From NCBI GenBank assembly GCA_041168925.1, contig JBEEJY010000010.1, forward strand, positions 12,430 to 76,429: DNA of 64,000 nucleotides, written 5' to 3'. The translations under genes were made by a program, and so were the position numbers. The DNA comes from Candidatus Parcubacteria bacterium (lineage in GTDB: Bacteria; Patescibacteriota; Minisyncoccia; Phycocordibacterales; UBA2100). A model generated the notes under the pieces. That model did not search any database, was not told the DNA's origin, and saw only the letters and a program-made list of their open reading frames with translations. Positions 1 through 64,000 of this stretch are shown here, in pieces. Within the stretch, counting starts at the first letter, position 1, and each line of letters begins with the position of its first letter.

Positions 1-1
1 A

Positions 2-325
2 CTCCTCGCGGCGGGCTTCGGCGCGCTCATCACGCCGCACTCGAAGGCCGCAGCCTATGCGGCGGCCGCCATATCGGGCGCCGCGGTCGTCATCTACGCG
101 ACGTGGGGGATCTCCGGATACCTTGACGTGGGAGCGGTCGCTTTTGTCCTGCGGCTCGCGGTCGCGCTCGTCTTTCTGTTTGCCTTCTACTTCAGCATGA
201 AAACGGTGCGGGCGTTCGCCCTGCACCAGGTGGGGCGCCGCGATGAACCAGACGAATTCGAGACAGAAGCGGAGAAAGCGGAAGACGAGCGATACGAAGG
301 AGAGAAACACCGACCCGAACAATAA
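2..325 (+). CDS. 3' fragment of a membrane protein gene that starts upstream of the window (hydrophobic C-terminal region, acidic tail)
   Basis: Open frame from position 2 (frame of ORF 128..325) encodes hydrophobic TM-like segments (...AAAISGAAVVIYATWGISGYL...AVAFVLRLAVALVFLFAFYF...) then an acidic tail; no start codon inside the window. Confidence 0.35.
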   Translation, partial: LLAAGFGALITPHSKAAAYAAAAISGAAVVIYATWGISGYLDVGAVAFVLRLAVALVFLFAFYFSMKTVRAFALHQVGRRDEPDEFETEAEKAEDERYEGEKHRPEQ

Positions 326-333
326 GAGCCGCC

Positions 334-924
334 ATGCCACGGAAGATTTTTTTGTTATTGGGGCATCCGGATAAGAGCGGCTTTTGCGGCGAGATCGCGG
401 ATGCGTACGAATCCAGCGCTCGAGCCGCCGGCCACCAGATAGAGCGCATGAATCTGGGAGATATGCAGTTCGACCCGATTTTGCATAAGGGCTATCGCGC
501 CATGCAGGAGCTCGAGCCGGACCTCAAGCGTTTCCAGGAGCTCGTCACCGCGTGCGATCATTTTGTGATCGTGTACCCGGTGTGGTGGGTCAGCATGCCC
601 GCGCTCCTGAAAGGCCTCTTCGACCGCGCGTGGCTTCCCGGTTCCGCGTTTCGCTACATCAAAACAAAAACGGGAACAAGGACCATTTTCTGGCACCGCC
701 TTTTTCGAGGGAAGACCGCGCGTATTTTCATGACAAGCGGCACGCATCCGCTGTTAGTCCGCTTTTTGCCAGGCAACGTCAACGCCCAACTCAAATGGGG
801 TATTTTGTGGTTTGCCGGCTTTTCGGTTCGTACGAAATGGTTCGGTCCTGCCGAAAACATTCCGGAGGGACGCAAAGTGCGCTGGCTCGCCTGCGCGCGC
901 GAGCTCGGAAAAGCAGGGAAATAG
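334..924 (+). CDS. NAD(P)H-dependent oxidoreductase, flavodoxin-like fold (MdaB/KefG-type quinone reductase family)
   Basis: N-terminal IFLLLGHPDKSGFCGEIADAY... and DHFVIVYPVWWVSMPALLKGLFDRAW motifs are typical of the Flavodoxin_2/NAD(P)H dehydrogenase (quinone) family. Confidence 0.75.
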   Translation: MPRKIFLLLGHPDKSGFCGEIADAYESSARAAGHQIERMNLGDMQFDPILHKGYRAMQELEPDLKRFQELVTACDHFVIVYPVWWVSMPALLKGLFDRAWLPGSAFRYIKTKTGTRTIFWHRLFRGKTARIFMTSGTHPLLVRFLPGNVNAQLKWGILWFAGFSVRTKWFGPAENIPEGRKVRWLACARELGKAGK

Positions 925-968
925 CGCGACAGGCGCGACGTTGACTAGGAGCTCTGCCGCAGTAGAGT

Positions 969-1766
969 GTGCCTCTTAGGGGAGCCAGCGTTTCAAACAT
1001 GAAAATATCGACCGGCTCGACGTTATTGAGGATTTTTGCCATCTTCTCGCTATTGACAATAACCGTCGGTATTGTCTCAGCGAGCGAAGTGGGGCAGAAT
1101 GCCAGCCCCACCTTTTGCGAACGATTCCCGGCGCTTTCTCGTTTTCCTGTCTGTCAGCCGCCGCCCCCTCCACCTCCTCCGACGGATGCGTGTCCCAACG
1201 TCCCCGGCAATCAAACATCGCGGCCCTGTGCGGATGATCGATGCAAAGAGCAGGGAGGGATATGGCACGGCGATTCCTGCGAGTTCCCGACACCCCCTCC
1301 GCCGTCTGATAATAATAGCGGCAGGGGACATGACTTGTGTCAGCGATACATCGAATCCGCTTCGCGTATCGCCCCGCCGGAGTCGTGCGACATTTGCCCA
1401 AACGTCTCGGGTGTTCAACTGCAAGGCGACTGCGTGGATAAGATTTGCGCGGACGATGGCGGCACCTGGAGCGAAAACTCGTGCGTCATGCCGCCACTAG
1501 ATATTTGTCCGAACGTTCCCGGTGACCAAGCCGAAGGGCCGTGTGCCGATGAGCAATGCAGCGAGCAGGGGGGTACATGGAATGACACATCATGCGTGAT
1601 GCCTCCGGTTAGTTCCGCGCAGTGTTCGGACGGTCTAGACAACGACGCGGACGGGAAAATAGATTTCCCGGCAGACGGCGGATGTTCGAGTGCTAGCGAT
1701 GATTCAGAGACAGGCTCGGGGGGAGGTGCGGCCGGCGGTAGCGGTGGCCGCGTGATTGCCAATTGA
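969..1766 (+). CDS. secreted Cys-rich repeat protein (3x CPNVPG..PCADD.C.EQGG.W....C repeats) with a C-terminal MopE-like C.DG.DND.DG motif
   Basis: Signal-peptide-like N-terminus (MKISTGSTLLRIFAIFSLLTITVGIVSA, from the internal Met near 999). Three about 35-aa Cys-rich repeats, a poly-Pro linker, and C-terminal CSDGLDNDADGKIDFPADGGC resembling the putative metal-binding MopE-type motif. True start may be the internal Met. Confidence 0.6.
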   Translation: MPLRGASVSNMKISTGSTLLRIFAIFSLLTITVGIVSASEVGQNASPTFCERFPALSRFPVCQPPPPPPPPTDACPNVPGNQTSRPCADDRCKEQGGIWHGDSCEFPTPPPPSDNNSGRGHDLCQRYIESASRIAPPESCDICPNVSGVQLQGDCVDKICADDGGTWSENSCVMPPLDICPNVPGDQAEGPCADEQCSEQGGTWNDTSCVMPPVSSAQCSDGLDNDADGKIDFPADGGCSSASDDSETGSGGGAAGGSGGRVIAN

Positions 1767-1796
1767 TGTGCACGCAATAGTTGGTAGGATAGTCCG

Positions 1797-2894
1797 ATGT
1801 CTTTGAGCATCGGCATTGTAGGTCTGCCAAATGTCGGGAAATCCACGCTTTTCAATGCGCTTACGCGCAAGGGCGTGCTTATCGCGAATTACCCGTTCGC
1901 GACCATCGATCCGTCGGTCGGGGTGGTTGCCGTACCTGATTTTCGCCTGGATAGGCTCGCAGAAATGTCACATTCCGAAAAAAAAGTGCCGGCCGCGGTG
2001 GAATTCGTCGATATCGCGGGTCTCGTCAAAGGAGCTTCGGAAGGGGAGGGTCTCGGCAATCAATTCTTGCAGCACATTCGCGAAGTGGATGCTATAGCAG
2101 AAATCGTGCGCATCTTCGACGACGAGGACATTCACCATGTTGCAGGCAACGTGGATCCGCGCTACGACATCGAGATAATCGACCTCGAACTCGTGCAGGC
2201 CGACAAGCAAACGGCGGAAAAGCGCCTCGAGCGCGTAGAACGTGACGCCAAAGGCGCGGATAAGGATCTCGTGACGGAGCGCGACGCGCTGCGCAAGCTC
2301 GTTCCTGCGCTGGCGCAGGGAAAGCCGGCGCGCAGCATCGCGCTCGACGAGAAAGAAAAAATAGCAGCCAAGAGCCTGCATCTTCTCACGATGAAACCGA
2401 TCTTGTATGTCCTCAATCGGAAAAGCGGCGCGCTCAATATTGACGCGGAAAACGGGCCTCGCTGGCGCGAGCTCAAAGCGCATCTTGATTCCACCGGCGC
2501 CGCGTACGTGCTCGTCGATGCGGGAGTCGAGAACGAGCTTGGCGACGTGCATGCAGACGAAAAAGCGGACTTCCGGCGCGAGCTTGGCGTATCGAGCGAC
2601 GGGCTAGACGACCTTATCAAAGCGGGATACAAACTGCTCGACCTTATCTCCTTCCTCACGACCGGCGAGAAAGAGAGCCGAGCGTGGACGATTCCGCGCG
2701 GCTCGAGCGCTCCCGATGCCGGCGCGGCTATCCACACCGACTTTCGCGACAAATTCATTCGCGCGGATGTTATCCGGTGGGATCGATTAGCCGAGTGCGG
2801 CTCGTGGGCGAAAGCTCGCGAGAAGGGCCTCGTGCGTACCGAGGGAAAGGAGTATATCGTGCAAGACGGCGACGTGATGGAGTTCAAGATATAG
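1797..2894 (+). CDS. ychF: ribosome-binding ATPase YchF (Obg-family GTPase)
   Basis: G1 motif GIVGLPNVGKSTLFNALT, a central coiled-coil insertion, and a C-terminal TGS domain (...REKGLVRTEGKEYIVQDGDVMEFKI) are typical YchF. Confidence 0.95.
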   Translation: MSLSIGIVGLPNVGKSTLFNALTRKGVLIANYPFATIDPSVGVVAVPDFRLDRLAEMSHSEKKVPAAVEFVDIAGLVKGASEGEGLGNQFLQHIREVDAIAEIVRIFDDEDIHHVAGNVDPRYDIEIIDLELVQADKQTAEKRLERVERDAKGADKDLVTERDALRKLVPALAQGKPARSIALDEKEKIAAKSLHLLTMKPILYVLNRKSGALNIDAENGPRWRELKAHLDSTGAAYVLVDAGVENELGDVHADEKADFRRELGVSSDGLDDLIKAGYKLLDLISFLTTGEKESRAWTIPRGSSAPDAGAAIHTDFRDKFIRADVIRWDRLAECGSWAKAREKGLVRTEGKEYIVQDGDVMEFKI

Positions 2895-2897
2895 ACG

Positions 2898-2927
2898 AAC
2901 CCCGGGCGCTATGCCCGGGGTTTGAAG
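2898..2927. terminator. GC-rich perfect hairpin (CCCCGGGCGCTATGCCCGGGG) between convergent ychF and the 2948..3322 ORF
   Basis: 8-bp perfect inverted repeat with a 5-nt loop directly after the ychF stop, followed by GTTTG. Likely a bidirectional terminator, though the T-tract is weak. Confidence 0.45.
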
Positions 2928-2947
2928 ACGAAGTACGCACGCCGCGT

Positions 2948-3322
2948 TTAGCAGCGAAGTACCTGTTCGACCAGCGATTGGGTCGCAAGCACCTGCTTGC
3001 TCGCTTTGGTCAACAGGTGCTTCTGGAACAGAGTGTCGAGCTTGATCGCAGCAAGATCGAGCGTCCGGCCCTGTCCCGCGGCGCATACTCTTGCGCTCAC
3101 CCTGATGCTGCCATCATTCGAGCGGCAGACGGAAAAATCGCGCAGCAGCTTGCACTTCTGGACCTCATCTTCGAGAGCATCGATTTGGCCGTAGGTGATC
3201 GTCGCGCTGAATTCGGGCTGAACCCAGGCGCCGATCACGACACTGATGAGCTCCTTTCCCAGCCCATCTCTTGAGAACACCACGGTGGCAGTTGTCGGTA
3301 AGTTTCGATGACGCGGCATCAT
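2948..3322 (-). CDS. hypothetical protein (124 aa)
   Basis: Strong RBS GGAGGAAATGATG upstream of the start, GC3-rich codon usage matching neighbours, convergent with ychF. No recognisable domain. Confidence 0.5.
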   Translation of the reverse strand: MMPRHRNLPTTATVVFSRDGLGKELISVVIGAWVQPEFSATITYGQIDALEDEVQKCKLLRDFSVCRSNDGSIRVSARVCAAGQGRTLDLAAIKLDTLFQKHLLTKASKQVLATQSLVEQVLRC

Positions 3323-3423
3323 TTCCTCCTTGAGCGTAAACTGTCCGGTGGATCGTTACTATACAACGAAAATCTCTGCTTGCCAAGGATGGCCACGTGC
3401 GCTCGTCGCGCTATACTTTCCGT

Positions 3424-4386
3424 ATGGACAAACCAAAAGTGACCCCGAAGGATTTCTTTTTGTGGTTCGCGGCGATGCTATTTTTGTATGCGGGCGTTTT
3501 CAACTACGTCGCGCTCGTGTGGGATTACATCAACTACAGTTTCCCCGATCCGCTGCAGTACTATCCGAGCGACCCTTACCAGAGCGGCATCAGCTGGGAG
3601 ATGGCGTCGCTCATCGTGCTCGCGCCTCTTTTCCTCGTCCTCATGTGGTGGATACACCGATCCATCAAGGCCGATTCGACGCGCGGTGAAATCTGGATCC
3701 GTCGCTGGGCCCTGTACTTGACGCTCTTTGTCGCGGGAGTCACGATCGCCGTCGATCTGATCTACGTCTTGTACGCCTTTTTAAGCGGCACGGATCTCAC
3801 GGCCCGGTTCCTTCTCAAAGCGCTCGTCGTCCTTGCGGTCGCTGCGGTCGGCTTCATGCACTTTCTCGCCGATCTCTGGGGGTATTGGGAGCAATTCCCC
3901 GGTCGCAATCGTTTCGTCGCCCTCGCGACGGCTCTTCTCGTCGCGATCACGGTGATCGCGGGGTTTTTTATTGTCGGCACGCCGGCCCAAGCCCGGTTGT
4001 ACCGCTTTGACGAACAGAAGGTGAGCGACCTCACTTCGATCCAGTACCAAATCGTCAATTACTGGCAATCGAAGCAGAGATTACCCATATCTCTCAGTGA
4101 TCTGAATGATTCGATCTCGAATTTCACCGTCCCGAACGACGCCCAGAGCGGCAAACCCTACACCTACAAGATAACCGGAGCGCATTCGTTCCAGCTCTGC
4201 GCAACCTTCAATGCCGAAACGCACGGCAACAATCCAATCCTTGCGCGCCCGAGCGAGCCGATGGCGGTAGGGGAGGCGGGAAAACCGATAGCCGACAATT
4301 GGCTGCACGGCGCCGGAGAGGCGTGTTTTGACCGCGCCATAGACCCTGAGCGCTACCCGCCTTTCTCGAAGCAAAAGACCCTGTAA
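3424..4386 (+). CDS. polytopic membrane protein, DUF5671-like N-terminal TM domain plus a C-terminal soluble region
   Basis: Start chosen at MDKPKV (the track start at 3397 is GTG). Four to five TM helices, then a soluble region. TATACT box 6 nt upstream of the ATG. Confidence 0.55.
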   Translation: MDKPKVTPKDFFLWFAAMLFLYAGVFNYVALVWDYINYSFPDPLQYYPSDPYQSGISWEMASLIVLAPLFLVLMWWIHRSIKADSTRGEIWIRRWALYLTLFVAGVTIAVDLIYVLYAFLSGTDLTARFLLKALVVLAVAAVGFMHFLADLWGYWEQFPGRNRFVALATALLVAITVIAGFFIVGTPAQARLYRFDEQKVSDLTSIQYQIVNYWQSKQRLPISLSDLNDSISNFTVPNDAQSGKPYTYKITGAHSFQLCATFNAETHGNNPILARPSEPMAVGEAGKPIADNWLHGAGEACFDRAIDPERYPPFSKQKTL

Positions 4387-4431
4387 AACGGGCATTTTCG
4401 AGCGTCGAAGCCTGTGATAGGCTGATCTGCG

Positions 4432-7400
4432 ATGCACGGCTACGACCACAAGAAGATAGAGACCAAATGGCAAAAAGCGTGGGCGAAAAAGGGCCTCTAT
4501 AAAACATCCGATAAAGTAAAAGGGAAGGACAACTTTTACCTGTTGGTCGAATTCCCGTATCCATCCGGCAATCTCCACGTCGGGCACTGGTACGCCTTTT
4601 CCGTGCCCGACATTCTCGCACGCATGATGCGAATGCAGGGTAGGAACGTGCTCTATCCGATCGGTTTCGATGCGTTCGGCCTTCCGGCGGAAAATGCCGC
4701 GATCAAAAACAGGGTGAATCCGCGAAAGTGGACGCTGGGCAACATCGAATTCATGAAAAAGCAGATACGTTCGATGGGAACCTCATTCGACTGGTCGCGA
4801 GAAATCCTCACCTGCGATCCGGCATATTACAAGTGGACGCAATGGCTCTTCCTTCAATTTTTCAAGAGAGGTCTGGCGTATCAGAAAGAGACTCCCGCCA
4901 ATTGGTGCCCGAAAGACAAGACGGTGCTCGCCAACGAACAAGTCGTGGATGGCAAGTGCGAGCGTTGCGGCACGCAGGTAATCCAGAAAGAAATGCCGCA
5001 GTGGAATCTCAAGATAACCGACTACGCCGATCGGCTCATCAATGATCTCGACGCGCTTGACTGGCCGGAGCAGATAAAAGAATCGCAGCGCAACTGGATC
5101 GGCCGTTCCGAAGGATACGAAATCGATTTTCCTCTTGTTTTCGACGATGGCAAAAAGTACAAGTATGTTCTCTTGCACGGCTATACGGGACACGCGTCGG
5201 ATGCGCGGTGGCAGTGGATACGGCGCGAATTGGAAGCGCTGGGGCACGAGGTCATCATTCCCGAACTCCCGAATACCGATGATCCGAGCGAGGAAGAACA
5301 GGTCGAAGTGGCTTTACACGCTACAGAGTACGATGAACGGACGGTTCTCTTTGGCCACAGCCTCGGCGCGACGGTCGCGATGAAGGTTGTGGAAAAGCTT
5401 ACAGCTCCGATATCACGCCTCGTGCTAGCCGGAGCCGTGGTCAATCCGCGATTCAAAGACAAGAAACGGCCGTTCGAGAAGAAGTTCAGTTGGAGATTCG
5501 ACCCCGAAGCAATAAAAAAGAACGCGAAAAGCATTACGGTACTCCACGACCCGCGGGATTACGCGATCACCGAGAAACAAAGACAACTCATTGAAAACAT
5601 GCTCAATCTGAAGGCACGGCTATGCAGCACGACCGAGCCGCACTTTACGGGCGACAGGGAGCCGGATCTCCTCATGTGGCTGCGTCCGACCATCCGTGTT
5701 TTCACCACTCGCCCCGACACGCTCTATGGCGGCACTTTTCTCGTTCTCGCGCCCGAACATCCTTGGATCAAAGCGGCCCTGCAAAATGACGGACATCGTA
5801 AGTCCGTCATTTCAAACGAGGCAGAGATTCAACGCTACGTCGAGAATGCAGCGAAAAAGACAGAGCGCGAACGACAGGAGAGCAAGGAAAAGACGGGAGT
5901 TGAGCTGATGGGTGTGAAAGCCATCAATCCAACGACCGGAGCCGAAATACCGCTGTGGGTGGCCGACTACGCTCTGATGGGATTCGGCACTGGTGCGTTA
6001 TTTGGCGATGCGCACGACGCCCGCGACGTCGCCTTTGCGAAAAAGTACGGCATTCCGTTGAGGGAAACAATAGAGCCTTTGTTCATTCAGGAAACAGGGC
6101 TAGACAAAATTCGATCAGATGAGCCATTTACGGAGCGCAATTCCATTCACGCGTTCGTTAAGCATTGGTCGGACGAAAAGTACATGGCGGTGCACTATGT
6201 GCCGAGTGATATCAACGAGTGTGTGTCTGGTGGGATCGAAGAAGGTGAAGATGCGGTAACGGCGGCACAACGTGAGATACGTGAAGAGACAGGTTACAGT
6301 AAAGCGCGCTTCGTCAGGAAGTTGGGCAATCGAGTTCATGCGAAGTATTACAGCGTTGAACGCAAGAAGAACATGTTCGTGCATTTTACCCCACTCCTAT
6401 TCCAACTTGAAGATGATACTCAAGAGGAGATATCGGCGAGTGAAAAGGCGCGCCATGAGGTAAGTTGGCTTTCGAAGGAAGAGGTAGGGCGATTCTTCAA
6501 CCGGGACGATATCCGTCTGGGCTGGAGTCGCGTCGAGAATGATATTCCGTATGAGGGAAAGGGGATACTGTTCGACTCTGGAGAGTTCAGCGGGCTCACG
6601 AGCGATGAGGCGATGCCGAAGATCGGCGAGAAATTCGGACGACTGGTCAAACACTATCGCCTGCGCGATTGGATAGTATCGCGCCAACGCTATTGGGGAG
6701 TGCCCATACCGATCATTCATTGCGCAACGTGCGGCCCTGTTGCCGTGCCCGACAAAGACCTGCCCGTCAAATTACCGGAAGTCAGAGATTATCTGCCGGA
6801 CGGGAAGGGGAAATCGCCGCTCGCGAAGGTAATCAAATTCGTTCAGGTAAAATGTCCGCGCTGCAAGAGTTCGGCGCAGCGAGAAACCGACACGCTTGAT
6901 ACGTTCGTGGACTCGTCGTGGTATTTCTTGCGCTACACAGATCCAAAGAATAAAAAGAAATTCGCCGATGCAAATAAGATGGATCATTGGATGCCGGTCG
7001 ATCTCTACTCCGGCGGCGCGGAGCATACGACCATGCACGTGCTCTATTCCCGTTTCTGGCAGAAGGCGATGTTCGACCTCGGGCTCGTGAAAGACAAAGA
7101 GCCGTACGTGCGGCGCATGAATCGCTCCATCATTCTCGGGCCGGACGGCCAAAAAATGAGCAAATCGCACGGCAATGTCATCGATCCCGACGAAGTGGTC
7201 GCGCGGCTCGGGGCGGACACGGTGCGCATGTATCTCGCCTTCATCGGTCCGTACAGTGAGGTCTCCAGCTTCCCGTGGAATCCCGACGGAGTGGTCGGCG
7301 TCCGTCGCTTTCTCGAGCGGGTGTGGAATGCCGGCCAGAAATTGGCGGTGCAAGAGAAGCGAGTGGATGCGCTGCGACACATATTGCACAAGACCGTGAA

Positions 7401-7827
7401 AAAAGTCGGAGACGACATTATCGCGCTGAAATTCAATACCGCCATCAGTCAACTCATGATATTTCTCAACGCCGCGGAAAAAGAGAAAAAGATCGGCAAA
7501 GAACAGTGGGAAACGTTTTTGCGTCTCCTCGCGCCGTTCGCGCCGCACATGACAGACGAGCTCTGGCATTCCGCCGGCCGCAAACGATCCGTTCACATGG
7601 AATCGTGGCCGAAATACGACGAATCTCTCCTCAAAGACGAGCGAATGACGATGGCCGTGCAAATCAACGGCAAAACGAGAGGCGAGGTTACTCTCGCGAG
7701 CGATAGCGACAAGACGGTCCAAGAGCAGGCGGCGAGGTCGGTCGTCGCAACGCGCCTTCAGGGGAAAAACGTGCTGCGCGCGATCGTGGTGCCGGGAAGA
7801 CTCGTCAATTTTGTCGTCGCGGATTGA
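4432..7827 (+). CDS. leuS: leucyl-tRNA synthetase with two extra domains: a YdeN/RBBP9-like alpha/beta serine hydrolase (about 5128..5690) and a Nudix hydrolase (about 6110..6545)
   Basis: HVGH (HIGH) motif, NWIGRSEG, TTRPDT, GTG..HD.RD editing motifs, KMSKS, and an anticodon-binding C-terminus. It is 1131 aa versus about 800-880 typical. Inserted segments contain GHSLG/HGY (serine hydrolase) and a perfect Nudix box GGIEEGEDAVTAAQREIREETGY. Confidence 0.9.
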   Translation: MHGYDHKKIETKWQKAWAKKGLYKTSDKVKGKDNFYLLVEFPYPSGNLHVGHWYAFSVPDILARMMRMQGRNVLYPIGFDAFGLPAENAAIKNRVNPRKWTLGNIEFMKKQIRSMGTSFDWSREILTCDPAYYKWTQWLFLQFFKRGLAYQKETPANWCPKDKTVLANEQVVDGKCERCGTQVIQKEMPQWNLKITDYADRLINDLDALDWPEQIKESQRNWIGRSEGYEIDFPLVFDDGKKYKYVLLHGYTGHASDARWQWIRRELEALGHEVIIPELPNTDDPSEEEQVEVALHATEYDERTVLFGHSLGATVAMKVVEKLTAPISRLVLAGAVVNPRFKDKKRPFEKKFSWRFDPEAIKKNAKSITVLHDPRDYAITEKQRQLIENMLNLKARLCSTTEPHFTGDREPDLLMWLRPTIRVFTTRPDTLYGGTFLVLAPEHPWIKAALQNDGHRKSVISNEAEIQRYVENAAKKTERERQESKEKTGVELMGVKAINPTTGAEIPLWVADYALMGFGTGALFGDAHDARDVAFAKKYGIPLRETIEPLFIQETGLDKIRSDEPFTERNSIHAFVKHWSDEKYMAVHYVPSDINECVSGGIEEGEDAVTAAQREIREETGYSKARFVRKLGNRVHAKYYSVERKKNMFVHFTPLLFQLEDDTQEEISASEKARHEVSWLSKEEVGRFFNRDDIRLGWSRVENDIPYEGKGILFDSGEFSGLTSDEAMPKIGEKFGRLVKHYRLRDWIVSRQRYWGVPIPIIHCATCGPVAVPDKDLPVKLPEVRDYLPDGKGKSPLAKVIKFVQVKCPRCKSSAQRETDTLDTFVDSSWYFLRYTDPKNKKKFADANKMDHWMPVDLYSGGAEHTTMHVLYSRFWQKAMFDLGLVKDKEPYVRRMNRSIILGPDGQKMSKSHGNVIDPDEVVARLGADTVRMYLAFIGPYSEVSSFPWNPDGVVGVRRFLERVWNAGQKLAVQEKRVDALRHILHKTVKKVGDDIIALKFNTAISQLMIFLNAAEKEKKIGKEQWETFLRLLAPFAPHMTDELWHSAGRKRSVHMESWPKYDESLLKDERMTMAVQINGKTRGEVTLASDSDKTVQEQAARSVVATRLQGKNVLRAIVVPGRLVNFVVAD

Positions 7828-9354
7828 TCAGATCTTGAATACTTCGGGGCCCTCGCTCGTGTCTTTGAGGGCATAGCCTTTGCCCTCAAGCGCCGCGCGC
7901 AGCTCGTCGGCGCGCGGCCAATCCTTGGCCGCGCGCGCTTCCTCGCGATCCCTCATCAGTGCGCGAACGTCTTCTGGCAAGTCGGCGAGCGTAACGGGAA
8001 TCTCGCTCTCGGAAGCGGCGAGTCTTTTTGCCTGCTCGTCGGGCTCGAGGAGATTCAAACCGAGCACGCGGTCGAAATCGAGCAGCGTCGCAAGCACTTC
8101 AGCTTTGAGGAGAGAAGCATCTTTCGTCATCTCCCACAGCACGGCGAGCGCACCGGGCGTGTCGAGATCGTCGTTGATACGCTCGGTGAATTTGCTCTTC
8201 CACGACGCGGCAGGGGAGGACGGCGGCTCCGCAATCGACAGCCGAAGCGAGAGAATCTTCCCGTACGCCGTTTGCGCCGCCGCAAGCGCTTCCCACGTAA
8301 AGTTCGAGTTCGTCCGGTAGTGCGCGCCAAGCAGAAGATACCGCAGCGAGAGGGGATGAAAGCCGCGCTCCACGATATCGGATAGATACACGATATTTCC
8401 TTCGGATTTCGCGATTTTGGCGCCCTCGAGCTGGAGATGAGCCCGGTGAAGCCAGAAACGGCTCAACGGACGCTTGCCGGTGGCGCATTCGGATTGCGCG
8501 ATCTCGTTGTTGTGGTGAATAGGAATATGCTCGATCCCGCCGGTGTGAATATCGATTTGGGCGCCGAGCACGGCGCGAATCATCGCGGAGCATTCGATAT
8601 GCCAGCCGGGAAAGCCCCTGCCCCACGGCGAATCCCAGCCGATCTTTTTGCCGGATTTCCAAAGGAGAAAATCCGTCGGATGGCGCTTGGAATCGTCCTT
8701 GCCGACGCGGGCGCCCTCTTTCAAACCTTCCAGCCGCACCTTGCCGAGTTTACCGTAATCGCTGAAGCGCGACGTATCGAAATAAACGCCGTGCGCGCCC
8801 CTGTACGCGTATCCCTTCTCCTCGAGGGTCTTGATCATCGCGATTTGCGCGGGAATGTAATCACTCGCGCGGGGAAATGCGATCTTTTCGACTTCAATAT
8901 TAAGGGCGCGAATGTCTTCGAGAAAAAGGTTGGCGTATTTCTCGCCGAGCGCGCGCATGTTCGCGAGAGTAGGGGAAAGACCCTCCCGCTTGAGACCTCT
9001 GGTCATCTTGTCTTCGCCCTCGTCGGCGTCCGATGTGAGGTGGCCAAAGTCGGTGAAGTTGATCGCCTGCTTCACGGTATAGCCGTTGTACTCGAGCATT
9101 CTGCGAAGCACGTCGGTAAAAACGAACATCGAAAGATTCCCGATATGCTGGCGGCCGTAAACCGTGGGCCCGCAGTTGTACATGCGCACCTCTTTTGTAT
9201 GAGCGGGCAGGACGAATTCTTGCAGCTCGCCGCCGAGCGTGTTGTGCAGACGCACAGATACGCCATTGCCAGAGCGTTTTTTTTGCGTCCACGCGGCCGC
9301 CGCGTCGATCATCATGACATACAGCGAACCGACGAATTCGAGTAACGACGACAT
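7828..9354 (-). CDS. cysS: cysteinyl-tRNA synthetase
   Basis: NCGPTVYG..HIGN (HIGH-class), WHIECS, and KMSKS-like KIAKSEGN motifs with a DALR-like C-terminus. Start placed at MSSLLEF; the track ORF extends to an alternative upstream start at 9414. The stop codon abuts the leuS stop (TGAtca). Confidence 0.9.
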   Translation of the reverse strand: MSSLLEFVGSLYVMMIDAAAAWTQKKRSGNGVSVRLHNTLGGELQEFVLPAHTKEVRMYNCGPTVYGRQHIGNLSMFVFTDVLRRMLEYNGYTVKQAINFTDFGHLTSDADEGEDKMTRGLKREGLSPTLANMRALGEKYANLFLEDIRALNIEVEKIAFPRASDYIPAQIAMIKTLEEKGYAYRGAHGVYFDTSRFSDYGKLGKVRLEGLKEGARVGKDDSKRHPTDFLLWKSGKKIGWDSPWGRGFPGWHIECSAMIRAVLGAQIDIHTGGIEHIPIHHNNEIAQSECATGKRPLSRFWLHRAHLQLEGAKIAKSEGNIVYLSDIVERGFHPLSLRYLLLGAHYRTNSNFTWEALAAAQTAYGKILSLRLSIAEPPSSPAASWKSKFTERINDDLDTPGALAVLWEMTKDASLLKAEVLATLLDFDRVLGLNLLEPDEQAKRLAASESEIPVTLADLPEDVRALMRDREEARAAKDWPRADELRAALEGKGYALKDTSEGPEVFKI

Positions 9355-9361
9355 GAAAGCG

Positions 9362-10299
9362 CTACAGCCACTTCCTATACCGGAAATACCAGAGCATTCC
9401 GACTCCCGCGACAAAGACGCTGCCGACGATCACCCAAAAGCCGTTGGGAATGTTGCTGATCGGATTGCTTACCGTGTTGACGTCGAAGATCGCGACGAAG
9501 AGCGATAGCGGAAAAGTGAGGAGCGCCATGATGGTAAGGATGCGCATCGTTTCGTTTTGCTTCGTCGTGAGCAGAGAGTCGTTGGTCTCGCGAAGTTCAT
9601 GGAGAGATTCGATCTCCCTCATGACGTGATTGTGGACCCGGTAGTATTCGTCGGAAAGGGCACGGACGTAGGGCGCGAACGATTCGCCGAAGAATTGCGC
9701 GCCTACCGTCTCGAATTCGCGCAGCACGTCGCGATGAGGCTCAATGCGCTGTCGGAGACTCAAGAGATCGCGGGCGTTGCGCGAGATCGTCTCGACCATC
9801 TGCACTTCGTGTCCGCTGAAAATATGCTCTTCGATGATTGCAAGCTCATGTCTGATGTATTCGACCTCGTGCTCGACTGACTGGTAGAGTTTCTTGAGCA
9901 TGTAGTAGAACATGTAGCCTGCGTGATCGCCGAGGTTGCTCTTGTCGAGCAGAGAATTAACTTCGAAAACCTTCGAGAATTTGTGCAGCGGATCGATCGT
10001 TTCGTAATGAGTCGTCACTAGGTACTTCTTGCCGATCAGGAAATCCACTTCCTGCTCCCGAGTTTTGTGGCTGTGGCGCAGGGCGGGAAAGTGAAGCACG
10101 AGGTATAGGTAGTCGCCGTGATACTCCGCGTGCGGCTTGGTCGAGGGAAGCAAGAGTTCTTCGGCGACGAGCGGCTCGACGCCGAACTCATTGACGATAT
10201 CTTGTACTTCGTCGCGGGTGGGGGATTCAAGGTCGATCCACACCAAGCCGTTATGCTGGTAGCGGCTATGCATTCGAAAAGTATACCGCCACTCTTTCA
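9362..10299 (-). CDS. corA: CorA-family divalent cation transporter with a non-canonical D-V-N in place of the G-M-N signature
   Basis: CorA-like cytoplasmic domain plus 2 C-terminal TM helices (MRILTIMALLTFPLSLFVAIFDVN...GFWVIVGSVFVAGVGMLWYFRYRKWL). Start chosen at MKEWRY; the upstream part of the track ORF is Arg-rich and would overlap the cysS start region. Confidence 0.75.
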
Positions 10300-10362
10300 T
10301 AGTCACTAGGGCTGCCTCGCACAAAGTGGCCAACGGGTATGAGATATGGGATAATCCCCGCA

Positions 10363-11619
10363 ATGTATACAATCGCGCGCAAGCAGATACCGCTCGCGCT
10401 CGCCGTTTTGTGCGGAGCGGCGATAGCGCTTGTGGCATTCGGGGCAGGGCTCGTATTCGCGCCGAGAATGCCCGATGGCGTGATGCCGACTCTTTCAGGC
10501 GGGAGTGCTCCTCCGCAAGATGTCGATTTTTCACCGGTGTGGAAAGCGTGGGGCGTGATAAACGATAAATTCGTCCCGGCCGCGGTCGCAACGTCGACAA
10601 AAGTCGCGACTTCCACCGAAGAGATGAATCAGGAAAAAGTATGGGGCATGATCGAAGGATTGGCCGCTTCACTCAATGATCCGTATACCTTTTTCCTTCC
10701 GCCGCCGGAAAACCAGCAATTCACCGACGACATGAGCGGCGCATTCGAAGGTGTCGGCATGGAGATCGCGGTACGCGATCAAGTCCTCACGGTCGTTTCG
10801 CCCCTCAAGGGCACTCCCGCAGAAAAAGCCGGGCTCAAGAGCAAGGATCAGATACTGAAGATCGACGGAGAATCGACCCAGGGACTTGATGTGAATGCGG
10901 CGGTGCGGAAGATCCGAGGGCCAAAGGGAAGCATCGTGACGCTCACCGTGTTTCGATCAGGATGGAGCGAGCCGAGGGAGATTAAGGTCATGCGCGACGT
11001 GATCAACGTGCCGACGCTTTCAACGACGGCGCGCGAGGACGGGGTCTTCGTCATTCAGCTCATGAGCTTTACCGCAAATTCTCCGGAGCTTTTCCGCAAC
11101 GCGCTTCGTGAATTCGTGCGGTCGGGCGATACCAAGCTCGTTCTCGATTTGCGCGGAAATCCCGGCGGCTATCTCGAGGCGGCGGTCGAGATGGGAAGCT
11201 GGTTCTTGCAAAGCGGCAAGGTGATCGTCACGGAGGATTATGCCGGACATGCGCCCAATATCGTCCATCGAAGCCTCGGCTACGACATTTTCAATAAGAA
11301 TTTGCGCATGGTCGTGCTCGTCGATCACGGCTCGGCATCCGCGGCGGAAATACTTGCGGACGCCCTGCATCACTATCGCATCGCAACAATGGTAGGAGAC
11401 AACACCTTCGGCAAGGGATCGGTGCAAGAGCTCGTCGACATCGCAAACGGGAGCGCGCTCAAGATCACGGTCGCCCGCTGGCTCGGGCCCGATGGCGAAC
11501 AGATACCGCGGGAAGGAATCATTCCCGACGTGCGCGTAGAGTTTACGGACAAGGACAAGGAAACGGGGAGGGATCCGCAGATGGATCGCGCCGTGGAGAT
11601 ACTGAGAAACGGCCTGTGA
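10363..11619 (+). CDS. ctpA: C-terminal processing peptidase, S41 family (PDZ + peptidase S41)
   Basis: Signal-anchor N-terminus, a PDZ region (GMEIAVRDQVLTVVSPLKGTPAEKAGLKSKDQILKIDG), an S41 core (LVLDLRGNPGGYL...VLVDHGSASAAEILADAL) and a GKGS motif. Confidence 0.8.
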   Translation: MYTIARKQIPLALAVLCGAAIALVAFGAGLVFAPRMPDGVMPTLSGGSAPPQDVDFSPVWKAWGVINDKFVPAAVATSTKVATSTEEMNQEKVWGMIEGLAASLNDPYTFFLPPPENQQFTDDMSGAFEGVGMEIAVRDQVLTVVSPLKGTPAEKAGLKSKDQILKIDGESTQGLDVNAAVRKIRGPKGSIVTLTVFRSGWSEPREIKVMRDVINVPTLSTTAREDGVFVIQLMSFTANSPELFRNALREFVRSGDTKLVLDLRGNPGGYLEAAVEMGSWFLQSGKVIVTEDYAGHAPNIVHRSLGYDIFNKNLRMVVLVDHGSASAAEILADALHHYRIATMVGDNTFGKGSVQELVDIANGSALKITVARWLGPDGEQIPREGIIPDVRVEFTDKDKETGRDPQMDRAVEILRNGL

Positions 11620-12047
11620 AAGTGATTCTCCTTAAAGACGTGGGCGGAGTGGGGCGGCGTGATGAGGTACGCGAAGTTTCCGACGGCTACGCGTTCAACT
11701 TCCTGATAGCGCGCGGACTGGCGGTGCAGGCGACTTCGGAGGCGCTTGCTCGGCATGAGAAAAACGTAAGCGCGTCTGCCGCAAAACGCGCGGCCGATGA
11801 AGAACGGCTCGCAAAATCTATCCGGGCGCTCGAAGGCAAACGAATCGAGCTTACCGTGCGCGCGACCGAGAAAGGAGGGCTTTTCAAATCAATCGGCGCG
11901 GACGAGATTCAAAAGGCGCTTGGCGATATTCCTCAAGACGCCATTGTGCTTCAGAAACCCATCAAATCGACAGGGGAGCACCAGGTAACGATTCGCGCCT
12001 CGGGCGCGGAGGCGCATATCAGCATCGCCGTAAGCGCGATTAAATGA
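11616..12047 (+). CDS. rplI: 50S ribosomal protein L9
   Basis: [25 protein letters not shown]-terminus typical of L9. 4-nt overlap with the upstream gene. Confidence 0.9.
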
Positions 12048-12312
12048 CGTCGACGACGGCTCTTCGCTTGGAGCGGCCGTCGAAATTGGTCTTACGAGTC
12101 GAGCGAAAGTGCACAACGCCCGCGATGCGTGCGAAAAGCGTGTGGTCTTTCCCCATGCCGATATTTCTACCCGGCACGATAGCCGTGCCGCGCTGCCTGA
12201 CGATGATCTCGCCGATAGCCACTTTTTGGCCGTCTGAGCGCTTTACGCCGAGATACTTCGGGTTTGAGTCATTGAGGTTTTTAGCTGTCCCGCCTGCTTT
12301 GGTTGTTGCCAT
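12040..12312 (-). CDS. rpmA: 50S ribosomal protein L27
   Basis: [35 protein letters not shown]...GKDHTLFA is the L27 signature. No adjacent rplU. Confidence 0.9.
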
Positions 12313-12332
12313 AGTGTTTTATGATTACGTGC

Positions 12333-12695
12333 ATGCCAAATATACAGGAAATATGGCTGGAAATCAAGGGTGTGGGGCGTGAGGCCGTCGCACAGTGGGG
12401 GCTTATCGCTATCGTGATACTGCTCGGCATCAGCTCCTTCGAACTCGGCCGGCTTTCAGCTCTGGAGTCCGCAACGCCGGTGCTTTCCATCACGTCTACG
12501 CATCTCGCGCCGCACCCCCGTCAGCTTGTCCAAGGAGGCTTGTACGTGGCCTCGCGTTCCGGGAGCGTCTATTACTATCCGTGGTGTACGGGGGCGACGA
12601 AGATTCTTCCGGCGAATCAGGTCTGGTTTGCCGATGAGAGCGCCGCGGTGCGCGCAGGCTATAGAGCGGCGAAGAACTGCAAAGGAATGGAGTAA
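12333..12695 (+). CDS. small membrane-anchored protein with a conserved C-terminal Y..PWC...GYRAAKNC motif (resembles Ada-type metal-binding/zinc-ribbon motifs but has only 2 Cys)
   Basis: One N-terminal TM helix; C-terminal VYYYPWCTGATKILPANQVWFADESAAVRAGYRAAKNC. Start at MPNIQEI assumed. Confidence 0.45.
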   Translation: MPNIQEIWLEIKGVGREAVAQWGLIAIVILLGISSFELGRLSALESATPVLSITSTHLAPHPRQLVQGGLYVASRSGSVYYYPWCTGATKILPANQVWFADESAAVRAGYRAAKNCKGME

Positions 12696-12742
12696 GGATT
12701 GTGTCGTTTGGGCATACTCTCTCGCGGAGATATACTGTTCGT

Positions 12743-13378
12743 ATGTTGGTCGTCGACGTGGAAGCATCGGGCACCGAAGCCTCAAAGCACTCCATCGTGA
12801 GCGTCGGGGCGCTCGATCTGGCGAATCCTTCCAATCGATTTTACGAGGAATGCCGCACGTGGGATGGAGCGCATATCATGGACGAGGCGCTCGCGGTGAA
12901 CGGATTCACGAAAGGCCAGATCACCGACCCCCAAAAACAGAGCGAGGCCGATCTCGTGCATGCTTTTCTGCGCTGGAGCGATGCGCTCGATGAGCGTACG
13001 CTCGCCGGACAGAACGTTTCTTTCGATCGCGATTTTTTGAAGGCAGCCGCCGAACGTGCCGGACACACCGAGTGGCCGTTCGCGTACCGGACCATCGATA
13101 CGCACACGCTCTGCTACATGCACATGGTACAGCGCGGCCTGCAACCTCCGACGATTCACAAGCGAAGCGCGCTCGACCTGGATTCGATTCTCAACTACTG
13201 CGGGATTCCCGAGGAGCCAAATCCGCACAACGCACTCACCGGAGCGCTTTCGCACGCGGAAGTCATCGCGCGGCTTTTGTATGGAAGAAAATTGCTGCCG
13301 GAATTCGCACAGTTCGAGATTCCGTGGAAAAATAGTGCGTCGTTTAGGGCAATACCCCGCAGGGGAGAGGGGGTATAG
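12743..13378 (+). CDS. DnaQ-like (DEDDh) 3'-5' exonuclease
   Basis: Exo I motif MLVVDVEASGTE, an internal DRDFL motif, and Exo III-like HNALTGALSHAE. Start at MLVVDVE assumed. Confidence 0.7.
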   Translation: MLVVDVEASGTEASKHSIVSVGALDLANPSNRFYEECRTWDGAHIMDEALAVNGFTKGQITDPQKQSEADLVHAFLRWSDALDERTLAGQNVSFDRDFLKAAAERAGHTEWPFAYRTIDTHTLCYMHMVQRGLQPPTIHKRSALDLDSILNYCGIPEEPNPHNALTGALSHAEVIARLLYGRKLLPEFAQFEIPWKNSASFRAIPRRGEGV

Positions 13379-13469
13379 CGACAATGCGTAGCAGATCCAC
13401 TTTGCATACGGAAAAGAGATAACAAATACCGCGGCCTGTATTTTTTCTTGCTCAAGCGCCGCAAAAGAG

Positions 13470-13640
13470 CGTTGCGCAATTCACGTGCACTCGTGGTGTA
13501 ATACTTGTGGATATCGGGGCGGCGAGATGTGAAGCGTCGCACAATATATCTTTTGCGACGTATACATACGTATACGATCGGAAAAGATTCGCACGATTGT
13601 GCGGACTGAGCCGTTGTACAGTCGCACAATCGTGCCAAAA
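13470..13640 (+). promoter_or_regulatory. promoter/operator region packed with palindromes (TTGCGCAA, CACGTG, 2x CGCAC-N4-GTGCG, GTCGCA-N12-TGCGAC) upstream of the 13640 gene
   Basis: -35/-10 candidate TTGCGC-N19-TGTAATACT near 13473-13506. Two near-identical 14-bp palindromic sites at about 13590-13603 and 13623-13636, spaced about 33 bp. Confidence 0.4.
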
Positions 13641-14299
13641 TGATGCGCGACACCTTCATGGGACACAAGGAAGAGATCAGACGGATTCTCACGTCCCCCG
13701 AACGACGTGTCTTCCGAAAGCTCTCGACACCCCGGAAGATCCAAGATTACCTGGATGGCCTCCCTATCAACTTTGAGCTCTCGGGGGAGTCGAATTACTC
13801 TCCGAGGCGCGTGTTGAGCGCAAAGAAAGCGCATTGTCTCGAAGGCGCCGTGTTCGCGGCGGCCGTATTGGCCTACCACGGCAGGAAGCCGTTTTTGATG
13901 GATTTTCGCACGACGCCGAAGGATGATGATCACGTGGTCGCGCCGTTTGTTGAAAAAGGACTGTGGGGCGCGATAAGTAAAACGAATCACGCGATTTTGC
14001 GCTGGCGCGATCCGATCTATCGCTCGCCACGCGAGCTCGCGATGTCGTATTTTCACGAGTATCTCGAGTGGGATGGCCGCAAATCGCTCCGGGAGTATTC
14101 CGCGCCTTTTGACCTCACGCGGTACGCGCCTCACGAGTGGGTGATCGCCGAAGAAGACCTCGATTGGCTCGTCGAAGCGCTCGACGAGGCACGCCACTTC
14201 CCTATTGCGCCGAAAAAAATCTTGCGGCAGACGCGCCGCGCCGATGCAATCCAACTTTGCGCGATGAAATTAACCGAATGGAAGAAACCCTACAAGTAG
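13640..14299 (+). CDS. hypothetical protein with a transglutaminase-like Cys-His-Asp core (putative cysteine peptidase)
   Basis: KAHCLEGAVFAAAVLAYHGRKPFLMDF ... DDDHVVAPF resembles the transglutaminase-like/papain-like catalytic core. Weak assignment. Confidence 0.45.
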   Translation: MMRDTFMGHKEEIRRILTSPERRVFRKLSTPRKIQDYLDGLPINFELSGESNYSPRRVLSAKKAHCLEGAVFAAAVLAYHGRKPFLMDFRTTPKDDDHVVAPFVEKGLWGAISKTNHAILRWRDPIYRSPRELAMSYFHEYLEWDGRKSLREYSAPFDLTRYAPHEWVIAEEDLDWLVEALDEARHFPIAPKKILRQTRRADAIQLCAMKLTEWKKPYK

Positions 14300-15591
14300 T
14301 TGAGCGGATTGAGATAGCCCGAAAGCGGCGCGACGGGCATGACTGCGCTTGAGCACGAAGTCGATTTGTTGGTCGCGGAACCGAGCTTGATGATCTGCGT
14401 TGCCGCCGTCACATAGACGCCGAAGTGCAGGTGCGGGCCGGTTGCGTAGCCGGTTTCGCCGCTGTAACCGAGGATCTGGCCGGTAGAAACCGACTGCCCC
14501 TCGGAAACGGCGATCTGCGAAAGATGCGCATACATGGTACTCAAGCCATTGCTATGCTTCACCATCACCCATTTGCCGAAACTGTAGCAGCCGCGAACCT
14601 GATCGGTGTTACCGGTGCCGATGACGGTGCCCGAAAGCGCGGCAAGTATCGGAGTGCCGATCGTCGCCGCGAGATCGATGCCGTTGTGGCCTTTTCCATT
14701 GTACGCGCCCGACATCGCAAACGGCGTGTTGCCGAAGTATTGCGTAATCCTGACCTGTTCGAGAGGCCACTGCAAGATGCCCTTGCCGGCCGGAGTGATA
14801 TCGGAAGGGTTGATCGCGACATTGAATTTCGCCTTGAGATCGGACAGCGCCGCCTCCAGAGCAGCCTCTTGAGACTTTTTTTGCTTGATGATGGCCTGGT
14901 AATTGGCCTCTTGATTCTTCGTTTCGGCAAGCAGGTCGTTCTGCGTTTTCTTGGTCGCGCTGAGGGAGCCCTGCTGCGCGACGAGCGTGCCTTTTTGTTT
15001 CTCGAGCTGCGCTTTTTTATCTTCGGTTTTTGTCTTGGTATCGGTTAGAGATCGTTTCTGTGTCGCGAGCTCGTCGATCTGCCCGTTGATGGCGGCGTGG
15101 AGAGATGCGCTTTGGTCCACCTCGCGCCACGCGTCGCCTACGGTATTACCCGCAAGGATCTGGACGATGAGCGGCTGATCCTCGATGTCCGACAGGCGGC
15201 GGATCGACTCCCCGAGACCCGCTTTGTCGGTCGCGATCGAAGATTCTTTGTCGGCGATACCGGCGGAGAGTTGCTGGATTTCGAGCTGTGTCGACCCGAT
15301 TTTATTTTTAGTGACGTTGATCGAAGCGGAGGTTTTCTTCAGCGAGAGATCGATTTGAGAAAGCGTATTTTGGAGCGTTTGTTTCTTTCCCGACACCGCT
15401 TCGAGCTGCTTTTGGTACTGCGCGATCTCTTTATCAAGCTGCTCGATCGCCGCATTGTGCACGTCGATTTGGCGTTGTAGATCATCCGCGGTCTGCGACG
15501 TGGTTGTGGCGCTTTGCGCAAAAAGAAGCACCGGCACGATAAGGAACGGGAGCATAAGCGCTCCAGCGCGTATTCTTCCATCACTCCTCAT
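14290..15591 (-). CDS. M23 family peptidase with an N-terminal coiled-coil (EnvC/murein hydrolase activator-like)
   Basis: Signal peptide, a long Q/K/E-rich coiled-coil, and a C-terminal M23 domain (GHNGIDLAA...YAHLSQ...HLHFGVY). Start overlaps the gltX stop by 4 nt. Confidence 0.8.
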   Translation of the reverse strand: MRSDGRIRAGALMLPFLIVPVLLFAQSATTTSQTADDLQRQIDVHNAAIEQLDKEIAQYQKQLEAVSGKKQTLQNTLSQIDLSLKKTSASINVTKNKIGSTQLEIQQLSAGIADKESSIATDKAGLGESIRRLSDIEDQPLIVQILAGNTVGDAWREVDQSASLHAAINGQIDELATQKRSLTDTKTKTEDKKAQLEKQKGTLVAQQGSLSATKKTQNDLLAETKNQEANYQAIIKQKKSQEAALEAALSDLKAKFNVAINPSDITPAGKGILQWPLEQVRITQYFGNTPFAMSGAYNGKGHNGIDLAATIGTPILAALSGTVIGTGNTDQVRGCYSFGKWVMVKHSNGLSTMYAHLSQIAVSEGQSVSTGQILGYSGETGYATGPHLHFGVYVTAATQIIKLGSATNKSTSCSSAVMPVAPLSGYLNPLNYL

Positions 15592-16928
15592 ACGGGCAGC
15601 GCTCGGAGAGCCGCGTCTATCCGGCGGAGCGTCGAATCTTTGCCGATGATCGACGCGACCACGAATGGATCCGGAGAGCGCTCTTTTCCAGTGAGCGCAT
15701 AGCGCAGCGGCCAGAGCACCGCACCACGGCCATGTTCGCTCGCATAGTCCCAGAGGGCGTCTTTGATCGCCGTCTCGCTTTCAAAATCGACGCCATCAAG
15801 CGCGCCAATCGCGTATCGCAGATGATTTTCAGCCTCATTAGCGCTGGATTTCCTTTCGGGTATCTTGCTCGCATCGAGCTTCGGATCCGCGAAAAAGAAA
15901 TCGTACTCCCCCGATTCGACCAAGGAGGCAAGCTGGTCCGTCGAATGGATCGATTGAGAAAGCAAGGAAGCGATGCGTTCCGCGATGGGAGGATCGCACG
16001 CGATGCCGCGCGATTCCAGACCCGCGCGCAGCGTCGGCATATAGTAGGCGATGAAACCGGCTCGCGGCATCGCGCGGAGGTATTCCCGGTTGAACCAGTT
16101 GAGCTTTTCGATGTCGAAGATTGCTCCGCTTTTGTGCAGATCCTTCAGATCGAACTCTTCCACCATTTCCTGCAGGCTGATCAGCTCGCGCTGCGATGGC
16201 GGCGTCCAGCCGAGCACCGCGAGATAATTGAGAAGCGCGGGCGCAAGGTAGCCCTTGGAGCGATAATCTCGCACGGCGACGTCACCCGTGCGCTTGGAGA
16301 GCTTGGCGCGCTCTGGAGACAGATGGAGCGGATAGTGAGCATACGCCGGGCGCGATACGCCGAGCGCCTCCTGGATAAGAATCTGCCGCGGCGTGTTCGA
16401 GATGTGGTCCTCGCCGCGGATGACGTGGGTAATTCCCATATCGGCATCATCGACGACGACCGCGAGATGGTAGAGCGGGTCATCGGCCGATCGAGCAATC
16501 GCGAAATCCTTGAGTTCGGCCGTATCGAAAGTGATATCGCCGCGGATCAGATCGCGAAAGGTCACCTTTGTGCCGGGATTCTTAAGGCGTATAACCGCAA
16601 CGCGCGTTCCGGGATCCTTCTTGCTCTCCTCATCGGAGGAGTACGCCTTCCCTTCTGCGATAAGTTTCTCGATCGCCGCGCGATACGCGGCCGTGCGCTC
16701 GGATTGCCGATGAAACTCGTCCCAAGAAAGGCCGAGCCAGTGCAGTTGTTCGATGATATCTTCCTCGAATTCGACGCGGCTGCGTTCTTTGTCCGTGTCT
16801 TCGCTTCGAAAGATGATCGCGCCATCGTTCTTTTTCGCGAATAGGTAGTTCAGTATCGCCATGCGGGCCGTGCCGACGTGGCAGTACCCTGTAGGGCTCG
16901 GAGGCAGTCTGACTCGAACGGAGGACAT
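15588..16928 (-). CDS. gltX: glutamyl-tRNA synthetase
   Basis: N-terminal VRLPPSPTGYCHVG (HIGH region) and KLSKR (KMSKS-like); class I GluRS architecture. Confidence 0.9.
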   Translation of the reverse strand: MSSVRVRLPPSPTGYCHVGTARMAILNYLFAKKNDGAIIFRSEDTDKERSRVEFEEDIIEQLHWLGLSWDEFHRQSERTAAYRAAIEKLIAEGKAYSSDEESKKDPGTRVAVIRLKNPGTKVTFRDLIRGDITFDTAELKDFAIARSADDPLYHLAVVVDDADMGITHVIRGEDHISNTPRQILIQEALGVSRPAYAHYPLHLSPERAKLSKRTGDVAVRDYRSKGYLAPALLNYLAVLGWTPPSQRELISLQEMVEEFDLKDLHKSGAIFDIEKLNWFNREYLRAMPRAGFIAYYMPTLRAGLESRGIACDPPIAERIASLLSQSIHSTDQLASLVESGEYDFFFADPKLDASKIPERKSSANEAENHLRYAIGALDGVDFESETAIKDALWDYASEHGRGAVLWPLRYALTGKERSPDPFVVASIIGKDSTLRRIDAALRALPV

Positions 16929-16929
16929 A

Positions 16930-18072
16930 TCAGACGGGTTCGTGCCCGATCGCGATATCGAGCAAGACTTGCGCCAGCTTTCGCGCGGCTTCCGGCCGCG
17001 CGAAAGCGCGAGCGGCCTCGGCCATCGATGCGCGCATCGTCTGATCGCTCATGAGGCGGGTCACCTCGGCGACGAGCAGGTGCGGCGTCAGGTTGTGCTG
17101 TTCGATGACTATCGCCCCTCCCGCGCGCGCATAGGAAAATGCGTTCTCCGTTTGATCATGCGAGACGTCTTCCGGAATCGGAACGAGGATCGCCGGTATG
17201 CCCCAGCTCGCAATCTCGAAAATGGTACCCGATCCCGCCCGCGCGATAATGAGATCCGTGATCCCCGCGGCCATGCGAAGCGCGAGCGTGTTCAAAAGAC
17301 CGAATATCTTGTAACGAAGCGCGAAACGGGAATCCTTGAGGATCACGCCCGAGAGCCTGCCCACCTCTTCGACGTTGGCATTCCCCGCTTGATGGACGAC
17401 GTTGTATTCCTGCAAGAGCGACGGGAGAGCGTCCAGTACAACTTCATTGATGGCGCGCGCGCCTTGGGAGCCGCCCATGATAAAGATCGTCGGAACCCCG
17501 GTATCTAGTTTGAGGAATTCATGGCCGCCCTCGGGGCTTCTCGTTACGATCTCTTTACGAATCGGATGGCCGATACTCGCTATTTTGCCCCGCACTTTCT
17601 CGGGGAATTTCTTGGCGGCGTCGGCATGCGCCAACCCGATCCATACGGAGAATTTCGACGACCAGAGGGAGACCCTACCGGGCGTCGCGTCGGCATCGTA
17701 GATCACCACCGGGATTTTTAGGATGCGCGCCGCCGATAGAGTCGGAAACGCCGCATAGCCTCCAGTTGAAAAGATGACGTCGGGATACAGTCGAAAAAGA
17801 AGAAAAATTGAGCGAATGATGCCCGCGACGCTTAAGAATAGCGTCACCACGTTCAACAAACTCGGGTAGCGACGCAATTTTCCGGCGGGAGAACTGACAT
17901 ACTGGATGTCATGCTCAAGCAGCGCCTCGGCGTCGAAAGCCGGCGGACCGACGTAAAGCAGCTCTGGCTCGATAAGCGTCCGCTCTTTGCAAATATCCTC
18001 GATCGCTTCCGCGACCGCGATCAGCGGGTAAAAATGTCCCCCGGTACCGCCTCCAACAAGCACAATGCGCAT
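16930..18072 (-). CDS. murG: UDP-N-acetylglucosamine--N-acetylmuramyl-(pentapeptide) pyrophosphoryl-undecaprenol N-acetylglucosamine transferase
   Basis: MRIVLVGGGTGGHFYP N-terminus and GT-B fold (GGSQGA) are typical MurG. Confidence 0.9.
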   Translation of the reverse strand: MRIVLVGGGTGGHFYPLIAVAEAIEDICKERTLIEPELLYVGPPAFDAEALLEHDIQYVSSPAGKLRRYPSLLNVVTLFLSVAGIIRSIFLLFRLYPDVIFSTGGYAAFPTLSAARILKIPVVIYDADATPGRVSLWSSKFSVWIGLAHADAAKKFPEKVRGKIASIGHPIRKEIVTRSPEGGHEFLKLDTGVPTIFIMGGSQGARAINEVVLDALPSLLQEYNVVHQAGNANVEEVGRLSGVILKDSRFALRYKIFGLLNTLALRMAAGITDLIIARAGSGTIFEIASWGIPAILVPIPEDVSHDQTENAFSYARAGGAIVIEQHNLTPHLLVAEVTRLMSDQTMRASMAEAARAFARPEAARKLAQVLLDIAIGHEPV

Positions 18073-18358
18073 GGTAGCGCTCATTTTATCACGCTACAGG
18101 GAGCGCGTGGAATCTCTATACGCATGTCCGTCATTTCTTTTGCTTCTCGCAGAAGATCAACGAAGCATCGATAATCCTCGTCTACGATCGAAGATCGTGA
18201 ACCTGCCAACGGCACGATTGAGGACGTGGTACACATGACCGCCAACATCAACACGAGCGACACGAACCATGCAAATACTATACCACGCGGTCGATCAATT
18301 AATTGTGCCCGTCCCCGTTACTCGTTACTTTGTCCCCGTTACTTTACAATAGAGCATT

Positions 18359-20017
18359 ATGGCGCACTGGCGCATCACAGCGGTTGTCATCCTCTCTTTC
18401 CTCGCAAGCGCCATTTTTGCTTTTGCCTCCGCTCCCGCCGCTCCGCCGCTGCCGCTCACCGCGACATGCAACGCCGCCGGCACGCAGGCGACGCTCAATT
18501 GGACACCGGTTGCGGGTGCCGATCATTACTGGCTGCGGGTCAATGACTATCTCACTCCTGATTGCTCGTCGCCGACCGTGACGGGCCCCAACGGCTACTG
18601 CACGAGCGGAGTCGATTACGTCAACGATGTCGCCCAGCCCGGCGTGACGGTGAACGTGCCGACCGATCGCAATCTCGTCTGGTGGGTGCACTCGGTTTCG
18701 AGTACAGGTGAATACAGCGAGCAGACGACGTTTGATTTTACATGCTATCCGCCGCAACCTGCTGCGCCTCCCGCCCTATCGATCAGCGCCTCACCTGCTA
18801 CGATCGGGGCGGGACAGTCCTCGACAATCTCGTGGAGCGCGAGCAACTATTACAGCTGTACCATCGGCGTCTTTCCGGCGCCGAATTACACGATCTTCAA
18901 TTATTCGCCACCGTGGAGCGGCAGCAATACCACGGGTCCGCTCTCAACGAATAAGACATACACTCTGTCGTGTTTGGACACCAACAACCAATACAGCTAT
19001 TCGTCCTCGACCGTCGTCACCGTTATTCCCGCTCCGACATGCGCGGTGACAATCAGCCCCACATCGTATAATGCCCCCGCTTCCGCGACTCTCTCGTGGT
19101 CTTCATCAAACGCAGCAAGCTTCTACATCAACTCCGTAGGATACGTCGGCGCCTCCGGTTCGACGACGGTCTCACCCTCGGCTTCCACCGACTACAGCGG
19201 CACGGTGACAGGTCCCGGCGGTTCCGCGACGTGCCCCGCGACACTCACTGTCCATCCCTCCTGCACCTTCAATGGTCAAACCGTCACGCACGGATCATCC
19301 GTTACCGCATACCAAGCCGCGACTGTCCCGTACGGCTCCTCCTGTGCCTCGCAAGTTCGCACCTGCACCGAAGGAACACTCTCAGAGTCGTATCAGTATC
19401 CCTCCTGCGCTGTCAGCCCTCCTGCAAATTGCACGCTCGACGGCGCGACCGTTCTCCACGGCCAATCCCGAACGTTCTATTCAAAACAAACCGCGCCCGT
19501 GGGCCAGCTTTGCTCGGCACTGGGCCAGTCACGCACCTGTACCGACGGATCGCTCTCCGGCTCTCCCTCATACCAGTACGCGTCCTGCTCCTGCACGCCC
19601 TCCGCCGCCTACTCCTGCTCCGCCAGCAACATTATACAAACGAGCACGGACGCTTCCTGCACCGTCACCGCGAACCCGAGTTATGCGACCTGCGTCTCGC
19701 CTCAGTTTTGCTCACCAGGTTCATCGGCGTGCCTCGACGCGGCGATCACAGTCTCGCAGCATCTTGCCGTCCGTCCACAATTAGTACAACAGGGGTCCAG
19801 CGCCAAAGTCTATTGGCAGGTTTCGAACGCATCCCACTGCTCGGTCACCGGCTCAAACGGCGATGCATGGAATTTTGCCGCGTCAGGTGAGGCAGGTGTA
19901 GCAACAAGTCCGATCAATCAGCAGACGACGTATACGCTCGCGTGCACTGCCTTTAACGGCTCGCACATCAACGAATCTCAAGTCGTCAATGTCGTGCCCG
20001 CGTTTCAGGAAATCTGA
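18359..20017 (+). CDS. secreted S/T/C-rich modular surface protein (FN3-like N-domain, repeated S.S.SWS.SN and C...G.TV.HG.S.T.Y...C repeats)
   Basis: Signal peptide. Internal repeats SCTFNGQTVTHGSS...RTCTEGTLS / NCTLDGATVLHGQS...RTCTDGSLS and 3x TISWSASN-type repeats. Encoded on the opposite strand inside the otherwise conserved ftsW-murG interval. Confidence 0.55.
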   Translation: MAHWRITAVVILSFLASAIFAFASAPAAPPLPLTATCNAAGTQATLNWTPVAGADHYWLRVNDYLTPDCSSPTVTGPNGYCTSGVDYVNDVAQPGVTVNVPTDRNLVWWVHSVSSTGEYSEQTTFDFTCYPPQPAAPPALSISASPATIGAGQSSTISWSASNYYSCTIGVFPAPNYTIFNYSPPWSGSNTTGPLSTNKTYTLSCLDTNNQYSYSSSTVVTVIPAPTCAVTISPTSYNAPASATLSWSSSNAASFYINSVGYVGASGSTTVSPSASTDYSGTVTGPGGSATCPATLTVHPSCTFNGQTVTHGSSVTAYQAATVPYGSSCASQVRTCTEGTLSESYQYPSCAVSPPANCTLDGATVLHGQSRTFYSKQTAPVGQLCSALGQSRTCTDGSLSGSPSYQYASCSCTPSAAYSCSASNIIQTSTDASCTVTANPSYATCVSPQFCSPGSSACLDAAITVSQHLAVRPQLVQQGSSAKVYWQVSNASHCSVTGSNGDAWNFAASGEAGVATSPINQQTTYTLACTAFNGSHINESQVVNVVPAFQEI

Positions 20018-20104
20018 TCGCAAAATAGTAGACGTTGCCGTACTAACACACTTCGAGGTGAAGCACGATGTTCAATCACCGGCGCGAGCAATTACCCAAG
20101 GGGG

Positions 20105-20152
20105 TAATGGCGGGGTAATGAGGACAGGCACCATTTCAGGACTTCGGCCATC
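20105..20152 (+). repeat. about 48-bp direct repeat, copy A, flanking the PIN toxin/antitoxin cassette
   Basis: gggtaatgaggacaggcaccatttcaggacttcggccatcctggattc is about 85% identical to copy B at 20868..20915. Confidence 0.6.
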
Positions 20153-20200
20153 CTGGATTCCCGAGCGCCGACTCAAGTTCATGCCGCTTCACCATTCTTT

Positions 20201-20647
20201 CTATAGATCCATTTCGGCAAGCCGAATCAAATCTCCCGGCTTTACGATTTTGAGACCTTTTTGATTTGCTATCCGTATGATCTTCTCGCTGAAAAATTCA
20301 TTATCGAGCGTGAGTAAATATTCGGCATTCCGCAGTGCCGACGCAAGGATCGGCGCGTCCTTTTTTGAGATATGTCGAAACAGTTTCGCAACGTCTCGCT
20401 TCGAGGGATTAGGCAATACTCGAATACCCGCAAATCCAATGAGGAGAAATAGAGTAGCAGAGAGGTGCGCGAACCGCTGTAATTTGCCGTCCAACACATC
20501 TCTTACTTCTTCGAGTACGTATTCGTTGATGAGGAGGACAAAACCTGAGTGTTTTTCCCGCAGCGCGTATGCGCTCCCGCCATCGGCGGAAAGCAACGCC
20601 GCAATAAGTACACTTGAGTCGACGAAGACACGAGGCCTATTTTCCAT
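20201..20647 (-). CDS. vapC: PIN-domain toxin (VapC-like)
   Basis: VFVDSSVLIAAL start and conserved acidic residues of the PIN fold. Start overlaps the end of a small upstream ORF (antitoxin-like). Confidence 0.8.
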   Translation of the reverse strand: MENRPRVFVDSSVLIAALLSADGGSAYALREKHSGFVLLINEYVLEEVRDVLDGKLQRFAHLSATLFLLIGFAGIRVLPNPSKRDVAKLFRHISKKDAPILASALRNAEYLLTLDNEFFSEKIIRIANQKGLKIVKPGDLIRLAEMDL

Positions 20648-20813
20648 AGCGCGACTTGAATGTCTTCGCGCGCGCCCTTTTCATCGCCGGTCGGATTATT
20701 TTCCAGTTTCGTTCGTCAATCGAAAAATCAGGCCGCTTGATGACCGACCGTTTAAGCAGTTTGATTTCCGCCTCGATTTTGCCGATGCGTTCCTGCACAT
20801 TCGCTTTGTTCAT
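20637..20813 (-). CDS. putative antitoxin (58 aa), not in the supplied ORF track
   Basis: ATG at about 20813 (revcomp of catatacggc): MNKANVQERIGKIEAEIKLLKRSVIKRPDFSIDERNWKIIRPAMKRARAKTFKSRYGK. Its stop overlaps the vapC start by about 11 nt, the classic antitoxin-toxin arrangement. Confidence 0.45.
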   Translation of the reverse strand: MNKANVQERIGKIEAEIKLLKRSVIKRPDFSIDERNWKIIRPAMKRARAKTFKSRYGK

Positions 20814-20867
20814 ATACGGCAGTATAGCAACATCCTCGATGAAAACAATATGGCCCGGGAGAAAAAT

Positions 20868-20915
20868 AGGGTAACGGAGACAGGCACCATTTCAGGGCTT
20901 CGATCGTCCCGGATT
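20868..20915 (+). repeat. about 48-bp direct repeat, copy B, flanking the PIN toxin/antitoxin cassette
   Basis: gggtaacggagacaggcaccatttcagggcttcgatcgtcccggattc. See copy A. Confidence 0.6.
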
Positions 20916-20978
20916 CAGCAACCCGAAAGTTTCTTTAACTCGAAGTATTGTATCGCGTTGGCGAGGGTTATCAGCGCG

Positions 20979-22076
20979 TTATCTATGTCGGCTGCGCGAT
21001 ACATTAAGAAGGATGCCGGCGCTTGCGAGCGAGACGAGCATCGCCGAGCCGCCTTGGGATACGAAAGTCAGCGGAATACCCGTGAGAGGTGCCAAACCGA
21101 GCATGGAGGAGATGTTGATGAATGCCTCCGAGACAAGGTAGGTCGAGATGCCGACCGCAAGGAGGCCTCCGAACGCATCGTGTGTCCGCGCCGCGACGAC
21201 GAAGCCCCGAAGCGCGAGGAAGAGAAAGAGCCCGACGATCCCGACCGAACCGACGAAACCGAGCTCCTCGGATGCGACCGCGAAAATCGAATCTCCCATC
21301 GGCTCCGGCAGATAGGTGAATTTTTGCACGCTCTGTCCGAATCCCCTTCCGGTAAGGCCGCCGGAGCCGATCGCGATGAGCGATTGACGTATCTGATAGC
21401 CTTCCGCCAGCCGTCCTTCCGACGGATAGAAAAAAGTCATGACTCGATCTCGCACGTACGGTCGCTCGAAGGCGAGCGCGCCGAGCGCAAGCAAGGCGAT
21501 TATGATGATGAGCGCGATGTCGCGCCAGCGCGCGCCGGCCGAGAAAAAGATCGCTGCGATACTCGCGCATATGACGCCGAGCGTCCCCATGTCTGGTTGC
21601 AGCAAAAGGATGAGTCCCGGCAGTAAGAGGAGCGCAAGAAAACCGCAAGCACCCCAAAGGATGCTCGCCGCGCGCTCGCGTATCGTCGCGAAATAGGCGG
21701 CAGCCATGATGATAGTCGCGAGTTTGAGCAGCTCCGATGGTTGAAAAGACATGCCGGCGAGGATGAGCCAGCGCCTTCCGCCGCCGTGCGAGGCGCCGAG
21801 ATGCGGTATAAAAACTGCCGCAGTCGCAAGGAGGGCAAGCCCGAAAAAGTACGGCGCTATCGGCCGCCACCGGCGGTAGTCGATAAGCGCGCCGCATACC
21901 AGCAAAAATGACCCCGCGCCGATGCCGAGAACGACGTGCCCGAACGCGACGGAAGCGATGCTTACTCCCCCTCGGGCGAGGATCCCGAACGCCGCGGAGG
22001 CGAAGATCAGCCCGCCGCCGATGACGAGGATCGCGATCAGGAGCACCAACGTCTTGTCCACTCCGGCGCGTCGCAT
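20979..22076 (-). CDS. ftsW: cell division/peptidoglycan glycosyltransferase FtsW (SEDS family)
   Basis: 10-TM SEDS protein (ASEELGFVGS.. region), positioned between mraY and murG. Confidence 0.85.
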   Translation of the reverse strand: MRRAGVDKTLVLLIAILVIGGGLIFASAAFGILARGGVSIASVAFGHVVLGIGAGSFLLVCGALIDYRRWRPIAPYFFGLALLATAAVFIPHLGASHGGGRRWLILAGMSFQPSELLKLATIIMAAAYFATIRERAASILWGACGFLALLLLPGLILLLQPDMGTLGVICASIAAIFFSAGARWRDIALIIIIALLALGALAFERPYVRDRVMTFFYPSEGRLAEGYQIRQSLIAIGSGGLTGRGFGQSVQKFTYLPEPMGDSIFAVASEELGFVGSVGIVGLFLFLALRGFVVAARTHDAFGGLLAVGISTYLVSEAFINISSMLGLAPLTGIPLTFVSQGGSAMLVSLASAGILLNVSRSRHR

Positions 22077-22081
22077 GGATC

Positions 22082-23137
22082 TTACCTGGCAAGCGCGATT
22101 ATGACGCCGGCGAATGCGAGAACGATCGAAAGTACCCAGTAGCGCATCACGATTTTCGGGCCCGGCCAGCCGATCGCTTCAAAGTGGTGGTGGAGCGGCG
22201 CGATGCGCAAGAGTTTGCGTCCGAAGTATTTCTTCGAGAGCACCTGCGCGACGTCGGAGAGCACCGTGACGACGAGCAGCCCGCCGATGATCGGCAGCAC
22301 CGCAATGCCGACGCCGTCTCCCGGAGTATCTGTCAAAAACGCGACCGTCCCGATCGCGAGCGTAAGTCCCATCGTACCGGTATCGCTCATGTAGAAGCGC
22401 GCAGGCGGGATATTGAACCACAAAAATGCAAGCAATCCGCCGAGGACAGAAGCCGTGAAAGCGGCGAGGTCGATTTGCTGCTGGCTAAACGCGATGATGG
22501 TATACGAGGCGAAGATCGACGCAAAAACGCCCCCGGAAAGGCCGTCGATGCCGTCGATGACGCCGGAGGCGTAGAGCGAAAGCGAAACGAATATAAACAG
22601 AGGGATAATGAGCCATCCGATCTCGAGCGGAGCGCCGAATGGAATGCCGATTGACGTTACGTCGAGCTTTGCGAAGAACCACCAGCCGATGCAGGCCGAA
22701 AGCAGAACGACGATAAGAAGCCGCAGACGCAGACGAAGCCCTTTACCATCCGGCCGTATCACGAGGAGATCGTCCGCAAGCCCCACGAGAGCGCCGACGA
22801 GCAGCGTCGCGAGCGGAAGCCATGTCTGGCTTCGACTCAAGAAGTTTAGAGACGAGAGATAGGGCGATGGTATGAGCCCGAGCAGCGCGATACCGAAGAT
22901 CGTGAGCAATACGCTCGCCCAGACGACGATCCCTCCCATGCGCGGTGCCCTGACTTCGTTCTCGATGTGGAGCCGGTTGAACTCGCGCGCGATCGTGCCA
23001 TCGAGCGCCTCTTTGCCCGGCCGCTTTTTCCATGCTCTGTACGTATAGAGGTAATGCGCGACGATCGGCGTGATGCCGATTCCGATCGCGAATGAGAGCG
23101 CCGCCGGAATGAGGATCTTGACGATGGGAGAGATCAT
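22082..23137 (-). CDS. mraY: phospho-N-acetylmuramoyl-pentapeptide transferase
   Basis: MraY motifs (NLTDGLDGL-like GVIDGIDGLSGG, multiple TM helices). The gap to ftsW is 5 nt. Confidence 0.9.
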   Translation of the reverse strand: MISPIVKILIPAALSFAIGIGITPIVAHYLYTYRAWKKRPGKEALDGTIAREFNRLHIENEVRAPRMGGIVVWASVLLTIFGIALLGLIPSPYLSSLNFLSRSQTWLPLATLLVGALVGLADDLLVIRPDGKGLRLRLRLLIVVLLSACIGWWFFAKLDVTSIGIPFGAPLEIGWLIIPLFIFVSLSLYASGVIDGIDGLSGGVFASIFASYTIIAFSQQQIDLAAFTASVLGGLLAFLWFNIPPARFYMSDTGTMGLTLAIGTVAFLTDTPGDGVGIAVLPIIGGLLVVTVLSDVAQVLSKKYFGRKLLRIAPLHHHFEAIGWPGPKIVMRYWVLSIVLAFAGVIIALAR

Positions 23138-23143
23138 GCGGGT

Positions 23144-24067
23144 TTAGCGCTTCGCGATGCGGTCTTCAATCGCCGCGACGAGCCGCTTCATGTCTTCGAA
23201 CCGACCGTCGTCGGAGGAGTGCAGTATCACCGCGACGATCGGGTGCGCGGGCCCGATGTCGAACGCGACAGCCAAGTTGCCTCCGGCGAGATCGGTCGTC
23301 CCCGTTTTGCCCATCATGAGTCCGTGAATCTCTCCGAGCGCCTTATCGGTGTTCTTGGCCGTCGCCCGTTCGCCCTCTTCCGAGGTGAGCAGCATGCCGT
23401 TTTTCGTGGTGGCGACGAACAAATCCGGATGATTGAGCGCGGCATATGCGAAAATCTCAGCGGTTTCTCTCGCCGTACCGAATGCCCCCGCCTGCGTCGG
23501 AGAAATATCGAGACCGCTCACGTTGAGAAAGTATGTGCGCGTAAGGCCGAGCTCCCGTACCAGCGCATTCATCCGGTAGAGCGCGGCGCCGCCTGCCGGA
23601 GCGGCCGGATACCGCTTGCGGATCGCCTCGTCGGAAGCGGCGGCGATAAGCTCCGCCCCCTCGTTCGAAGAGTTCACGAGCATAAAATTCATGAGATCTC
23701 TCGAACGCCACGTCGATCCATCCGGGAATCGCTTCACTGCTCCGTCGGGAGTCGCGTGGGGAGGTATCGCGATGAGGGTGTCGGGCGCGAGAAAGTCCGA
23801 GACGGCGAGCGCGAGCACCACTTTGGCGAGCGACGCGAGCGGCAGTTGTGCTCCGGGATTTTTCGCGAAGAGCACCTCTCCCGTCGTCGTGTCGAAGGCA
23901 AAACCGCCCGTCGCCCCGATGTCGAGATCGATCGGCTGAGTCGCGATCGCCGCAGCGGCAGCCTGTCCGCCGGCGAGCGCTCTGCCGTTTTGCGTGAGGT
24001 AAGCGGTCGTCCCTATCGCGCTCGCGACAAACAGGAGCGCGAGCGAGGCAAGCCCAACCACGCGCAT
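23144..24067 (-). CDS. D-alanyl-D-alanine carboxypeptidase (serine-type, S11/PBP5-like)
   Basis: SxxK (ASLAKV), SxN (NSSNEG) and KTG (GKTGTT) active-site motifs. Start at MRVVGLASL (signal peptide) assumed. Confidence 0.8.
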   Translation of the reverse strand: MRVVGLASLALLFVASAIGTTAYLTQNGRALAGGQAAAAAIATQPIDLDIGATGGFAFDTTTGEVLFAKNPGAQLPLASLAKVVLALAVSDFLAPDTLIAIPPHATPDGAVKRFPDGSTWRSRDLMNFMLVNSSNEGAELIAAASDEAIRKRYPAAPAGGAALYRMNALVRELGLTRTYFLNVSGLDISPTQAGAFGTARETAEIFAYAALNHPDLFVATTKNGMLLTSEEGERATAKNTDKALGEIHGLMMGKTGTTDLAGGNLAVAFDIGPAHPIVAVILHSSDDGRFEDMKRLVAAIEDRIAKR

Positions 24068-24098
24068 GGCTGTCGGACTTGCGTTAACGCTTTGCGGG

Positions 24099-24662
24099 TC
24101 ACTCGGCATAGGACGATTCGGCGCCGGGCTTTTCATGAGCTTCGAAGGAGGCGAGTTCGGCGCGGATCGCGGCGTACTCCGGCAAGTCGGCCGCCTGACC
24201 AACGCCAAGGTGCGCGAGCAGCTCTACCGTCGGACGGTAGAGGTATTCGCGCCCGTCTTCCGGGTTTCCCGCGCGCTCGAGCAAGCCGCGCGCCATGAGG
24301 GTGCGGATCGTCGAACTCGTATTGACGCCCCGGATGTAGTCGATCTGAGAGCGGGTGGAGGGTCCGCGATAGAGCACGATAGAGATGACTTCAAGGCCCG
24401 CCTCGCCGATTTCCTGCCCCAACTCGTTTTCGCGAGCCCTCCGCACAGCTTGCGCGGCATCGGGCGCGATCGCGAGCGCCGCTGAAGTGTCGGTGAGGAT
24501 GAGCGCGAGCCCGCGCCCCGAAAGGCGCGAAGAAAGTTCGGTGAGCGCCGGTGCGAGCTCGCTTTCTTCAATGCCGAGTGCATGAGCGAGTTTCTTGCGG
24601 GAAAGCGGGCCTCCTTCGGAGAAAAGAAAAGCTTCCGCCTGTGATGAGAGATCGGTCATCAT
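24099..24662 (-). CDS. scpB: segregation and condensation protein B
   Basis: Tandem winged-helix ScpB pattern (EAFLFSEGGPLS..., SQIDYIRGVNTSSTIRTLMARGLLE). Confidence 0.85.
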   Translation of the reverse strand: MMTDLSSQAEAFLFSEGGPLSRKKLAHALGIEESELAPALTELSSRLSGRGLALILTDTSAALAIAPDAAQAVRRARENELGQEIGEAGLEVISIVLYRGPSTRSQIDYIRGVNTSSTIRTLMARGLLERAGNPEDGREYLYRPTVELLAHLGVGQAADLPEYAAIRAELASFEAHEKPGAESSYAE

Positions 24663-24667
24663 ATAAT

Positions 24668-25396
24668 TCAGACTCCGAATTTCGGAGCGCCGGCAACGCC
24701 CTCGGACTCGATCGTGATGTCTTCAAAAAGACGCTCCTGGGTGACGCTCGCGGATCCGGAGCGCACCAATTCGAGCATCGCGAGAAAATAGACGATGACG
24801 TCGTGCCTGTTTCTCGATTTCGTGAGCTCCGAAAATCGCGCGCGGAACGCTCCGACGAGGCGCTTTTTGAGCTGATCGATCACGTCCTCGAGCGCGAGTA
24901 CCGGGACGACGGCCGCCTGCGCGATCCTTTCGGGTTTCGGCAATATCTCGATGAGTTTTCGCGCGGCGCGCGCGATTTTCTCAATCGAGGCGTCCGCCGG
25001 GCTAAAGATCGTTTCTCCGGATGGAGCGCGCCGCGCGAAGGAAAGCGGGTGCGCACCCCACGAGCCGCGAAGCAGCTTCGCGCACCTGCGGATGAGACGC
25101 AGCCGCGCCAGACGTCGTTCAAGCTCCTCGACCGATTCACGCTCGTCGCTCGAGAGTTCGAGCGTCGGCAGGAGCGCTCGCGATTTGATGAGCAGCAGCG
25201 TGGAGGCGATAAGGACGAACTGCGCGGTTTCTCCGAGCGGGAGCCGCGCCAATTTTTCAATATACGCGAGATAAGAATCGGCGACCTCGGCAAGCGAAAT
25301 CTCCGAGATCGATAGCCGGCGCTCCTCGATGAGATCGAGGAGTTTCTCGAGAGGACCCTCGAAATGCCCGGTCGCGATCTGAAAGGAATTATTCAT
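24668..25396 (-). CDS. scpA: segregation and condensation protein A
   Basis: FEGPLEKLLDLIEERRLSISEISLAEVADSYLAY matches the ScpA/kleisin N-terminus; followed by scpB. Confidence 0.85.
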   Translation of the reverse strand: MNNSFQIATGHFEGPLEKLLDLIEERRLSISEISLAEVADSYLAYIEKLARLPLGETAQFVLIASTLLLIKSRALLPTLELSSDERESVEELERRLARLRLIRRCAKLLRGSWGAHPLSFARRAPSGETIFSPADASIEKIARAARKLIEILPKPERIAQAAVVPVLALEDVIDQLKKRLVGAFRARFSELTKSRNRHDVIVYFLAMLELVRSGSASVTQERLFEDITIESEGVAGAPKFGV

Positions 25397-26729
25397 GATC
25401 GGGTTCGACCGTTTCCGACAGGCGGCTGTCGATGCGAGTCATGTCGCGCGGGAAGGAAGTCGCCTCTTTCACGTTTTGAAACTCGAGCATGCGCGCCGTG
25501 AATCGCTCAAGCCCGGTCGAGCATCCGCCGTGCGGCGGCATACCGTATTTGAAAGCCTGGAGGTAGAACTGGAATTTTTTCGGATCGAGACCGCGCGATT
25601 CGATGCGTCTTACGAGCTCCGAGTGGTCGTGGATGCGCTGAGCGCCGCTGTTTATTTCGAGTCCTTTGAAGAGAAGATCGAATCCGCGGGAATAGGGAGC
25701 TTCGGCGGGATCCTCGTACGTATAGAAGGCTCGTTTCGATGTCGGAAAGCGGGTGATGAACACGAAGTCCGATCCCCTTTCTCTCTTCGACCATTCGCAA
25801 ATTCCCCGCTCGTCTTCTGGCTCCATATCAAGTGCTTCTTCTTTGCCAAGAATCTCCCGCGCTTCTTTTAGCGTGAGAATTGGGAACGACCCATCTGGTA
25901 TAACTGCTGCATCGACTCCAAATCGCGCAAATATATCCCGATGCTTTTCTTTTACTTCTTGTACGACATCACGAATTGCACGCTCGAGGATTGCCATCGG
26001 CTCGCGCTCGCTCTCGATGAAGCCCATCTCGAAATCTATGCACGTCGCCTCGGACAGGTGGCGCGTCGTCGCGCTCTTTTCCGCGCGAAAGATCTTCGCG
26101 ACGGTAAACGCCCTCTCGAACGGGCCCACCATGATCTGCTTGTAAAACTGCGGGCTCGTGGCGAGAAAAGCGGTCGCGTCGTTGAAATATTCCACTTTGA
26201 ATGCCGCCGCACCTCCTTCCGCGTCGCCGCCCACGAGTGCGGGAGCGACGAATTCGGTGAATCGTTGCTCCTTCAATGAACGACGATAGGCGTCGAGTAT
26301 CGAAGATTGAAGCGTAAAAATGTCTCGAGCCCGCTGACCTCGTAGCGTAAGCGGCAGATTGTCGAGATGCGTCTCGAGGTTGAGATCGGCCGTCAGCTCG
26401 AAGGGAAGCGTCTCGGCGGCGCTCAAAATGCGCATAGCATCAACTTTCAATTCGATGTCGCCATTCTGTTTCCCCTCCTGTATATTCTTCTGCGGGCGCT
26501 TGTTCACCGTACCCTCGACGACAACCGCCGATTCGACGGTCGTTTCCTTCGCGACAGCCATTGCGCCGCTCGTCGGCAATACGACGCCCTGCACTATTCC
26601 GGAGACATCGCGGAAATCGAAGAAGACCATTTTGCCCTGGTCGCGGCGTACGGTCACCCACGCATTGATGGTCGCACTCTTCCCTACGTGTTCTTTGAGG
26701 TCTCCGATGAATGTTCGCTCCATATTCAT
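25389..26729 (-). CDS. class IIb aminoacyl-tRNA synthetase, AsnRS/AspRS type (446 aa; asnS or archaeal-type aspS not distinguishable by eye)
   Basis: N-terminal OB-fold anticodon-binding domain, motif 2 FRAEKSATTRHLSE, and motif 3 GGCSTGLERFT. Confidence 0.85.
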   Translation of the reverse strand: MNMERTFIGDLKEHVGKSATINAWVTVRRDQGKMVFFDFRDVSGIVQGVVLPTSGAMAVAKETTVESAVVVEGTVNKRPQKNIQEGKQNGDIELKVDAMRILSAAETLPFELTADLNLETHLDNLPLTLRGQRARDIFTLQSSILDAYRRSLKEQRFTEFVAPALVGGDAEGGAAAFKVEYFNDATAFLATSPQFYKQIMVGPFERAFTVAKIFRAEKSATTRHLSEATCIDFEMGFIESEREPMAILERAIRDVVQEVKEKHRDIFARFGVDAAVIPDGSFPILTLKEAREILGKEEALDMEPEDERGICEWSKRERGSDFVFITRFPTSKRAFYTYEDPAEAPYSRGFDLLFKGLEINSGAQRIHDHSELVRRIESRGLDPKKFQFYLQAFKYGMPPHGGCSTGLERFTARMLEFQNVKEATSFPRDMTRIDSRLSETVEPDHE

Positions 26730-27667
26730 ATCGCAACGCCGACCGCTTTTCGCACGGACACCATCTTCTCTTTGGCCTGCGCACTCGCCCGCTCGGCACC
26801 GTCTTTGAGAATAGCCTTCACGTCGGCATCGGAGACACTCGCCCGCTTCTCGCGCATCGGGGCGATCAGAGCCTCGATGTCCTCGGTAAGGGCTTCTTTA
26901 AGAGATTTGTAGTTCCCGCGATTCGCTTCATAGAGTCTCGAGAGTTCTTCATCGTCGCGGAAGAGTCTGTGAATCGCGTAGACGTTTTCCGGACGCTCCC
27001 CAGCCGAGTCAGTGACTATACTCATCACAGCGCTCGCGATATCGTCTTTCGCGCCAAAGAGCGGGATCGTATTGCCGTAGCTTTTGCTCATTTTCTTGCC
27101 GTCAGTCCCCGGTACTGTCGCTACGCCTTCAAGTATCTGTTCTTTTGGCTCTTTGAATGTCTCGCCAAAAGCGGCGTTGAATTTCGCGGCGGCTTCACGC
27201 GCGTACTCCACGTGTTGCCGCTGGTCGGCGCCCACGGGGACGACGTCGGTGTCGTAGAGCAGGATGTCGGCGGCCATGAGCATCGGGTAGGTAAAAAGAC
27301 CGGCATTTGCTTCCAAACCTTTCGCCACCTTGTCTTTGTACGCATGTGCCTGCTGCAAGAACGGGACGGTGACGAGACAATCGAATACCCAGGCAAGTTC
27401 GGTATGCGCAGAAACCGCCGATTGCTGAAAAAGGACCGTCTTTTTCTGATCGAGACCGACCGCCACGTAATCGCGCACGACCTCGAAAATGTTTTTGCGC
27501 AGTTCTTCCGGTTTGCGAAGCGACGTGAGCGCGTGGTAATCGGCCACCATGACCATTCCGTCGTTCCCCCGCAGAAGCTCGACGGTCTGTTTTAGGGCGC
27601 CGAAATAGTTCCCGATGTGCAGCGCGCCGGAAGGCTGCAGGCCCGTGAACAGGCGTTTTTTGGCCAT
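26726..27667 (-). CDS. trpS: tryptophanyl-tRNA synthetase
   Basis: TGLQPSGALHIGNYFGA (HIGH) and KMSKSYGN motifs, 313 aa. Confidence 0.9.
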   Translation of the reverse strand: MAKKRLFTGLQPSGALHIGNYFGALKQTVELLRGNDGMVMVADYHALTSLRKPEELRKNIFEVVRDYVAVGLDQKKTVLFQQSAVSAHTELAWVFDCLVTVPFLQQAHAYKDKVAKGLEANAGLFTYPMLMAADILLYDTDVVPVGADQRQHVEYAREAAAKFNAAFGETFKEPKEQILEGVATVPGTDGKKMSKSYGNTIPLFGAKDDIASAVMSIVTDSAGERPENVYAIHRLFRDDEELSRLYEANRGNYKSLKEALTEDIEALIAPMREKRASVSDADVKAILKDGAERASAQAKEKMVSVRKAVGVAI

Positions 27668-27768
27668 ATTCGGTGATTATAGCAAGTAAATTGCGTCTTC
27701 ACTATAAACAATCCAGCGTCCCGCAGGTCAAGGCATGCTAGCCATAAGCGGCAGACTCCGACAAAGGA

Positions 27769-28089
27769 CTACAATTTGAATACTTTGCGCAATATCAGAT
27801 CGACTCGGGCACATACGGCTTTTTCGGCCATGCCTAGCTCACCGAGCACTATCAGCTTTTGCAGTGTCGCGACCTTGTCCACCTTTATCACGGAATCGAC
27901 TTTGAGACCGTTCGCTTTCGTCGCACGAATTGGGACATCGAATGGCCCTCTCTTTGTGCTGATGGACGACACGAACGCGACGATGCAATCCTCTCCCCTC
28001 GAGACATACAACACGAGAGCGGGCCGTACTTTTTGCCCTGACAGGTCGGTAAACGGGAACGGCACAAGGACAAGCCGCCCTTTACCCAT
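27769..28089 (-). CDS. MazF/PemK-family toxin (mRNA interferase)
   Basis: RLVLVPFPFTDLSGQKVRPALVL is the PemK/MazF signature. Overlaps the upstream antitoxin by about 8 nt. Confidence 0.8.
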   Translation of the reverse strand: MGKGRLVLVPFPFTDLSGQKVRPALVLYVSRGEDCIVAFVSSISTKRGPFDVPIRATKANGLKVDSVIKVDKVATLQKLIVLGELGMAEKAVCARVDLILRKVFKL

Positions 28090-28333
28090 AGCGCTTCTTC
28101 AAGTCCGAAACGGAATACAGTTCAGGCTCTCGAGAGAGAAAATCGAACGAACGTGAATACGCGTTGACGTTGGTGATGTCGTTCAGTGAATCGTTGTAAC
28201 TCTGCGGGAAGCCGATGAGCACTGCATCGATATCGCGACGTCTTCCTATCCCAAAGACTTCGCCGCGGTATCGCGCGCGGTTCACGATCTCTTTGATGTA
28301 TTTCCGAGCATTGGTGGTTGAAAGTACTTTCAT
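28082..28333 (-). CDS. Phd/YefM-type antitoxin
   Basis: MKVLSTTNARKYIKEIVNRA...GEVFGIGRRRDIDAVLI matches the Phd/YefM family. The track ORF starts at an upstream TTG; the ATG at about 28333 is preferred. Confidence 0.6.
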   Translation of the reverse strand: MKVLSTTNARKYIKEIVNRARYRGEVFGIGRRRDIDAVLIGFPQSYNDSLNDITNVNAYSRSFDFLSREPELYSVSDLKKRYG

Positions 28334-28367
28334 GTACACAGTGTACAAACCCGGCTTATGGTGTCAA
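28334..28367 (-). promoter_or_regulatory. promoter TTGACA-N16-TACACT-N6-ATG with a 13-bp perfect palindrome GTACACAGTGTAC overlapping the -10 and the start (autoregulatory operator candidate; leaderless)
   Basis: Seen on the minus strand immediately upstream of the Phd/YefM ATG; the -35 overlaps the hisK-like gene stop. Confidence 0.5.
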
Positions 28368-29182
28368 GTTGCGGGAAGCTCGACGATGAATTTCGCGCCC
28401 TTGCCTTGCCCATCGGACTCCGCACGGATCGTGCCGTTGTGATTTTCCACCACCTGCTTCGCGATAAATAGCCCGTACCCGGTCGAATGAACGTTGACCT
28501 TGATCGAATCCTTGCCGTGCCCGCCTTCGGTAAAAAGGCGTGCCATGTCTTCTTCGGTAATACCGACTCCTGTGTCCTCCACGCGAAAAACGATAGTCTT
28601 TTCTCTTCGCGACAGTTCGACTTTTATCGAGCCGCTCGGCGTATACTTAATGGCATTGTCTATCAGATTGCGGAGGACATGCTCGCGTATTTTTTCCGCA
28701 TCGCCTTCCAGCTGGTAGTCTCCATCTTCTATATTCACGTCGAAGCCGAGCCGTTTATCATAAGCAGCAGGCCGCAGCTCGTTGATTTCATTCAAAAGCG
28801 CCGCCTTGAGGTCGAATCGCGCTTTTTTGAACGTCACCGTCCCCTTCTTCAAATTCGACGCGTCCAGGATGTCCATTACCGTCGCCACGCCTTTGCGCAT
28901 CTCCGCGAGCGCCTCGACCGCGAGCCGCTTCACGCCGTCGGGGATCGCGCCGACGTCTCCTTCCGCAATTTCGGAGAACGCCGCCTCACCTTTCGTCAGG
29001 TAACCTTTGATCTCGTGGCTGATGAAGTGCAGCAGATTTTCCTGCTGCGCGTTCGCAATCTCGAGCTCTTGTTTGAGTCGGGCGAGTTCGAGCGAGTGCT
29101 TGTAGACTATCTCGTTGGCGGCCTTCAGCTCCGCCTCATAATCCTCGTGCGTCTTATCGGCTTGCCCGCCGGCATCGGCCAT
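28364..29182 (-). CDS. cytoplasmic sensor histidine kinase (HisKA + HATPase_c, no TM or sensor domain)
   Basis: H-box FISHEIKGYL, N-box NLIDNAIKYT, G-boxes DTGVGI and GYGLFIAK. No cognate response regulator in the window. Confidence 0.8.
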   Translation of the reverse strand: MADAGGQADKTHEDYEAELKAANEIVYKHSLELARLKQELEIANAQQENLLHFISHEIKGYLTKGEAAFSEIAEGDVGAIPDGVKRLAVEALAEMRKGVATVMDILDASNLKKGTVTFKKARFDLKAALLNEINELRPAAYDKRLGFDVNIEDGDYQLEGDAEKIREHVLRNLIDNAIKYTPSGSIKVELSRREKTIVFRVEDTGVGITEEDMARLFTEGGHGKDSIKVNVHSTGYGLFIAKQVVENHNGTIRAESDGQGKGAKFIVELPAT

Positions 29183-29191
29183 ACGGGATAT

Positions 29192-29443
29192 TTATGCTTT
29201 TAGAGCAATGCCGGCTTTCTGCGCGATCTGCTTGATCCACCGTTCGTGTCTGCTAATCTGCCCACTTATCGCAGCATACCCCAACAGCAGTTTGTCAACG
29301 GTACTGGCGAGTTTATCGAACCCTAGCATGAGGTCATGAATTGACTTCTTGATCTCGACAAGTTCTTCTCGAACTATTTTTCTGACACCTTCCTTCGTCG
29401 GAAAGAGGTGCATCAACTTATCGATGTCTTTATTCGTCAGCAT
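29192..29443 (-). CDS. hypothetical small protein (83 aa), immediately upstream of the histidine kinase
   Basis: ORF preceded by GGTATACTGGCGGC-ATG (the same promoter-like block as the RelE antitoxin). No recognisable domain. Confidence 0.4.
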   Translation of the reverse strand: MLTNKDIDKLMHLFPTKEGVRKIVREELVEIKKSIHDLMLGFDKLASTVDKLLLGYAAISGQISRHERWIKQIAQKAGIALKA

Positions 29444-29586
29444 GCCGCCAGTATACCATTTCCCTATACCGCGCGCAGGCTTGAAGGAATCTCGGCGGGA
29501 GAAAGACCCGCGAGAAACGGTGCCGCCGCCTCCCTGCAGACCTCGTGCGAAGCTCGGCCGAACAGCCGCTCATACTGCGCGACGCA
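29441..29586. repeat. about 145-bp direct repeat, copy 1 (49 bp identical, then about 75% identical); contains a 48-aa ORF whose C-terminal 38 aa mimic the C-terminus of the 30124..31281 membrane protein
   Basis: Copy 2 at 30101..30246. In the shared coding frame the divergent part has about 15 synonymous versus 5 conservative non-synonymous differences. Confidence 0.7.
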
Positions 29587-29591
29587 GCGTA

Positions 29592-29879
29592 CTAGTGATC
29601 TTCTGACCATGGCCCTCGCCGTTCATCGCGGATGTGCAGTATCTGAACTTCCGTACGGTCAACCTGATAGTAGACGTGGTAAGGATACGGGGCGATATGA
29701 AGTTCGTGCACTCCTTTTTCTTCCGTTTGAGGCGCTACTAGAGGAAATTCCGAAAGCAACGCGATGCGGTGTTCGATGGTTTTTTTCACTCCACGAGCCG
29801 CCTGCGGCGCAGGCTGATCTATGTAACGATAGATCGCCTCAAGATCACGCCGCGCCCGCGGCGTGTATCGCACTCTCAT
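29592..29879 (-). CDS. RelE/ParE-family toxin
   Basis: ...YHVYYQVDRTEVQILHIRDERRGP matches the RelE/ParE fold signature. 4-nt overlap with the upstream antitoxin. Confidence 0.8.
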   Translation of the reverse strand: MRVRYTPRARRDLEAIYRYIDQPAPQAARGVKKTIEHRIALLSEFPLVAPQTEEKGVHELHIAPYPYHVYYQVDRTEVQILHIRDERRGPWSEDH

Positions 29880-30103
29880 ACTCCATGGCGTTTGAAGAAA
29901 GCATTCATGCTTTTATCACTTACAAATTGACCGCGCCTCGCTTGCGCCAATCCCTCGCGTATTGCTGCACGAGTCTCGGCGTCGAGAGGTATCGGGGCTT
30001 TTTGCCTCGATGCTATCGAAAAGAGTATCGCCGCTGCCTCGTTTTGGTCGTCCGCTGATAATCTCTTAGCCCTAGCGATTGCCCGCTCTAATAGCTTGGT
30101 CAT
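29876..30103 (-). CDS. antitoxin of the RelE/ParE module (ParD/addiction-module-component-like, 75 aa)
   Basis: Small alpha-helical protein (MTKLLERAIARAKRLSADDQNEAAAILFSI...) whose stop overlaps the toxin start. Confidence 0.6.
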   Translation of the reverse strand: MTKLLERAIARAKRLSADDQNEAAAILFSIASRQKAPIPLDAETRAAIREGLAQARRGQFVSDKSMNAFFKRHGV

Positions 30104-30246
30104 GCCGCCAGTATACCATTTCCCTATACCGCGCGCAGGCTTGAAGGAACTTCATCAGGAGAAAGGCTTGCGATGAGAGGTGCCGCGGCTTCTCTGCACA
30201 CCTCATGCGAGGCTCGGCCGAAGAGCCGCTCGTATTGCGCAACGAG
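30101..30246. repeat. about 145-bp direct repeat, copy 2 (covers the last about 40 codons and stop of the 30124..31281 gene plus the antitoxin promoter and start)
   Basis: See copy 1. Confidence 0.7.
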
Positions 30247-31281
30247 CTTGTCGAGAGCCGCCTTCGGGTCATCTGCTTGTATGACCGCAGCTTTCTGTTG
30301 CATGTTGATCGACATACCAGGCACTTTTCCTGCTTCGCTCCACGCCAGAGGGCCGATGACGAGAGATTGCTCAGTGATTATTTTAGATGCGAGTTGGTTA
30401 AAAATAGCCGAAGCCACGCTAAGAACGCCGGAAGTCTTCACTTCAGGGTAAGAGGTTTTTATTGCATTGAACGTGATCGAGAGCTGGACGAGGCTCGCCG
30501 CCATGAAGACGTACGCGAGCATGTAGAAGGTATCTGTAATGCCACCAACGACGAACGTGCCCTGATTGGCCTGATAGAGGAAGGTGAAGTCGGAAATGTA
30601 TTGCATAACGAGAGCCACGATGAATCCCATCATCGGAAAACGCATGATGCCTCCGAGGGTGCGCCAGGTCAGCAATAGCGCGAGGATGGCTGCGGAGATG
30701 TAGAGCGCATCGCCGAGCGGATATCCGAGATCAAGAAATATCTTAAGCGGCTGCGACCAATCGAATTGGTACCCGCGCAAGAATACGAAGAACGAGAGCA
30801 AGAGCATGAAGAGCGGCACCACCAAGCCCTGCGTAATGTTCTCCAGAGAGCGCAGTGCGTTGCGGGCGCCGCCAGCTTTCGCCAAAAGCAGCGCCCCGTA
30901 GACGTAGAGCGGGATGGTCGAGAAAAATCCGAGGTCGGCTATCGAAGGATAGGGTAGCTCGCCACCGGTAATAGTGTAGTAACTCGATATGCATTGTCCG
31001 AAGAGTTCGCCGCACAATCCGAGTGCAAAGGCAATGCTGGCGCGACCGATGACACTATTCCACCCGCCCCACAAGCGGCTATAGAAAAGTCCGCACACAA
31101 CACCAACAAGTGCAAGCATCTGGTAGGAAGCGCCCCATATCTCGATGTCAAGGTCGAGATTAGGGAAGTTCGCGGAGAAGAAAAGGAGTACGAGCCGCCA
31201 CGCAACGACTACGGCGAAGAGACCAACGAGAAGAAGGCCTGCCGTGCTCTTCAGAAATTGCCCTACGGTCGAGTCGAACAT
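30124..31281 (-). CDS. polytopic membrane protein of unknown function (385 aa, about 8-9 TM)
   Basis: Many hydrophobic helices. The C-terminal soluble tail (...VAQYERLFGRASHEVCREAAAPLIASLSPDEVPSSLRAV) is the sequence duplicated in the repeat. Confidence 0.6.
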   Translation of the reverse strand: MFDSTVGQFLKSTAGLLLVGLFAVVVAWRLVLLFFSANFPNLDLDIEIWGASYQMLALVGVVCGLFYSRLWGGWNSVIGRASIAFALGLCGELFGQCISSYYTITGGELPYPSIADLGFFSTIPLYVYGALLLAKAGGARNALRSLENITQGLVVPLFMLLLSFFVFLRGYQFDWSQPLKIFLDLGYPLGDALYISAAILALLLTWRTLGGIMRFPMMGFIVALVMQYISDFTFLYQANQGTFVVGGITDTFYMLAYVFMAASLVQLSITFNAIKTSYPEVKTSGVLSVASAIFNQLASKIITEQSLVIGPLAWSEAGKVPGMSINMQQKAAVIQADDPKAALDKLVAQYERLFGRASHEVCREAAAPLIASLSPDEVPSSLRAV

Positions 31282-31343
31282 ACTCTTGTCAGTGCATTAT
31301 GGTGCGTCTCTCCGGAGGGTCAAGCACAGGGAGCGCACAAGGA

Positions 31344-32201
31344 TCACTTTACGTGGACTTGAAAATTCTGGTATCCGTGTCCAAATTTGTAGCGTACTCG
31401 AACCTCGATCTCCTCCCCCTTCGAGACCTTGCGCTCCGGCAACGGGATAGCGACAGGCGCGTTGACGGATATGGTGCTTTCAAGAAAACGTTCGCTGCCT
31501 ACCGCAGCGCGGCTCGAGAGCCAAAGCGCGTTCATGACCCCGCCCTGTACTACCTTGAGGCGGATCGCGCGGTCGAAGAGCTCCTCGTTGTTCTTATTGA
31601 AATGAATGTGATTGAGCGACACCGTCTCGGTAAGTTCAGCGACCTTGATGTTCTTAAATATCTTCCAGACGTGCAGTATCATTTTCATATGCAATCCGAA
31701 AAGATTGAAGTCCGCGTTCACGAGTGAAATAGATGTCTCTTGGCTTCCCGGTAGAAAAACAGTGTCGGCGCGAACGGCTCCTTGAGCGAGTAGATTATTG
31801 GCAGCTTGCACCTGCATTTCATCCACCATGCCAGAGCTCAACATCTCCATCGTGACAATGTCGAATCTCATCGAAGGATCGAACCGATGCGTGCGTGCGT
31901 CGCCTACAAGCAATTCTATCTTGTCTTCGAAACCATTGTTCTTGAAATTTTCTTTCGCGATGCCCGCGACGAAAGGGTCGAACTCAAGCGCCACGACCTT
32001 TTTGGCACCTGCGCGCGCCGCAAGCAAGGCCAGAATGCCTGAACCGGTGCCGACATCAAGTACAGTGTGTTCCGGGCGCACGACATCGCGTATCGCGGTC
32101 TCGAACACCTCTGCTTTCTCCGGGTCAAAGAGACATTGACCGACGAAGTCGATGGAACTGAAGGCCTTGTCTTCCATCGGCAACATGCCATCGTTCTTCA
32201 T
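31344..32201 (-). CDS. class I SAM-dependent methyltransferase, PRMT-like (protein arginine N-methyltransferase-type)
   Basis: Motif I VLDVGTGSGILALLAARAGAKKVVALE, a post-I acidic residue, a double-E-loop-like DIVTMEMLSSGMVDE, and a C-terminal beta-barrel-like region. Confidence 0.65.
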   Translation of the reverse strand: MKNDGMLPMEDKAFSSIDFVGQCLFDPEKAEVFETAIRDVVRPEHTVLDVGTGSGILALLAARAGAKKVVALEFDPFVAGIAKENFKNNGFEDKIELLVGDARTHRFDPSMRFDIVTMEMLSSGMVDEMQVQAANNLLAQGAVRADTVFLPGSQETSISLVNADFNLFGLHMKMILHVWKIFKNIKVAELTETVSLNHIHFNKNNEELFDRAIRLKVVQGGVMNALWLSSRAAVGSERFLESTISVNAPVAIPLPERKVSKGEEIEVRVRYKFGHGYQNFQVHVK

Positions 32202-32216
32202 ACTGAAAAGTATAAC

Positions 32217-33125
32217 TCACGAGAGGCTCACTTTATATTTTTTCAAGAACTCCATCGGCCGGTACGCTAATTTTGAGCGGCGCAGGCCCTCCACGCCGAG
32301 ATCCTGCTCAAAATTGATGTAGACGACACCCAACACCTCAAGATGCTTTGATTTCTCTTGTATAAGAAAATCGTATATGCCCTTGTACCGTACGTCGCCC
32401 TTTTGAAAGTGGCTAATACCGTATTGGTCTTGAAGTACCTCATCGATACTGAAAGCCCGAACAGCATTCCCTTCGAATACTGCAGTCACCACGAGCTTGT
32501 GCGTACCGGCGGTCTCGAAAAGCCGCCCGACCGCAGCTTCTTCATGTGCAAGTTCGTACGTTTTGTTCGCACCGATCTTATTGCTTTCCCAGGTACGAAT
32601 GACCCCGACGAGGCTGTGCTGCACCCCCCTGTCGGCGAGATCTGCAACCTCAGCGCGAGCGCTTGGATACTCGCGCGTGAAAGTATTCACGAAATTGCGG
32701 CTCCTCTTGAAATCTCCACCGAGGAATCTCGCATGCTCCGAGACTTTATAGAGATAATCAAAGTTGTCGCGGTCTTCTTCGACACGCAGCACGGAAGAGC
32801 GTATATCTTTAATCGAAATTTCGGGCATCAATTTCAACGTCGTCGGAAAACGCTCCGTCTTGCAGTAGTCGATGAGGACTCGCGCGGTACGCTCTGTTTC
32901 AACTTCGCCCAAGAACGAAAGGAACGTTTCGCCCGTGCTGTAATCCGTAAATCGCACGACCAAGTTGTGGTTGAGCTCGGAAATCATCCGTTTGCCGCTC
33001 GTATCCCATGCCCAGAGCGAGGTGAAATTGAAGTCGGAATACGGCGGATAGCGGTGCGTATGCACTTCGACCGACTCGCGGTCGGACACATCGACGACCT
33101 TGAACTCGGGAAATTGCGGTATCAT
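32217..33125 (-). CDS. DUF2156/LPG_synthase_C-like protein (homolog of the C-terminal aminoacyl-transferase domain of MprF-type aminoacyl-phosphatidylglycerol synthases)
   Basis: Start at MIPQFPEF; the track ORF's N-terminal 154 aa are Arg-rich and overlap the upstream gene. YPPYSDFNFTSLWAWD and the later KGIYDF motifs are typical of the family. Confidence 0.6.
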   Translation of the reverse strand: MIPQFPEFKVVDVSDRESVEVHTHRYPPYSDFNFTSLWAWDTSGKRMISELNHNLVVRFTDYSTGETFLSFLGEVETERTARVLIDYCKTERFPTTLKLMPEISIKDIRSSVLRVEEDRDNFDYLYKVSEHARFLGGDFKRSRNFVNTFTREYPSARAEVADLADRGVQHSLVGVIRTWESNKIGANKTYELAHEEAAVGRLFETAGTHKLVVTAVFEGNAVRAFSIDEVLQDQYGISHFQKGDVRYKGIYDFLIQEKSKHLEVLGVVYINFEQDLGVEGLRRSKLAYRPMEFLKKYKVSLS

Positions 33126-33697
33126 GCGCGCTTGCCGCGGACAATGAAATACGCGATGGCGGTATTCGCAATGAAAAGATACAAAGGATACAACGCTACA
33201 GCGAAGACCCATTGATCTATCGCGAAAACGTTGAGCAGACTTGCCGAAGCGGCGAAAAACCACGCGCTTTTGCTCTCGGTCGAAGGGCGCTGATACGATT
33301 TGTATATCGTCGGAAGAAGCGCAATGAAATCGACGGCGATGTTCATGTATAGAGCAAGAATCGGCGAGTTGAAAAACCACCACACGAGCCCTGCAAGCAA
33401 TGCTCCTAAAACCGATACACGATCGAGCAAACTCAGCGTGACGGGACCATCGCCGTACTTGATGGAGAGCACACCGGTGATGACGAAGCACAGCGTGTAA
33501 ACGAGCGGGAGCCACATCGTGGCTCGAGCACCCGACGCGTAATAGCTCGCGGTAAGCATGCCGGTCACTACGGCGAGTATCCACCACGTGACTCTATCCG
33601 GCTTCGTGTTACGATTGAGAATGCTTACGATGTATACTGCACAAGACGCGAACTCGAGTAATCCGGCAGCTATCCCAAAAAAAGCTTGAAGGGTCAC
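33122..33697 (-). CDS. small polytopic membrane protein (about 191 aa) co-transcribed with the DUF2156-like gene
   Basis: GTG start (VTLQAFFGIAAG...) overlapping the upstream speH stop by 4 nt; its stop overlaps the downstream start by 4 nt. About 5-6 TM helices. Confidence 0.45.
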   Translation of the reverse strand: MTLQAFFGIAAGLLEFASCAVYIVSILNRNTKPDRVTWWILAVVTGMLTASYYASGARATMWLPLVYTLCFVITGVLSIKYGDGPVTLSLLDRVSVLGALLAGLVWWFFNSPILALYMNIAVDFIALLPTIYKSYQRPSTESKSAWFFAASASLLNVFAIDQWVFAVALYPLYLFIANTAIAYFIVRGKRA

Positions 33698-34086
33698 ACG
33701 ATATTGCGCTCGGGATATTTGAGGCCGCGTTCGACGAGTGTCATTTCGACGTCGTCGAGTTTGAATTTCTTTTTTAAGAAATCGACAAAAAAATTCGCGT
33801 CGATGCCGTTCTTGCAGGTGTAGATGTCGGCCGTTAGGAATTTGCGCTTCGGGAAGGTGTGGATGCTTATGTGGCTTTCGGCGATGACGACGAAGCCGCT
33901 CCAGCCGCCGGGGTCCTTCATGTGGTTGTCCGGCGCGCGGTAGACCTGCGGCTTCCCGAGCCGGTACATTTTCATTAGGTCGCACAACTCGTCGAGGCAG
34001 CCGCGAACCAACTTCCTGTCATCGAGTAATACAGGACTTCCTCCGTAGCCGTCCACCATCACATGCTCACCGAAATGCATTGCCAT
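33694..34086 (-). CDS. speH: S-adenosylmethionine decarboxylase proenzyme (pyruvoyl-dependent, SpeH/class 1)
   Basis: Self-cleavage motif VVIAESHISIHTFPK (ES|H), about 130 aa. Start at MAMHFGEH assumed. Confidence 0.75.
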   Translation of the reverse strand: MAMHFGEHVMVDGYGGSPVLLDDRKLVRGCLDELCDLMKMYRLGKPQVYRAPDNHMKDPGGWSGFVVIAESHISIHTFPKRKFLTADIYTCKNGIDANFFVDFLKKKFKLDDVEMTLVERGLKYPERNIV

Positions 34087-34224
34087 AGTTGACATATCTG
34101 TATCACGCATTGGATAGTATGTCCATTCGGTTGTCCCCATCGAGATTGACAAGATGCTGCGTGGATTGTACTTTGATAGTGGTCAATAGGCCACGAAATT
34201 CAACGCGAGAGAAAGGAAAGCGCG

Positions 34225-35355
34225 ATGAGAATCGTCTTCTTTGTCACCATCGTAATGGGTGCGTTGCTTTATGCCATGCCCTCGTTCGGCGATGATATCG
34301 CCGACTGCAACAGCAGAGCGCCGGATCGCGTGGTGCGCGGGTGTACGCGCATCATCACGCAAAGAGTCGCCTCGAATGTCGAGTTGAGCAAAGCTTACGT
34401 CAGCAGAGGCAACGCCTACGTCCAGATGAAGAAGGTGGGCGAGGCAAGGGCGGACTTCCTGACCGCGACCAGGCAAAATCCGAAAAACGCCTTTGCTTGG
34501 TATCTGCTCGGATGGGTGGATATCGACCGCGACAACACCGCCGCCGTCGCCAACCTGACAAAGGCAATCGAATTGGAACCGAGCAACGCGTACTATCGCC
34601 TCGACCTCGGCGTCGTTCATGCCCGCCAAGGGCGTACCGATCTCGCCATCCAGCAGTACACGCGGGCTATCTCGCTCAACCCCGCGTATGCGCTCGCCTA
34701 CTACAATCGCGGCTTGGCATACGCCATGCTCGACAACTACAGTTCCGCCGTTAGCGACCTTACGGAAGCTATCGGCAGAAATCCGCAGTTCGCGCGCGCC
34801 TACGTGTTCCGGGCGAAATACAACGTCAAGCTCGGCAACTTCAACCTTGCGCTGCCCGACCTCAACGAAGCGATCAGGCTGGATCCGGTCAACGATGATG
34901 CGTATTTCCAGCGAGGACGCGTCCATTCTATTTTCAGCCGGCACGATCTCGCCATCGCGGACTACACGAAGAGTATCGAACTGTTCCCGGATGGATCCGG
35001 CGCCTACAGCAACAGGGGTATCGCCCACATCAAAAAGGGTGAATATGATCTGGCGCTGCTGGATCTCGACAAATCGCTCGCCATTGATCCCAATAATGCG
35101 TTCTCGCGGTACAATCGCGCGATTGTGTACGCTATCAAGCGCAACTACCGCATCGCATTAAGCGACATCAACGACGCGATCAACCTCCGTCCCGAGCATG
35201 CGAGCCAGGTGTACGTACGCAGCATCATACGATCGGCGCTCGGCGATTCTTCGGGAAGCGAGGGCGATCGAGCGCACGCCATGCAACTCGATCCGAAGCT
35301 TGGCGAGGCAGTCGGAAAAGAAGCCAGCCCGATAGACTATTTCGCCAAACGCTGA
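34225..35355 (+). CDS. secreted tetratricopeptide-repeat (TPR) protein
   Basis: Signal peptide, then about 9 tandem TPR units (AYYNRGLAYAMLDNYSSAVSDLTEAI...). Confidence 0.8.
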   Translation: MRIVFFVTIVMGALLYAMPSFGDDIADCNSRAPDRVVRGCTRIITQRVASNVELSKAYVSRGNAYVQMKKVGEARADFLTATRQNPKNAFAWYLLGWVDIDRDNTAAVANLTKAIELEPSNAYYRLDLGVVHARQGRTDLAIQQYTRAISLNPAYALAYYNRGLAYAMLDNYSSAVSDLTEAIGRNPQFARAYVFRAKYNVKLGNFNLALPDLNEAIRLDPVNDDAYFQRGRVHSIFSRHDLAIADYTKSIELFPDGSGAYSNRGIAHIKKGEYDLALLDLDKSLAIDPNNAFSRYNRAIVYAIKRNYRIALSDINDAINLRPEHASQVYVRSIIRSALGDSSGSEGDRAHAMQLDPKLGEAVGKEASPIDYFAKR

Positions 35356-35494
35356 TCTCATGGCTGCTCTTTTTGACGATCAGAGGCCCGCGCGACTGCG
35401 CGGGCCTCAACTTTACTGCAAGAGAAAATGGCCCGGAGAAATACCTCCGGGCCGTCAGCAGCGGAATAATCCGCCTCAATACCGTCCGCCAACA

Positions 35495-35821
35495 CTAACG
35501 CAGGCAGAGGAATCGCTTGATGACGCTTTCGTCTGCCGTCGCGATGTAGTATCGGGTAGTCGCGATGATGGGAACGGAGCGAGAACCGAACGCCTCGTAG
35601 AGACGCTGCCACCCGGCTTTGTCGTAGAAGTCGGAGACGACGTTTACGTACTCGTACGGGATGCCCCGTTTCTCCAGAAAACGCCGCGCGGATTTGCAGT
35701 AGGGGCACCAATTGCCACCGCCGACGACGTAGACCTTGGCATAATTGCACTCCGCGCTCGCCGCGCGCCCACTCACAAAGAGCAGTGCCGCCGTCACTAC
35801 GGCTATCACGATCGCTTTCAT
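35495..35821 (-). CDS. glutaredoxin-like protein with an N-terminal signal peptide/anchor (CPYC active site)
   Basis: MKAIVIAVVTAALLFVSGRAASA leader and a thioredoxin-fold core with WCPYCK. Start at MKAIVI assumed. Confidence 0.6.
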   Translation of the reverse strand: MKAIVIAVVTAALLFVSGRAASAECNYAKVYVVGGGNWCPYCKSARRFLEKRGIPYEYVNVVSDFYDKAGWQRLYEAFGSRSVPIIATTRYYIATADESVIKRFLCLR

Positions 35822-35892
35822 GACTTCACCTCCTTCCGGTTGTCTTGAAGCGTACGTGCACAGTATCATAGAAGAATAGAAGAAAGAGAATC

Positions 35893-35915
35893 CCCGCCGA
35901 ATCGATCGGCGGGGT
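35893..35915. terminator. perfect hairpin CCCCGCCGAatcgaTCGGCGGGG downstream of the S1 protease gene
   Basis: 9-bp GC-rich stem; a second compound hairpin (ATGAAGCGCG...CGCGCTTCAT) overlaps the protease stop. Confidence 0.5.
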
Positions 35916-35946
35916 CGTGCTTGAACAGAGCTGATATGAAGCGCGA

Positions 35947-37044
35947 TCAGCGCATACGGGCTTTGCCCGTAGCCGACCGGCGCGCTTCATCTTGCAGTAT
36001 CTTCAGTATCTGGTATTGGGGCGACGATACGGCCTGCCACCACGCATACGGAGCAGACAAGAGAGAGGCGTGCGTGCTTGCGTACCCCGTCCATCCCGAA
36101 GTCGTGCCGACATGGAACCACTTCTTTTTCTTGGTGTTGCTCATGAGAAGCAACGGCCCTCCGCTGTCGCCTCCGACGGTAGGATTTGTGCCGTTGGAGC
36201 CAGGCCCCGCCTGCCACACCCACGGAACTCTATAAGGCGGCGGACTCGCCTGCGACCTGCTTGAGCCATCCGTCGAGACGGAAGTGCCGTTAAGATAGTC
36301 GCCGGAGATGATCGAGAGTTTCGACCATCTGCGGGTGGAATCGATCGTGCAGGTATACAGTTTCCCCGGAGTCATGCAGCCGTGTCCTCCGAAGCCGACG
36401 ACGACATTTTCAGAAAGCGTGCGATCGAATCTTTTCCAGAAGATCTTTTCGGCAGCTTCGATCGCCTCACTCGTCAGGGCCCAATCGCGCTTGTTACTCA
36501 TGGATTTGGTGATCGGGCCCATGAGATCGAGCACCGAATGCGCATAGACCTTAAGGTCGATGTAGCGTTCGGTCACGAGATAGGCGACGTCCATGGGCGC
36601 GAACTGCGCGAACATTCCGTTGAGCGCGCGTGTCTTCGCTTTTTGCGTATCGGAAGGGTCGTCTTCCTGCGGGCGAGGCATTCCGAGCCAAACCGCCAAG
36701 TAACGCGGCATCGCCGGCTCCCATGTCGCGCGAACGGCGTTCGTTGCGCTTTCAACACCGTGGCGGTCGACATATTTCACGCGCACGGCCTGCGCGAGGT
36801 TTATGGCCACGATTTCGCGGCCATTTTCCGTCCTTATGGTGGGACGCATTACGCAGTGCGCAGCCGTGACGACTAATCCGCCGTCGATGACCGAGCTGCT
36901 GCACGGCCACTGTATTCCGTCGCCGTAGTCGCTGAAGATTTGTACCACGAACGGAAAATGCCCGTCCCACGCCTCTCCTTCGAGGGCATATGCCGGGCTA
37001 GAGAATGCGAGAGCGGCAAGCATGCCGCGAACGTATCTCATCAT
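35947..37044 (-). CDS. secreted trypsin-like serine protease (S1 family)
   Basis: Signal peptide; catalytic His in VVTAAHCV and catalytic Ser in GDSGGPLL. Start at MMRYVRG assumed. Confidence 0.8.
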   Translation of the reverse strand: MMRYVRGMLAALAFSSPAYALEGEAWDGHFPFVVQIFSDYGDGIQWPCSSSVIDGGLVVTAAHCVMRPTIRTENGREIVAINLAQAVRVKYVDRHGVESATNAVRATWEPAMPRYLAVWLGMPRPQEDDPSDTQKAKTRALNGMFAQFAPMDVAYLVTERYIDLKVYAHSVLDLMGPITKSMSNKRDWALTSEAIEAAEKIFWKRFDRTLSENVVVGFGGHGCMTPGKLYTCTIDSTRRWSKLSIISGDYLNGTSVSTDGSSRSQASPPPYRVPWVWQAGPGSNGTNPTVGGDSGGPLLLMSNTKKKKWFHVGTTSGWTGYASTHASLLSAPYAWWQAVSSPQYQILKILQDEARRSATGKARMR

Positions 37045-37149
37045 GTGAAAGATCCTCTTTCCCTGCGGCACACCATTGTGCCGCTCGCACCACGATTCAC
37101 TGTACACGAAACACGCTCGCAACTCTAGCTTCCAAAAGAGAGCAGCGCT

Positions 37150-37653
37150 TCAGCTTCGAGCGAAGGCCAAACCTGCATACGCGACGAGAAGCCACCAAAA
37201 ACGATAGGATTCGGCGAACACTGCTTGCACCTGCGGTCCGAAGTGCCATAGCGCGGTGAGCTGCGGGATCTGCAGCCAGACGATGATGAGCACGATCGCG
37301 CCGCAAAGACCGGCGATAAGCGCGGGAAGCGGGCCGCCCGAATCGGCAAAGGTAAAAACGATCCGGTGGATCACAAAGTAAAGCAGCACAAACATCGCGC
37401 CGAAAATGGCGAGTTCCTTGTATGCGCTGACGAATCCGGCGAGCATTGGCCCGATGTATGCCGCCTTCGCGAGAAGTTGCTCAAGCATGAGCGCGGTCGG
37501 GAGCACGAGGGCAAGGGTTGCCGCGCGCGCCGGACCATTGCGAAGGGCGTCGAACGCCAAGAGCCCCGCGACTCCTGCGACAATAAACCAATCAGTCGGC
37601 CAATGTGCAAGCAAGCTTGAAGCCTGCAGAAAGGAGGTTGTAGCGATATCCAT
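37150..37653 (-). CDS. hypothetical membrane protein (167 aa, 4-5 TM)
   Basis: Hydrophobic helices throughout; no recognisable motif. Confidence 0.45.
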   Translation of the reverse strand: MDIATTSFLQASSLLAHWPTDWFIVAGVAGLLAFDALRNGPARAATLALVLPTALMLEQLLAKAAYIGPMLAGFVSAYKELAIFGAMFVLLYFVIHRIVFTFADSGGPLPALIAGLCGAIVLIIVWLQIPQLTALWHFGPQVQAVFAESYRFWWLLVAYAGLAFARS

Positions 37654-37734
37654 GTTGTAACCGTTGTAGACGTTTTATCCGTTCTAATAGCCGGCGTCTA
37701 TAACGTTTACAACGATTATAACGTATAGAACGTG

Positions 37735-38823
37735 CTAGAGTCCTTCTGTCTTTAATTTTTCAACAAGTTCGCGCTGCTGTCTCGAAAGTTTTTTCGGGAA
37801 TTGCACATCAACGCGCACCAGCAGATCGCCGCGCGAGCCACGTCCGTGGGGAATCCCTTTTCCCCGAACGCGAAGAATCTCGCCGTGTTCCACGCCGGCA
37901 GGGATAGTCAGGGATTCCTCACCGTCGAGCGTCTTTATGCGGTACTCGCCTCCGAGCAGCGCTTCCGTGAGCCGGATAGAGAGCGAAGTGAGCAGGTTGT
38001 TGCCATCGCGAGAAAATCTCGGATCCTGCTTTACGTGGAGCTTTACATAGAGATCGCCCGCGCCCGCGCCCGGCACTGCCTCGCCGCGCCCGGGCATACG
38101 GATCATCTCTCCGTCTTCAACGCCGGCAGGTACGACGACGCGAACCTCTTCTTGTCGTTTACGCACACCGTCGCCCCGGCACGCTTCGCACGGGTGTTCG
38201 GGCGATTCGCCGCGACCCTTGCAGCGGGGGCACTGGCGCGAAGAAGTGAAGGTGCCGAAGAAAGAGTTTCGCGTCTCGCGTATCTCTCCCTTGCCGTTGC
38301 AGCTCGCGCAGGTGATCATTTTCGATCCCTTCTTCGCGCCCGTGCCCTCGCACACGTCGCACACGGCCATCTTGCTGATGAGGACACGGCGATCAGTGCC
38401 GAATACCGCCTCGCGGAATGTCAGCTCGATATCGATAGAGATATCGCGCCCGCGCGCTCGCGCCCCGCGCGATCCGGCACCGAATATGTCGCCGAATATG
38501 TCTCCGAGATCGAATTCGAACGCCTGCCCGTTCTGCCCCTGGAAACCCTGAAAGCCTCCGGCGCGCGCGAAATCGGAGAAATCGAAACCGCCGAATCCTC
38601 CCTGCGGTCCGCCTCCCGCGAACGTTTTTCCGTACGTGTCGTATTCCGTCCGCTTTTTCTTGTCGGAGAGCACCGCGTATGCCTCGCTCACCTCCTTGAA
38701 TTTTTTCTCATCCCCGCCTTTCTTATCGGGGTGATATTTGTGCGCGAGCTTTCGAAAAGCGGTCTTAATCTCCTCTTCGCTCGCCGTTTTCGTCACGCCG
38801 AGAATCGAGTAATAGTCTTTCAT
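37735..38823 (-). CDS. dnaJ: molecular chaperone DnaJ
   Basis: J domain with HPD (KYHPDK), a G/F region, and four CxxCxGxG zinc-finger repeats. Confidence 0.95.
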
Positions 38824-38884
38824 GTCCGGAGATTATATAGGCGCTATTTTGAAAAGCAAAAGCCCGTCTTGCGCAGACTCTCTG

Positions 38885-40747
38885 CTATTCTTTTGGCGGT
38901 TCTTCCGGCGGTTTGCCCGACTGGCCGGATTGATCGTCTTGAGGAGGCTTCTGCTGCATCGCCTGGCCAATCGCTTGCATGGCGTTCGAGAGCGCATCGG
39001 CGGAAGATTTGATGACGGACGGATCGGAGCCGCCGCGCGCCGATTTGAGCGCATCGATTTTTTCCTGGACGTTCTTCCTGATATCCTCGCTCACCTTCTC
39101 GCCGTGCTCTTTGAGCGCCTTCTCGGCCGTATAAACGAGCTGATCCGCCGCATTCTGCGCCTCGACGAGATCGTGTTTCTTTCTATCCGCTTCGGCGTTC
39201 ATCTCGGCGTCTTTGCGCATCTTTTCAATATCCGCGTCTGTAAGTCCCGACGACCCCTCGATACGGATGGACTGCTCTTTGCCGGTCGTCTTGTCTTTCG
39301 CCTTCACGGTGAGAATGCCGTTGGCGTCGATGTCGAACGAGACCTCGATTTGCGGCATGCCGCGCGGCGAGGGCGGGATGCCGTCGAGATTGAAGCGGCC
39401 GAGCGATTTATTATCGCCAGCCATCGGACGCTCGCCCTGAACGACGTGTATTTCGACCGACGGTTGATTATCCGAGGCGGTAGAGAAGACCTGTGAGCGC
39501 GAGGTCGGAATGGTCGTGTTGCGCTCGATCAATTTCGTCGCCACGCCCCCCATCGTCTCAATACCAAGCGAGAGCGGTATAACGTCGAGCAAAAGCACAT
39601 CTTTCACGTCTCCTTGCAAAATACCGCCTTGGATCGCCGCGCCGATAGCGACGACTTCATCGGGATTGACCGACATGTTGGGCTTTTTCTTGAAATATTC
39701 CTCGACGGCTTTTTGCATCGCCGGCATGCGAGTCTGCCCGCCGACAAGCACGACCTCGTTAATGTCCCCCACCTTAAAAGGAGATGCTTCCATCGCGCGC
39801 TTTGCTATGCTCATCGCGCGTTCCAGAAATTCTCCCGCGATCTCTTCGAGCTTCGCCCGCGTCATTTTGATGAGCAAGTGGCGCGGACCTGATGAATCAG
39901 ACGTAATGAATGGGATGTTGATCTCCGTCTCGAGCGCCGTCGAGAGCTCGATTTTCGCCTTTTCAGCGGCTTCATCGAGACGCTGGCGGGCAAGCGCATC
40001 GTTGCGTACGTCGATGCCGCTCTCTTTTTTGAATTCGTCGGCGAGCCATCCCATGATCTTTTGATCGATGTCCTTGCCGCCGAGGTGCGCGTCTCCGTCG
40101 GTCGAGCGCACCTCGATCACGTCATCCCCCACTTCGAGCACGGAAATATCGAAGGTGCCGCCTCCGAAATCGAATACCACGATCTTTTCGTTTTTTTTCT
40201 TGTTGAACCCGTACGCGAGCGCGGCTGCGGTCGGTTCATTGATGATGCGCTTCACGTCGAGCCCCGCGATCTTTCCGGCGTCCTTTGTCGCCTGGCGTTG
40301 CGAATCGTTGAAGTACGCCGGGACGGTAATGACCGCCTCCGTGATCGCCTCGCCGAGACGCGCTTCGGCATCCTGCTTCAGTTTTTGCAAAATCATCGCC
40401 GAGATCTCCTCGGGACGATACCACTTGTCTCCCATTTTCACCTCGATTCCGCCGTTGGAGGCTTTTTGGACGTCGAACGGCACCGCCTTGACGTCTTTTT
40501 GCACAGCGGGCTCGTCAAACGTATGACCGATAAACCGCTTGATCTGGTAGACGGTGTTCTTAGGATTCGTGACGGCCTGCCGTTTTGCCAGAAGGCCGAC
40601 CAGTCGTTCTCCCGTCTTCGACGCGGCGACGATCGAGGGGGTGGTGCGTGCCCCTTCCGCGTTTTCGAGAATTTCCGGCTCGCCACCTTTGACGATCGCC
40701 ATCGCGGAGTTGGTGGTACCGAGATCTATGCCGAGTATTTTTGACAT
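38885..40747 (-). CDS. dnaK: molecular chaperone DnaK (Hsp70)
   Basis: [18 protein letters not shown], and a full Hsp70 ATPase plus substrate-binding domain with a C-terminal lid. Confidence 0.97.
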
Positions 40748-40777
40748 ATAAAATTAGAAGTTATTGATGAGGCAATC

Positions 40778-40808
40778 ATTATATATGCTCATGAAGGGCG
40801 TGTGTCAA
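40778..40808 (-). promoter_or_regulatory. sigma70-type promoter TTGACA-N17-TATATAAT in the grpE-dnaK intergenic region; no CIRCE element seen
   Basis: Perfect -35 and near-consensus -10 read on the minus strand, about 35 nt upstream of the dnaK ATG. Confidence 0.5.
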
Positions 40809-40818
40809 CCTCGATTAG

Positions 40819-41355
40819 TTACTTTTTTACGATGACCTGCGCTGAGCGCAAGATGCGTTCGCCCGAGCGATAGCCGTAGCGCAAGATTCGTGCAACGGTT
40901 CCCGACTCGCCAGGTACGTCATCGCGCTCTTCGACCGCCTCGTACGTCGCGTGGTCGAATTTCTCGCCAACCTTGCCGTAGCGCTCGATGCCGTGAGAGC
41001 GAAGTGCGCCCAAAAGTTGGCTCTGCACGGCCTCCATGCCGCTCCGAAAGCCGTCGGAGACACTGACCCACGCTTCGCTTCCGGCCGCCATATCGAAAGA
41101 ATCGAGCGCGGGGATGATGTCGTGCACGAGCGCTTCACGGAGCATCTCGGCCGTGCGCCTTGCACCCATTTCGGCGTCTTTTTTGGCGTTTATCGAGTCG
41201 GCTTTGCACCGCTGCCAACCGTCGAGGTACTCCTTCCGCTCTTTTCTTATCTTTTCTAACTCCGCCCTGATCTTCTTAAGCTTCGCTTGCGCAGCGGCAA
41301 CGTCTCCTAATTCTTCCTCGGGCTCGAAATCAAGATTCTCATGCTCTTCATTCAT
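40819..41355 (-). CDS. grpE: nucleotide exchange factor GrpE
   Basis: Acidic N-terminus, a coiled-coil, and a C-terminal GrpE beta-domain. Upstream of dnaK-dnaJ. Confidence 0.9.
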   Translation of the reverse strand: MNEEHENLDFEPEEELGDVAAAQAKLKKIRAELEKIRKERKEYLDGWQRCKADSINAKKDAEMGARRTAEMLREALVHDIIPALDSFDMAAGSEAWVSVSDGFRSGMEAVQSQLLGALRSHGIERYGKVGEKFDHATYEAVEERDDVPGESGTVARILRYGYRSGERILRSAQVIVKK

Positions 41356-41361
41356 GAGGCG

Positions 41362-41391
41362 AGTATATCAAATCCGCGATGGGACAATCAA
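41362..41391 (-). promoter_or_regulatory. promoter TTGATT-N18-TATACT-N6-ATG for grpE (leaderless-type spacing)
   Basis: Read on the minus strand between the rpsI stop and the grpE start. Confidence 0.45.
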
Positions 41392-41398
41392 AATGTCG

Positions 41399-41794
41399 TT
41401 AGCGCTTGCTCCACTGCGGAGCCCTTCGCGCGGCCTTGAGGCCGAACTTTTTGCGCTCTTTGGCGCGCGGGTCGCGTTTGAGAAAGCCGCGAACCTTGAG
41501 ATCCTTGCGCTGCTCGGGGACGAGCTCGGCGATCGCGCGCGAAATGCCGTGGCGCACGGCTTCAGCCTGCGCTTTGTGTCCGCCGCCGGAGACCCTAGCG
41601 GATACGGCGTAGCTTGCACCGAGCACTTGAAGCGGCGCGAAGGCAGTTTTTACCATTTGTTCAAGGGGGAAATACTCCTGCGCGCTCTTGCCATTCACGG
41701 TGAGTGAGGCACTCTTGGAGTCCGAAATGCGCACGCGTGCTGTCGCTGTCTTTCTTCGCCCCACCGCTTCGGTATATCGGTTTTCTTTTGCCAT
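41399..41794 (-). CDS. rpsI: 30S ribosomal protein S9
   Basis: C-terminal ...KRDPRAKERKKFGLKAARRAPQWSKR is the S9 signature. Confidence 0.9.
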   Translation of the reverse strand: MAKENRYTEAVGRRKTATARVRISDSKSASLTVNGKSAQEYFPLEQMVKTAFAPLQVLGASYAVSARVSGGGHKAQAEAVRHGISRAIAELVPEQRKDLKVRGFLKRDPRAKERKKFGLKAARRAPQWSKR

Positions 41795-41803
41795 AGTTGT
41801 ATA

Positions 41804-42163
41804 TTATTCCGTTATCGTTAGATTTTTCAAACGGGCAACAAGCATCGTATTGCGAGGAAGCATGCGGCGCACAGCTCGGCGGATCGCTTCTCCTCTACCG
41901 CGTCGAGCGGTGAGCGATGCCAGCGATTCGACTTTCTGGCCGCCCGGATACCCGGAATAGGTGACATACATTTTCCCCGTGCGCTTTTTCTCTCGGATAG
42001 AGAGCTTGCCGGCATTCGAGATCTCTACCTTGACGCCGGAATTCTTGTGTGGCACGTAATCGGCGCGCATCTTGCCCATAAGCGCTTTCGCCGCTTCGGC
42101 GGCGACGCGCCCGATGCTCTTGCCTGCGGCGTCGATCGTGTACGTGGTATCGGAAAGTTTCAT
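41804..42163 (-). CDS. rplM: 50S ribosomal protein L13
   Basis: Pattern ...YSGYPGG...RRMLPRN..L; adjacent to rpsI. Confidence 0.85.
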   Translation of the reverse strand: MKLSDTTYTIDAAGKSIGRVAAEAAKALMGKMRADYVPHKNSGVKVEISNAGKLSIREKKRTGKMYVTYSGYPGGQKVESLASLTARRGRGEAIRRAVRRMLPRNTMLVARLKNLTITE

Positions 42164-42176
42164 ATCCTTCGGCAGA

Positions 42177-42521
42177 TTACTTGATGAATTCGATGCGGGC
42201 TGATTCGATCGCGCGTTTGCCCACTCGCCCCAAGCGGACGATACGCGTATACCCGCCCGTACGCTTCGCGAATTGCTCGTTCATGCCATAGAGCATCTTT
42301 GCCGCCCCTCCGAGCTCGACAACGACGGCTCGACGAGAAGCGAGCGTGCCGTCTTTCGTCTTCGTGACAAGTCGTTCGATAAACGGCCGGAGCTCTTTCG
42401 CTTTTGCGACGGTGGTCATGATGCCATCGTGCATCACGAGCGAGCGCGCGAGGCTGCGCAAAAGCGCCACGCGCTGGCGCTTCACGCGGTGAAATTTCCT
42501 GTTGGCTTTGTGGTGCCGCAT
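42177..42521 (-). CDS. rplQ: 50S ribosomal protein L17
   Basis: MRHHKANRKFHRVKRQRVALLRSLA; follows rpoA. Confidence 0.9.
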   Translation of the reverse strand: MRHHKANRKFHRVKRQRVALLRSLARSLVMHDGIMTTVAKAKELRPFIERLVTKTKDGTLASRRAVVVELGGAAKMLYGMNEQFAKRTGGYTRIVRLGRVGKRAIESARIEFIK

Positions 42522-42523
42522 AT

Positions 42524-43501
42524 CTATTTATCGGATCGCAGAGTGAGCCCCATGTTGGAGAGCGCGCGCTTGATGTCTTGCAGCCCCTTCTGGCCGAGAC
42601 CTTCGATCGAGAGGAGATCGTCCTCGCGCTTGCGTACCAGACCGCCTACCGTTCTGATCGAGGCGTTGTCGAGCGCTTGCTCGACGCGCTGAGGAAGTCC
42701 GAGTTCGCCGATTCGCGTCTTCAGGACCTCCGCGTCGAGAGCAACACCCTTCTCCTCCCTGCCGGCACGGCCGGTCTCCGGTATGCCGAGCAATGCTTCG
42801 GGAGCCTCGTCTTCTTTGAAGCCGACGACCGCTTTCAGCTGGTGAATCATGGTCGCGATCGAAGTCTCAAGCGCCTCGCGCGGAGGAAGCGTGCCGTCGG
42901 TCTCGATCGTGATGCGCAACCGGTTGAAATCGGTACGATCTCCGACGCGCATGTTCTCGACTTCGTAGTTGACGCGGCGGATCGGCGAGAAGATCGCATC
43001 GAGCGCTATCGTGCCGATTTCGACGCGTTCTTTCTGGTGCGCTTCCTTCGGGATATAGCCCAATCCGCGCTCCGCGCGCAGTTCCATTTCGAAATTCGTC
43101 TTGCCCGTGATGTCGGCTATATGACTCTCGGGATTCAGTATCTCCACCTGTCCGGGGAGTTTGAGATCGGCCGCAACGGCCGTCTTCGGACCTCTCGCCG
43201 AAAGCGTGATCGTCTGCGGCTCGTCGGTGAGCAATTTGAGACGGATCTTCCGGACGTTGAGGAGAATCGTTACCACGTCTTCTTTAACGCCTTCGATCGT
43301 TGAAAATTCGTGCGCGACGCCCGGAATCTTGACATGCGTTACGGCAGCGCCCGGGAGAGAGGAGAGAATGATGCGACGAAGGCTGTTGCCGAGCGTGTAG
43401 CCATAGCCGGGATACAGCCCGTCTATTTCATATACGCCGCTTCGTTCCGATTCGGAAACGATGCGCGGCTTACTGGGCAGAGCAATGTGATAATCAAGCA
43501 T
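42524..43501 (-). CDS. rpoA: DNA-directed RNA polymerase subunit alpha
   Basis: N-terminal domain ([28 protein letters not shown]) plus the C-terminal alpha-CTD. Confidence 0.95.
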   Translation of the reverse strand: [325 protein letters not shown]

Positions 43502-43578
43502 AGGATGATGGACCTGTTGGAGTATCCTACTAATAAAACCCGCTGTTTCGACGCAGCGTAAAGGCGGCTAGTGTACCA

Positions 43579-44190
43579 TTATCTGCTGTAGAATTCAAAC
43601 ACCGTCGGATAATCAAGGCCTGCCTCCATGGGACTGTACCCCGGCTCCACCGTCACCTCGGCCGTAAGGAGATCGAGGTTGACCGTGAGCCACTGCGGTA
43701 CTGTTCGTCCGAGCTCTTCCTTCTTCTCCGACAGCGCGGCATAGAGAGGGCTCGTGCGATTCCCCTCCCGGATCGCGATGATGTCCCCTTTCTTCACTCG
43801 GTAGGAAGGCGTCGTGATCCGCTTCCCGTTGATCGTGAAGTGTCCGTGGGAAACGGCCTGCCGCGCGGCGCGGCGCGTGAGAGAAAAACCGGCACGATAC
43901 ACGGCTGAGTCGGCGCGCATTTCGAGCGCGCGATGCAGACTCGCCGACGGATCTTTCTCGGCGAACGCGAGTTTCGCGTAGTTCGAGAGCTGGCGCTCCG
44001 AGAGGCCGTAGGTGTAGCGTACGCGCTGCTTTTCGAGCAGTTGCCTGCCATAATCGCTGCCGCTGCGCCCGCCGCGCTTTTTCCCGGAAAAGCGGGCTTC
44101 GGAGAGCGCGAATTTCTGCGACTGCGTTTTTTCAAAGACGGCCGCGCCGAGGCGTTTCGCGATCTTGAATTTGGATTTGACGAGCAACAT
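43579..44190 (-). CDS. rpsD: 30S ribosomal protein S4
   Basis: S4 domain (...SRRAARQAVSHGHFTINGKRIT...). Confidence 0.9.
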   Translation of the reverse strand: MLLVKSKFKIAKRLGAAVFEKTQSQKFALSEARFSGKKRGGRSGSDYGRQLLEKQRVRYTYGLSERQLSNYAKLAFAEKDPSASLHRALEMRADSAVYRAGFSLTRRAARQAVSHGHFTINGKRITTPSYRVKKGDIIAIREGNRTSPLYAALSEKKEELGRTVPQWLTVNLDLLTAEVTVEPGYSPMEAGLDYPTVFEFYSR

Positions 44191-44202
44191 ACGAAATACG
44201 AA

Positions 44203-44637
44203 CTAGACGCGCCTGGGTTTTGGCGGGCGCGGGCCGTTGTGCGGAATCGGCGTGTCGTCCGCGATCTTGGTGACATCGATTCCCTTGCCGGCAAAGCCGC
44301 GCAGAGCCGACTCCCGGCCCGCGCCCACGCCGCGAATCACCACATCCACCTCCTTCAGCCCGATTATCGCCGCCTTGTCGCCGACGAGCTCGCCCACTTT
44401 CGCCGCGGCAAACGGCGTTCCCTTTTTCGCGCCGGAAAATCCAAGAGCGCCCGAAGAAGACCACGCCACGGCGTTGCCCTGCTTGTCGGTGAGAAGGACC
44501 TTTGTGTTATTGTACGTCGCGTGAATATGGAGCGTGCCGGCCGCGATGTTTTTCTTCGCGACGCGCGCGAGCGACCGAGATTTGAGTCCCTGATCGACCG
44601 TGCCGCCGCTTTTTCTGATGATGCGCTTTTTTCCCAT
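44203..44637 (-). CDS. rpsK: 30S ribosomal protein S11
   Basis: ...TYNNTKVLLTDKQGNAVAWSSSG... matches the S11 signature. Confidence 0.9.
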   Translation of the reverse strand: MGKKRIIRKSGGTVDQGLKSRSLARVAKKNIAAGTLHIHATYNNTKVLLTDKQGNAVAWSSSGALGFSGAKKGTPFAAAKVGELVGDKAAIIGLKEVDVVIRGVGAGRESALRGFAGKGIDVTKIADDTPIPHNGPRPPKPRRV

Positions 44638-44640
44638 GGT

Positions 44641-45021
44641 TTATGTTTTCTCGAGTTTGCGGCGGCCGCTGGTCATCGTTTTGCGGACGTTGCCGCGTAC
44701 CGTGCGAGAATTGGTCTTGGTACGCTGCCCGCGAGCGGGGAGATGCTTCGCGTGCCGAGTACCGCGATGCGCCTTGATGTCTTTGAGACGCCGGATATTG
44801 CCGCTGATGAATCGCCGGAGTTCGCCCTCCACGCTGAATTTCTCGATCGCCTCGCGAAGCGCGGTCTCCTCTTTGGGGGAAAGTTCTTTAGGCCGTTTGC
44901 CAAAATCGATGCCGAGTTGCTCGAGCGTCGATTTCGCGCGAGGACGTCCGACGCCGTAAACGGCCGTCAGCCCGATCTCGAGCCGCTTTTCTTCCGGTAT
45001 GGTAATGCCTGCGATTCTCAT
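44641..45021 (-). CDS. rpsM: 30S ribosomal protein S13
   Basis: MRIAGITIPEEKRLEIGLTAVYGVG. Confidence 0.9.
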   Translation of the reverse strand: MRIAGITIPEEKRLEIGLTAVYGVGRPRAKSTLEQLGIDFGKRPKELSPKEETALREAIEKFSVEGELRRFISGNIRRLKDIKAHRGTRHAKHLPARGQRTKTNSRTVRGNVRKTMTSGRRKLEKT

Positions 45022-45045
45022 GATCGTACTTTGAATAATAACGCC

Positions 45046-45159
45046 TTACCCTTGCCGTTGTTTATGGCGAGGATTCTTGCAGATAACCCACAGCCGCCCG
45101 CGGCGCTTCACGGTGCGACAATGCGTGCAGATCTTCTTGACGGAGGATTTCACTTTCAT
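45046..45159 (-). CDS. rpmJ: 50S ribosomal protein L36 (37 aa; below the ORF-track length cutoff)
   Basis: Hand translation gives [37 protein letters not shown], the C..C..C..H zinc ribbon of L36, lying between infA and rpsM. Confidence 0.85.
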
Positions 45160-45170
45160 GGTGGTCGGGG

Positions 45171-45377
45171 TTAGAAGCGTCGCGTAATGCGCGCTCTGCC
45201 GCCGTACGGATCAAGCCGCAATTCGACGCGATCGCCGACGAGCACTTTTATCCGGTGCAAACGCATTTTACCCGCGAGGTACGCAAGCACGGTCTCGCCG
45301 TTCTTGAGCTTCACGTTAAAAAGGGTGTTTGGGAGCGCCTCGTCGACGACACCCTCCGCAACCTCTGGCTCATGCAT
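45171..45377 (-). CDS. infA: translation initiation factor IF-1
   Basis: S1-like OB fold [31 protein letters not shown]...[12 protein letters not shown]. Start at MHEPEV assumed. Confidence 0.9.
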
Positions 45378-45422
45378 ATCTGCGCGACGAAATATAGCAG
45401 CGGAAGGATGCCGAGTCAACCC

Positions 45423-46814
45423 TCATTCGGTGATCTTCGGCTCAATGACGCTCACCCGGATCTTCGAGGCATCCGGGAAGGTCGACCGCCAGAACGGTTC
45501 GATGCGCGCATGCGCTTCTTCGACGCTCGGAAAGCCGTTGACGATGACCTGGAACGCTCCCTGATCGCGGCCGGCGAGAGCCGCCGCGAGCGCTTTTTCA
45601 TCCACTTTCCAAATAAGAGTCGCGTTGCCGGTTAGAGCAAGCTGGATCGGATCCGATCCGTAATTCGGAGAACCGATGAGGCTCCCGCTGAAATCTTTGC
45701 CCGGCACGAGTCTCACGCTCGCCTCGGAATCGGCATCTGCCGCGGATGTGTGCGCGATCGCCGAGGCAAGCGCGCCATTATCGAAAATTGCCGTTTCGAC
45801 GCGTGCTTTCTCGCCGATCCGAACTCCGCTCTTTTCAGTACCGTTAGGAAGCGAGGTGTATGTGATGCGCGTGAGGCCCGGCACGATGATGCTTGTATCG
45901 CCGGCACTCACCGCCGCGCGCGCCTTGATCTCGAGCCTGCCGCGGATCGTCGCGCGCGCGGTATCTACGGCACCGGGAGCGGTGCCCGGTTCTTCGCCGA
46001 CGAATCCTCCCGACATCGCCCGATCGGAGCGTGCCGTGACTCCCGTATACATGGCGGCGTTCGACTTCAGGCCGGGCAGCGTGAATTTCGCCGTCGGCCC
46101 GATGTTGTATTTCTCGCCGACCTGGTCGGCCACGACCGACGCGCGCAGCTCTCCCGGCACCGACCCCTTTTTCCCCGGAATCGTGACGTCCTGCGCTATG
46201 CGGTAGATGAGTCCTCCGGGCGCTTCAAAGCGCGTCGATTTCACGAGATTGACCGGCGCGCCGGAGTAGTTGTTGACGATCGTGATCGCCCCGGAAGCTT
46301 TGCGCTCGGCATGCGTCGTCCCCTGCGAAGGAACGACTTCGGAATCCTCCGCGTCTGCCGTTTTCACGGTGTAGGTGAGCGTCCCCGGAGGCGCGCCCTC
46401 CGACGGATATGCGGTGAGCGGAATTGCTTCGGTGAGCACGAGCGCATGCGACTTCGGCGTAACCGTTACGCTCGTTGGCCGTAATGCGACGAACGCCAGC
46501 GCGCCCACGGCGAGCGCGAGAATGCCGGCGACGAGCCACATCCAAAAGCGTCTCCTGCGGGGGCCGACGGGTCCTCCTATCGGCGGACGGCCTGGCGGGG
46601 GCACGAGGCGCGGACGAGGGGTGCGGACCGGAGCGATGTTGCGTATACCGCGAGCCGGTGAATCGGTCTCCGCGGTGACTCGTATCGGGATATGGGTATT
46701 TTCGGAGCTATCGGCTGCGATATCTGATACTTCCGTGGAACGCTGCGCCGCGTGACGAGCATGATCGTCGCCGCCTCCGACGGGCGTTATGTCCTGAAAG
46801 TAATCGTTTGCCAT
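45423..46814 (-). CDS. hypothetical bitopic membrane protein (Pro/Arg-rich cytoplasmic N-terminus, one TM helix, large extracytoplasmic beta-rich domain)
   Basis: Start at MANDYF assumed, which avoids overlap with the upstream gene. No recognisable domain. Confidence 0.45.
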   Translation of the reverse strand: MANDYFQDITPVGGGDDHARHAAQRSTEVSDIAADSSENTHIPIRVTAETDSPARGIRNIAPVRTPRPRLVPPPGRPPIGGPVGPRRRRFWMWLVAGILALAVGALAFVALRPTSVTVTPKSHALVLTEAIPLTAYPSEGAPPGTLTYTVKTADAEDSEVVPSQGTTHAERKASGAITIVNNYSGAPVNLVKSTRFEAPGGLIYRIAQDVTIPGKKGSVPGELRASVVADQVGEKYNIGPTAKFTLPGLKSNAAMYTGVTARSDRAMSGGFVGEEPGTAPGAVDTARATIRGRLEIKARAAVSAGDTSIIVPGLTRITYTSLPNGTEKSGVRIGEKARVETAIFDNGALASAIAHTSAADADSEASVRLVPGKDFSGSLIGSPNYGSDPIQLALTGNATLIWKVDEKALAAALAGRDQGAFQVIVNGFPSVEEAHARIEPFWRSTFPDASKIRVSVIEPKITE

Positions 46815-46827
46815 CCTCTCCAGTATA

Positions 46828-48000
46828 TCAAGCTCTGATGCCGCGTCTGTCTTCGATGTTGACAAGTGCGATGCCGAGCGAGAGCGCCGCGTCTGGAACG
46901 ACCCCGTGCTCGGGTACGACCCATCGCGAAAGATCGGGAAGCGAGACGGTGACGATCGTGAAAGGCCGCGTCGTTTGCGTAAATTGACCGAAGTCGATGC
47001 GGGAAAAGAAGCCGGTAAGCCACGACAAGAGGTCGGGGTGGCCTACGAGCACGAGCCGGTTCGGAAGCCGGCGATGAGCCGCGCATTGCGTCATAGCCTC
47101 CCCGAAAATGCGCACGAGCTCCGACTCGGCGGCCGCGAGCGAAGTCTGGAGCGCTTCGCAAGCCGCGCTCGAGCACTGATCGCGCGAGAGCATGCGCATG
47201 AGCGTAAGCGTCTCTTCCGGCATGCCCGACGGCGCGATGCGCTTCAAGATGCTTTTCATCCCCTCGGAGATAAACGCATGCTCGCTCGGCGCGCCCGCGC
47301 GCACGGCGCACAAATTCGTCCCCTCGCTCCCCATATCGACGATGAAGTAATCGTCTTCGGGTGCCGGCAGCTCCCGCAGGACGGTGAGGAGCGCGCGGAT
47401 CGACGAGCGCATCGCGGGCTCGCTTTGCGGGAATATTTTTTGCACCGATTGAAGCGCGTACTGCCGGGCGCTCGCATTGCACTCGCTCACAAGCGCGAGC
47501 GTGCGAAGCGAATGCGCTTTCTTCCCCACCGGCGCGCCCGTGGGATAGCCGTTGAGCTCCACTCGCACGACACTTGCTTCAAGCAAAGTATTGCGATCGA
47601 TATCCTTTTCCTCGGCCAGCGCTTTTTGCGCGAGTTCGCCGATCATGGACGACGTGATCGTAGTCTCGCTTTCGAATTTCATGCTTGCTCGCGCCGTGCG
47701 GGATCTGCTCCACGGCGCTCGCACGATGAGGTAGAGCGAATCGAACGCCCGAGCCTTCTTTCCGGCGCGCTCCGCATACTCTTTCAGCATTTGCGCGCCC
47801 GTCTTTTCCACCTCCTCGGCGATGCCTTTGAGCGTCGCGTCTTCGCTTCGCTCCTCGAGCGGAAGAATGGCGCGACGAGCCGCAAATACTCGCGCGGGCT
47901 CGTCGGGGCGCATATGCGCGATGCCGATCGCGGCAGTCCCGCTCCCGATATCAGCAACGGCAAAAACTTTCTCACCTCGTTTCCCAAAGAGGTTGAACAT
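46828..48000 (-). CDS. actin-like ATPase (ASKHA superfamily; FtsA/PilM/Ppx-GppA-like), function unresolved
   Basis: Phosphate-1 motif VFAVADIGSGTAAIGIA and a second DMGSEGTNL-type motif. Confidence 0.45.
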   Translation of the reverse strand: MFNLFGKRGEKVFAVADIGSGTAAIGIAHMRPDEPARVFAARRAILPLEERSEDATLKGIAEEVEKTGAQMLKEYAERAGKKARAFDSLYLIVRAPWSRSRTARASMKFESETTITSSMIGELAQKALAEEKDIDRNTLLEASVVRVELNGYPTGAPVGKKAHSLRTLALVSECNASARQYALQSVQKIFPQSEPAMRSSIRALLTVLRELPAPEDDYFIVDMGSEGTNLCAVRAGAPSEHAFISEGMKSILKRIAPSGMPEETLTLMRMLSRDQCSSAACEALQTSLAAAESELVRIFGEAMTQCAAHRRLPNRLVLVGHPDLLSWLTGFFSRIDFGQFTQTTRPFTIVTVSLPDLSRWVVPEHGVVPDAALSLGIALVNIEDRRGIRA

Positions 48001-48022
48001 CGCAGCCAGTATAGCAAGGATT

Positions 48023-49912
48023 TCAAACCAAGACCGCTTTTATGCGGCGCACGCCTGCGGCTACCGCCTCCTCCTTCTGTATCTTGAACGTACCCTGCAA
48101 CTGCGAAGTATTCTGTACATGCGGCCCGCCGCAAAATTCGATTGAAAATGCGCTCGCGAGCGGACCCACGGAATATACCGTCACGCGGTCGGGATATTTC
48201 GCTCCGAATTCGCGCTCCGCGCCGAGTTTCTCCGCCTCGTCTTTCGCCATTTCGGTGCGGATGACCGGGATACCTTCCTGTATCTTTTCATTGACGATAC
48301 GCTCCACTTCGGCGACTTGCTCCTTCGTCATCTTCTCGCCGTGAGAGAAATCGATACGCAACCGCTCCTGCGTGATATTGCTGCCGCGCTGCTTCACGTG
48401 AGGTCCAAGAACGATTTGCAGGGCCTTGAGCAGAAGGTGGTGCGCGGTGTGCAAGCGCGTGGTTTTTTCCGAGGCGTCTGCGAGCCCGCCCTTGAACTTT
48501 TGCTCGCTTCCTGATCGCGACATGTCCTGATGCTTTTTCATCAGCTCGCGAAAACCGGCTTCATCGACGCTGGTCCCGCGCTCTTTGGCTAACTCCGCCG
48601 TCATCTCGAATGGAAATCCGTACGTGGTGAATAAGACATACGCTTCTCGCGCTTCCACGCGTCCGGTCGAAGCGATCTTCTCGAACTCTTTCATCCCCTT
48701 TTCGAGTGTGCGCGCAAACTGCACCTCTTCTTTCCAGATCTCATTCCTGATGAGCTCGTACGCTTCTTCGCTCGAGAGCTCCGGATACGCCTGCTTGTAT
48801 TTCTCGATCGCGACGACAGCACAGCGCACCAGCATGCTGTCTTCTCGCTTTTCGGCGCTGATGCCGAGCTTTTGCGCATGCTGCGAAGCACGACGAATGA
48901 GACGGCGAAGCACGTAGCCGCGCTCGGTGTTGGACGGCCGCACGCCGTCGCCGAGCATAAAGGTGGCCGCGCGCATATGATCGGCGACGATACGAAAACT
49001 GCGCTTGTAGCGGGAATCGTCGTACTCCTTGCCGGAAAAGTGCCCGAGAAGCGCGATCAAGTCCGCGAAGGCATCGATGCCAAACATGTCCCCGTCGCCG
49101 CGCGCCGCCATCGCGATGCGCTCCAACCCGCCCCCGAAATCCACGTTCTGCTTCGGCAAGAGCGCGAACGAGCCGTCTTCTTTTTTGAGGTACTGCATGA
49201 ACACGGAATTGCCTATCTCCAGGAATCGTCCGCAGTCGCAATTGGGATGGCACTCCGCACCGAACCTCAAATCGTGCGGCGTACCGAAATCATAAAAGAC
49301 CTCCGAGTCGGGCCCGCCAGGCTCGCCCGCAGGCATGTTCTCCGGCACGCCCGATCGGCTCCACCAATTCTTCTTCGCGTCGTAGTAAAAAATCCGCCCC
49401 TCCCGCATGCCGAGGCGGTAGCCGTCGGCTTCGCTGCCAATCTCGACTATTTTTGCTTCGATGCCTTTGTCGGTGAAAAGATCTTGCCATATCTGCGCGG
49501 ATTCGGTATCGCGCGGCACATTGTTTTTCTCATCGCCGATGAATGCCGTGACGTAAAGATTCTTCGGATCGAGGCCTACTTCTTCCGTCAGGAACTGGAA
49601 AAACCACGGCAGCTGTTCCTTCTTGAAATAATCGCCGAGCGACCAGTTGCCGAGCATCTCGAAAAAGGTCGTGTGCCTGTTGTCGCCCACTTCCTCGATA
49701 TCTTCCGCGCGGAAACTTTTCTGGCTGTCGGCGAGCCGGCTTCCCTTCGGGTGCGGCGCGCCCAAGAGATACGTGATGAGCGGCTGCATGCCGCTTCCGG
49801 TGAAAAGGGTGGTGGGGTCGTTCTGCGGCACAAGCGAAGCCGACGGTATCACCGTGTGCCCCCGCGCCTTGAAAAAATCGAGGTATTTCGAGCGGATTTC
49901 GTTAATCGTCAT
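48023..49912 (-). CDS. alaS: alanyl-tRNA synthetase, short form (catalytic + tRNA-recognition + editing domains; no C-Ala domain)
   Basis: N-terminal class II motifs, the editing-domain HxxxH (HTAHHLLLKAL), and a C-terminal GGPHV. It is 629 aa versus about 870 typical. Confidence 0.9.
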   Translation of the reverse strand: MTINEIRSKYLDFFKARGHTVIPSASLVPQNDPTTLFTGSGMQPLITYLLGAPHPKGSRLADSQKSFRAEDIEEVGDNRHTTFFEMLGNWSLGDYFKKEQLPWFFQFLTEEVGLDPKNLYVTAFIGDEKNNVPRDTESAQIWQDLFTDKGIEAKIVEIGSEADGYRLGMREGRIFYYDAKKNWWSRSGVPENMPAGEPGGPDSEVFYDFGTPHDLRFGAECHPNCDCGRFLEIGNSVFMQYLKKEDGSFALLPKQNVDFGGGLERIAMAARGDGDMFGIDAFADLIALLGHFSGKEYDDSRYKRSFRIVADHMRAATFMLGDGVRPSNTERGYVLRRLIRRASQHAQKLGISAEKREDSMLVRCAVVAIEKYKQAYPELSSEEAYELIRNEIWKEEVQFARTLEKGMKEFEKIASTGRVEAREAYVLFTTYGFPFEMTAELAKERGTSVDEAGFRELMKKHQDMSRSGSEQKFKGGLADASEKTTRLHTAHHLLLKALQIVLGPHVKQRGSNITQERLRIDFSHGEKMTKEQVAEVERIVNEKIQEGIPVIRTEMAKDEAEKLGAEREFGAKYPDRVTVYSVGPLASAFSIEFCGGPHVQNTSQLQGTFKIQKEEAVAAGVRRIKAVLV

Positions 49913-49977
49913 TAAGATAAAGTAGCCTGTATGCAGGTTTTGCGCAATAGATAAGAGCGCGCTACTATGCGCCGCAC

Positions 49978-51249
49978 ATGAAGTACAACCTCCATACGCT
50001 CAAAAACGGTCTGCGCATCGTGCTCGCGCCGATGCCGGGCAATAAGACAGCGACAGTCATCGTGATGTCGGGCACCGGCTCGCGCTATGAAGACGAGAAG
50101 GAGAATGGGCTCGCGCACTTCTTGGAGCACATGTTTTTCAAAGGCACCAAGAAACGGCCAAGCGCCAAGGCGATAAGCGAGGAGCTGGATGCCGTCGGTG
50201 CCGTTTACAACGCCTTCACCGCCAAGGAGCGCACCGCCTACTACGCCAAAGTCTCCGCCCGTTACCTCGATACCGCGCTCGACGTCATCTCCGATATCTT
50301 CGTCAATTCCCTCCTGCCGGAAAAAGAGATAACGAAAGAGCGCGGTGCCATCATCCAGGAGATAGATATGTATGAGGACATGCCGATGCGCACGGTTGAT
50401 AATGTATTCGACGAAATGCTCTTCGGCAAAGAGCATCCGCTCGGCCGCACCATCCTCGGGCCCAAAGAGAACATCCGCACCTTCACACGAAAAGATTTCG
50501 CCGCCTACCTCAAGCGCAACTACACGTCGCTCAATACAGTGGTCTGCATCGCCGGTTCTTTCGACGAAAAAAAGGTACTGGCGAAAATAACGAAAGATTT
50601 TGGCGGCTTGAAGCATGGCAACCCGCCCGATTTCATCCGCTTCGCTCCCGAGCAGGACAAGCCGCGGGTCATGATAAAAGAAAAGCAAACGGACCAGACG
50701 CACTTCATGCTCGGCGTCCCGGCCTTCCCCTACCTCCACAAAGACGAATTCGCCCTCGCGGTGCTCTCGGCCATCCTCGGCTCTGGCATGTCGAGCCGCC
50801 TTTTTCTCGAAGTGCGCGAGAAGCGCGGGCTCGCATACTCCGTCCACTCATGGGTGGAGCGCTATCCTGATACCGGAACTTTCGTCGTCCAGGCAGGTGT
50901 CGAGCATGCGAAGCTGGAGCAGACGGTGAAGACTATCCTTGGTGAGTTCAAGAAAATTAAGAGGACGAAAGTATCGGCGGCAGAGCTCGCGAAGGCGAAG
51001 CAATTCATCAAAGGCACGATGACGCTCTCGCTCGAGACGAGTGATGAGATAGCGCAGCACGCAGCGAGCGCTATGATAAATATCGGCCGTGTACGCCCGC
51101 TCGAAGAAATCATCAAAGGCATCGACGGCGTCACCGCCGCCGAAGTCCAACGCGTCGCCCGCGACCTTCTCCAGACCAACCGCCTCAACCTCGCCATCAT
51201 CGGCCCGCATATCTCGAAAGCCAGTCTTGTTTCTCTACTGAAAGTCTAA
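49978..51249 (+). CDS. M16-family zinc peptidase (insulinase-like)
   Basis: Inverted zincin motif HFLEHMFFKGT plus a downstream E; two-lobed M16 architecture. Confidence 0.85.
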   Translation: MKYNLHTLKNGLRIVLAPMPGNKTATVIVMSGTGSRYEDEKENGLAHFLEHMFFKGTKKRPSAKAISEELDAVGAVYNAFTAKERTAYYAKVSARYLDTALDVISDIFVNSLLPEKEITKERGAIIQEIDMYEDMPMRTVDNVFDEMLFGKEHPLGRTILGPKENIRTFTRKDFAAYLKRNYTSLNTVVCIAGSFDEKKVLAKITKDFGGLKHGNPPDFIRFAPEQDKPRVMIKEKQTDQTHFMLGVPAFPYLHKDEFALAVLSAILGSGMSSRLFLEVREKRGLAYSVHSWVERYPDTGTFVVQAGVEHAKLEQTVKTILGEFKKIKRTKVSAAELAKAKQFIKGTMTLSLETSDEIAQHAASAMINIGRVRPLEEIIKGIDGVTAAEVQRVARDLLQTNRLNLAIIGPHISKASLVSLLKV

Positions 51250-51313
51250 ACCTCTTCAGATTCTTCCGAGAGATTTTTTTAGGATGCCGGCTATGCACAG
51301 AGTTCGCTCCGGC

Positions 51314-51357
51314 GAGGTACACTAAATGTATGCTATAGCATATATTTAGTGTACCTC
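51314..51357. repeat. 44-bp AT-rich near-perfect palindrome GAGGTACACTAAATGTATGCTATAGCATATATTTAGTGTACCTC (TACACT-N8-GCTATAGC-N8-AGTGTA core)
   Basis: Lies between the convergent M16 peptidase and ung genes. Shares the core architecture with two elements flanking the PaaX-like gene. Confidence 0.6.
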
Positions 51358-51410
51358 TCTTGCGCGCGAATCTGCCCTTCTTACCTCATGACGAACACTC
51401 TTACTCTCAG

Positions 51411-52091
51411 CTACAACCAGTCAATCGGCTCTTTCTCGTACTTTTTTAAATATTCGTTGGCGCGGCTGAACGGCTTGGAGCCGAAAAAGCCGCTGAAGGC
51501 GGAAAAGGGCGAGGGGTGCGCGGATTCGATGACGCAATGCTTCTCGCGGTCGATGTACGCGCCTTTCTGCTTGGCGTAGTTGCCCCATAAGATGAAGACG
51601 AGATTTCCTTTTTCTTCCGACAACGCGCGGATGACGGCGTCGGTAAATTTTTCCCATCCCTTCCCCTGATGCGAGCCCGCGGTTCGAGCCTTCACTGTAA
51701 GCGTTGCATTCAATAAGAGCACTCCCTGTTTCGCCCAGCGTTCTAAATCCCCCGTCCGATGAACTAATTTCTGACCGAGATCGCTCTCGATCTCTTTAAA
51801 AATATTCTGGAGCGAGGGCGGCAACGCGACACCTTCGCCGACAGCAAAGCAAAGCCCATTGGCCTGTCCCGGCCCGTGGTACGGGTCTTGCCCCAAGATG
51901 ACGACCTCGACTTTGTCGAACGGGGTAAGCTCGAAGGCGCGAAAGATATTTTTCGGCGCAGGATACACGATCGCGTGCCGGTATTCCTCTTTGACGAATT
52001 TCCGGAGTTCGCTGAAATATTCCTGCCCGAATTCATCCTGCAGCACCTTCTTCCACGACGATTCTATCTTGACGTCCGTCTCGCCACTCAT
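51411..52091 (-). CDS. ung: uracil-DNA glycosylase, family 1
   Basis: GQDPYHGPGQANGLCF (water-activating loop) and C-terminal HPSPFS motifs. Confidence 0.9.
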   Translation of the reverse strand: MSGETDVKIESSWKKVLQDEFGQEYFSELRKFVKEEYRHAIVYPAPKNIFRAFELTPFDKVEVVILGQDPYHGPGQANGLCFAVGEGVALPPSLQNIFKEIESDLGQKLVHRTGDLERWAKQGVLLLNATLTVKARTAGSHQGKGWEKFTDAVIRALSEEKGNLVFILWGNYAKQKGAYIDREKHCVIESAHPSPFSAFSGFFGSKPFSRANEYLKKYEKEPIDWL

Positions 52092-52093
52092 GC

Positions 52094-53422
52094 TTACCAG
52101 ATCTCACTCGGAGCAACGTTGTTTGATTTGGTCGCGGAAAGAGGCATGCCGTCCTTGGTCGGTTTTTTCGGCCACTTGTCTATCACTTTCGTCTTCAAGC
52201 CGATGCGATTCAGCACTTTGATAAAAGGGTCGGGGTCGAGCTCTTCGGCATTGACCATGGTGTGTGGCGCCCAAATCCCCTTCGCGACGAGGATGGCGGC
52301 TGCGATGGGCGGTACGCCGGCGGTGTAGGAGATGGCCTGCGACTCGACTTCCCTGTAGCACTTGGCGTGGTCGCAGTTGTTGTAGATGAATACCTCGCGC
52401 CACTTCCCATTCTTCCACCCCTTCACGAGGTCGGCGATGCACGTCCAGCCCGTGTACGTCTTTGCGAGCGATGCCGGGTCGGGCAAAACGGCTTTCAGCA
52501 CTTTGAGCGGCACCACCTTGACCCCCTCGGCGGTCGTGACCGGCTTTTCGGAGAGCATGCCGAGATTGCGCAGCACACCAAAGACATTGAGATAGTGATC
52601 GCCGAAGCCCATCCAGAAGCGGATACTCTTGGCATCAATATTTTTCGAAAGTGAATGCAGTTCATCGTGGCCGTTGAGGTAGACCGGGCGCGAGCCGACG
52701 ACCGGGAAGGTGTAGTCCCACCGCTCGCTATGTACCGGGCGTACGACCCATTTGCGATTGATCCACGTCCACACTTTCTTGAACTCGCGGAAATTTATCT
52801 CCGGGTCGAAGTTGGTGGCGAAATATTTGCCATGGCTGCCGGCATTGACGTCGAGAATGTCTATCGTGTCTATCTTGTCGAAATAATTTTTCTTCGCAAG
52901 CGCCGCCCATACATTGACGACGCCCGGGTCGAAACCGATACCGAGGATGGCGTTGATGCCCGCTTTTTTACAAGCAGCCCGTTTCTTCCATTCATAATTC
53001 GCGTACCATGGCGGATCTTCTGCGACTTTGGTCGGATCTTCGTGGATGGCGGTGTCCATGTAGGTTACCGGGCGGCCGTTCACCTCTTTTGCACGGATAC
53101 ACGCCTCCAAGACCGACATATTGATGTAAGCCGTGCCGAGATTGATCACGATGGACGAATTCGTGTCCTTGATGAGTTTCGTCATCGCGGAAATGTTCAT
53201 CGCATCTATCTCTCGCGAGTAGAGCTTCGCATTCTTATCTTTCTTGCTCCCCTTGCGTTTGATGCTGGCGATGATGGCGTCGGCTTTGGCGCGCTTGCGC
53301 GAGGCGATGCAGATATCTCCGAGGACGTCGTTGTTTTGCGCCGCTTTGTGTGCGGCCACATGAGCGACGGCACCCGCGCCCACAATCAGTACGTTTGGTT
53401 TTGTGTTTTTCATGACCTGCAA
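52094..53422 (-). CDS. carboxynorspermidine synthase/dehydrogenase (saccharopine dehydrogenase family)
   Basis: Rossmann fold VLIVGAGAVAHVAAHKAA and a saccharopine dehydrogenase-like C-terminus; adjacent to the carboxynorspermidine decarboxylase gene. Confidence 0.75.
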   Translation of the reverse strand: MQVMKNTKPNVLIVGAGAVAHVAAHKAAQNNDVLGDICIASRKRAKADAIIASIKRKGSKKDKNAKLYSREIDAMNISAMTKLIKDTNSSIVINLGTAYINMSVLEACIRAKEVNGRPVTYMDTAIHEDPTKVAEDPPWYANYEWKKRAACKKAGINAILGIGFDPGVVNVWAALAKKNYFDKIDTIDILDVNAGSHGKYFATNFDPEINFREFKKVWTWINRKWVVRPVHSERWDYTFPVVGSRPVYLNGHDELHSLSKNIDAKSIRFWMGFGDHYLNVFGVLRNLGMLSEKPVTTAEGVKVVPLKVLKAVLPDPASLAKTYTGWTCIADLVKGWKNGKWREVFIYNNCDHAKCYREVESQAISYTAGVPPIAAAILVAKGIWAPHTMVNAEELDPDPFIKVLNRIGLKTKVIDKWPKKPTKDGMPLSATKSNNVAPSEIW

Positions 53423-53434
53423 ACTGTCGACCTT

Positions 53435-54592
53435 CTAACCGGTAACCGCTCCCAGGCTTCCCTCGAAATCATCGTAGGTAAATTCTCGTACGACGTCAAC
53501 AGCGCCGTCGAGCCGCTTCACGACTATCGAGGGCATCTGCACGCCGTTGAACCAGTTCATCTTCACCATGGTGTAGCGCGCCGCTTGATCGAACACGACA
53601 TAATCGCCGACTTTCAACGGCTCCGGGAGGTCATAGGTGCCCCATATGTCTCCCGCAAGACAGGTATTACCAGCGACCATGAAGCGATTCGGACCCGTCG
53701 CTTTCTCGGCGAGCGTCGCATCTTCGTGATAGACGAGATTATCGAGCATATGCGTCTCCACGGCCGCGTTTATGATGGCAATTTTGAGCTCGTTCTCGAC
53801 GATGTCTTGCACCTGCGTCACCAGAAATCCGGTGCCGAGCACCGACGCCTCGCCAGGCTCTAAGTAAACTTGTACGTCATAGTCGGTCGCGAATTTCTTC
53901 AGCCGGTCGCAGAATTTATCGAGCGGATAGCCTTCGTCGGTAAACGCGATACCGCCGCCGAGCGATACCCACTCCATTTTTTTAAGAAGCGGCCCGTATC
54001 TCTCCCCAATCGTATCGACGATTTTTGAAAACGCATTAAAATCCGTGTTCTCGCAATTTACGTGGAACATAAGCCCCTGTATCTTGTCTGCGACCTTCTC
54101 GATGGCCGCGATGTCCTTCACCCCAAGACGGCTCGCCTTGCGCGCCGGATCAGCGAGATCGAAGTGCGAGTGGCTCACGCCCGGATTGGCCCGCAACCCA
54201 AGATTCTTTCCTTTCACATCCGGATAAAACCGCTCCAGCTGCGAAACGGAATTGAAGATTATCTTGTCGGCAAAGGTTTTAAGCTCGTCTATGTCTTTTT
54301 GCGACCACGCGACGCTGTAGCCTTGCGTCTCGCCACCGAATTTCTCATGCCCCAGGCGCGCCTCGTAGAGCGCGCTCGAAGTAGTCCCGGCCATGTACTT
54401 GCTCATGAGTGGGAAAACAGACCACGTCGAGAAGCATTTGAGCGCTAAAACCGCTTTCGCGCCGCTTTTGTCCCGAACATATTTCATCTTTTCCATGTTC
54501 TTCAGGAGCCGCGCCTCATCGAGCAGATAGTATGGCGTCTGCAATTCCTTGTGCGCTTTCACAAAATCCCAAATCGATTCTTCTTTTGACAT
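53435..54592 (-). CDS. nspC: carboxynorspermidine/carboxyspermidine decarboxylase (PLP-dependent, fold type III)
   Basis: ODC/DapDC-like TIM barrel with a PLP lysine region (AVLALKCF) and a C-terminal beta domain; paired with the dehydrogenase upstream. Confidence 0.8.
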   Translation of the reverse strand: MSKEESIWDFVKAHKELQTPYYLLDEARLLKNMEKMKYVRDKSGAKAVLALKCFSTWSVFPLMSKYMAGTTSSALYEARLGHEKFGGETQGYSVAWSQKDIDELKTFADKIIFNSVSQLERFYPDVKGKNLGLRANPGVSHSHFDLADPARKASRLGVKDIAAIEKVADKIQGLMFHVNCENTDFNAFSKIVDTIGERYGPLLKKMEWVSLGGGIAFTDEGYPLDKFCDRLKKFATDYDVQVYLEPGEASVLGTGFLVTQVQDIVENELKIAIINAAVETHMLDNLVYHEDATLAEKATGPNRFMVAGNTCLAGDIWGTYDLPEPLKVGDYVVFDQAARYTMVKMNWFNGVQMPSIVVKRLDGAVDVVREFTYDDFEGSLGAVTG

Positions 54593-54676
54593 CGTTCGCA
54601 CTATATCACATAGTGTCTCGCAGTCCTGTTCCGGTTGGCCGGCAGGCGGACTAACACAAATTCTGACAGGTGTATC

Positions 54677-55183
54677 ATGCGAGCCTTGGAAACGGTCAAC
54701 CTGAAGGGGAGCACCGTGAGCGTATCGATCGGCGTGATTACCCCGGCGACGGACATTGCGATCTTCGGTGCGTGGGCTTATTTCCTGACCGCGTGGTCAT
54801 GGGGACGCGGCTATCCGGTTGGCTCCTTTGAGGAAATCGTTCGGATGCAATTCGCGATCACTGCGATGATCGAGGATGAGCCAATCGGCTTCGGCGGCAT
54901 CAACCTAACGGCCAATAACGACAACTCGAACGAGTTCGTGCAATGGTTCTCCGCATGGGTCGTTGCTCCGCAATTTCAACGGCGAGGTATCGGGAGAATT
55001 ATTCACCGACACTGCATCGATAGAGCGGTCGATCAACCCGGGCCCATTCGCGCAACTTCCGAATCGTTCCACATGCACCCATTCTTTATCAAAGAAGGAT
55101 GGGCGATCATCCAAGACAAGGAGACGGCCCGGAACGAAGCCGGAAAGCCGATGTACGTCTATGGTTTTTCCCGCGGCGAATAG
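54677..55183 (+). CDS. GNAT-family N-acetyltransferase
   Basis: Motif A VVAPQFQRRGIGRII. Start at MRALETV assumed. Confidence 0.7.
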   Translation: MRALETVNLKGSTVSVSIGVITPATDIAIFGAWAYFLTAWSWGRGYPVGSFEEIVRMQFAITAMIEDEPIGFGGINLTANNDNSNEFVQWFSAWVVAPQFQRRGIGRIIHRHCIDRAVDQPGPIRATSESFHMHPFFIKEGWAIIQDKETARNEAGKPMYVYGFSRGE

Positions 55184-55240
55184 CTGCCGCCGCTAGGGCA
55201 GCCTACAAACACGACCTCCGCGCGATGTGCGGAGGTCGAT

Positions 55241-56230
55241 TTATTTTTGGTGAGACTTGATCGCTCTCATGATTAGAAACTTCGATTCGTAGTGATACGG
55301 AGGATTCGCTTTCGAATATGATTCTCGCGGAATTCTGCTCCGCCAAAATCGCGTTGCATACCCCCGGAAAAGGCGGTTCAGCATTCTCTCTGCGGATTGG
55401 TTTGTATATGCTTTTTCGCCGGGAATGACGTAGGGTTTGCCATCGAATCGGTCCCGCTTGATGTCCGTGGCGAAATCGATGAGTGCTGTTCCATTAGGCT
55501 TGAGCACTCTGTCTATCTCGGAGGCAATGTGTTTGAGTGTGCGCAGAGGAAAGATGTGGAGAGTCCCCACGCAGAAGACGCCGTCCATAGAATTTGCCAC
55601 TATTGGAAATCGTCGAGCGACATCGAAGACTTTCGTTGTGAACTTTCTCTTGTACTTTCGCGATATATTGCGCAGCGACTTCTCAAGGGCGTTCGGATCG
55701 ATATCCGAAGCAATGAGTGAATTAACCGTCCTCAGAAGCAACGCATTGCACCTCCCGTCTCCAGCCGTTAGATGGAGCCACGCACCCTTCACTCGCAGCG
55801 TGTTAATAACCTCCACGGTCTTCGGATCCTCTAAACCCCAGATGGATCGTCTTCCTGTTTTGAGATAATCGATGTGCTCGATATGGTGGTGCAGTCTTTT
55901 CTTATGACGAGAATCTTCGGGTGTTGTATGTGATACTTCATCACTAATCTTGTTTAATCCACTGGCCGCGAAAGCGCCTTCTGATTTCAGCATCGCTTGT
56001 TTTCTGAGCGTGCCGCCTCTGTTGTAGCTCCCAAGCGAACCATCGGAGCGGATGACACGATGGCAAGGGATGCTCTCATCGTAATTGGTGAGCATGATGG
56101 CACCGACGGCGCGCGCGGCCTTCGGATTGCCCGCTCTTGCGGCGACTTCTTTGTAGGTCATTGACTTCCCTTTCGGGATTTTTCTCACCACATTTCGCAC
56201 TTTGTCTGCAAACGTCTTCATGCTCGTCAT
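55241..56230 (-). CDS. fusion protein: N-terminal MGMT-type DNA-binding domain (PCHRV active-site motif) + C-terminal class I SAM-dependent methyltransferase
   Basis: N-terminal 90 aa match the O6-alkylguanine-DNA alkyltransferase C-domain (TYKEVAARAGNPKAARAVG...IPCHRVI). The C-terminal region has the Rossmann motif I LHLTAGDGRCN and the post-II motif LKPNGTALIDF. Confidence 0.6.
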   Translation of the reverse strand: MTSMKTFADKVRNVVRKIPKGKSMTYKEVAARAGNPKAARAVGAIMLTNYDESIPCHRVIRSDGSLGSYNRGGTLRKQAMLKSEGAFAASGLNKISDEVSHTTPEDSRHKKRLHHHIEHIDYLKTGRRSIWGLEDPKTVEVINTLRVKGAWLHLTAGDGRCNALLLRTVNSLIASDIDPNALEKSLRNISRKYKRKFTTKVFDVARRFPIVANSMDGVFCVGTLHIFPLRTLKHIASEIDRVLKPNGTALIDFATDIKRDRFDGKPYVIPGEKAYTNQSAERMLNRLFRGYATRFWRSRIPRESYSKANPPYHYESKFLIMRAIKSHQK

Positions 56231-56266
56231 TCTAACATAATCGCATGCGTATGCGTGAATTCGATG

Positions 56267-56302
56267 TATACTATATCTTTGCTATAGCATAGTTTTAGTA
56301 TA
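56267..56302. repeat. 36-bp AT-rich palindromic element TATACT-N8-GCTATAGC-N8-AGTATA overlapping the start codon of the PaaX-like gene (divergent promoter region)
   Basis: Part of an about 45-bp direct repeat with the element at 56888..56923. Confidence 0.6.
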
Positions 56303-56871
56303 TGGGAGAAATTGAACGGAGGGGAAAATTAAGGAGGCGAAGGAGGAACATTAAGAATGCCCTGCTGACGGCGATTCAACTTGCGGCAGTTGTCGGTGTC
56401 GCCGTCGCTGCGCCGAATCTGCCGCAAGCCCTTTATAAGACAGGTCTACTGAAGATACGCGGGGATGGCGCGGTTATAAGTCGCTCACGAAGAAACTTGT
56501 TGAGGCGACGTCTACTAAAAGAAGAAAAGGGATTTCTCGTATTGACACGCGCTGGGCAAAGAGAACTGCTTCGGATTGAGCTCGGTGAACGGCGATTGAA
56601 ATCTTTTCGATGGGATGGACGATGGCGTGTACTTATCTTTGATATCCCAGAATACAGAAAGAAAGACCGAGAGAAATTGCGTCGCACGCTCCGGAGCGTC
56701 GGATTCGAGCATTTACAGGACAGCGTCTGGATCTATCCTTATGACTGCGAAGATTTTGTGGCTCTTTTGAAGGCAGATTTCAAAATTGGGAAGGACATGC
56801 TGTATATGATTGTGGAGGAACTCGAGGGAGATTCGACGCTCCGGAAGCAATTCAACCTTCGAAACCGCTAG
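56302..56871 (+). CDS. PaaX-like transcriptional regulator (wHTH + PaaX_C/Cas2-like C-terminal domain)
   Basis: C-terminal WDGRWRVLIFDIPEYRKKDREKLRRTLRSVGFEHLQDSVWIYP matches the PaaX C-domain pattern; the N-terminal half is helix-rich. Flanked on both sides by the palindromic element. Confidence 0.5.
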   Translation: MGEIERRGKLRRRRRNIKNALLTAIQLAAVVGVAVAAPNLPQALYKTGLLKIRGDGAVISRSRRNLLRRRLLKEEKGFLVLTRAGQRELLRIELGERRLKSFRWDGRWRVLIFDIPEYRKKDREKLRRTLRSVGFEHLQDSVWIYPYDCEDFVALLKADFKIGKDMLYMIVEELEGDSTLRKQFNLRNR

Positions 56872-56887
56872 CAGTATCGATTCCGAT

Positions 56888-56923
56888 GTATACTGATTTC
56901 ATGCTATAGCATGGAGTTAGTAT
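56888..56923. repeat. 36-bp AT-rich palindromic element TATACT-N8-GCTATAGC-N8-AGTATA downstream of the PaaX-like gene (between convergent genes)
   Basis: Same architecture as the elements at 56267..56302 and 51314..51357. Confidence 0.6.
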
Positions 56924-56956
56924 ACTGGGCGAGTCGGAACCGATGCCGTGAGATGA

Positions 56957-57769
56957 TCAGATACCGAGGGTCCCGGTGGATTTTGGATCGTTTCTCTTTC
57001 CATGAGCGGAGTGGAGCTGCAGCTCCTTACCTGCCGTCTCGCGGTAACGGCAGTATTCGCACTCCTCTTTTTTATCCGGCACGGAGTCGCTTTTTAAGCA
57101 GTGCGCGAGCCGCTCTATCAGCGGCTCGATCCAGTCCGTGTCGCCTTTGTGGGAAATCACTCTGACGTCGAACTCGAGCTTGCCGTCGAACGAGGGCGCA
57201 TCGCTGTTTCCGTTGACGTAGACGAAATATGCGGTCGGCGAAACTTTTTCTCCGATGCCGCGCAAGAGCCATTGGTAGATCTCTACCTGTCGTTTGTATC
57301 CTTGCTGCCAGTATCCTTCGATCGTAACCTCCTCTTTTTTCGAGGTCGCTTTGTAGTCGACGACATGCAACTGACCATCGGGTGTTACCCACACGTCGTC
57401 GAGTCCGCCCCGGAAAATAAATCCGGTTTGGCGGTGATGAAATTGTACGCCGCGGCGAAACGCGTCGCGCCACTCATCCAGCCGATCGTCTTTGAGCGGT
57501 ATGGCATCGATCTTGTACGCTTTCATGAGCGGATGCGCCTCCCCTTTGGCGCGGTGAATGTCGAATTCCCGTTTTAAGAGTTCATCGACGGCGTTGTTGA
57601 GGGAAAACGCCGGAAAAGACGGCCGAGCGATCCCAAGTCGCACGTCGAGGTAAAAACACCTCGGACATTCGTGAAAAAGATCGATTTTCGAGCGGCTTAT
57701 GCGAAACGGCTCCGGCGAACTCGGATCGTAAAGGTTACGGGTCCGTTTGGCGTAGAGCTTGGGAGGCAT
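56957..57769 (-). CDS. Cas4-like/RecB-family PD-(D/E)xK nuclease with Cys cluster (DUF83-type), not CRISPR-associated here
   Basis: N-terminal Cys (HECPRCFY), the D-x-K motif in VVDYKATSKK, QxxxY (QVEIYQWLL), and a C-terminal C-x12-C-x2-C (CLKSDSVPDKKEECEYC). Confidence 0.6.
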   Translation of the reverse strand: MPPKLYAKRTRNLYDPSSPEPFRISRSKIDLFHECPRCFYLDVRLGIARPSFPAFSLNNAVDELLKREFDIHRAKGEAHPLMKAYKIDAIPLKDDRLDEWRDAFRRGVQFHHRQTGFIFRGGLDDVWVTPDGQLHVVDYKATSKKEEVTIEGYWQQGYKRQVEIYQWLLRGIGEKVSPTAYFVYVNGNSDAPSFDGKLEFDVRVISHKGDTDWIEPLIERLAHCLKSDSVPDKKEECEYCRYRETAGKELQLHSAHGKRNDPKSTGTLGI

Positions 57770-57789
57770 TCCGCGAGTATAGCACTCGC

Positions 57790-58296
57790 CTAACTCATCG
57801 CACCTGGTGCGGTGTCGTGATTTTCATGGTGTTCGGTAAACCAGTGTTTGAAACGATTCTCCAGGTACCACATGCCGGTAAACATGATCAGGGAGAGAAT
57901 GGTGGAAAATACCGCGACCGCGTACATCCCGAAGCCGGCGGCCATGCCGATGGCGCTCACGATCCATAAGCCCGCCGCGGTCGTGATGCCGTGCGGCACG
58001 TCGCCGCGAAAGATGATGACTCCCGCGCCGATGAAACCGATACCGGTCGCCACCCCTGCTGCAAGCTGAAGCGGCTGGATGTTGACGATCCCAAGGTATG
58101 CCGAATCGACATAGTTGGAAATGAGAATGAAAAGACATGCGGCGAGCGCGACGAGGCCGAAGGTGCGCGTGCCGGCCGCTTGTTTGGCGAGAATGGCGCG
58201 CTCGGTACCGATGCATGCGCCAAGGGCCATGGCAAGCAAGAGCTTGCCGAACATGACGACTGTCGGGTCGATAAATTCAGCCGGCGTAGGTTGCAT
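57790..58296 (-). CDS. mgtC: MgtC/SapB-family membrane protein
   Basis: Four to five TM helices with the MgtC signature (ALGACIGTERAILAKQAAGTRTFGLVAL). Confidence 0.75.
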   Translation of the reverse strand: MQPTPAEFIDPTVVMFGKLLLAMALGACIGTERAILAKQAAGTRTFGLVALAACLFILISNYVDSAYLGIVNIQPLQLAAGVATGIGFIGAGVIIFRGDVPHGITTAAGLWIVSAIGMAAGFGMYAVAVFSTILSLIMFTGMWYLENRFKHWFTEHHENHDTAPGAMS

Positions 58297-58313
58297 ATGA
58301 GTCGACTATACCA

Positions 58314-59180
58314 TCAAATACCGCACAACTGTTTGGCTTCATCGAGAACATGGGGAATTTTATCGGGGCGTATGCCGAATTCCTTGAGCATATGCGGGGT
58401 CGTGACGCTTTTGCACAGCACGATGCGCCGGTCGAGGAAACGATGCTTCTCGCCATCGGAAAGCGTCGTGAGACAGGTAAGCGGATGCACCTTCCCCGCT
58501 TCGATCATATGGAAGAGGCCGCGATCGTGCGGATAATCCCAGCCGAGCAACGTAAGCCCCGAACACTGCGCGTAGCGGATCGCATTCCGAGTAAAGCGAG
58601 TGTTGGTCGCCAGCCATCCTTCATCGATACGCATCGATGCTTGTGGCGCCGCGTGGAGATCTTCGTAGCGCGCGCACACGTAGAGCGCATCTTTGATGTC
58701 GGTTTTGCCGGACGCATCATTGTGAAATTTTGCTTCGATGCCGACGCGTTTGCCGCCGCGCTCCGCGACCACGTCCACCTCGTGCGGCGCGCATCTGCCC
58801 GTGAGTGCAACGCCGGTGCGCACGTGCCAGCCCTGGGCGCGCAGCACTTCGGCGAGAAATTGCTCAAAAGGAAATCCCGAGGGGCCCAATGCGAAAACGG
58901 CGCGCTTGATCGAGTAGCGCGCGGCGACGGGCGTGACGTCCTCGCGCCTCAGTATCTCGAAGGCGCGCCGGTATATATCTTCGGTGTACATTCCCGGACG
59001 AAGTTCGCGCATCATGTGCGCGAGAATCTTCGCGCGTGCCGTCGAGGAGGCACCCGCTAGCTCGAGCGAATGCATGAGCTTGCCGGGATCAAACGGCTCT
59101 TGCTCGCCGTCGGCTTTGGTAATGACAAACTCGCGGCTCTGTCGCGTCGATGGCTGCGGACGTGAGGCTATCGTTGTCAT
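58314..59180 (-). CDS. ATP-cone domain fused to an Mrr-like restriction endonuclease (PD-(D/E)xK) domain
   Basis: The N-terminal region (FVITKADGEQEPFDPGKLMHSLELAG...KILAHMMREL...DIYRRAFEILRR) matches the ATP-cone as in NrdR. The C-terminal HEVDVVAERGGKRVGIEAKF carries the D..E.K catalytic motif of Mrr_cat. Confidence 0.6.
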   Translation of the reverse strand: MTTIASRPQPSTRQSREFVITKADGEQEPFDPGKLMHSLELAGASSTARAKILAHMMRELRPGMYTEDIYRRAFEILRREDVTPVAARYSIKRAVFALGPSGFPFEQFLAEVLRAQGWHVRTGVALTGRCAPHEVDVVAERGGKRVGIEAKFHNDASGKTDIKDALYVCARYEDLHAAPQASMRIDEGWLATNTRFTRNAIRYAQCSGLTLLGWDYPHDRGLFHMIEAGKVHPLTCLTTLSDGEKHRFLDRRIVLCKSVTTPHMLKEFGIRPDKIPHVLDEAKQLCGI

Positions 59181-59608
59181 GGTCTGGAAGAACCGCTTTT
59201 GCTCGCATAGGGTAAGACCACGATCGGCAGTCCTGCGCCGTTAAGCGACGCGACGAATTCAATGCCGGCGGCCGGTCCGAAAACGACCGCGTGGAACGAG
59301 CGCGGCGTTTCTTCCTTCGGGCAGTCCTTGATAGCGGGTTCGCGCCACGTCCGGAACGAAAGCATGAAGGTCGAAGTTGAAAGTGCCTCCGTATGCACGA
59401 TGAGTTCGTCGCACGGCGTGGGGACGGACACCATCCCGAAGAGATTGTGAACACCCGGCTGCAATTCGTCGCGGATCATGACCGATCCGAGCGCTCCTGA
59501 TTCCCGGGTATGGACGATGTTGCCGAGAAAAAGATAGCTGCCGTACGCGATCGCAGCGGCGAGAAACGCAAACCAAAGAAAAGGCCACACGATGTATCCC
59601 ATGCGCAT
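59177..59608 (-). CDS. small membrane-anchored hypothetical protein (143 aa)
   Basis: N-terminal TM helix; stop overlaps the start of the ATP-cone/endonuclease gene by 4 nt. Confidence 0.4.
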   Translation of the reverse strand: MRMGYIVWPFLWFAFLAAAIAYGSYLFLGNIVHTRESGALGSVMIRDELQPGVHNLFGMVSVPTPCDELIVHTEALSTSTFMLSFRTWREPAIKDCPKEETPRSFHAVVFGPAAGIEFVASLNGAGLPIVVLPYASKSGSSRP

Positions 59609-59632
59609 AGTATACCGCGCGCTTGCGCGGGC

Positions 59633-60691
59633 TTATGGCAGGTTCTCCCGCGAAATAATACCGCCGCCAAGACATTCATCGCCGCGGTAGAGTACGAGCG
59701 ATTGGCCGGGAGAGACGACATGCGGGCGACGAAATGTAAACACGGGGGGCGAGGCGTCCATAGAGAGAATGCCCTCGACAGGCTCTTCATGGTAGCGTGA
59801 CTGCGCGAAAAGCGATTCTTGGGAAAGCGCGGTCTCACCGACCCAGCGAAGTTGGGAAAGCGCGACACGCGAGCACGCCGCAACATCGCGCGTCCGCGCC
59901 ACCTGCAATACATTTTTCTCGACATTGATTCCGACCACGTAGTGCGGCTCGTTTCCGCCGCCCCCTGCGGTAAAACCGTGCCGCTGCCCGATCGTGTAGA
60001 GCGCCGCTCCTTCATGACGGCCGACGACGGAGCCGCTCTCGTCTACAACATCGCCTTGCGCGAGGGGAATGTAGCGCGAAAGGAAATCGCGCATCGAGAC
60101 ATCGCCGACGAAGCAAAGCCCCTGACTGTCCGGCCGATCCGCGTTTGGAAGCGCATAGCGGCGCGCAAGTTCGCGTACGCGCGATTTCAGCAGCGAACCG
60201 ACGGGGAACATCGCGTGCGCCAGCTCGTCCTGACCGAGTCGGTACAGAAAATAGGATTGGTCTTTCGCAGCGTCCGCCGCGCGCCGCAGGGCAAATGCGT
60301 CATTCCTTTCCTCGACGCGGGCATAATGCCCGGTCGCGACGATGTCGGCGCTTTCCGCGAGCGCCCAGCGCAGCAGCGCGCCGAATTTTATCTTTTCATT
60401 GCAGCGCACATCGGGGTTTGGCGTTATGCCTCGCGAATAGTCGGCAAGCATCGCATCGACGACTTCCCGCTGATACGCGGATGAGAGGTCTACCTCGCGA
60501 AATGGGATATCGAGCGCCGCGCACACGCGCAGCGCGTCGAGCCTGTCTTCTTTCCAGGTGCACTCCAAAAATTCAGGTCGCCAGATTTTTACAAACACGC
60601 CGGTGACGTCGTGCCCCTGCGCTTTGAGAAGCGCCGCCGAAACGGCGCTATCCACGCCGCCGGAAACCGCCGCGTATACGCGTTTCGCCAT
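59633..60691 (-). CDS. mnmA: tRNA-specific 2-thiouridylase MnmA
   Basis: PP-loop AVSGGVDSAV and a catalytic Cys region (ADRPDSQGLCFVG). Confidence 0.9.
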   Translation of the reverse strand: MAKRVYAAVSGGVDSAVSAALLKAQGHDVTGVFVKIWRPEFLECTWKEDRLDALRVCAALDIPFREVDLSSAYQREVVDAMLADYSRGITPNPDVRCNEKIKFGALLRWALAESADIVATGHYARVEERNDAFALRRAADAAKDQSYFLYRLGQDELAHAMFPVGSLLKSRVRELARRYALPNADRPDSQGLCFVGDVSMRDFLSRYIPLAQGDVVDESGSVVGRHEGAALYTIGQRHGFTAGGGGNEPHYVVGINVEKNVLQVARTRDVAACSRVALSQLRWVGETALSQESLFAQSRYHEEPVEGILSMDASPPVFTFRRPHVVSPGQSLVLYRGDECLGGGIISRENLP

Positions 60692-60703
60692 GTACGGACT
60701 ATA

Positions 60704-61771
60704 TCAAAAGTACCGCCGTTTATTCGAGAGCTGACAGGCGTAATTCTGGCAGTAGTGGGTCACGCCGGAGTGATCGGCAAGGAAATAGAGATAGTCGCTC
60801 TCGATCGGGTCGGCGGCGGCGAGGATTGAATCAAGCGACGGCGATCCGATCGGAGTCGGCGGTAAGCCTTTGTACCTGTAGGTGTTGTAGGGCGAGTCGC
60901 TCGTGAGATCCGCCATCGTGAGCTGGAAAGTCCCCTTGCCGAGCGTGTAGGCGAAAACGGCGTCGACCTGCAGGGGCATCTTGCGATCGATCCGATTCCA
61001 TAAGACTCCCGAGATGAGGCGGCGATCTTTCGTGTTGAACGCCTCGCGCTCGAGAATCGAGGCCATGATGATGAGCTCGGAGAGCGGACGAGACGAGCTC
61101 GCTATGTCGCCCTGTATCGTCGCGATATGCTGATCGAAATTCTGGCGCATCGTCTCAAGCACGATGTCCTCGGTCGCGTTGGGCAGGAAAAAGTACGTAT
61201 CGGGAAAAAGATACCCTTCTTCACCGCGCGCTTTCGCGAGAAACCGATCGCCGTCGAATCGCTCGAGCTGCGTCCCGTAGATCTTTGCCATTTCTCGAGT
61301 CGTTGCACCCTCGGGGACGCGTACTCTGACCGGCTCGAGTCCGTAGAGTCCCGTCGCGAGCGAATGCGCTACCGCGAAAATATCGAGCGGCTCCTTGAAG
61401 ATATAATCGCCGGCGTGTACCGCACGCTCGCGCCCCATCATCGTCACGAGCACGCGCAGCACGAAGGACGAGCGCACGACGCCCGCGTCGGCAAGCTCTC
61501 TTGTGACCTGTCCGAGAGATTCGCCCGTAGGCACCGATACGAGCGAATCGACCGGAAAGTTATCCGGCGGCCGCACGACATAGAGATAGACGAACGTGGC
61601 GAAAAATCCGGCCAGAATCAGGATCGCTATACTGCGCCGGTTGGAGTGCGGGCGCCATTTCTCCGACAAGTCGTCCAAAAGCGCGTGGCCGCGGTCGAAC
61701 ACCTGTTGTAAGAATTGCTCAAATGATTGCATAGCGAGATTATGAGCCGCCGGTACTTCGTTTCGATGCAC
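60704..61771 (-). CDS. mltG: endolytic murein transglycosylase MltG (YceG-like)
   Basis: N-terminal TM helix and a YceG domain (...DSPYNTYRYKGLPPTPIGSP...). Confidence 0.85.
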   Translation of the reverse strand: MHRNEVPAAHNLAMQSFEQFLQQVFDRGHALLDDLSEKWRPHSNRRSIAILILAGFFATFVYLYVVRPPDNFPVDSLVSVPTGESLGQVTRELADAGVVRSSFVLRVLVTMMGRERAVHAGDYIFKEPLDIFAVAHSLATGLYGLEPVRVRVPEGATTREMAKIYGTQLERFDGDRFLAKARGEEGYLFPDTYFFLPNATEDIVLETMRQNFDQHIATIQGDIASSSRPLSELIIMASILEREAFNTKDRRLISGVLWNRIDRKMPLQVDAVFAYTLGKGTFQLTMADLTSDSPYNTYRYKGLPPTPIGSPSLDSILAAADPIESDYLYFLADHSGVTHYCQNYACQLSNKRRYF

Positions 61772-61802
61772 TATACCGAAGACCGTCAGGCTTGCATAGA
61801 GA

Positions 61803-63215
61803 TTATTTCGGCAAATTGGGCGGCGGCTCGGCTTTCTTGGCCGGAATGCGCTGCAAGCCGGGCGCGACGATGGCGCTCGAAGGCGGATGCCACATGGTCG
61901 CGAGGATTTCGGTCGACATCATGTTGTGCGGCATGATCCAGGGCGAGTAAAAATGCGATCTCCTGCGGTAACAATCGAAAAATCGCCGCTGCATGAGCCG
62001 CCAGCGGATATCGCGAAAATCCTGCCACGGCCAATCGAACGGATTGCCCCAACGACGCGGACGCATTTGGTTGGCATACTGCGCGTTGCCGACAGGCCGC
62101 CAGATCCAGCGAACACCGGTGTAGCCCGCGCTGTTGAATTTGTCTGCATCGCTGATATAAACACCGCGCGCGCCGACGTTGAAAGGATGCTTGCTCATGT
62201 TGCGATCCATCGCCTCGATGAGTTGCGCATAGCGATACTGCGGCACGCGGGCCGATCGTCGCCACGGTTCTTTGTCGACATCTCCGACCGCCTCTTTTCG
62301 CAGCGCATTGATTTCGCGCTTGATGACGCCCTGATAGCGCGACTGCGTTTCCCACCACGGCTCGCCCGGAACGTGTTCGACGTCGCGACACATGGTGATC
62401 ACGAACTGAATCCACATCTGCTCGTCGGGCCGCAGAATACTCATGCGCTCGAGCACTTCCGCGAGCGGGTCGATCTTGTACTCCTCTTTCGGATCCTTGT
62501 CGAGCTCGAATTCCACATAGGTGCGAATGGGATACGCGTCATTGCGGGGTTCGAAACGCCAGTCGGTCGGAAAGCATTCTTGTTTTTCGGGATCAAAGCG
62601 GTATTTCGAGGCATAATCTTCCGCCTCGACAATCTCCACTTCGGGATAGTAGGCATAAAGCGCGGCTTCGACGTTGGGACGCCATTGTTTCCAACACCAA
62701 ATATAAAAATGCACGTCGCCGCCGAATGAGGCGATCTCGAGCGAGAAGATCGGCCGCACCTGGCCCTGCCAGATACGATTGAGAAAAGTCGTTTCGCCCG
62801 AGTCCGTCCATAGCTTCGAGAGGGCGTTTTCCATGGCGCGGGGAGAGCGCACGAGATCGCGCGAAAATCTCACCTCGAGCAAGAGCGTCTCGCGCTTGAA
62901 CAAAAAGACGCCGTGGGAATACCACACCCACACTTTCCACGCCGCGACCAGGAGCGCGATCGGAAGCCATACCGGCGCGGTACCAAGGAGCCACTCGAAT
63001 GCGAAAAGCGGTAGGTTGGGGATCATGTTCCAGAGTATGCCCATGAGCCCCCAAAAAAGTACCGAGAGAAACAGGCACCGGGAAATACCCCAATAATTGC
63101 CGAACAGGCCGTCCACGATGTGGTGGAAATTGAGACTCAAAAACTCTCCGACGAGACCGCGCAGATCGCCGGATCCGATCACGCCTTCCTGCTCGTATTC
63201 TTTGATAAACGCCAT
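61803..63215 (-). CDS. Trp-rich membrane protein of unknown function (470 aa)
   Basis: Two to three N-terminal TM helices, then a large W/R-rich soluble domain. No known motif recognised. Confidence 0.45.
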   Translation of the reverse strand: MAFIKEYEQEGVIGSGDLRGLVGEFLSLNFHHIVDGLFGNYWGISRCLFLSVLFWGLMGILWNMIPNLPLFAFEWLLGTAPVWLPIALLVAAWKVWVWYSHGVFLFKRETLLLEVRFSRDLVRSPRAMENALSKLWTDSGETTFLNRIWQGQVRPIFSLEIASFGGDVHFYIWCWKQWRPNVEAALYAYYPEVEIVEAEDYASKYRFDPEKQECFPTDWRFEPRNDAYPIRTYVEFELDKDPKEEYKIDPLAEVLERMSILRPDEQMWIQFVITMCRDVEHVPGEPWWETQSRYQGVIKREINALRKEAVGDVDKEPWRRSARVPQYRYAQLIEAMDRNMSKHPFNVGARGVYISDADKFNSAGYTGVRWIWRPVGNAQYANQMRPRRWGNPFDWPWQDFRDIRWRLMQRRFFDCYRRRSHFYSPWIMPHNMMSTEILATMWHPPSSAIVAPGLQRIPAKKAEPPPNLPK

Positions 63216-63281
63216 AGCGCAATCTTATCATTCCCGACGCATCGGGAAGGCGCTTGTCGACAGAGCTTGTCGACAGAGGGA

Positions 63282-63965
63282 CTATTTCGAAAGCGTGTAC
63301 TTCCCTTCCGGAGTCCGCGCAAACATCGAATGCTGCAAATTGACGGCGATGGTGGCGTCTTTGACATATCGCTCGCGCTTCACGCGATCCACGATCTCTT
63401 CGCGCGTGAGCGGACCTTCGCGCTTCAAAATACCGGCAATGACATCGCGCACGACTCCCGGCTCGTACCCCCATTCTTTCAGAGCATAGAGCCCGCGTCC
63501 GACGAGAACGAACCGGTTGTCTTTGATGAGTTCATTGTGGGTGGTCGCCGGATGCGTCTTGCGGCCGAAGAGTTTTTCGATCGATCGAGCGACTTCGGTG
63601 AAGTGCATCGGAGAGCCGTGGCGTTTGAGCGTGAGATAGGCGAAGTCGCGCGTGTTTTTGATCCGCACGTGAGGCGACTCCGAACGTCCCCACTCGCCGA
63701 GCGGGTTTTTACCGATGCGCTTGCTGATCGAGAGCCAGCGAGAGAGCACTTCGGTCGGACGGGGCTTCACCCCCTGCTGCCTCAGGTGCTTGTTGAAGAG
63801 TTCCACGAATTCTTCGTGCGGGATCAATTTGTTGGACTCGAGCGACTCGTAAAGATTCGAGAGTGACGCTTCCACCTGATCGGCGAGCGCTTCGTCGATA
63901 TGCCAGCGCGCTTTGAAATCCGCATCTTCCCGGCGGTCGTCAAACTGATGACCGACCGTGAGCAA
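63282..63965 (-). CDS. HARE-HTH (RpoE/delta-N-like winged helix) domain protein
   Basis: The C-terminal half has two wHTH units (MHFTEVARSIEKLF...DNRFVLVGRGLYALKEW; ...LTREEIVDRVKRER...) resembling HARE-HTH. Confidence 0.45.
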   Translation of the reverse strand: MLTVGHQFDDRREDADFKARWHIDEALADQVEASLSNLYESLESNKLIPHEEFVELFNKHLRQQGVKPRPTEVLSRWLSISKRIGKNPLGEWGRSESPHVRIKNTRDFAYLTLKRHGSPMHFTEVARSIEKLFGRKTHPATTHNELIKDNRFVLVGRGLYALKEWGYEPGVVRDVIAGILKREGPLTREEIVDRVKRERYVKDATIAVNLQHSMFARTPEGKYTLSK

Positions 63966-64000
63966 AAACGCGAGATGGCTGCGATCGGCCTCGTTCCCGG

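What the first reader, a model, noticed from the sequence alone, without database searches (positions are those of the whole stretch)
56957..59608. Candidate nucleic-acid-targeting operon: TM protein / ATP-cone::Mrr-like endonuclease / MgtC / Cas4-like nuclease
Four minus-strand genes are tightly linked: 4-nt overlap, then 17-nt and 20-nt gaps. They are a 143-aa membrane-anchored protein, an ATP-cone fused to an Mrr-type PD-(D/E)xK endonuclease, an MgtC-family membrane protein, and a Cas4/RecB-like Fe-S nuclease. An ATP-cone (allosteric ATP/dATP sensor of NrdR and ribonucleotide reductases) on a restriction-type nuclease suggests nucleotide-pool-gated DNA cleavage. Pairing with a second nuclease and two membrane proteins resembles a defence or abortive-infection module rather than housekeeping. 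The adjacent MGMT-DBD/MTase fusion, GNAT and PaaX-like regulator reinforce an island-like context.
Basis: partly seen in the sequence, partly recalled or inferred. Interest (0 to 1): 0.65.

Follow-up and report, generated by a model that had tools for sequence, protein, structure and literature searches.

The report
ATP-cone nuclease in conserved gene string
The four genes are real and correctly identified, but they form a vertically inherited, highly conserved stretch of a tiny "Parcubacteria" genome rather than a mobile anti-phage island, and the centrepiece is an unstudied nuclease fused to an ATP/dATP-sensing domain that probably ties nucleic-acid breakdown to the cell's nucleotide supply.

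Summary
All four minus-strand ORFs, their spacing (-4/17/20 nt) and every domain call pass HMM checks. The key protein (58314-59180) has an ATP-cone, an AF1548-like PD-(D/E)xK nuclease and a helical C-terminal domain. Its AF2 model has pLDDT 94.8, and E106/D136/E149/K151 are invariant in 118 diverse homologues.

The defence-island reading is not supported. In 80 related species genomes the order MltG-MnmA-(TM143)-nuclease-MgtC-Cas4-like-MGMT recurs (MgtC 77/80, Cas4-like 75/80). The nuclease is more conserved (median 71% identity) than MnmA (55%) or MltG (57%), and its divergence tracks theirs. No phage homologue was found, only 2 of 72,556 plasmids carry one, and no PADLOC system matches.

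TM143 is detected in only 43 of the 80 loci. The Cas4-like gene has a separate history (two forms) and its own conserved leaderless-type promoter (70/75). The "operon" is therefore probably three transcription units.

In Bacteroidota and Chlamydiota, homologues sit beside a beta-CASP nuclease (35/80 loci), an AMP-phosphorylase-like enzyme and a PRPP synthetase. MgtC-family genes also recur there.

Best reading: an adenine-nucleotide-gated housekeeping nuclease for nucleic-acid turnover or salvage. The function is inferred, not shown, and no study of the family turned up in the literature searches.

The parts
59177..59608 (-). TM143: small N-terminally membrane-anchored protein with no family match. 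It overlaps the nuclease gene by 4 nt. It is an optional component.
   Evidence: ORF. No Pfam, NCBIfam, PHROG or PADLOC hit. One hydrophobic segment at residues 3-32. tblastn detects it in 43 of 80 related loci at 33-56% identity, and the MnmA-to-nuclease gap is bimodal (0-180 nt against 418-666 nt).
59609..59614 (-). TATACT -10-like hexamer in front of TM143. It abuts the first ATG and lies 6 nt before the second ATG at 59602, so the true start may be M3.
   Evidence: An equivalent hexamer lies 5-9 nt before the start in 35 of 43 orthologous loci.
58314..59180 (-). ATP-cone::AF1548-like PD-(D/E)xK nuclease::AF1548-like C-terminal domain (called 'ConeMrr' here). This is the core of the finding.
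58902..59126 (-). ATP-cone domain (residues 19-93).
   Evidence: PF03477 at 29.0 bits against a cutoff of 25.8. K22, G25, K34, S38, T66 and Y89 are at least 90% conserved in 118 sequences. Structural matches to NrdR and RNR cones.
58545..58877 (-). Mrr_cat / AF1548-like restriction-endonuclease-fold domain (residues 102-212), with E106, D136, E149 and K151.
   Evidence: PF04471. These four residues are invariant in A1 and A2. D136, E149 and K151 correspond to D38/E51/K53 predicted for AF1548 (PMC1821046; alignment).
58317..58544 (-). C-terminal helical domain (residues 213-288), AF1548-like_C. It is probably a tandem helix-hairpin-helix DNA-backbone binder.
57790..58296 (-). MgtC-family membrane protein. 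It has the short form with the membrane domain only.
   Evidence: PF02308 E 7e-31. Below the NCBIfam equivalog cutoffs. Present after the nuclease in 77 of 80 loci. Also present in three more distant Patescibacteria (CPR) loci.
58305..58310 (-). TATAGT (TGgTATAGT, extended -10-like) 8 nt before the MgtC ATG.
   Evidence: An equivalent element is present in 43 of 77 orthologous loci, against 1 of 55 and 3 of 65 for control genes.
56957..57769 (-). Stand-alone Cas4/RecB/Dna2-like PD-(D/E)xK exonuclease with an invariant CxxC...CxxC metal site.
57776..57781 (-). TATACT (TGcTATACT) 6 nt before the Cas4-like ATG.
   Evidence: An equivalent element is present in 70 of 75 orthologous loci.
59633..60691 (-). 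MnmA (tRNA 2-thiouridylase), 24 nt upstream of TM143. It is the most persistent neighbour of the nuclease across Patescibacteria.
   Evidence: Pfam. Present in 74 of 80 loci. Also adjacent in the distant loci L086, L090, L175 and L176.
55241..56230 (-). MGMT (Ogt-type, PCHR motif) fused to a SAM methyltransferase. In relatives MGMT directly follows the Cas4-like gene.
   Evidence: Pfam and NCBIfam. The MGMT part is present in 60-62 loci and the methyltransferase part in 0 of 80. The fusion is confirmed in an independent assembly.
56302..56871 (+). PaaX_M (Cas2-like fold) protein with an N-terminal TM segment. It is a lineage-specific insertion between the Cas4-like gene and MGMT.
   Evidence: Pfam. 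0 of 80 loci. Present in the independent contig L174.

Best explanation
**What it is.** The region is part of a long, co-directional, vertically inherited string of core genes in a Paceibacteria/Kaiserbacteria-like Patescibacterium: HARE-HTH, DUF8128, MltG, MnmA, [TM143], ATP-cone nuclease, MgtC, Cas4-like, MGMT ... UDG. It is not a defence island.

**The central protein.** It is an active metal-dependent PD-(D/E)xK endonuclease of the AF1548/Mrr fold. An N-terminal ATP-cone binds adenine (deoxy)nucleotides. By analogy with ribonucleotide reductase and NrdR, the cone would switch the enzyme's oligomeric or DNA-binding state. Cleavage would then depend on the ATP/dATP pool.

**Most likely role.** Controlled nucleic-acid turnover feeding nucleotide salvage and phosphate/energy balance. 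The endonuclease makes the entry cuts. A neighbouring exonuclease degrades from the ends: Cas4/Dna2-like in Patescibacteria, beta-CASP in Bacteroidota and Chlamydiota. The MgtC-family membrane protein belongs to the same ATP/phosphate-homeostasis theme.

**Shown.** Gene structure, domains, intact catalytic and nucleotide-binding residues, conservation, synteny and neighbourhoods.

**Inferred.** Nucleotide gating, substrate, direction of regulation and physiological role.

**Transcription (inferred).** Three units: TM143 + nuclease (translationally coupled), MgtC, and Cas4-like (+MGMT in relatives). Each starts at a leaderless-type -10 element.
For: **Structure and active site**
- Pfam domains pass their cutoffs.
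- The AF2 model has pLDDT 94.8.
- E106, D136, E149 and K151 are invariant, and K22, G25, K34, S38, T66 and Y89 are at least 90% conserved, across 118 sequences of 34-76% identity.

**Core-gene, vertical behaviour**
- 80 species-level genome loci share the gene order: MgtC 77/80, Cas4-like 75/80, MnmA 74/80, MGMT 60/80.
- Median identity to the window is 71% for the nuclease, against 55% for MnmA and 57% for MltG.
- Pairwise distances of the nuclease correlate with MnmA (r 0.62), hyp227 (0.57), MgtC (0.54) and MltG (0.53). This matches the correlation between housekeeping pairs.
- The order persists in Campbellbacteria, Yonathbacteria and other Patescibacteria at about 45% identity.

**Link to nucleotide metabolism**
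- Pontibacter and Criblamydia plasmids both carry nuclease, beta-CASP hydrolase, archaeal-type/AMP-phosphorylase-like phosphorylase and PRPP synthetase in a row.
- The beta-CASP gene follows the nuclease in 35 of 80 diverse metagenomic loci. The phosphorylase is present in 11 and the PRPP synthetase in 8. Usp, Hsp20, PFK, DeoC aldolase and AAA_28/dNK-like genes recur nearby.
- Patescibacterial neighbours include an ATP-cone class II RNR and a YfbR-like HD nucleotidase.
- Patescibacteria (CPR) genomes are reported to have limited biosynthetic capacity (PMC7304191) and a nucleoside/AMP pathway using RuBisCO (PMC5113843, abstracts).

**MgtC**
- It recurs next to the nuclease in Patescibacteria.
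- A MgtC-DUF4010 protein lies near it in 9 of 80 non-Patescibacteria loci.
- Salmonella MgtC limits ATP accumulation and rRNA overproduction (PMC7980370).

**Transcription units**
- A TA[TC]ANT hexamer lies 5-9 nt before the start in 70/75 loci for Cas4-like, 43/77 for MgtC and 35/43 for TM143.
- For the nuclease it is found in 2/43 loci when TM143 is present and 19/37 when it is absent.
- Control genes score 1/55 and 3/65.
Against: - No biochemical data exist for any member of the family (literature searches).
- Nucleotide binding, substrate (DNA or RNA) and direction of regulation are all inferred.
- In the window's own lineage the immediate neighbours are tRNA-modification and DNA-repair genes (MnmA, MGMT, UDG), not salvage enzymes. 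The salvage link is therefore imported from distant relatives of 35-45% identity.
- Conserved synteny within Patescibacteria may reflect slow genome rearrangement rather than shared function.
- All 80 genome loci were found through the nuclease itself, so its prevalence in the clade was not measured.
- Other distant members have unrelated neighbours (Tag/UvrB, none informative, ATP synthase).
- The promoter calls are pattern matches without transcript data.
Confidence: 0.5

Rival explanations
1. Defence or abortive-infection module. The ATP-cone senses a phage-induced shift in nucleotide pools and unleashes the Mrr-like nuclease. The Cas4-like nuclease and the membrane proteins act as co-effectors.
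For: - There are weak PADLOC hits to the ZorD Mrr-like nuclease (E 1.6e-5) and to CARF_PDDEXK.
- The Cas4-like gene behaves like an exchangeable gene, with two forms and no congruence with its neighbours.
- A small variable spot with lineage-specific insertions lies just downstream.
Against: - No complete PADLOC system matches.
- The nuclease is more conserved than its housekeeping neighbours and evolves congruently with them.
- Its genomic position is fixed in 80 species and in more distant Patescibacteria.
- It has no homologue in 50,697 phage records, in IMG/VR or in BFVD at full length.
- Only 2 of 72,556 plasmids carry it, both inside metabolic clusters.
- TM143 is dispensable.
- GC content is not atypical.
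Confidence: 0.1
2. DNA-repair or recombination cluster. The ATP-cone nuclease is a structure- or damage-specific endonuclease acting with the Cas4/Dna2-like end-processing exonuclease, MGMT and UDG. Its activity is tuned to dNTP availability for repair synthesis.
For: - The Cas4-like gene directly abuts MGMT in most relatives, and UDG lies a few genes further on.
- The Cas4-like fold is closest to Dna2, AdnAB, Cas4, MGME1 and Exo5, which are end-processing nucleases.
- One distant homologue sits 20 nt after a Tag 3-methyladenine glycosylase and near UvrB.
- The C-terminal domain looks like a helix-hairpin-helix DNA binder (inference).
Against: - Repair genes are not among the recurrent neighbours in the 80 non-Patescibacteria loci, where beta-CASP, nucleotide-catabolic and stress genes dominate.
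- The Cas4-like gene has its own promoter and a separate evolutionary history, so its linkage to the nuclease may be positional.
- The literature searches run here found no ATP-cone linked to a nuclease or repair enzyme.
Confidence: 0.2
3. No functional module at all. The four genes are unrelated neighbours held together only by the low rearrangement rate of small Patescibacteria genomes. The nuclease acts alone, or on RNA (for example tRNA or rRNA processing next to MnmA, or ribosome turnover).
For: - Separate promoter-like elements precede MgtC and the Cas4-like gene.
- TM143 is optional.
- The Cas4-like history is incongruent with the other genes.
- The oldest conserved pair is MnmA and the nuclease.
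- Some Patescibacteria go straight from the nuclease to RRF, RseP, ProRS and MreB.
- The partner in other phyla is a beta-CASP enzyme of the RNase J/CPSF type.
Against: - MgtC-family genes recur near the nuclease in two very distant branches.
- A second nuclease is adjacent in both branches.
- The fold and the C-terminal domain are typical of DNA enzymes.
Confidence: 0.2

Closest known systems
AF1548 of Archaeoglobus fulgidus (PDB 1y88; Pfam Mrr_cat + AF1548-like_C)
   Different: The deposited AF1548 chain (199 residues) aligns only to residues 107-287 of the query and shows no ATP-cone. It is itself a structural-genomics protein of unknown function, so it gives no functional precedent.
ATP-cone regulators: NrdR and the ATP-cones of class I/II/III ribonucleotide reductases
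   Different: The output domain is a nuclease, not a reductase or a zinc-ribbon repressor. No ATP-cone-controlled nuclease was found in the literature searches.
Ligand-gated PD-(D/E)xK nucleases of defence systems (Can2/Card1, NucC, Cap4)
   Different: The sensor is an ATP-cone that reads housekeeping nucleotides, not a CARF or SAVED domain that reads cyclic oligonucleotides. There is no cyclase or CRISPR partner. Conservation and context are those of a core gene.
Mrr type IV restriction endonuclease
   Same: It matches the Mrr_cat catalytic domain family.
   Different: It lacks the N-terminal Mrr_N winged-helix DNA-recognition domain and has an ATP-cone in that place. It is not patchy or island-borne.
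Cas4 / AddB / Dna2 iron-sulfur RecB-family exonucleases (for the 270-aa protein)
   Different: It scores below the Cas4 equivalog cutoff. The cysteine spacing is CxxC...CxxC, where I recall the Cas4/AddB pattern as C...CxxCx5C (recalled from memory, not checked here). There is no CRISPR array and there are no cas1 or cas2 genes. It is a stand-alone gene usually followed by MGMT.
Salmonella MgtC
   Same: It has the MgtC membrane domain (PF02308). The characterised protein limits ATP accumulation (PMC7980370), which fits an ATP-sensing neighbour.
   Different: It scores far below the equivalog cutoffs (96 against 214 bits). At 168 aa it appears to lack the C-terminal part of the 215-231-position equivalog profiles. 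The function of such short forms is unknown.

Membership tests
ATP-cone (PF03477) | Sequence match above the curated threshold | tested here: met
   29.0 bits against a cutoff of 25.8, residues 19-93.
ATP-cone (PF03477) | Four-helix/beta-hairpin cone fold | tested here: met
ATP-cone (PF03477) | Binds ATP/dATP and changes the quaternary state | not testable with these tools
   Only conservation of K22, G25, K34, S38, T66 and Y89 (at least 90% in 118 sequences) speaks for it.
AF1548-like / Mrr_cat PD-(D/E)xK nuclease | Homology to the family and an intact E...D...ExK catalytic site | tested here: met
   PF04471 at 38.6 bits against 21. 1y88 at E 1.6e-28. E106, D136, E149 and K151 are invariant.
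Type IV restriction enzyme Mrr | N-terminal Mrr_N DNA-recognition domain and sporadic, horizontally mobile distribution | tested here: not met
   The N-terminus is an ATP-cone. The gene is syntenic, slowly evolving and congruent with housekeeping genes.
Known anti-phage defence system (PADLOC models) | Components match a described system | tested here: not met
   Only isolated weak domain hits: the ZorD nuclease domain, CARF_PDDEXK and Cas4. Nothing matches TM143 or MgtC. The partners in other phyla have no hits.
Defence island / mobile element | Variable genomic position, atypical composition, presence on phages or plasmids | tested here: not met
   Fixed position in 80 species. GC 0.52-0.59, as in the rest of the window. 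0 phage records. 2 of 72,556 plasmids.
Cas4 (TIGR00372) | Score above the equivalog cutoff | tested here: not met
   28 bits against a cutoff of 65.
Cas4 (TIGR00372) | Association with a CRISPR array and cas1/cas2 | tested here: not met
   No tandem or CRISPR repeats and no Rfam hit in 64 kb. Neighbours are MgtC and MGMT.
Cas4/RecB/Dna2-like nuclease superfamily | RecB-type fold and motifs, with a cysteine cluster stapling the N- and C-termini | tested here: met
MgtC family | MgtC membrane domain | tested here: met
   PF02308 at 107.5 bits against 31.4, with multiple hydrophobic segments.
MgtC (Salmonella-type equivalog) | Full-length equivalog score including the C-terminal soluble domain | tested here: not met
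   96.4 against 214 bits and 64.5 against 255 bits. The 168-aa protein covers only profile positions 8-139 of 215.
Single four-gene operon | Co-directional, short gaps, no internal promoters or terminators | tested here: inconclusive
   Co-directional with short gaps and no convincing terminators. However, conserved -10-like hexamers lie 5-9 nt before the MgtC start (43/77) and the Cas4-like start (70/75). No transcript data are available.

The most novel reading that the evidence does not exclude
The ATP-cone has been recruited outside deoxyribonucleotide synthesis to gate a nuclease. This 280-aa protein would be a nucleotide-pool sensor that decides when a cell digests nucleic acid (imported DNA, or its own RNA or DNA) to refill nucleotide, phosphate or energy pools. 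In a large radiation of Patescibacteria with limited biosynthetic capacity it would be a core enzyme. In Bacteroidota and Chlamydiota it would be the entry step of a nuclease, AMP-phosphorylase-like enzyme and PRPP-synthetase catabolic cassette.
Probability: 0.3. Interest if true: 0.75.

Novelty: new variant of a known kind. Interest (0 to 1): 0.5.

Why it matters
**If the inferred mechanism holds.** In my recollection, ATP-cones have been studied only as allosteric switches of ribonucleotide reductases and of the repressor NrdR. None of the literature searches run here found one attached to a nuclease. A widespread family (at least 408 clusters at 50% identity) in which the cone is fused to an intact nuclease would extend that control logic to nucleic-acid degradation.

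**A handle on an open question.** It would help show how ultra-small, biosynthetically poor Patescibacteria balance nucleotide supply. It is directly testable because cultivable carriers exist (Pontibacter actiniarum DSM 19842, Criblamydia sequanensis).

**A methodological caution.** Two nucleases plus membrane proteins in tight array looked like a defence system. Conservation, congruence and promoter analysis show a core-genome string instead.

Tried and rejected
**CRISPR link for the Cas4-like and Cas2-like (PaaX_M) genes.** Rejected. There is no array and no Rfam hit in the window. The Cas4 equivalog cutoff is not reached. The PaaX-like gene is a lineage-specific insertion.

**NrdR-like repressor with a dead nuclease.** Rejected. 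The catalytic residues are invariant.

**Phage origin.** The IMG/VR scan found nothing, although only one peptide pattern was used, so sensitivity was limited. INPHARED tblastn found nothing. BFVD gave only single-domain matches.

**Literature on ATP-cone plus nuclease, Mrr or restriction endonuclease, and on 'ATP cone domain-containing protein'.** Nothing relevant turned up. The only AF1548 paper predicts a restriction-like nuclease.

**Generic sigma-70 and terminator scan.** Counts were no higher than in shuffled sequence, so it was uninformative. The -10-only, leaderless-type pattern was found afterwards by inspection.

**AlphaFold DB fold search.** The library was unavailable.

**Looking for the beta-CASP, phosphorylase and PRPP-synthetase partners in the window or in Patescibacteria loci.** None were found.


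Full report
**1. Observation**

The four minus-strand ORFs are at the stated coordinates with the stated spacing:
- TM143, 59177-59608.
- A 288-aa protein, 58314-59180, overlapping TM143 by ATGA.
- MgtC, 57790-58296, after 17 nt.
- A 270-aa nuclease, 56957-57769, after 20 nt.

The 288-aa ORF has no other possible start before residue 22. Pfam confirms every domain call above its curated cutoff: ATP-cone plus Mrr_cat, MgtC, and PDDEXK_1. It also confirms the neighbours: the MGMT DNA-binding domain fused to a methyltransferase, a GNAT, and a PaaX_M protein. The 270-aa protein hits PADLOC Cas4 models but is below the Cas4 equivalog cutoff.

An identical Cas4-like protein is on record from a 'Candidatus Parcubacteria' MAG. 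An independent assembly shows the same gene order, including the fusion and the PaaX-like gene.

**2. The central protein**

- Residues 107-287 are homologous to the structural-genomics protein AF1548 (PDB 1y88; E 1.6e-28).
- The AlphaFold model is confident (pLDDT 94.8, pTM 0.89).
- In 118 sequences spanning 34-76% identity, E106, D136, E149 and K151 are invariant. The ATP-cone positions K22, G25, K34, S38, T66 and Y89 are at least 90% conserved.
- D136, E149 and K151 align with the triad predicted for AF1548 (PMC1821046).

So this is an intact nuclease carrying what is probably a functional nucleotide-binding cone. The family is large: 1121 cluster representatives at 50% identity with E<=1e-3, and 408 with E<=1e-30. 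Nearly all of the best 150 are full length. I found no paper on it.

**3. Is it a defence island? No.**

A scan of one genome per species returned 80 loci from Kaiserbacteria-like Patescibacteria. Their gene order is HARE-HTH, DUF8128, MltG, MnmA, (TM143), nuclease, MgtC, Cas4-like, MGMT..., UDG. Counts are MgtC 77/80, Cas4-like 75/80, MnmA 74/80 and MGMT 60/80.

| Gene | Median identity to the window |
|---|---|
| ATP-cone nuclease | 71% |
| MgtC | 67% |
| MnmA | 55% |
| MltG | 57% |

- Pairwise distances of the nuclease correlate with those of MnmA, MltG, hyp227 and MgtC (r 0.53-0.62). Housekeeping genes correlate with each other to the same degree. This indicates vertical inheritance.
- GC content is unremarkable.
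- PADLOC finds no system.
- No homologue exists in 50,697 phage genomes, in IMG/VR or at full length in BFVD.
- Only two of 72,556 plasmids carry one.
- The genuinely variable elements lie outside the four genes. The PaaX-like gene and the methyltransferase half of the MGMT fusion are absent from all 80 loci. The GNAT has one weak match at 28% identity.

**4. Is it one operon? Probably not.**

- TM143 is detected in 43 of 80 loci, and the MnmA-to-nuclease spacing is bimodal.
- The Cas4-like gene exists in two forms: 14 loci including the window, against 61 loci, with 53% identity between the forms. Its distances do not correlate with any neighbour (r about 0.15).
- In the window, MnmA, TM143, MgtC and the Cas4-like gene each have a TATANT hexamer, often TGnTATANT, 6-8 nt before an ATG. 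This is the geometry of leaderless transcription. Fourteen further genes in the window show the same pattern.

| Gene | Orthologous loci with a TA[TC]ANT hexamer 5-9 nt before the start |
|---|---|
| Cas4-like | 70/75 |
| TM143 | 35/43 |
| MgtC | 43/77 |
| Nuclease, TM143 present | 2/43 |
| Nuclease, TM143 absent | 19/37 |
| hyp227 (control) | 1/55 |
| MltG (control) | 3/65 |

I infer three transcription units:
- TM143 plus the nuclease.
- MgtC.
- The Cas4-like gene, plus MGMT in relatives where the two genes abut.

**5. Deeper context**

More distant Patescibacteria, at about 45% identity for the nuclease, keep parts of the order:

| Locus | Gene order |
|---|---|
| Campbellbacteria | MnmA, nuclease, MgtC, Cas4-like, MGMT, then RRF, RseP, ProRS, MreB |
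| Second locus | MltG, MnmA, nuclease, Cas4-like, methyltransferase, YfbR-like HD |
| Yonathbacteria | MnmA, nuclease, GDSL, MgtC |
| Fourth locus | nuclease, MgtC, x, PDDEXK_1, MGMT, methyltransferase, UDG |
| Fifth locus | ATP-cone RNR, MnmA, nuclease, RRF, RseP, ProRS, MreB, without MgtC or Cas4-like |

Outside Patescibacteria the picture changes:
- Plasmids of Pontibacter actiniarum and Criblamydia sequanensis both carry four genes in a row. These are the nuclease, a beta-CASP metallo-hydrolase, an archaeal-type/AMP-phosphorylase-like 'thymidine phosphorylase' and a ribose-phosphate diphosphokinase.
- In Criblamydia the cluster lies among glycogen phosphorylase, phosphoketolase and acetate kinase.
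- Among 80 metagenomic loci nearest to the Pontibacter protein, recurrent neighbours are listed below. The beta-CASP carriers share a median 50% nuclease identity, so the pair is not one clone.
- Other single examples show Tag/UvrB, ATP synthase or nothing informative.

| Neighbour near the nuclease | Loci out of 80 |
|---|---|
| beta-CASP gene following the nuclease | 35 (55 loci have >1.5 kb downstream) |
| AMP-phosphorylase-like phosphorylase | 11 |
| PRPP synthetase | 8 |
| Universal stress proteins | 22 |
| P-type ATPases | 19 |
| MgtC-DUF4010 proteins | 9 |
| Phosphofructokinase | 8 |
| 2-hydroxyacid dehydrogenase | 8 |
| Hsp20 | 6 |
| DeoC-type aldolase | 4 |

**6. The other parts**

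- MgtC is a short, membrane-only form well below the Salmonella-type equivalog scores. Characterised MgtC limits ATP accumulation and rRNA overproduction (PMC7980370).
- TM143 has no detectable relatives outside this clade.

**7. Interpretation**

Shown:
- An intact AF1548/Mrr-fold nuclease fused to a bona fide ATP-cone.
- It is core-like, slowly evolving and syntenic in a Patescibacteria clade.
- It is flanked by a second, end-processing nuclease and an MgtC-family protein.
- Distant homologues are embedded in nucleotide-catabolic or stress clusters, again with a second nuclease and again sometimes with MgtC.

Inferred:
- The cone couples cleavage to the ATP/dATP pool through oligomeric switching, as in RNR and NrdR.
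- The physiological role is controlled nucleic-acid turnover for nucleotide salvage and phosphate/energy balance. This is plausible for organisms reported to have limited biosynthetic capacity and a nucleoside/AMP pathway (PMC7304191, PMC5113843).

| Reading | Confidence |
|---|---|
| Nucleotide-gated housekeeping turnover/salvage nuclease | 0.5 |
| DNA repair | 0.2 |
| Merely positional neighbours, or an RNA role | 0.2 |
| Defence/Abi | 0.1 |

**8. Novelty and score**

The architecture is catalogued: sources name it 'ATP cone domain-containing protein' or 'restriction endonuclease', and Pfam holds AF1548-like_C. It is not characterised. It is best described as a new variant of two known kinds, ATP-cone allostery and ligand-gated PD-(D/E)xK nucleases. 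Interest is 0.5.

Noticed in passing
window, e.g. minus-strand hexamers at 60698-60703, 59609-59614, 58305-58310, 57776-57781, 54600-54605, 48008-48013, 46822-46827, 41362-41367; plus-strand at 3412, 12731: 18 of 54 TATANT hexamers are followed within 3-14 nt, mostly at 6-8 nt, by a start codon (ATG in 14 of the 18) opening an ORF of at least 80 aa. Many have the extended TGn form. This suggests widespread leaderless transcription in this genome. Control hexamers score 7-21%.
   Followed up: partly
window 56957-57769 and L001-L080: The Cas4-like gene occurs in two forms at the same chromosomal position: 14 loci including the window, against 61 loci, with 53% identity between forms. Form A is as close to the Campbellbacteria protein (60%) as to Kaiserbacteria form B. 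This points to in-situ replacement or ancient allele sorting, unlike its neighbours.
   Followed up: partly
window 55241-56230: An MGMT (PCHR active-site motif) is fused to a SAM methyltransferase. The methyltransferase half is absent from all 80 related loci. Two more distant Patescibacteria have a separate PCMT-type methyltransferase gene at the equivalent place (L089, L176). The fusion is reproduced in an independent assembly (L174).
   Followed up: partly
window 56302-56871 and 54635-55183: A PaaX_M (Cas2-like fold) protein with an N-terminal TM segment and a GNAT sit on the opposite strand as lineage-specific insertions between conserved genes. The PaaX-like gene is absent from all 80 related genome loci. 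The GNAT has a single weak match (28% identity, L004).
   Followed up: partly
L092 (Pontibacter actiniarum plasmid NZ_CP021236) 1972-6597; L093 (Criblamydia sequanensis plasmid NZ_LK031773) 6022-10629: A four-gene cassette is shared at 49-60% identity between plasmids of two phyla. It comprises the ATP-cone nuclease, a beta-CASP hydrolase, an archaeal-type/AMP-phosphorylase-like phosphorylase and a PRPP synthetase (PRK07199 type). None of these proteins hits a PADLOC defence-system model beyond one weak nuclease-domain match. No dedicated literature search was made for the cassette.
   Followed up: partly
L094-L173: In Bacteroidota-like metagenomic loci the nuclease lies in clusters rich in universal stress proteins (22 loci, often several copies), P-type ATPases (19), Hsp20, PFK, lactate-dehydrogenase-like enzymes and type II GAPDH. 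Two small unknown ORFs lie immediately adjacent: 135 aa upstream in 8 loci and 84 aa downstream in 9 loci.
   Followed up: no
window 61803-63215 and 63282-63965: The 470-aa protein has no Pfam hit itself, but its orthologues are DUF8128 (PF26449). The 227-aa protein has a HARE-HTH domain, and its orthologue in L176 also carries Sigma70_r4. It is the most conserved gene of the block (median 79% identity).
   Followed up: partly
window 63252-63278: A perfect 13-nt tandem repeat, GCTTGTCGACAGA x2.1, contains a GTCGAC palindrome. It lies in the intergenic region between the HARE-HTH and DUF8128 genes and may be an operator.
   Followed up: no
window 52094-54601: Carboxynorspermidine dehydrogenase-like (Sacchrp_dh) and decarboxylase-like (Orn/DAP/Arg decarboxylase) genes, which make polyamines, sit between MGMT and UDG. 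They are present at this place in only 7-9 of 80 related loci.
   Followed up: no
L086 against L175: Two distant Patescibacteria share MnmA, nuclease, [..], RRF, RseP, ProRS, MreB. The MgtC, Cas4-like, MGMT, x block is present in one and absent in the other, so it behaves as a single indel.
   Followed up: no

Follow-up and report, generated by a model that had tools for sequence, protein, structure and literature searches.

To our knowledge, ATP-cones have been studied as allosteric switches solely in ribonucleotide reductases (RNRs) and in the repressor NrdR. Aravind, Wolf and Koonin (2000) defined the domain and are said perhaps to have listed a nuclease fusion already. In every studied case, ATP-cones act by competition between ATP and dATP, and certain RNR cones are non-functional although PF03477 still matches them (PMC4390871). 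The cones of NrdR and of NrdA, NrdB and NrdD are joined to a zinc-ribbon DNA binder or to a reductase. In contrast, the cone described here is joined to a nuclease. The protein is encoded in a 64-kb stretch of DNA from a Candidatus Parcubacteria bacterium, which is designated the window below.

Over its nuclease core and its C-terminal helical domain, the window protein is homologous to AF1548 of Archaeoglobus fulgidus (1Y88), which comprises Mrr_cat and AF1548-like_C (PF22357). The 2007 GOS study predicted that AF1548 is a nuclease with D38, E51 and K53 as catalytic residues (PMC1821046). Since AF1548 is a structural-genomics 'protein of unknown function' without biochemistry, it provides a fold template, but no mechanism. 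With 199 aa, it has no room for an ATP-cone ahead of the region aligned to aa 107-287 of the window protein. Mrr, MspJI and AspBHI have the fold in common with the window protein, but their modified-DNA reader (Mrr_N or SRA-like) is absent there. Can2, Card1, Cdn1, Cap4 and NucC are likewise PD-(D/E)XK proteins. Their sensor is a CARF or SAVED domain, whereas the window protein has an ATP-cone. Furthermore, the nucleases of CRISPR type III and CBASS systems respond to a dedicated second messenger, whereas the presumed ligand of the window protein is housekeeping ATP/dATP.

Domain architecture and conservation

The window gene encodes an intact three-domain protein composed of an ATP-cone, a PD-(D/E)XK nuclease and an AF1548-like C-terminal domain (Table 1). 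The original prediction, an ATP-cone fused to a restriction endonuclease fold, was correct as to fusion and fold, but it overlooked the C-terminal helical domain, and the genomic context does not support a restriction function (see below). That the gene lies on the minus strand can be added to the earlier description. Because PF03477 and Mrr_cat (PF04471) both exceed their curated Pfam cut-offs, the lack of profile support named beforehand as a refutation does not apply. The AlphaFold model proposed as a check is confident (pLDDT 94.6, pTM 0.87) and confirms both folds structurally: It could be superimposed onto NrdR and RNR ATP-cones and onto the AF1548 crystal structure 1Y88.

Table 1. Features of the ATP-cone nuclease gene and its neighbours (window positions)
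Feature	Position	Strand	Basis
Complete CDS, 288 aa: ATP-cone, PD-(D/E)XK (Mrr_cat) nuclease, AF1548-like C-terminal domain	58314..59180	(-)	ORF list, checked translation, Pfam, AlphaFold
ATP-cone, aa 19-93	58902..59126	(-)	PF03477, fold comparison
Predicted adenine-nucleotide pocket: I20, K22, E28, P29, F30, K34, L35, T66, I69; basic K92/R93 on last helix	within 58902..59126	(-)	NrdR alignment
Junction motif LGPSGFPFE, aa 98-106	58863..58889	(-)	Conservation, modelled secondary structure
PD-(D/E)XK (Mrr_cat) nuclease core, aa 102-212	58545..58877	(-)	PF04471, fold
Catalytic segment D136...E149-x-K151 (DVVAERGGKRVGIEAK)	58728..58775	(-)	Invariant in 44/44
C-terminal helical domain (AF1548-like_C), about aa 213-288	58317..58544	(-)	1Y88 match
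Upstream 143-aa membrane-anchored ORF, stop overlapping gene start (ATGA)	59177..59608	(-)	ORF list
mnmA (tRNA 2-thiouridylase), upstream	59633..60691	(-)	Pfam; synteny clustering
MgtC-family membrane protein, 17 nt downstream	57790..58296	(-)	Pfam MgtC E=7e-31
Second nuclease of the gene string: PDDEXK_1, Cas4-like, C-terminal Cys cluster	56957..57769	(-)	Pfam E=3.4e-14

Conservation was assessed in a 44-sequence family alignment, whose members are only 33-57% identical to the window protein. PF03477 matches aa 19-93 with 29.0 bits (cut-off 25.8, E=1.6e-6) and recognizes 41 of the 44 members. When the N-terminal 92 aa were compared with the PDB as a single sequence, no matches were obtained. 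With the family profile, NrdR and RNR cones were reached, but only marginally (E about 0.02-0.6), and the identity of the domain was therefore decided by fold comparison. The cone fold, a beta-hairpin lid above a four-helix bundle, is present in the window protein. The N-terminal ATP-cone postulated from the sequence is substantiated by the PF03477 score above the gathering threshold together with the fold match to NrdR and RNR cones. It is shorter than the NrdR cone and has two small deletions.

The NrdR inner-site residues V51, K53, E59, P60, F61, K65, L66, S105 and I108 align in this order with the residues from I20 to I69 listed in Table 1. Most of these pocket residues are kept throughout the family, K22 in 44, K34 in 43 and T66 in 41 of the 44 sequences. 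K22, F30, K34, T66, I69 and K92 show 86-100% conservation. The original prediction that the nuclease is under allosteric control by ATP/dATP is strengthened by this conservation of the nucleotide-contact residues of NrdR, and such a control appears plausible. At the outer site, the nuclease family has a basic or polar residue (Arg, Gln or Lys) in place of Y131, the Tyr that discriminates ATP from dATP in NrdR; discrimination between ATP and dATP is therefore not assured. In many cones, the invariant Lys is followed by a basic residue (KR). The window protein has an Ala at this position.

The Ala and the missing Tyr, a PF03477 score only about 3 bits over the cut-off and the precedent of non-functional RNR cones that match PF03477 (PMC4390871) would be compatible with a cone that is degenerate or merely a structural oligomerisation module. 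The protein would then be a constitutive nuclease or, in the manner of NrdR, a non-catalytic nucleic-acid-binding regulator. This is very improbable: The strong conservation of the pocket, in sequences with otherwise about 35-45% identity, would hardly be expected if no ligand were bound. ATP, ADP and AMP are bound by E. coli NrdR even though its Lys is followed by Ser instead of Arg, and the invariant catalytic residues speak against a non-catalytic role.

In the nuclease core, the PF04471 match is accompanied by the alpha-beta-beta-beta-alpha-beta fold. E106, E134, D136, E149 and K151 are invariant in all 44 sequences, and D136, E149 and K151 align with D38, E51 and K53 of AF1548. Profile, fold and the invariant D...ExK corroborate the Mrr-type catalytic motif that had been noticed earlier. 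The nearest folds include those of AspBHI, NucS, FokI, Hjc, MspJI, Can2, Cdn1, Card1 and NucC. The most conserved stretch of the entire protein is LGPSGFPFE, in which G99, P100, G102, F105 and E106 are found in 44 of 44 sequences. In the AlphaFold model, it connects the last cone helix directly with the first nuclease helix, the bearer of E106, so that it might couple cone and nuclease. The C-terminal helical domain probably binds nucleic acid; PF22357 matches 28 of the 44 members and is also found among the precomputed matches of homologues.

The family is very large and evolves under strong purifying selection: Clustering at 90% identity gives over 6,500 clusters, which come from Patescibacteria, Bacteroidota, Chlamydiota and archaea. 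The architecture had been called poorly characterised, and this holds: Databases provide only generic names ('restriction endonuclease', 'ATP cone domain-containing protein', 'hypothetical'), and full-text literature searches for the architecture, AF1548 and the RefSeq name retrieved no paper on the architecture, the 2007 prediction for AF1548 being the sole relevant item.

The locus in Paceibacteria

In Paceibacteria, the gene is part of a core-synteny order mltG-mnmA-gene-mgtC-PDDEXK_1, in which the homologues display 45-78% identity. Loci were scanned with a 12-sequence subset of the more diverse 44-sequence alignment, and the counts (~70 Patescibacteria-type and 55 non-CPR loci) are raw numbers without correction for phylogenetic redundancy. 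By synteny clustering, the mnmA-gene arrangement was found in 64 of ~70 Patescibacteria-type loci. The gene is syntenic with mgtC in 41 and with PDDEXK_1 in 40 loci. For the PDDEXK_1 neighbour, the NCBIfam cas4 match falls under the cut-off. The upstream 143-aa ORF is kept in 11 close relatives only and has no match in Pfam. A consensus scan detected no convincing minus-strand terminators between the packed genes. The remainder of the window is core chromosome encoding, among others, AlaRS, RpoA and DnaK, and its host is a Kaiserbacteria-like member of the Paceibacteria. Since the whole region is syntenic in Paceibacteria, the adjacency to mnmA and mgtC may carry no functional meaning. A link to nrd genes was not seen in the examined neighbourhoods. 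In close relatives, the identity to the window protein amounts to 66-78%, compared to 53-61% for MnmA and 69-81% for AlaRS. Judged by these identities, the conservation of the ATP-cone nuclease in Paceibacteria is comparable to that of AlaRS.

Several genes for DNA repair (PDDEXK_1, Ogt-like, UDG) occur among the neighbours in Paceibacteria, and the closest core structures belong to DNA enzymes (AspBHI, NucS, FokI, Hjc). Both observations would suit a DNA repair or recombination nuclease (NucS/EndoMS-like, Hjc-like or flap/structure-specific), in which the ATP-cone couples incision to dNTP availability. For instance, strand cleavage might be permitted only once dATP/ATP signals that repair synthesis can follow. 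However, the adjacency to repair genes falls inside a generally conserved synteny block, and a NucS-like clamp-binding or mismatch-recognition domain is absent. Furthermore, the coupled partners outside the CPR are of metabolic or RNA type, namely a beta-CASP enzyme with RMMBL, a nucleoside/NMP phosphorylase and a PRPP synthase, and are located in an island with Usp and fermentation genes. A function in repair is therefore considered rather unlikely.

Restriction and defence

The genomic context argues against a role in restriction or defence, so that 'restriction endonuclease' is a label for the fold alone. Pfam searches of the adjacent genes (143-aa ORF, MnmA, MltG, MgtC, PDDEXK_1) revealed no cognate DNA methyltransferase. 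The sole nearby methyltransferase, an Ogt-domain + Methyltransf_11 fusion (55241-56230) 2 kb away, does not belong to the DNA N6/N4/C5 family. Without an adjacent cognate enzyme, membership in classical restriction-modification systems was rejected. Neither Mrr_N nor another DNA-reader domain was detected in the window protein with Pfam at E<=1, and tblastn found no phage homologues. The lack of a modified-DNA reader and of phage copies, together with the core synteny in 64 of ~70 loci, led to rejection of membership in the Mrr/type IV enzymes. CARF or SAVED domains are absent from the window protein, as are cyclase and cas genes from the neighbourhood. It was on these grounds not assigned to the CARF/SAVED-gated effectors; it may act similarly. 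PADLOC reported domain-level similarity only, a weak one to the ZorD nuclease tail and to the CARF_PDDEXK model, the latter confined to the nuclease part (aa 104-164, E=0.006). Viral structures gave partial-domain matches and none over the full length.

A defence nuclease could be an Mrr/type IV-like restriction enzyme or an abortive-infection effector. Its cone would sense a phage-caused disturbance of the nucleotide pool and unleash non-specific cleavage, modelled on the CARF/SAVED gating of Can2, Card1, Cap4 and NucC. Type IV restriction enzymes indeed have Mrr_cat as their catalytic domain, MspJI, AspBHI, Can2, Cdn1, Card1 and NucC are among the nearest folds, the weak PADLOC likeness points in the same direction, and two copies are located on megaplasmids. 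However, these two copies are placed in metabolic operons. The window gene itself has no defence-island context and is fixed in the core synteny of Paceibacteria. Its conservation resembles that of an aminoacyl-tRNA synthetase, whereas defence genes are fast-evolving and patchy. No PADLOC system was recognized beyond the domain level, and the missing phage homologues, full-length viral structures and Mrr N-terminal DNA-recognition domain also speak against defence, which is quite improbable.

A cassette in other phyla

The trio bll3115-3117 (MBL/Prs/TP) of Bradyrhizobium is induced by microoxia (PMC6515984). A cassette of this B. diazoefficiens type begins with the ATP-cone nuclease gene in Bacteroidota, Chlamydiota and metagenomic relatives. 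Outside the CPR, this gene is followed by those for a beta-CASP nuclease and for archaeal-type thymidine/AMP-phosphorylase-like and PRPP-synthase-like enzymes. On megaplasmids of Criblamydia and Pontibacter, the order is ATP-cone protein, MBL, thymidine-phosphorylase family protein and ribose-phosphate pyrophosphokinase. Overlaps of 1-4 bp join the four CDS in Criblamydia, and gaps of 4-11 nt separate them in Pontibacter. A downstream stretch of at least 4.5 kb is available in 55 non-CPR loci; of these, 34 contain a beta-CASP MBL, 24 a P-type ATPase and 19 each a TP-like, a Prs-like and a Usp gene. The beta-CASP partner bears the RNA-specificity domain RMMBL, and TIGR02645 and PRK07199 score above their cut-offs among the cassette partners.

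The cassette is surrounded by a stress island with Usp, PAS-kinase and Crp/Fnr. The gene products identified there include a PAS kinase, a receiver-cNMP-Crp regulator, PFK, a GAPDH-like protein and a 2-hydroxyacid dehydrogenase. The non-CPR island repeatedly contains an MgtC-DUF4010 protein; this protein and the CPR MgtC have no mutual BLAST match and are linked at the level of the Pfam family only. By tblastn, none of the partners (MBL, TP-like, Prs-like, P-type ATPase, Usp, MgtC-DUF4010) was found in the 64 kb of the window, and the Paceibacteria loci yielded a single Prs-like match. The two genomic contexts share almost nothing. Since the partners are absent from both the window and the Paceibacteria neighbourhoods, a reading in terms of salvage is carried over from other phyla and cannot be claimed for this genome.

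Proposed function

The preferred explanation, to which we assign a probability of about 0.5, is a nuclease for housekeeping nucleic-acid turnover and nucleotide supply that is gated by adenine nucleotides via its ATP-cone and is not a restriction enzyme. It would be an Mg2+-dependent, non-sequence-specific nuclease whose activity is set by the adenine-nucleotide pool through the cone. By analogy with RNRs and NrdR, competition between ATP and dATP (or ADP/AMP) in the cone might shift the cone to another pose or change the oligomeric state, and this effect could reach the catalytic helix with E106 through the invariant LGPSGFPFE junction. As to the direction, RNR logic allows a guess: ATP would permit cleavage, and dATP, the end product of salvage, would shut it off. 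De novo synthesis of nucleotides is missing in CPR bacteria, for which nucleases have been suggested as a source of nucleotides (bioRxiv 10.64898/2026.07.13.738296). In Paceibacteria, which do not synthesize nucleotides de novo, breakdown of acquired or surplus nucleic acid might be matched to demand in this way. In Bacteroidota, Chlamydiota and other phyla, the nuclease, as first member of the translationally coupled cassette, would make endonucleolytic cuts. The beta-CASP enzyme would degrade these fragments further, down to mononucleotides, and the recycling of base and ribose in hypoxia or energy stress might fall to the archaeal-type thymidine/AMP-phosphorylase-like and PRPP-synthase-like enzymes.

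More tentatively, and with some doubt, the protein may represent the first case of an ATP-cone governing an enzyme that does not serve ribonucleotide reduction. As a nuclease under feedback regulation, it would adjust the breakdown of nucleic acids to the ATP/dATP pool. It could be a core gatekeeper of nucleotide supply in Paceibacteria. Elsewhere, it could catalyse the first step of a hitherto undescribed pathway that is induced by hypoxia or stress and leads from nucleic acid via NMP to base and ribose-phosphate/PRPP, together with the beta-CASP nuclease, the archaeal-type NMP/thymidine phosphorylase and the PRPP-synthase-like kinase. If nuclease gating by an ATP-cone is true, it would widen the known scope of ATP/dATP sensing and explain what thousands of family members do, among them the structural-genomics orphan 1Y88. 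It would also reveal a conserved regulated step in how auxotrophic CPR/Patescibacteria cells obtain or recycle nucleotides, and provide a handle on a widespread, undescribed stress-island cassette of Bacteroidota and Chlamydiota.

Two minor observations concern the 288-aa protein itself. It is small and soluble-looking, and C130, H133, H153 and C206 represent a candidate Cys/His metal site.

Domain architecture of the ATP-cone nuclease

The ATP-cone nuclease gene is a single minus-strand ORF of 288 aa, in which all peptides quoted in the original prediction are located (aa 18-43, 51-60 and 133-152). ATG 59180 is the sole option for the start codon, with no other in-frame ATG, GTG or TTG ahead of Met36, and shares ATGA with the stop codon of an upstream membrane ORF. 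Residues 1-17 are unconserved in a 44-sequence alignment and modelled with lower confidence.

The protein had been predicted to be a two-domain fusion of an ATP-cone and an Mrr nuclease. Both domains are present: Pfam models score above cut-off for the ATP-cone (aa 19-93, E=1.6e-6, 29.0 bits vs 25.8) and for Mrr_cat (aa 102-212, E=1.3e-9, 38.6 bits vs 21), and AlphaFold yields a very confident model from the 44-sequence alignment (pLDDT 94.6, pTM 0.87). The domain count, however, has to be raised to three. In a PDB sequence search, AF1548, an Archaeoglobus fulgidus protein of unknown function (1Y88, 199 aa), matches aa 107-287 (E=1.6e-28). This means, homology extends beyond Mrr_cat into a C-terminal helical domain, Pfam AF1548-like_C (PF22357). 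Among 44 diverse family members, Pfam detects Mrr_cat in 43, the ATP-cone in 41 and AF1548-like_C in 28. No NCBIfam model covers the protein; the only likeness, below threshold, is to an archaeal 2-phosphoglycerate kinase ATP-cone. Likeness to PADLOC models (ZorD tail; CARF-PDDEXK) is confined to the nuclease domain. Structure comparison places the nuclease core next to AspBHI, NucS, FokI, MspJI, Can2, Card1, Cdn1, NucC and Hjc. By sequence and fold, the window protein truly belongs to three families: AF1548-like, Mrr_cat and ATP-cone.

Active site, nucleotide pocket and junction

Conservation was scored in 44 representatives, each only 33-57% identical to the window protein. E106, E134, D136, E149 and K151 are invariant. 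D136, E149 and K151, which bear out the proposed Mrr catalytic motif, align with D38, E51 and K53 of AF1548, the residues predicted to be catalytic (PMC1821046). R171, D174, N193, W214, P217 and P233 are invariant, too.

For the E. coli NrdR inner site, contacts by V51, K53, S54, E59, P60, F61, K65, L66, S105 and I108 are described (NrdR structure paper). Their profile-aligned equivalents are I20, K22, A23, E28, P29, F30, K34, L35, T66 and I69. K22 is conserved in 44/44 and K34 in 43/44 sequences; position 30 is Phe in 38 and Tyr in six, position 66 Thr in 41 and Ser in three, position 69 always aliphatic and position 92 always Lys or Arg. The window protein has Ala after the lid lysine. This is not disqualifying, since E. 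coli NrdR has Ser there and yet binds ATP, ADP and AMP (NrdR structure paper). R93 takes the place of the NrdR outer-site tyrosine, Y131, in the alignment, and the tyrosine is not kept in the family. A degenerate ATP-cone is unlikely, because the nucleotide-pocket residues are conserved across the family. Judged from the alignment, the nuclease active site is intact and the predicted adenine-nucleotide pocket conserved; the family is under strong purifying selection.

K92 and R93, basic residues on the phosphate side of the cone, lie just 13-14 residues ahead of catalytic E106. No stretch of the protein is better conserved than the segment in between, which includes the nearly invariant junction motif LGPSGFPFE (aa 98-106). 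Spacing and conservation together suggest a short and rigid coupling path from cone to nuclease.

In addition, the family has near-invariant Cys and His residues: C130 (43/44), H133 (42/44, Gln in AF1548), H153 (41/44) and C206 (43/44). C256 and C286 are kept in about 70% of members. The four, possibly with the latter two, could form a metal or redox site.

Family size and previous knowledge

In a database clustered at 90% identity, 2,167 relatives of the window protein reach E<=1e-3, and the best 120 of them are 71-85% identical and labelled Patescibacteria, Kaiserbacteria or Paceibacterota. At 50% identity, an exhaustive HMMER search of cluster representatives recovers 1,121 clusters with E<=1e-3, of which 408 have E<=1e-30; the majority of the 150 matches listed are full-length (about 270-300 aa). 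With the Criblamydia member as query, at least 6,551 clusters are obtained at E<=1e-20. At least 595 species-level genomes carry the family. Those listed comprise many Paceibacteria lineages and the Bacteroidota Pontibacter, Cyclobacterium, Owenweeksia, Phaeodactylibacter and Flavipsychrobacter; other carriers are Chlamydiota, Chitinophaga and Psychroserpens. The window gene is an ordinary member of its family.

The architecture had rightly been called poorly characterised. In databases it goes under unspecific names ('restriction endonuclease', 'ATP cone domain-containing protein', 'Holliday junction resolvase-like', 'ATPase', 'hypothetical'), and full-text literature searches found no study of it. 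On function, nothing beyond the 2007 prediction of AF1548 as a restriction-endonuclease-like enzyme (PMC1821046) was located. The architecture is already catalogued in databases and functionally uncharacterised.

A core-genome neighbourhood in Paceibacteria

The gene belongs to a tight minus-strand string from mltG to a PDDEXK_1/Cas4-like nuclease gene, and a consensus scan found no convincing minus-strand terminator between its genes. The remainder of the window is ordinary core chromosome with AlaRS, RpoA, DnaK, a polyamine pair and UDG. When neighbour genes were clustered over 80 related genome loci, mnmA immediately preceded the ATP-cone nuclease gene, on the same strand, in 64 of about 70 Patescibacteria-type loci; mltG was found in 51, MgtC in 41 and PDDEXK_1 in 40 clustered loci. 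This synteny persists even at about 45% identity to the window protein. Close relatives are 66-78% identical in the ATP-cone nuclease, compared to 53-61% in MnmA, 49-60% in MltG and 69-81% in AlaRS.

Against a defence nuclease, whether of a restriction or an abortive-infection gene, speak the conserved synteny, the AlaRS-range identity, the lack of a DNA methyltransferase among the window neighbours (Pfam) and searches that found neither a phage homologue nor a full-length match among viral structures. Defence is therefore unlikely: The signature is that of a housekeeping gene, placed in the core genome of Paceibacteria.

Other genes of the region deserve mention (see table). No CRISPR context of the Cas4-like nuclease is visible in the neighbouring genes scanned. 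The MgtC-family membrane protein adjoins the ATP-cone nuclease in 41 Paceibacteria loci. The 470-aa and HARE-HTH proteins are part of a syntenic block upstream of mltG. At the position of the unusual Ogt-methyltransferase fusion, relatives have only a stand-alone 106-aa Ogt-like protein. The saccharopine-dehydrogenase/decarboxylase-like pair is typical of the carboxy(nor)spermidine polyamine route and notable for a reduced CPR genome.

Features of the window and of loci (L-numbers) in other genomes or metagenomes
Feature	Position	Strand	Remarks
HARE-HTH protein	63282-63965	-	adjoins 470-aa protein; highly conserved (51-84% identity across Paceibacteria loci listed)
470-aa protein	61803-63215	-	no Pfam match; conserved in 51 loci
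mltG	60704-61771	-	
mnmA	59633-60691	-	
143-aa membrane ORF	59177-59608	-	N-terminal transmembrane helix; no Pfam or NCBIfam match; inserted after mnmA, kept in 11 close relatives only
ATP-cone nuclease gene	58314-59180	-	
mgtC	57790-58296	-	17-nt gap after ATP-cone nuclease gene
PDDEXK_1/Cas4-like nuclease	56957-57769	-	270 aa; C-terminal cysteine cluster (CPRC...C..C motifs); two genes downstream of ATP-cone nuclease, syntenic in 40 Paceibacteria loci
PaaX central Cas2-like domain protein	56302-56871	+	189 aa; E=2e-20; between PDDEXK_1 gene and Ogt fusion
Ogt-type DNA_binding_1/class-I SAM methyltransferase fusion	55241-56230	-	DNA_binding_1 aa 7-85, PCHRV active-site motif; Methyltransf_11/25
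Saccharopine-dehydrogenase-like and Orn/DAP/Arg decarboxylase-like gene pair	52094-54601	-	adjacent genes
Stand-alone Ogt-like protein	e.g. L002:10288-10608		
Four-gene cassette	L090:8022-12629; L091:1972-6597; L040:8001-15466		also L036, L038, L044, L071, L094, L098, L100, L103, L106, L108, L115, L123, L151
Stress genes directly upstream of ATP-cone nuclease (itself at ~7000)	L128, L142, L145, L149, L154, L160, L161, L168		
MgtC-DUF4010	L113:1233-2501; L117		
Family member upstream of leucyl-tRNA synthetase	L082:6001-9064		near tsaD
Family member downstream of NYN-domain RNase	L087:4378-5837		

A four-gene cassette outside the CPR

Outside the CPR (Patescibacteria), the neighbourhood is entirely different and conserved to an equal degree. 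The Criblamydia sequanensis and Pontibacter actiniarum megaplasmids share the order ATP cone domain-containing protein, MBL fold metallo-hydrolase, thymidine phosphorylase family protein, ribose-phosphate pyrophosphokinase (RefSeq annotation), with 1-4 bp overlaps in Criblamydia and 4-11 nt gaps in Pontibacter. The order is identical in Cyclobacterium, Owenweeksia and further Bacteroidota. In an unrelated MAG, an LGT gene stands between the ATP-cone gene and the downstream thymidine phosphorylase-like (TP-like) and pyrophosphokinase-like (Prs-like) genes. The MBL partner is a beta-CASP enzyme with an RMMBL 'RNA specificity' domain, related to aCPSF1 and Cas14-type beta-CASP nucleases at scores under their cut-offs. 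The phosphorylase is of the archaeal-type 499-aa form with an N-terminal extension of about 98 aa (TIGR02645, 595 bits vs cut-off 434.6; AMP phosphorylase, 491 vs 535), and the kinase scores above the cut-off of PRK07199 (ribose-phosphate diphosphokinase subfamily).

Starting from non-CPR members, a metagenome scan added 80 loci to give a pool of 97. Counted as raw loci, kinship ignored, beta-CASP is immediately downstream on the same strand in 26 and anywhere in the locus in 43 of the 75 loci with >=1.5 kb downstream. Among the 55 with >=4.5 kb, beta-CASP occurs in 34, TP-like and Prs-like genes in 19 each, a P-type cation ATPase (nearest Ca2+ types, below cut-off) in 24, and genes for universal stress proteins (as many as six in tandem) in 19. 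In other phyla, the ATP-cone nuclease shares operons with a beta-CASP nuclease and with enzymes of nucleotide salvage. The cassette, found in Bacteroidota, Chlamydiota and metagenomes and often followed by the ATPase, is an unexpected by-product of the family analysis; no description of it as a unit was found.

At L128 and the seven loci tabulated with it, the ATP-cone nuclease is directly preceded by a PAS histidine kinase, a receiver-cNMP-binding-Crp regulator and as many as six universal-stress-protein genes in tandem. Phosphofructokinase, D-2-hydroxyacid dehydrogenase, a GAPDH-like protein and MgtC-DUF4010 are recurrent in their vicinity; the kinase, the regulator and these four recur in the pooled non-CPR loci as well. 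Around the Criblamydia copy lie, among others, genes for phosphoketolase, glycogen phosphorylase and acetate kinase. Taken together, these genes resemble an island for low-oxygen or energy stress. Microoxia raises both transcript and protein levels of the MBL/Prs/TP trio (bll3115-3117) in Bradyrhizobium diazoefficiens (PMC6515984).

MgtC-DUF4010 of the island, which in L117 lies directly between the ATP-cone nuclease and MBL genes, is distantly related to Paceibacteria MgtC, a link at Pfam-family level only. Does it reflect ATP or Mg2+ homeostasis?

A putative mechanism and its alternatives

The ATP-cone protein may be a non-specific nuclease whose activity tracks the adenine-nucleotide pool. 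PD-(D/E)XK enzymes usually cut only as a defined dimer or tetramer. In all ATP-cones studied, ATP/dATP competition alters quaternary structure (PMC4390871; NrdR papers). Because of both properties, the most economical model would be a nucleotide-dependent switch of oligomeric state or domain pose, relayed by the invariant junction to the E106 helix. An RNR-like sign, ATP permissive and dATP inhibitory, is tentatively favoured; the enzyme would then supply (deoxy)nucleotides under feedback control. CPR bacteria do not synthesise nucleotides de novo and are proposed to obtain them by means of nucleases (bioRxiv 10.64898/2026.07.13.738296). Activation upon a drop in ATP, the opposite sign, would be just as compatible with the stress island.

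The strongest rival is a nuclease for repair or recombination whose activity is tied to the dNTP pool. Speaking for it are the fold neighbours NucS and Hjc, PDDEXK_1, the Ogt-like protein and UDG nearby in Paceibacteria, and EndoIII and LigD_N among the neighbours at locus L089.

The window protein is not an Mrr-type restriction system, since it has no reader domain and its genomic behaviour is unlike that of a defence gene. Nor is it a CARF/SAVED effector, though it may act alike, with a sensor domain joined to an Mrr-like nuclease. If the ATP-cone governs the nuclease, this would be a variant both of ATP-cone allostery and of ligand-gated PD-(D/E)XK nucleases. The family is a good and cheap experimental target.

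RNA- or tRNA-related neighbours recur loosely: besides mnmA in Paceibacteria, family members of other lineages immediately adjoin a leucyl-tRNA synthetase gene and an NYN-domain RNase gene at one locus each.
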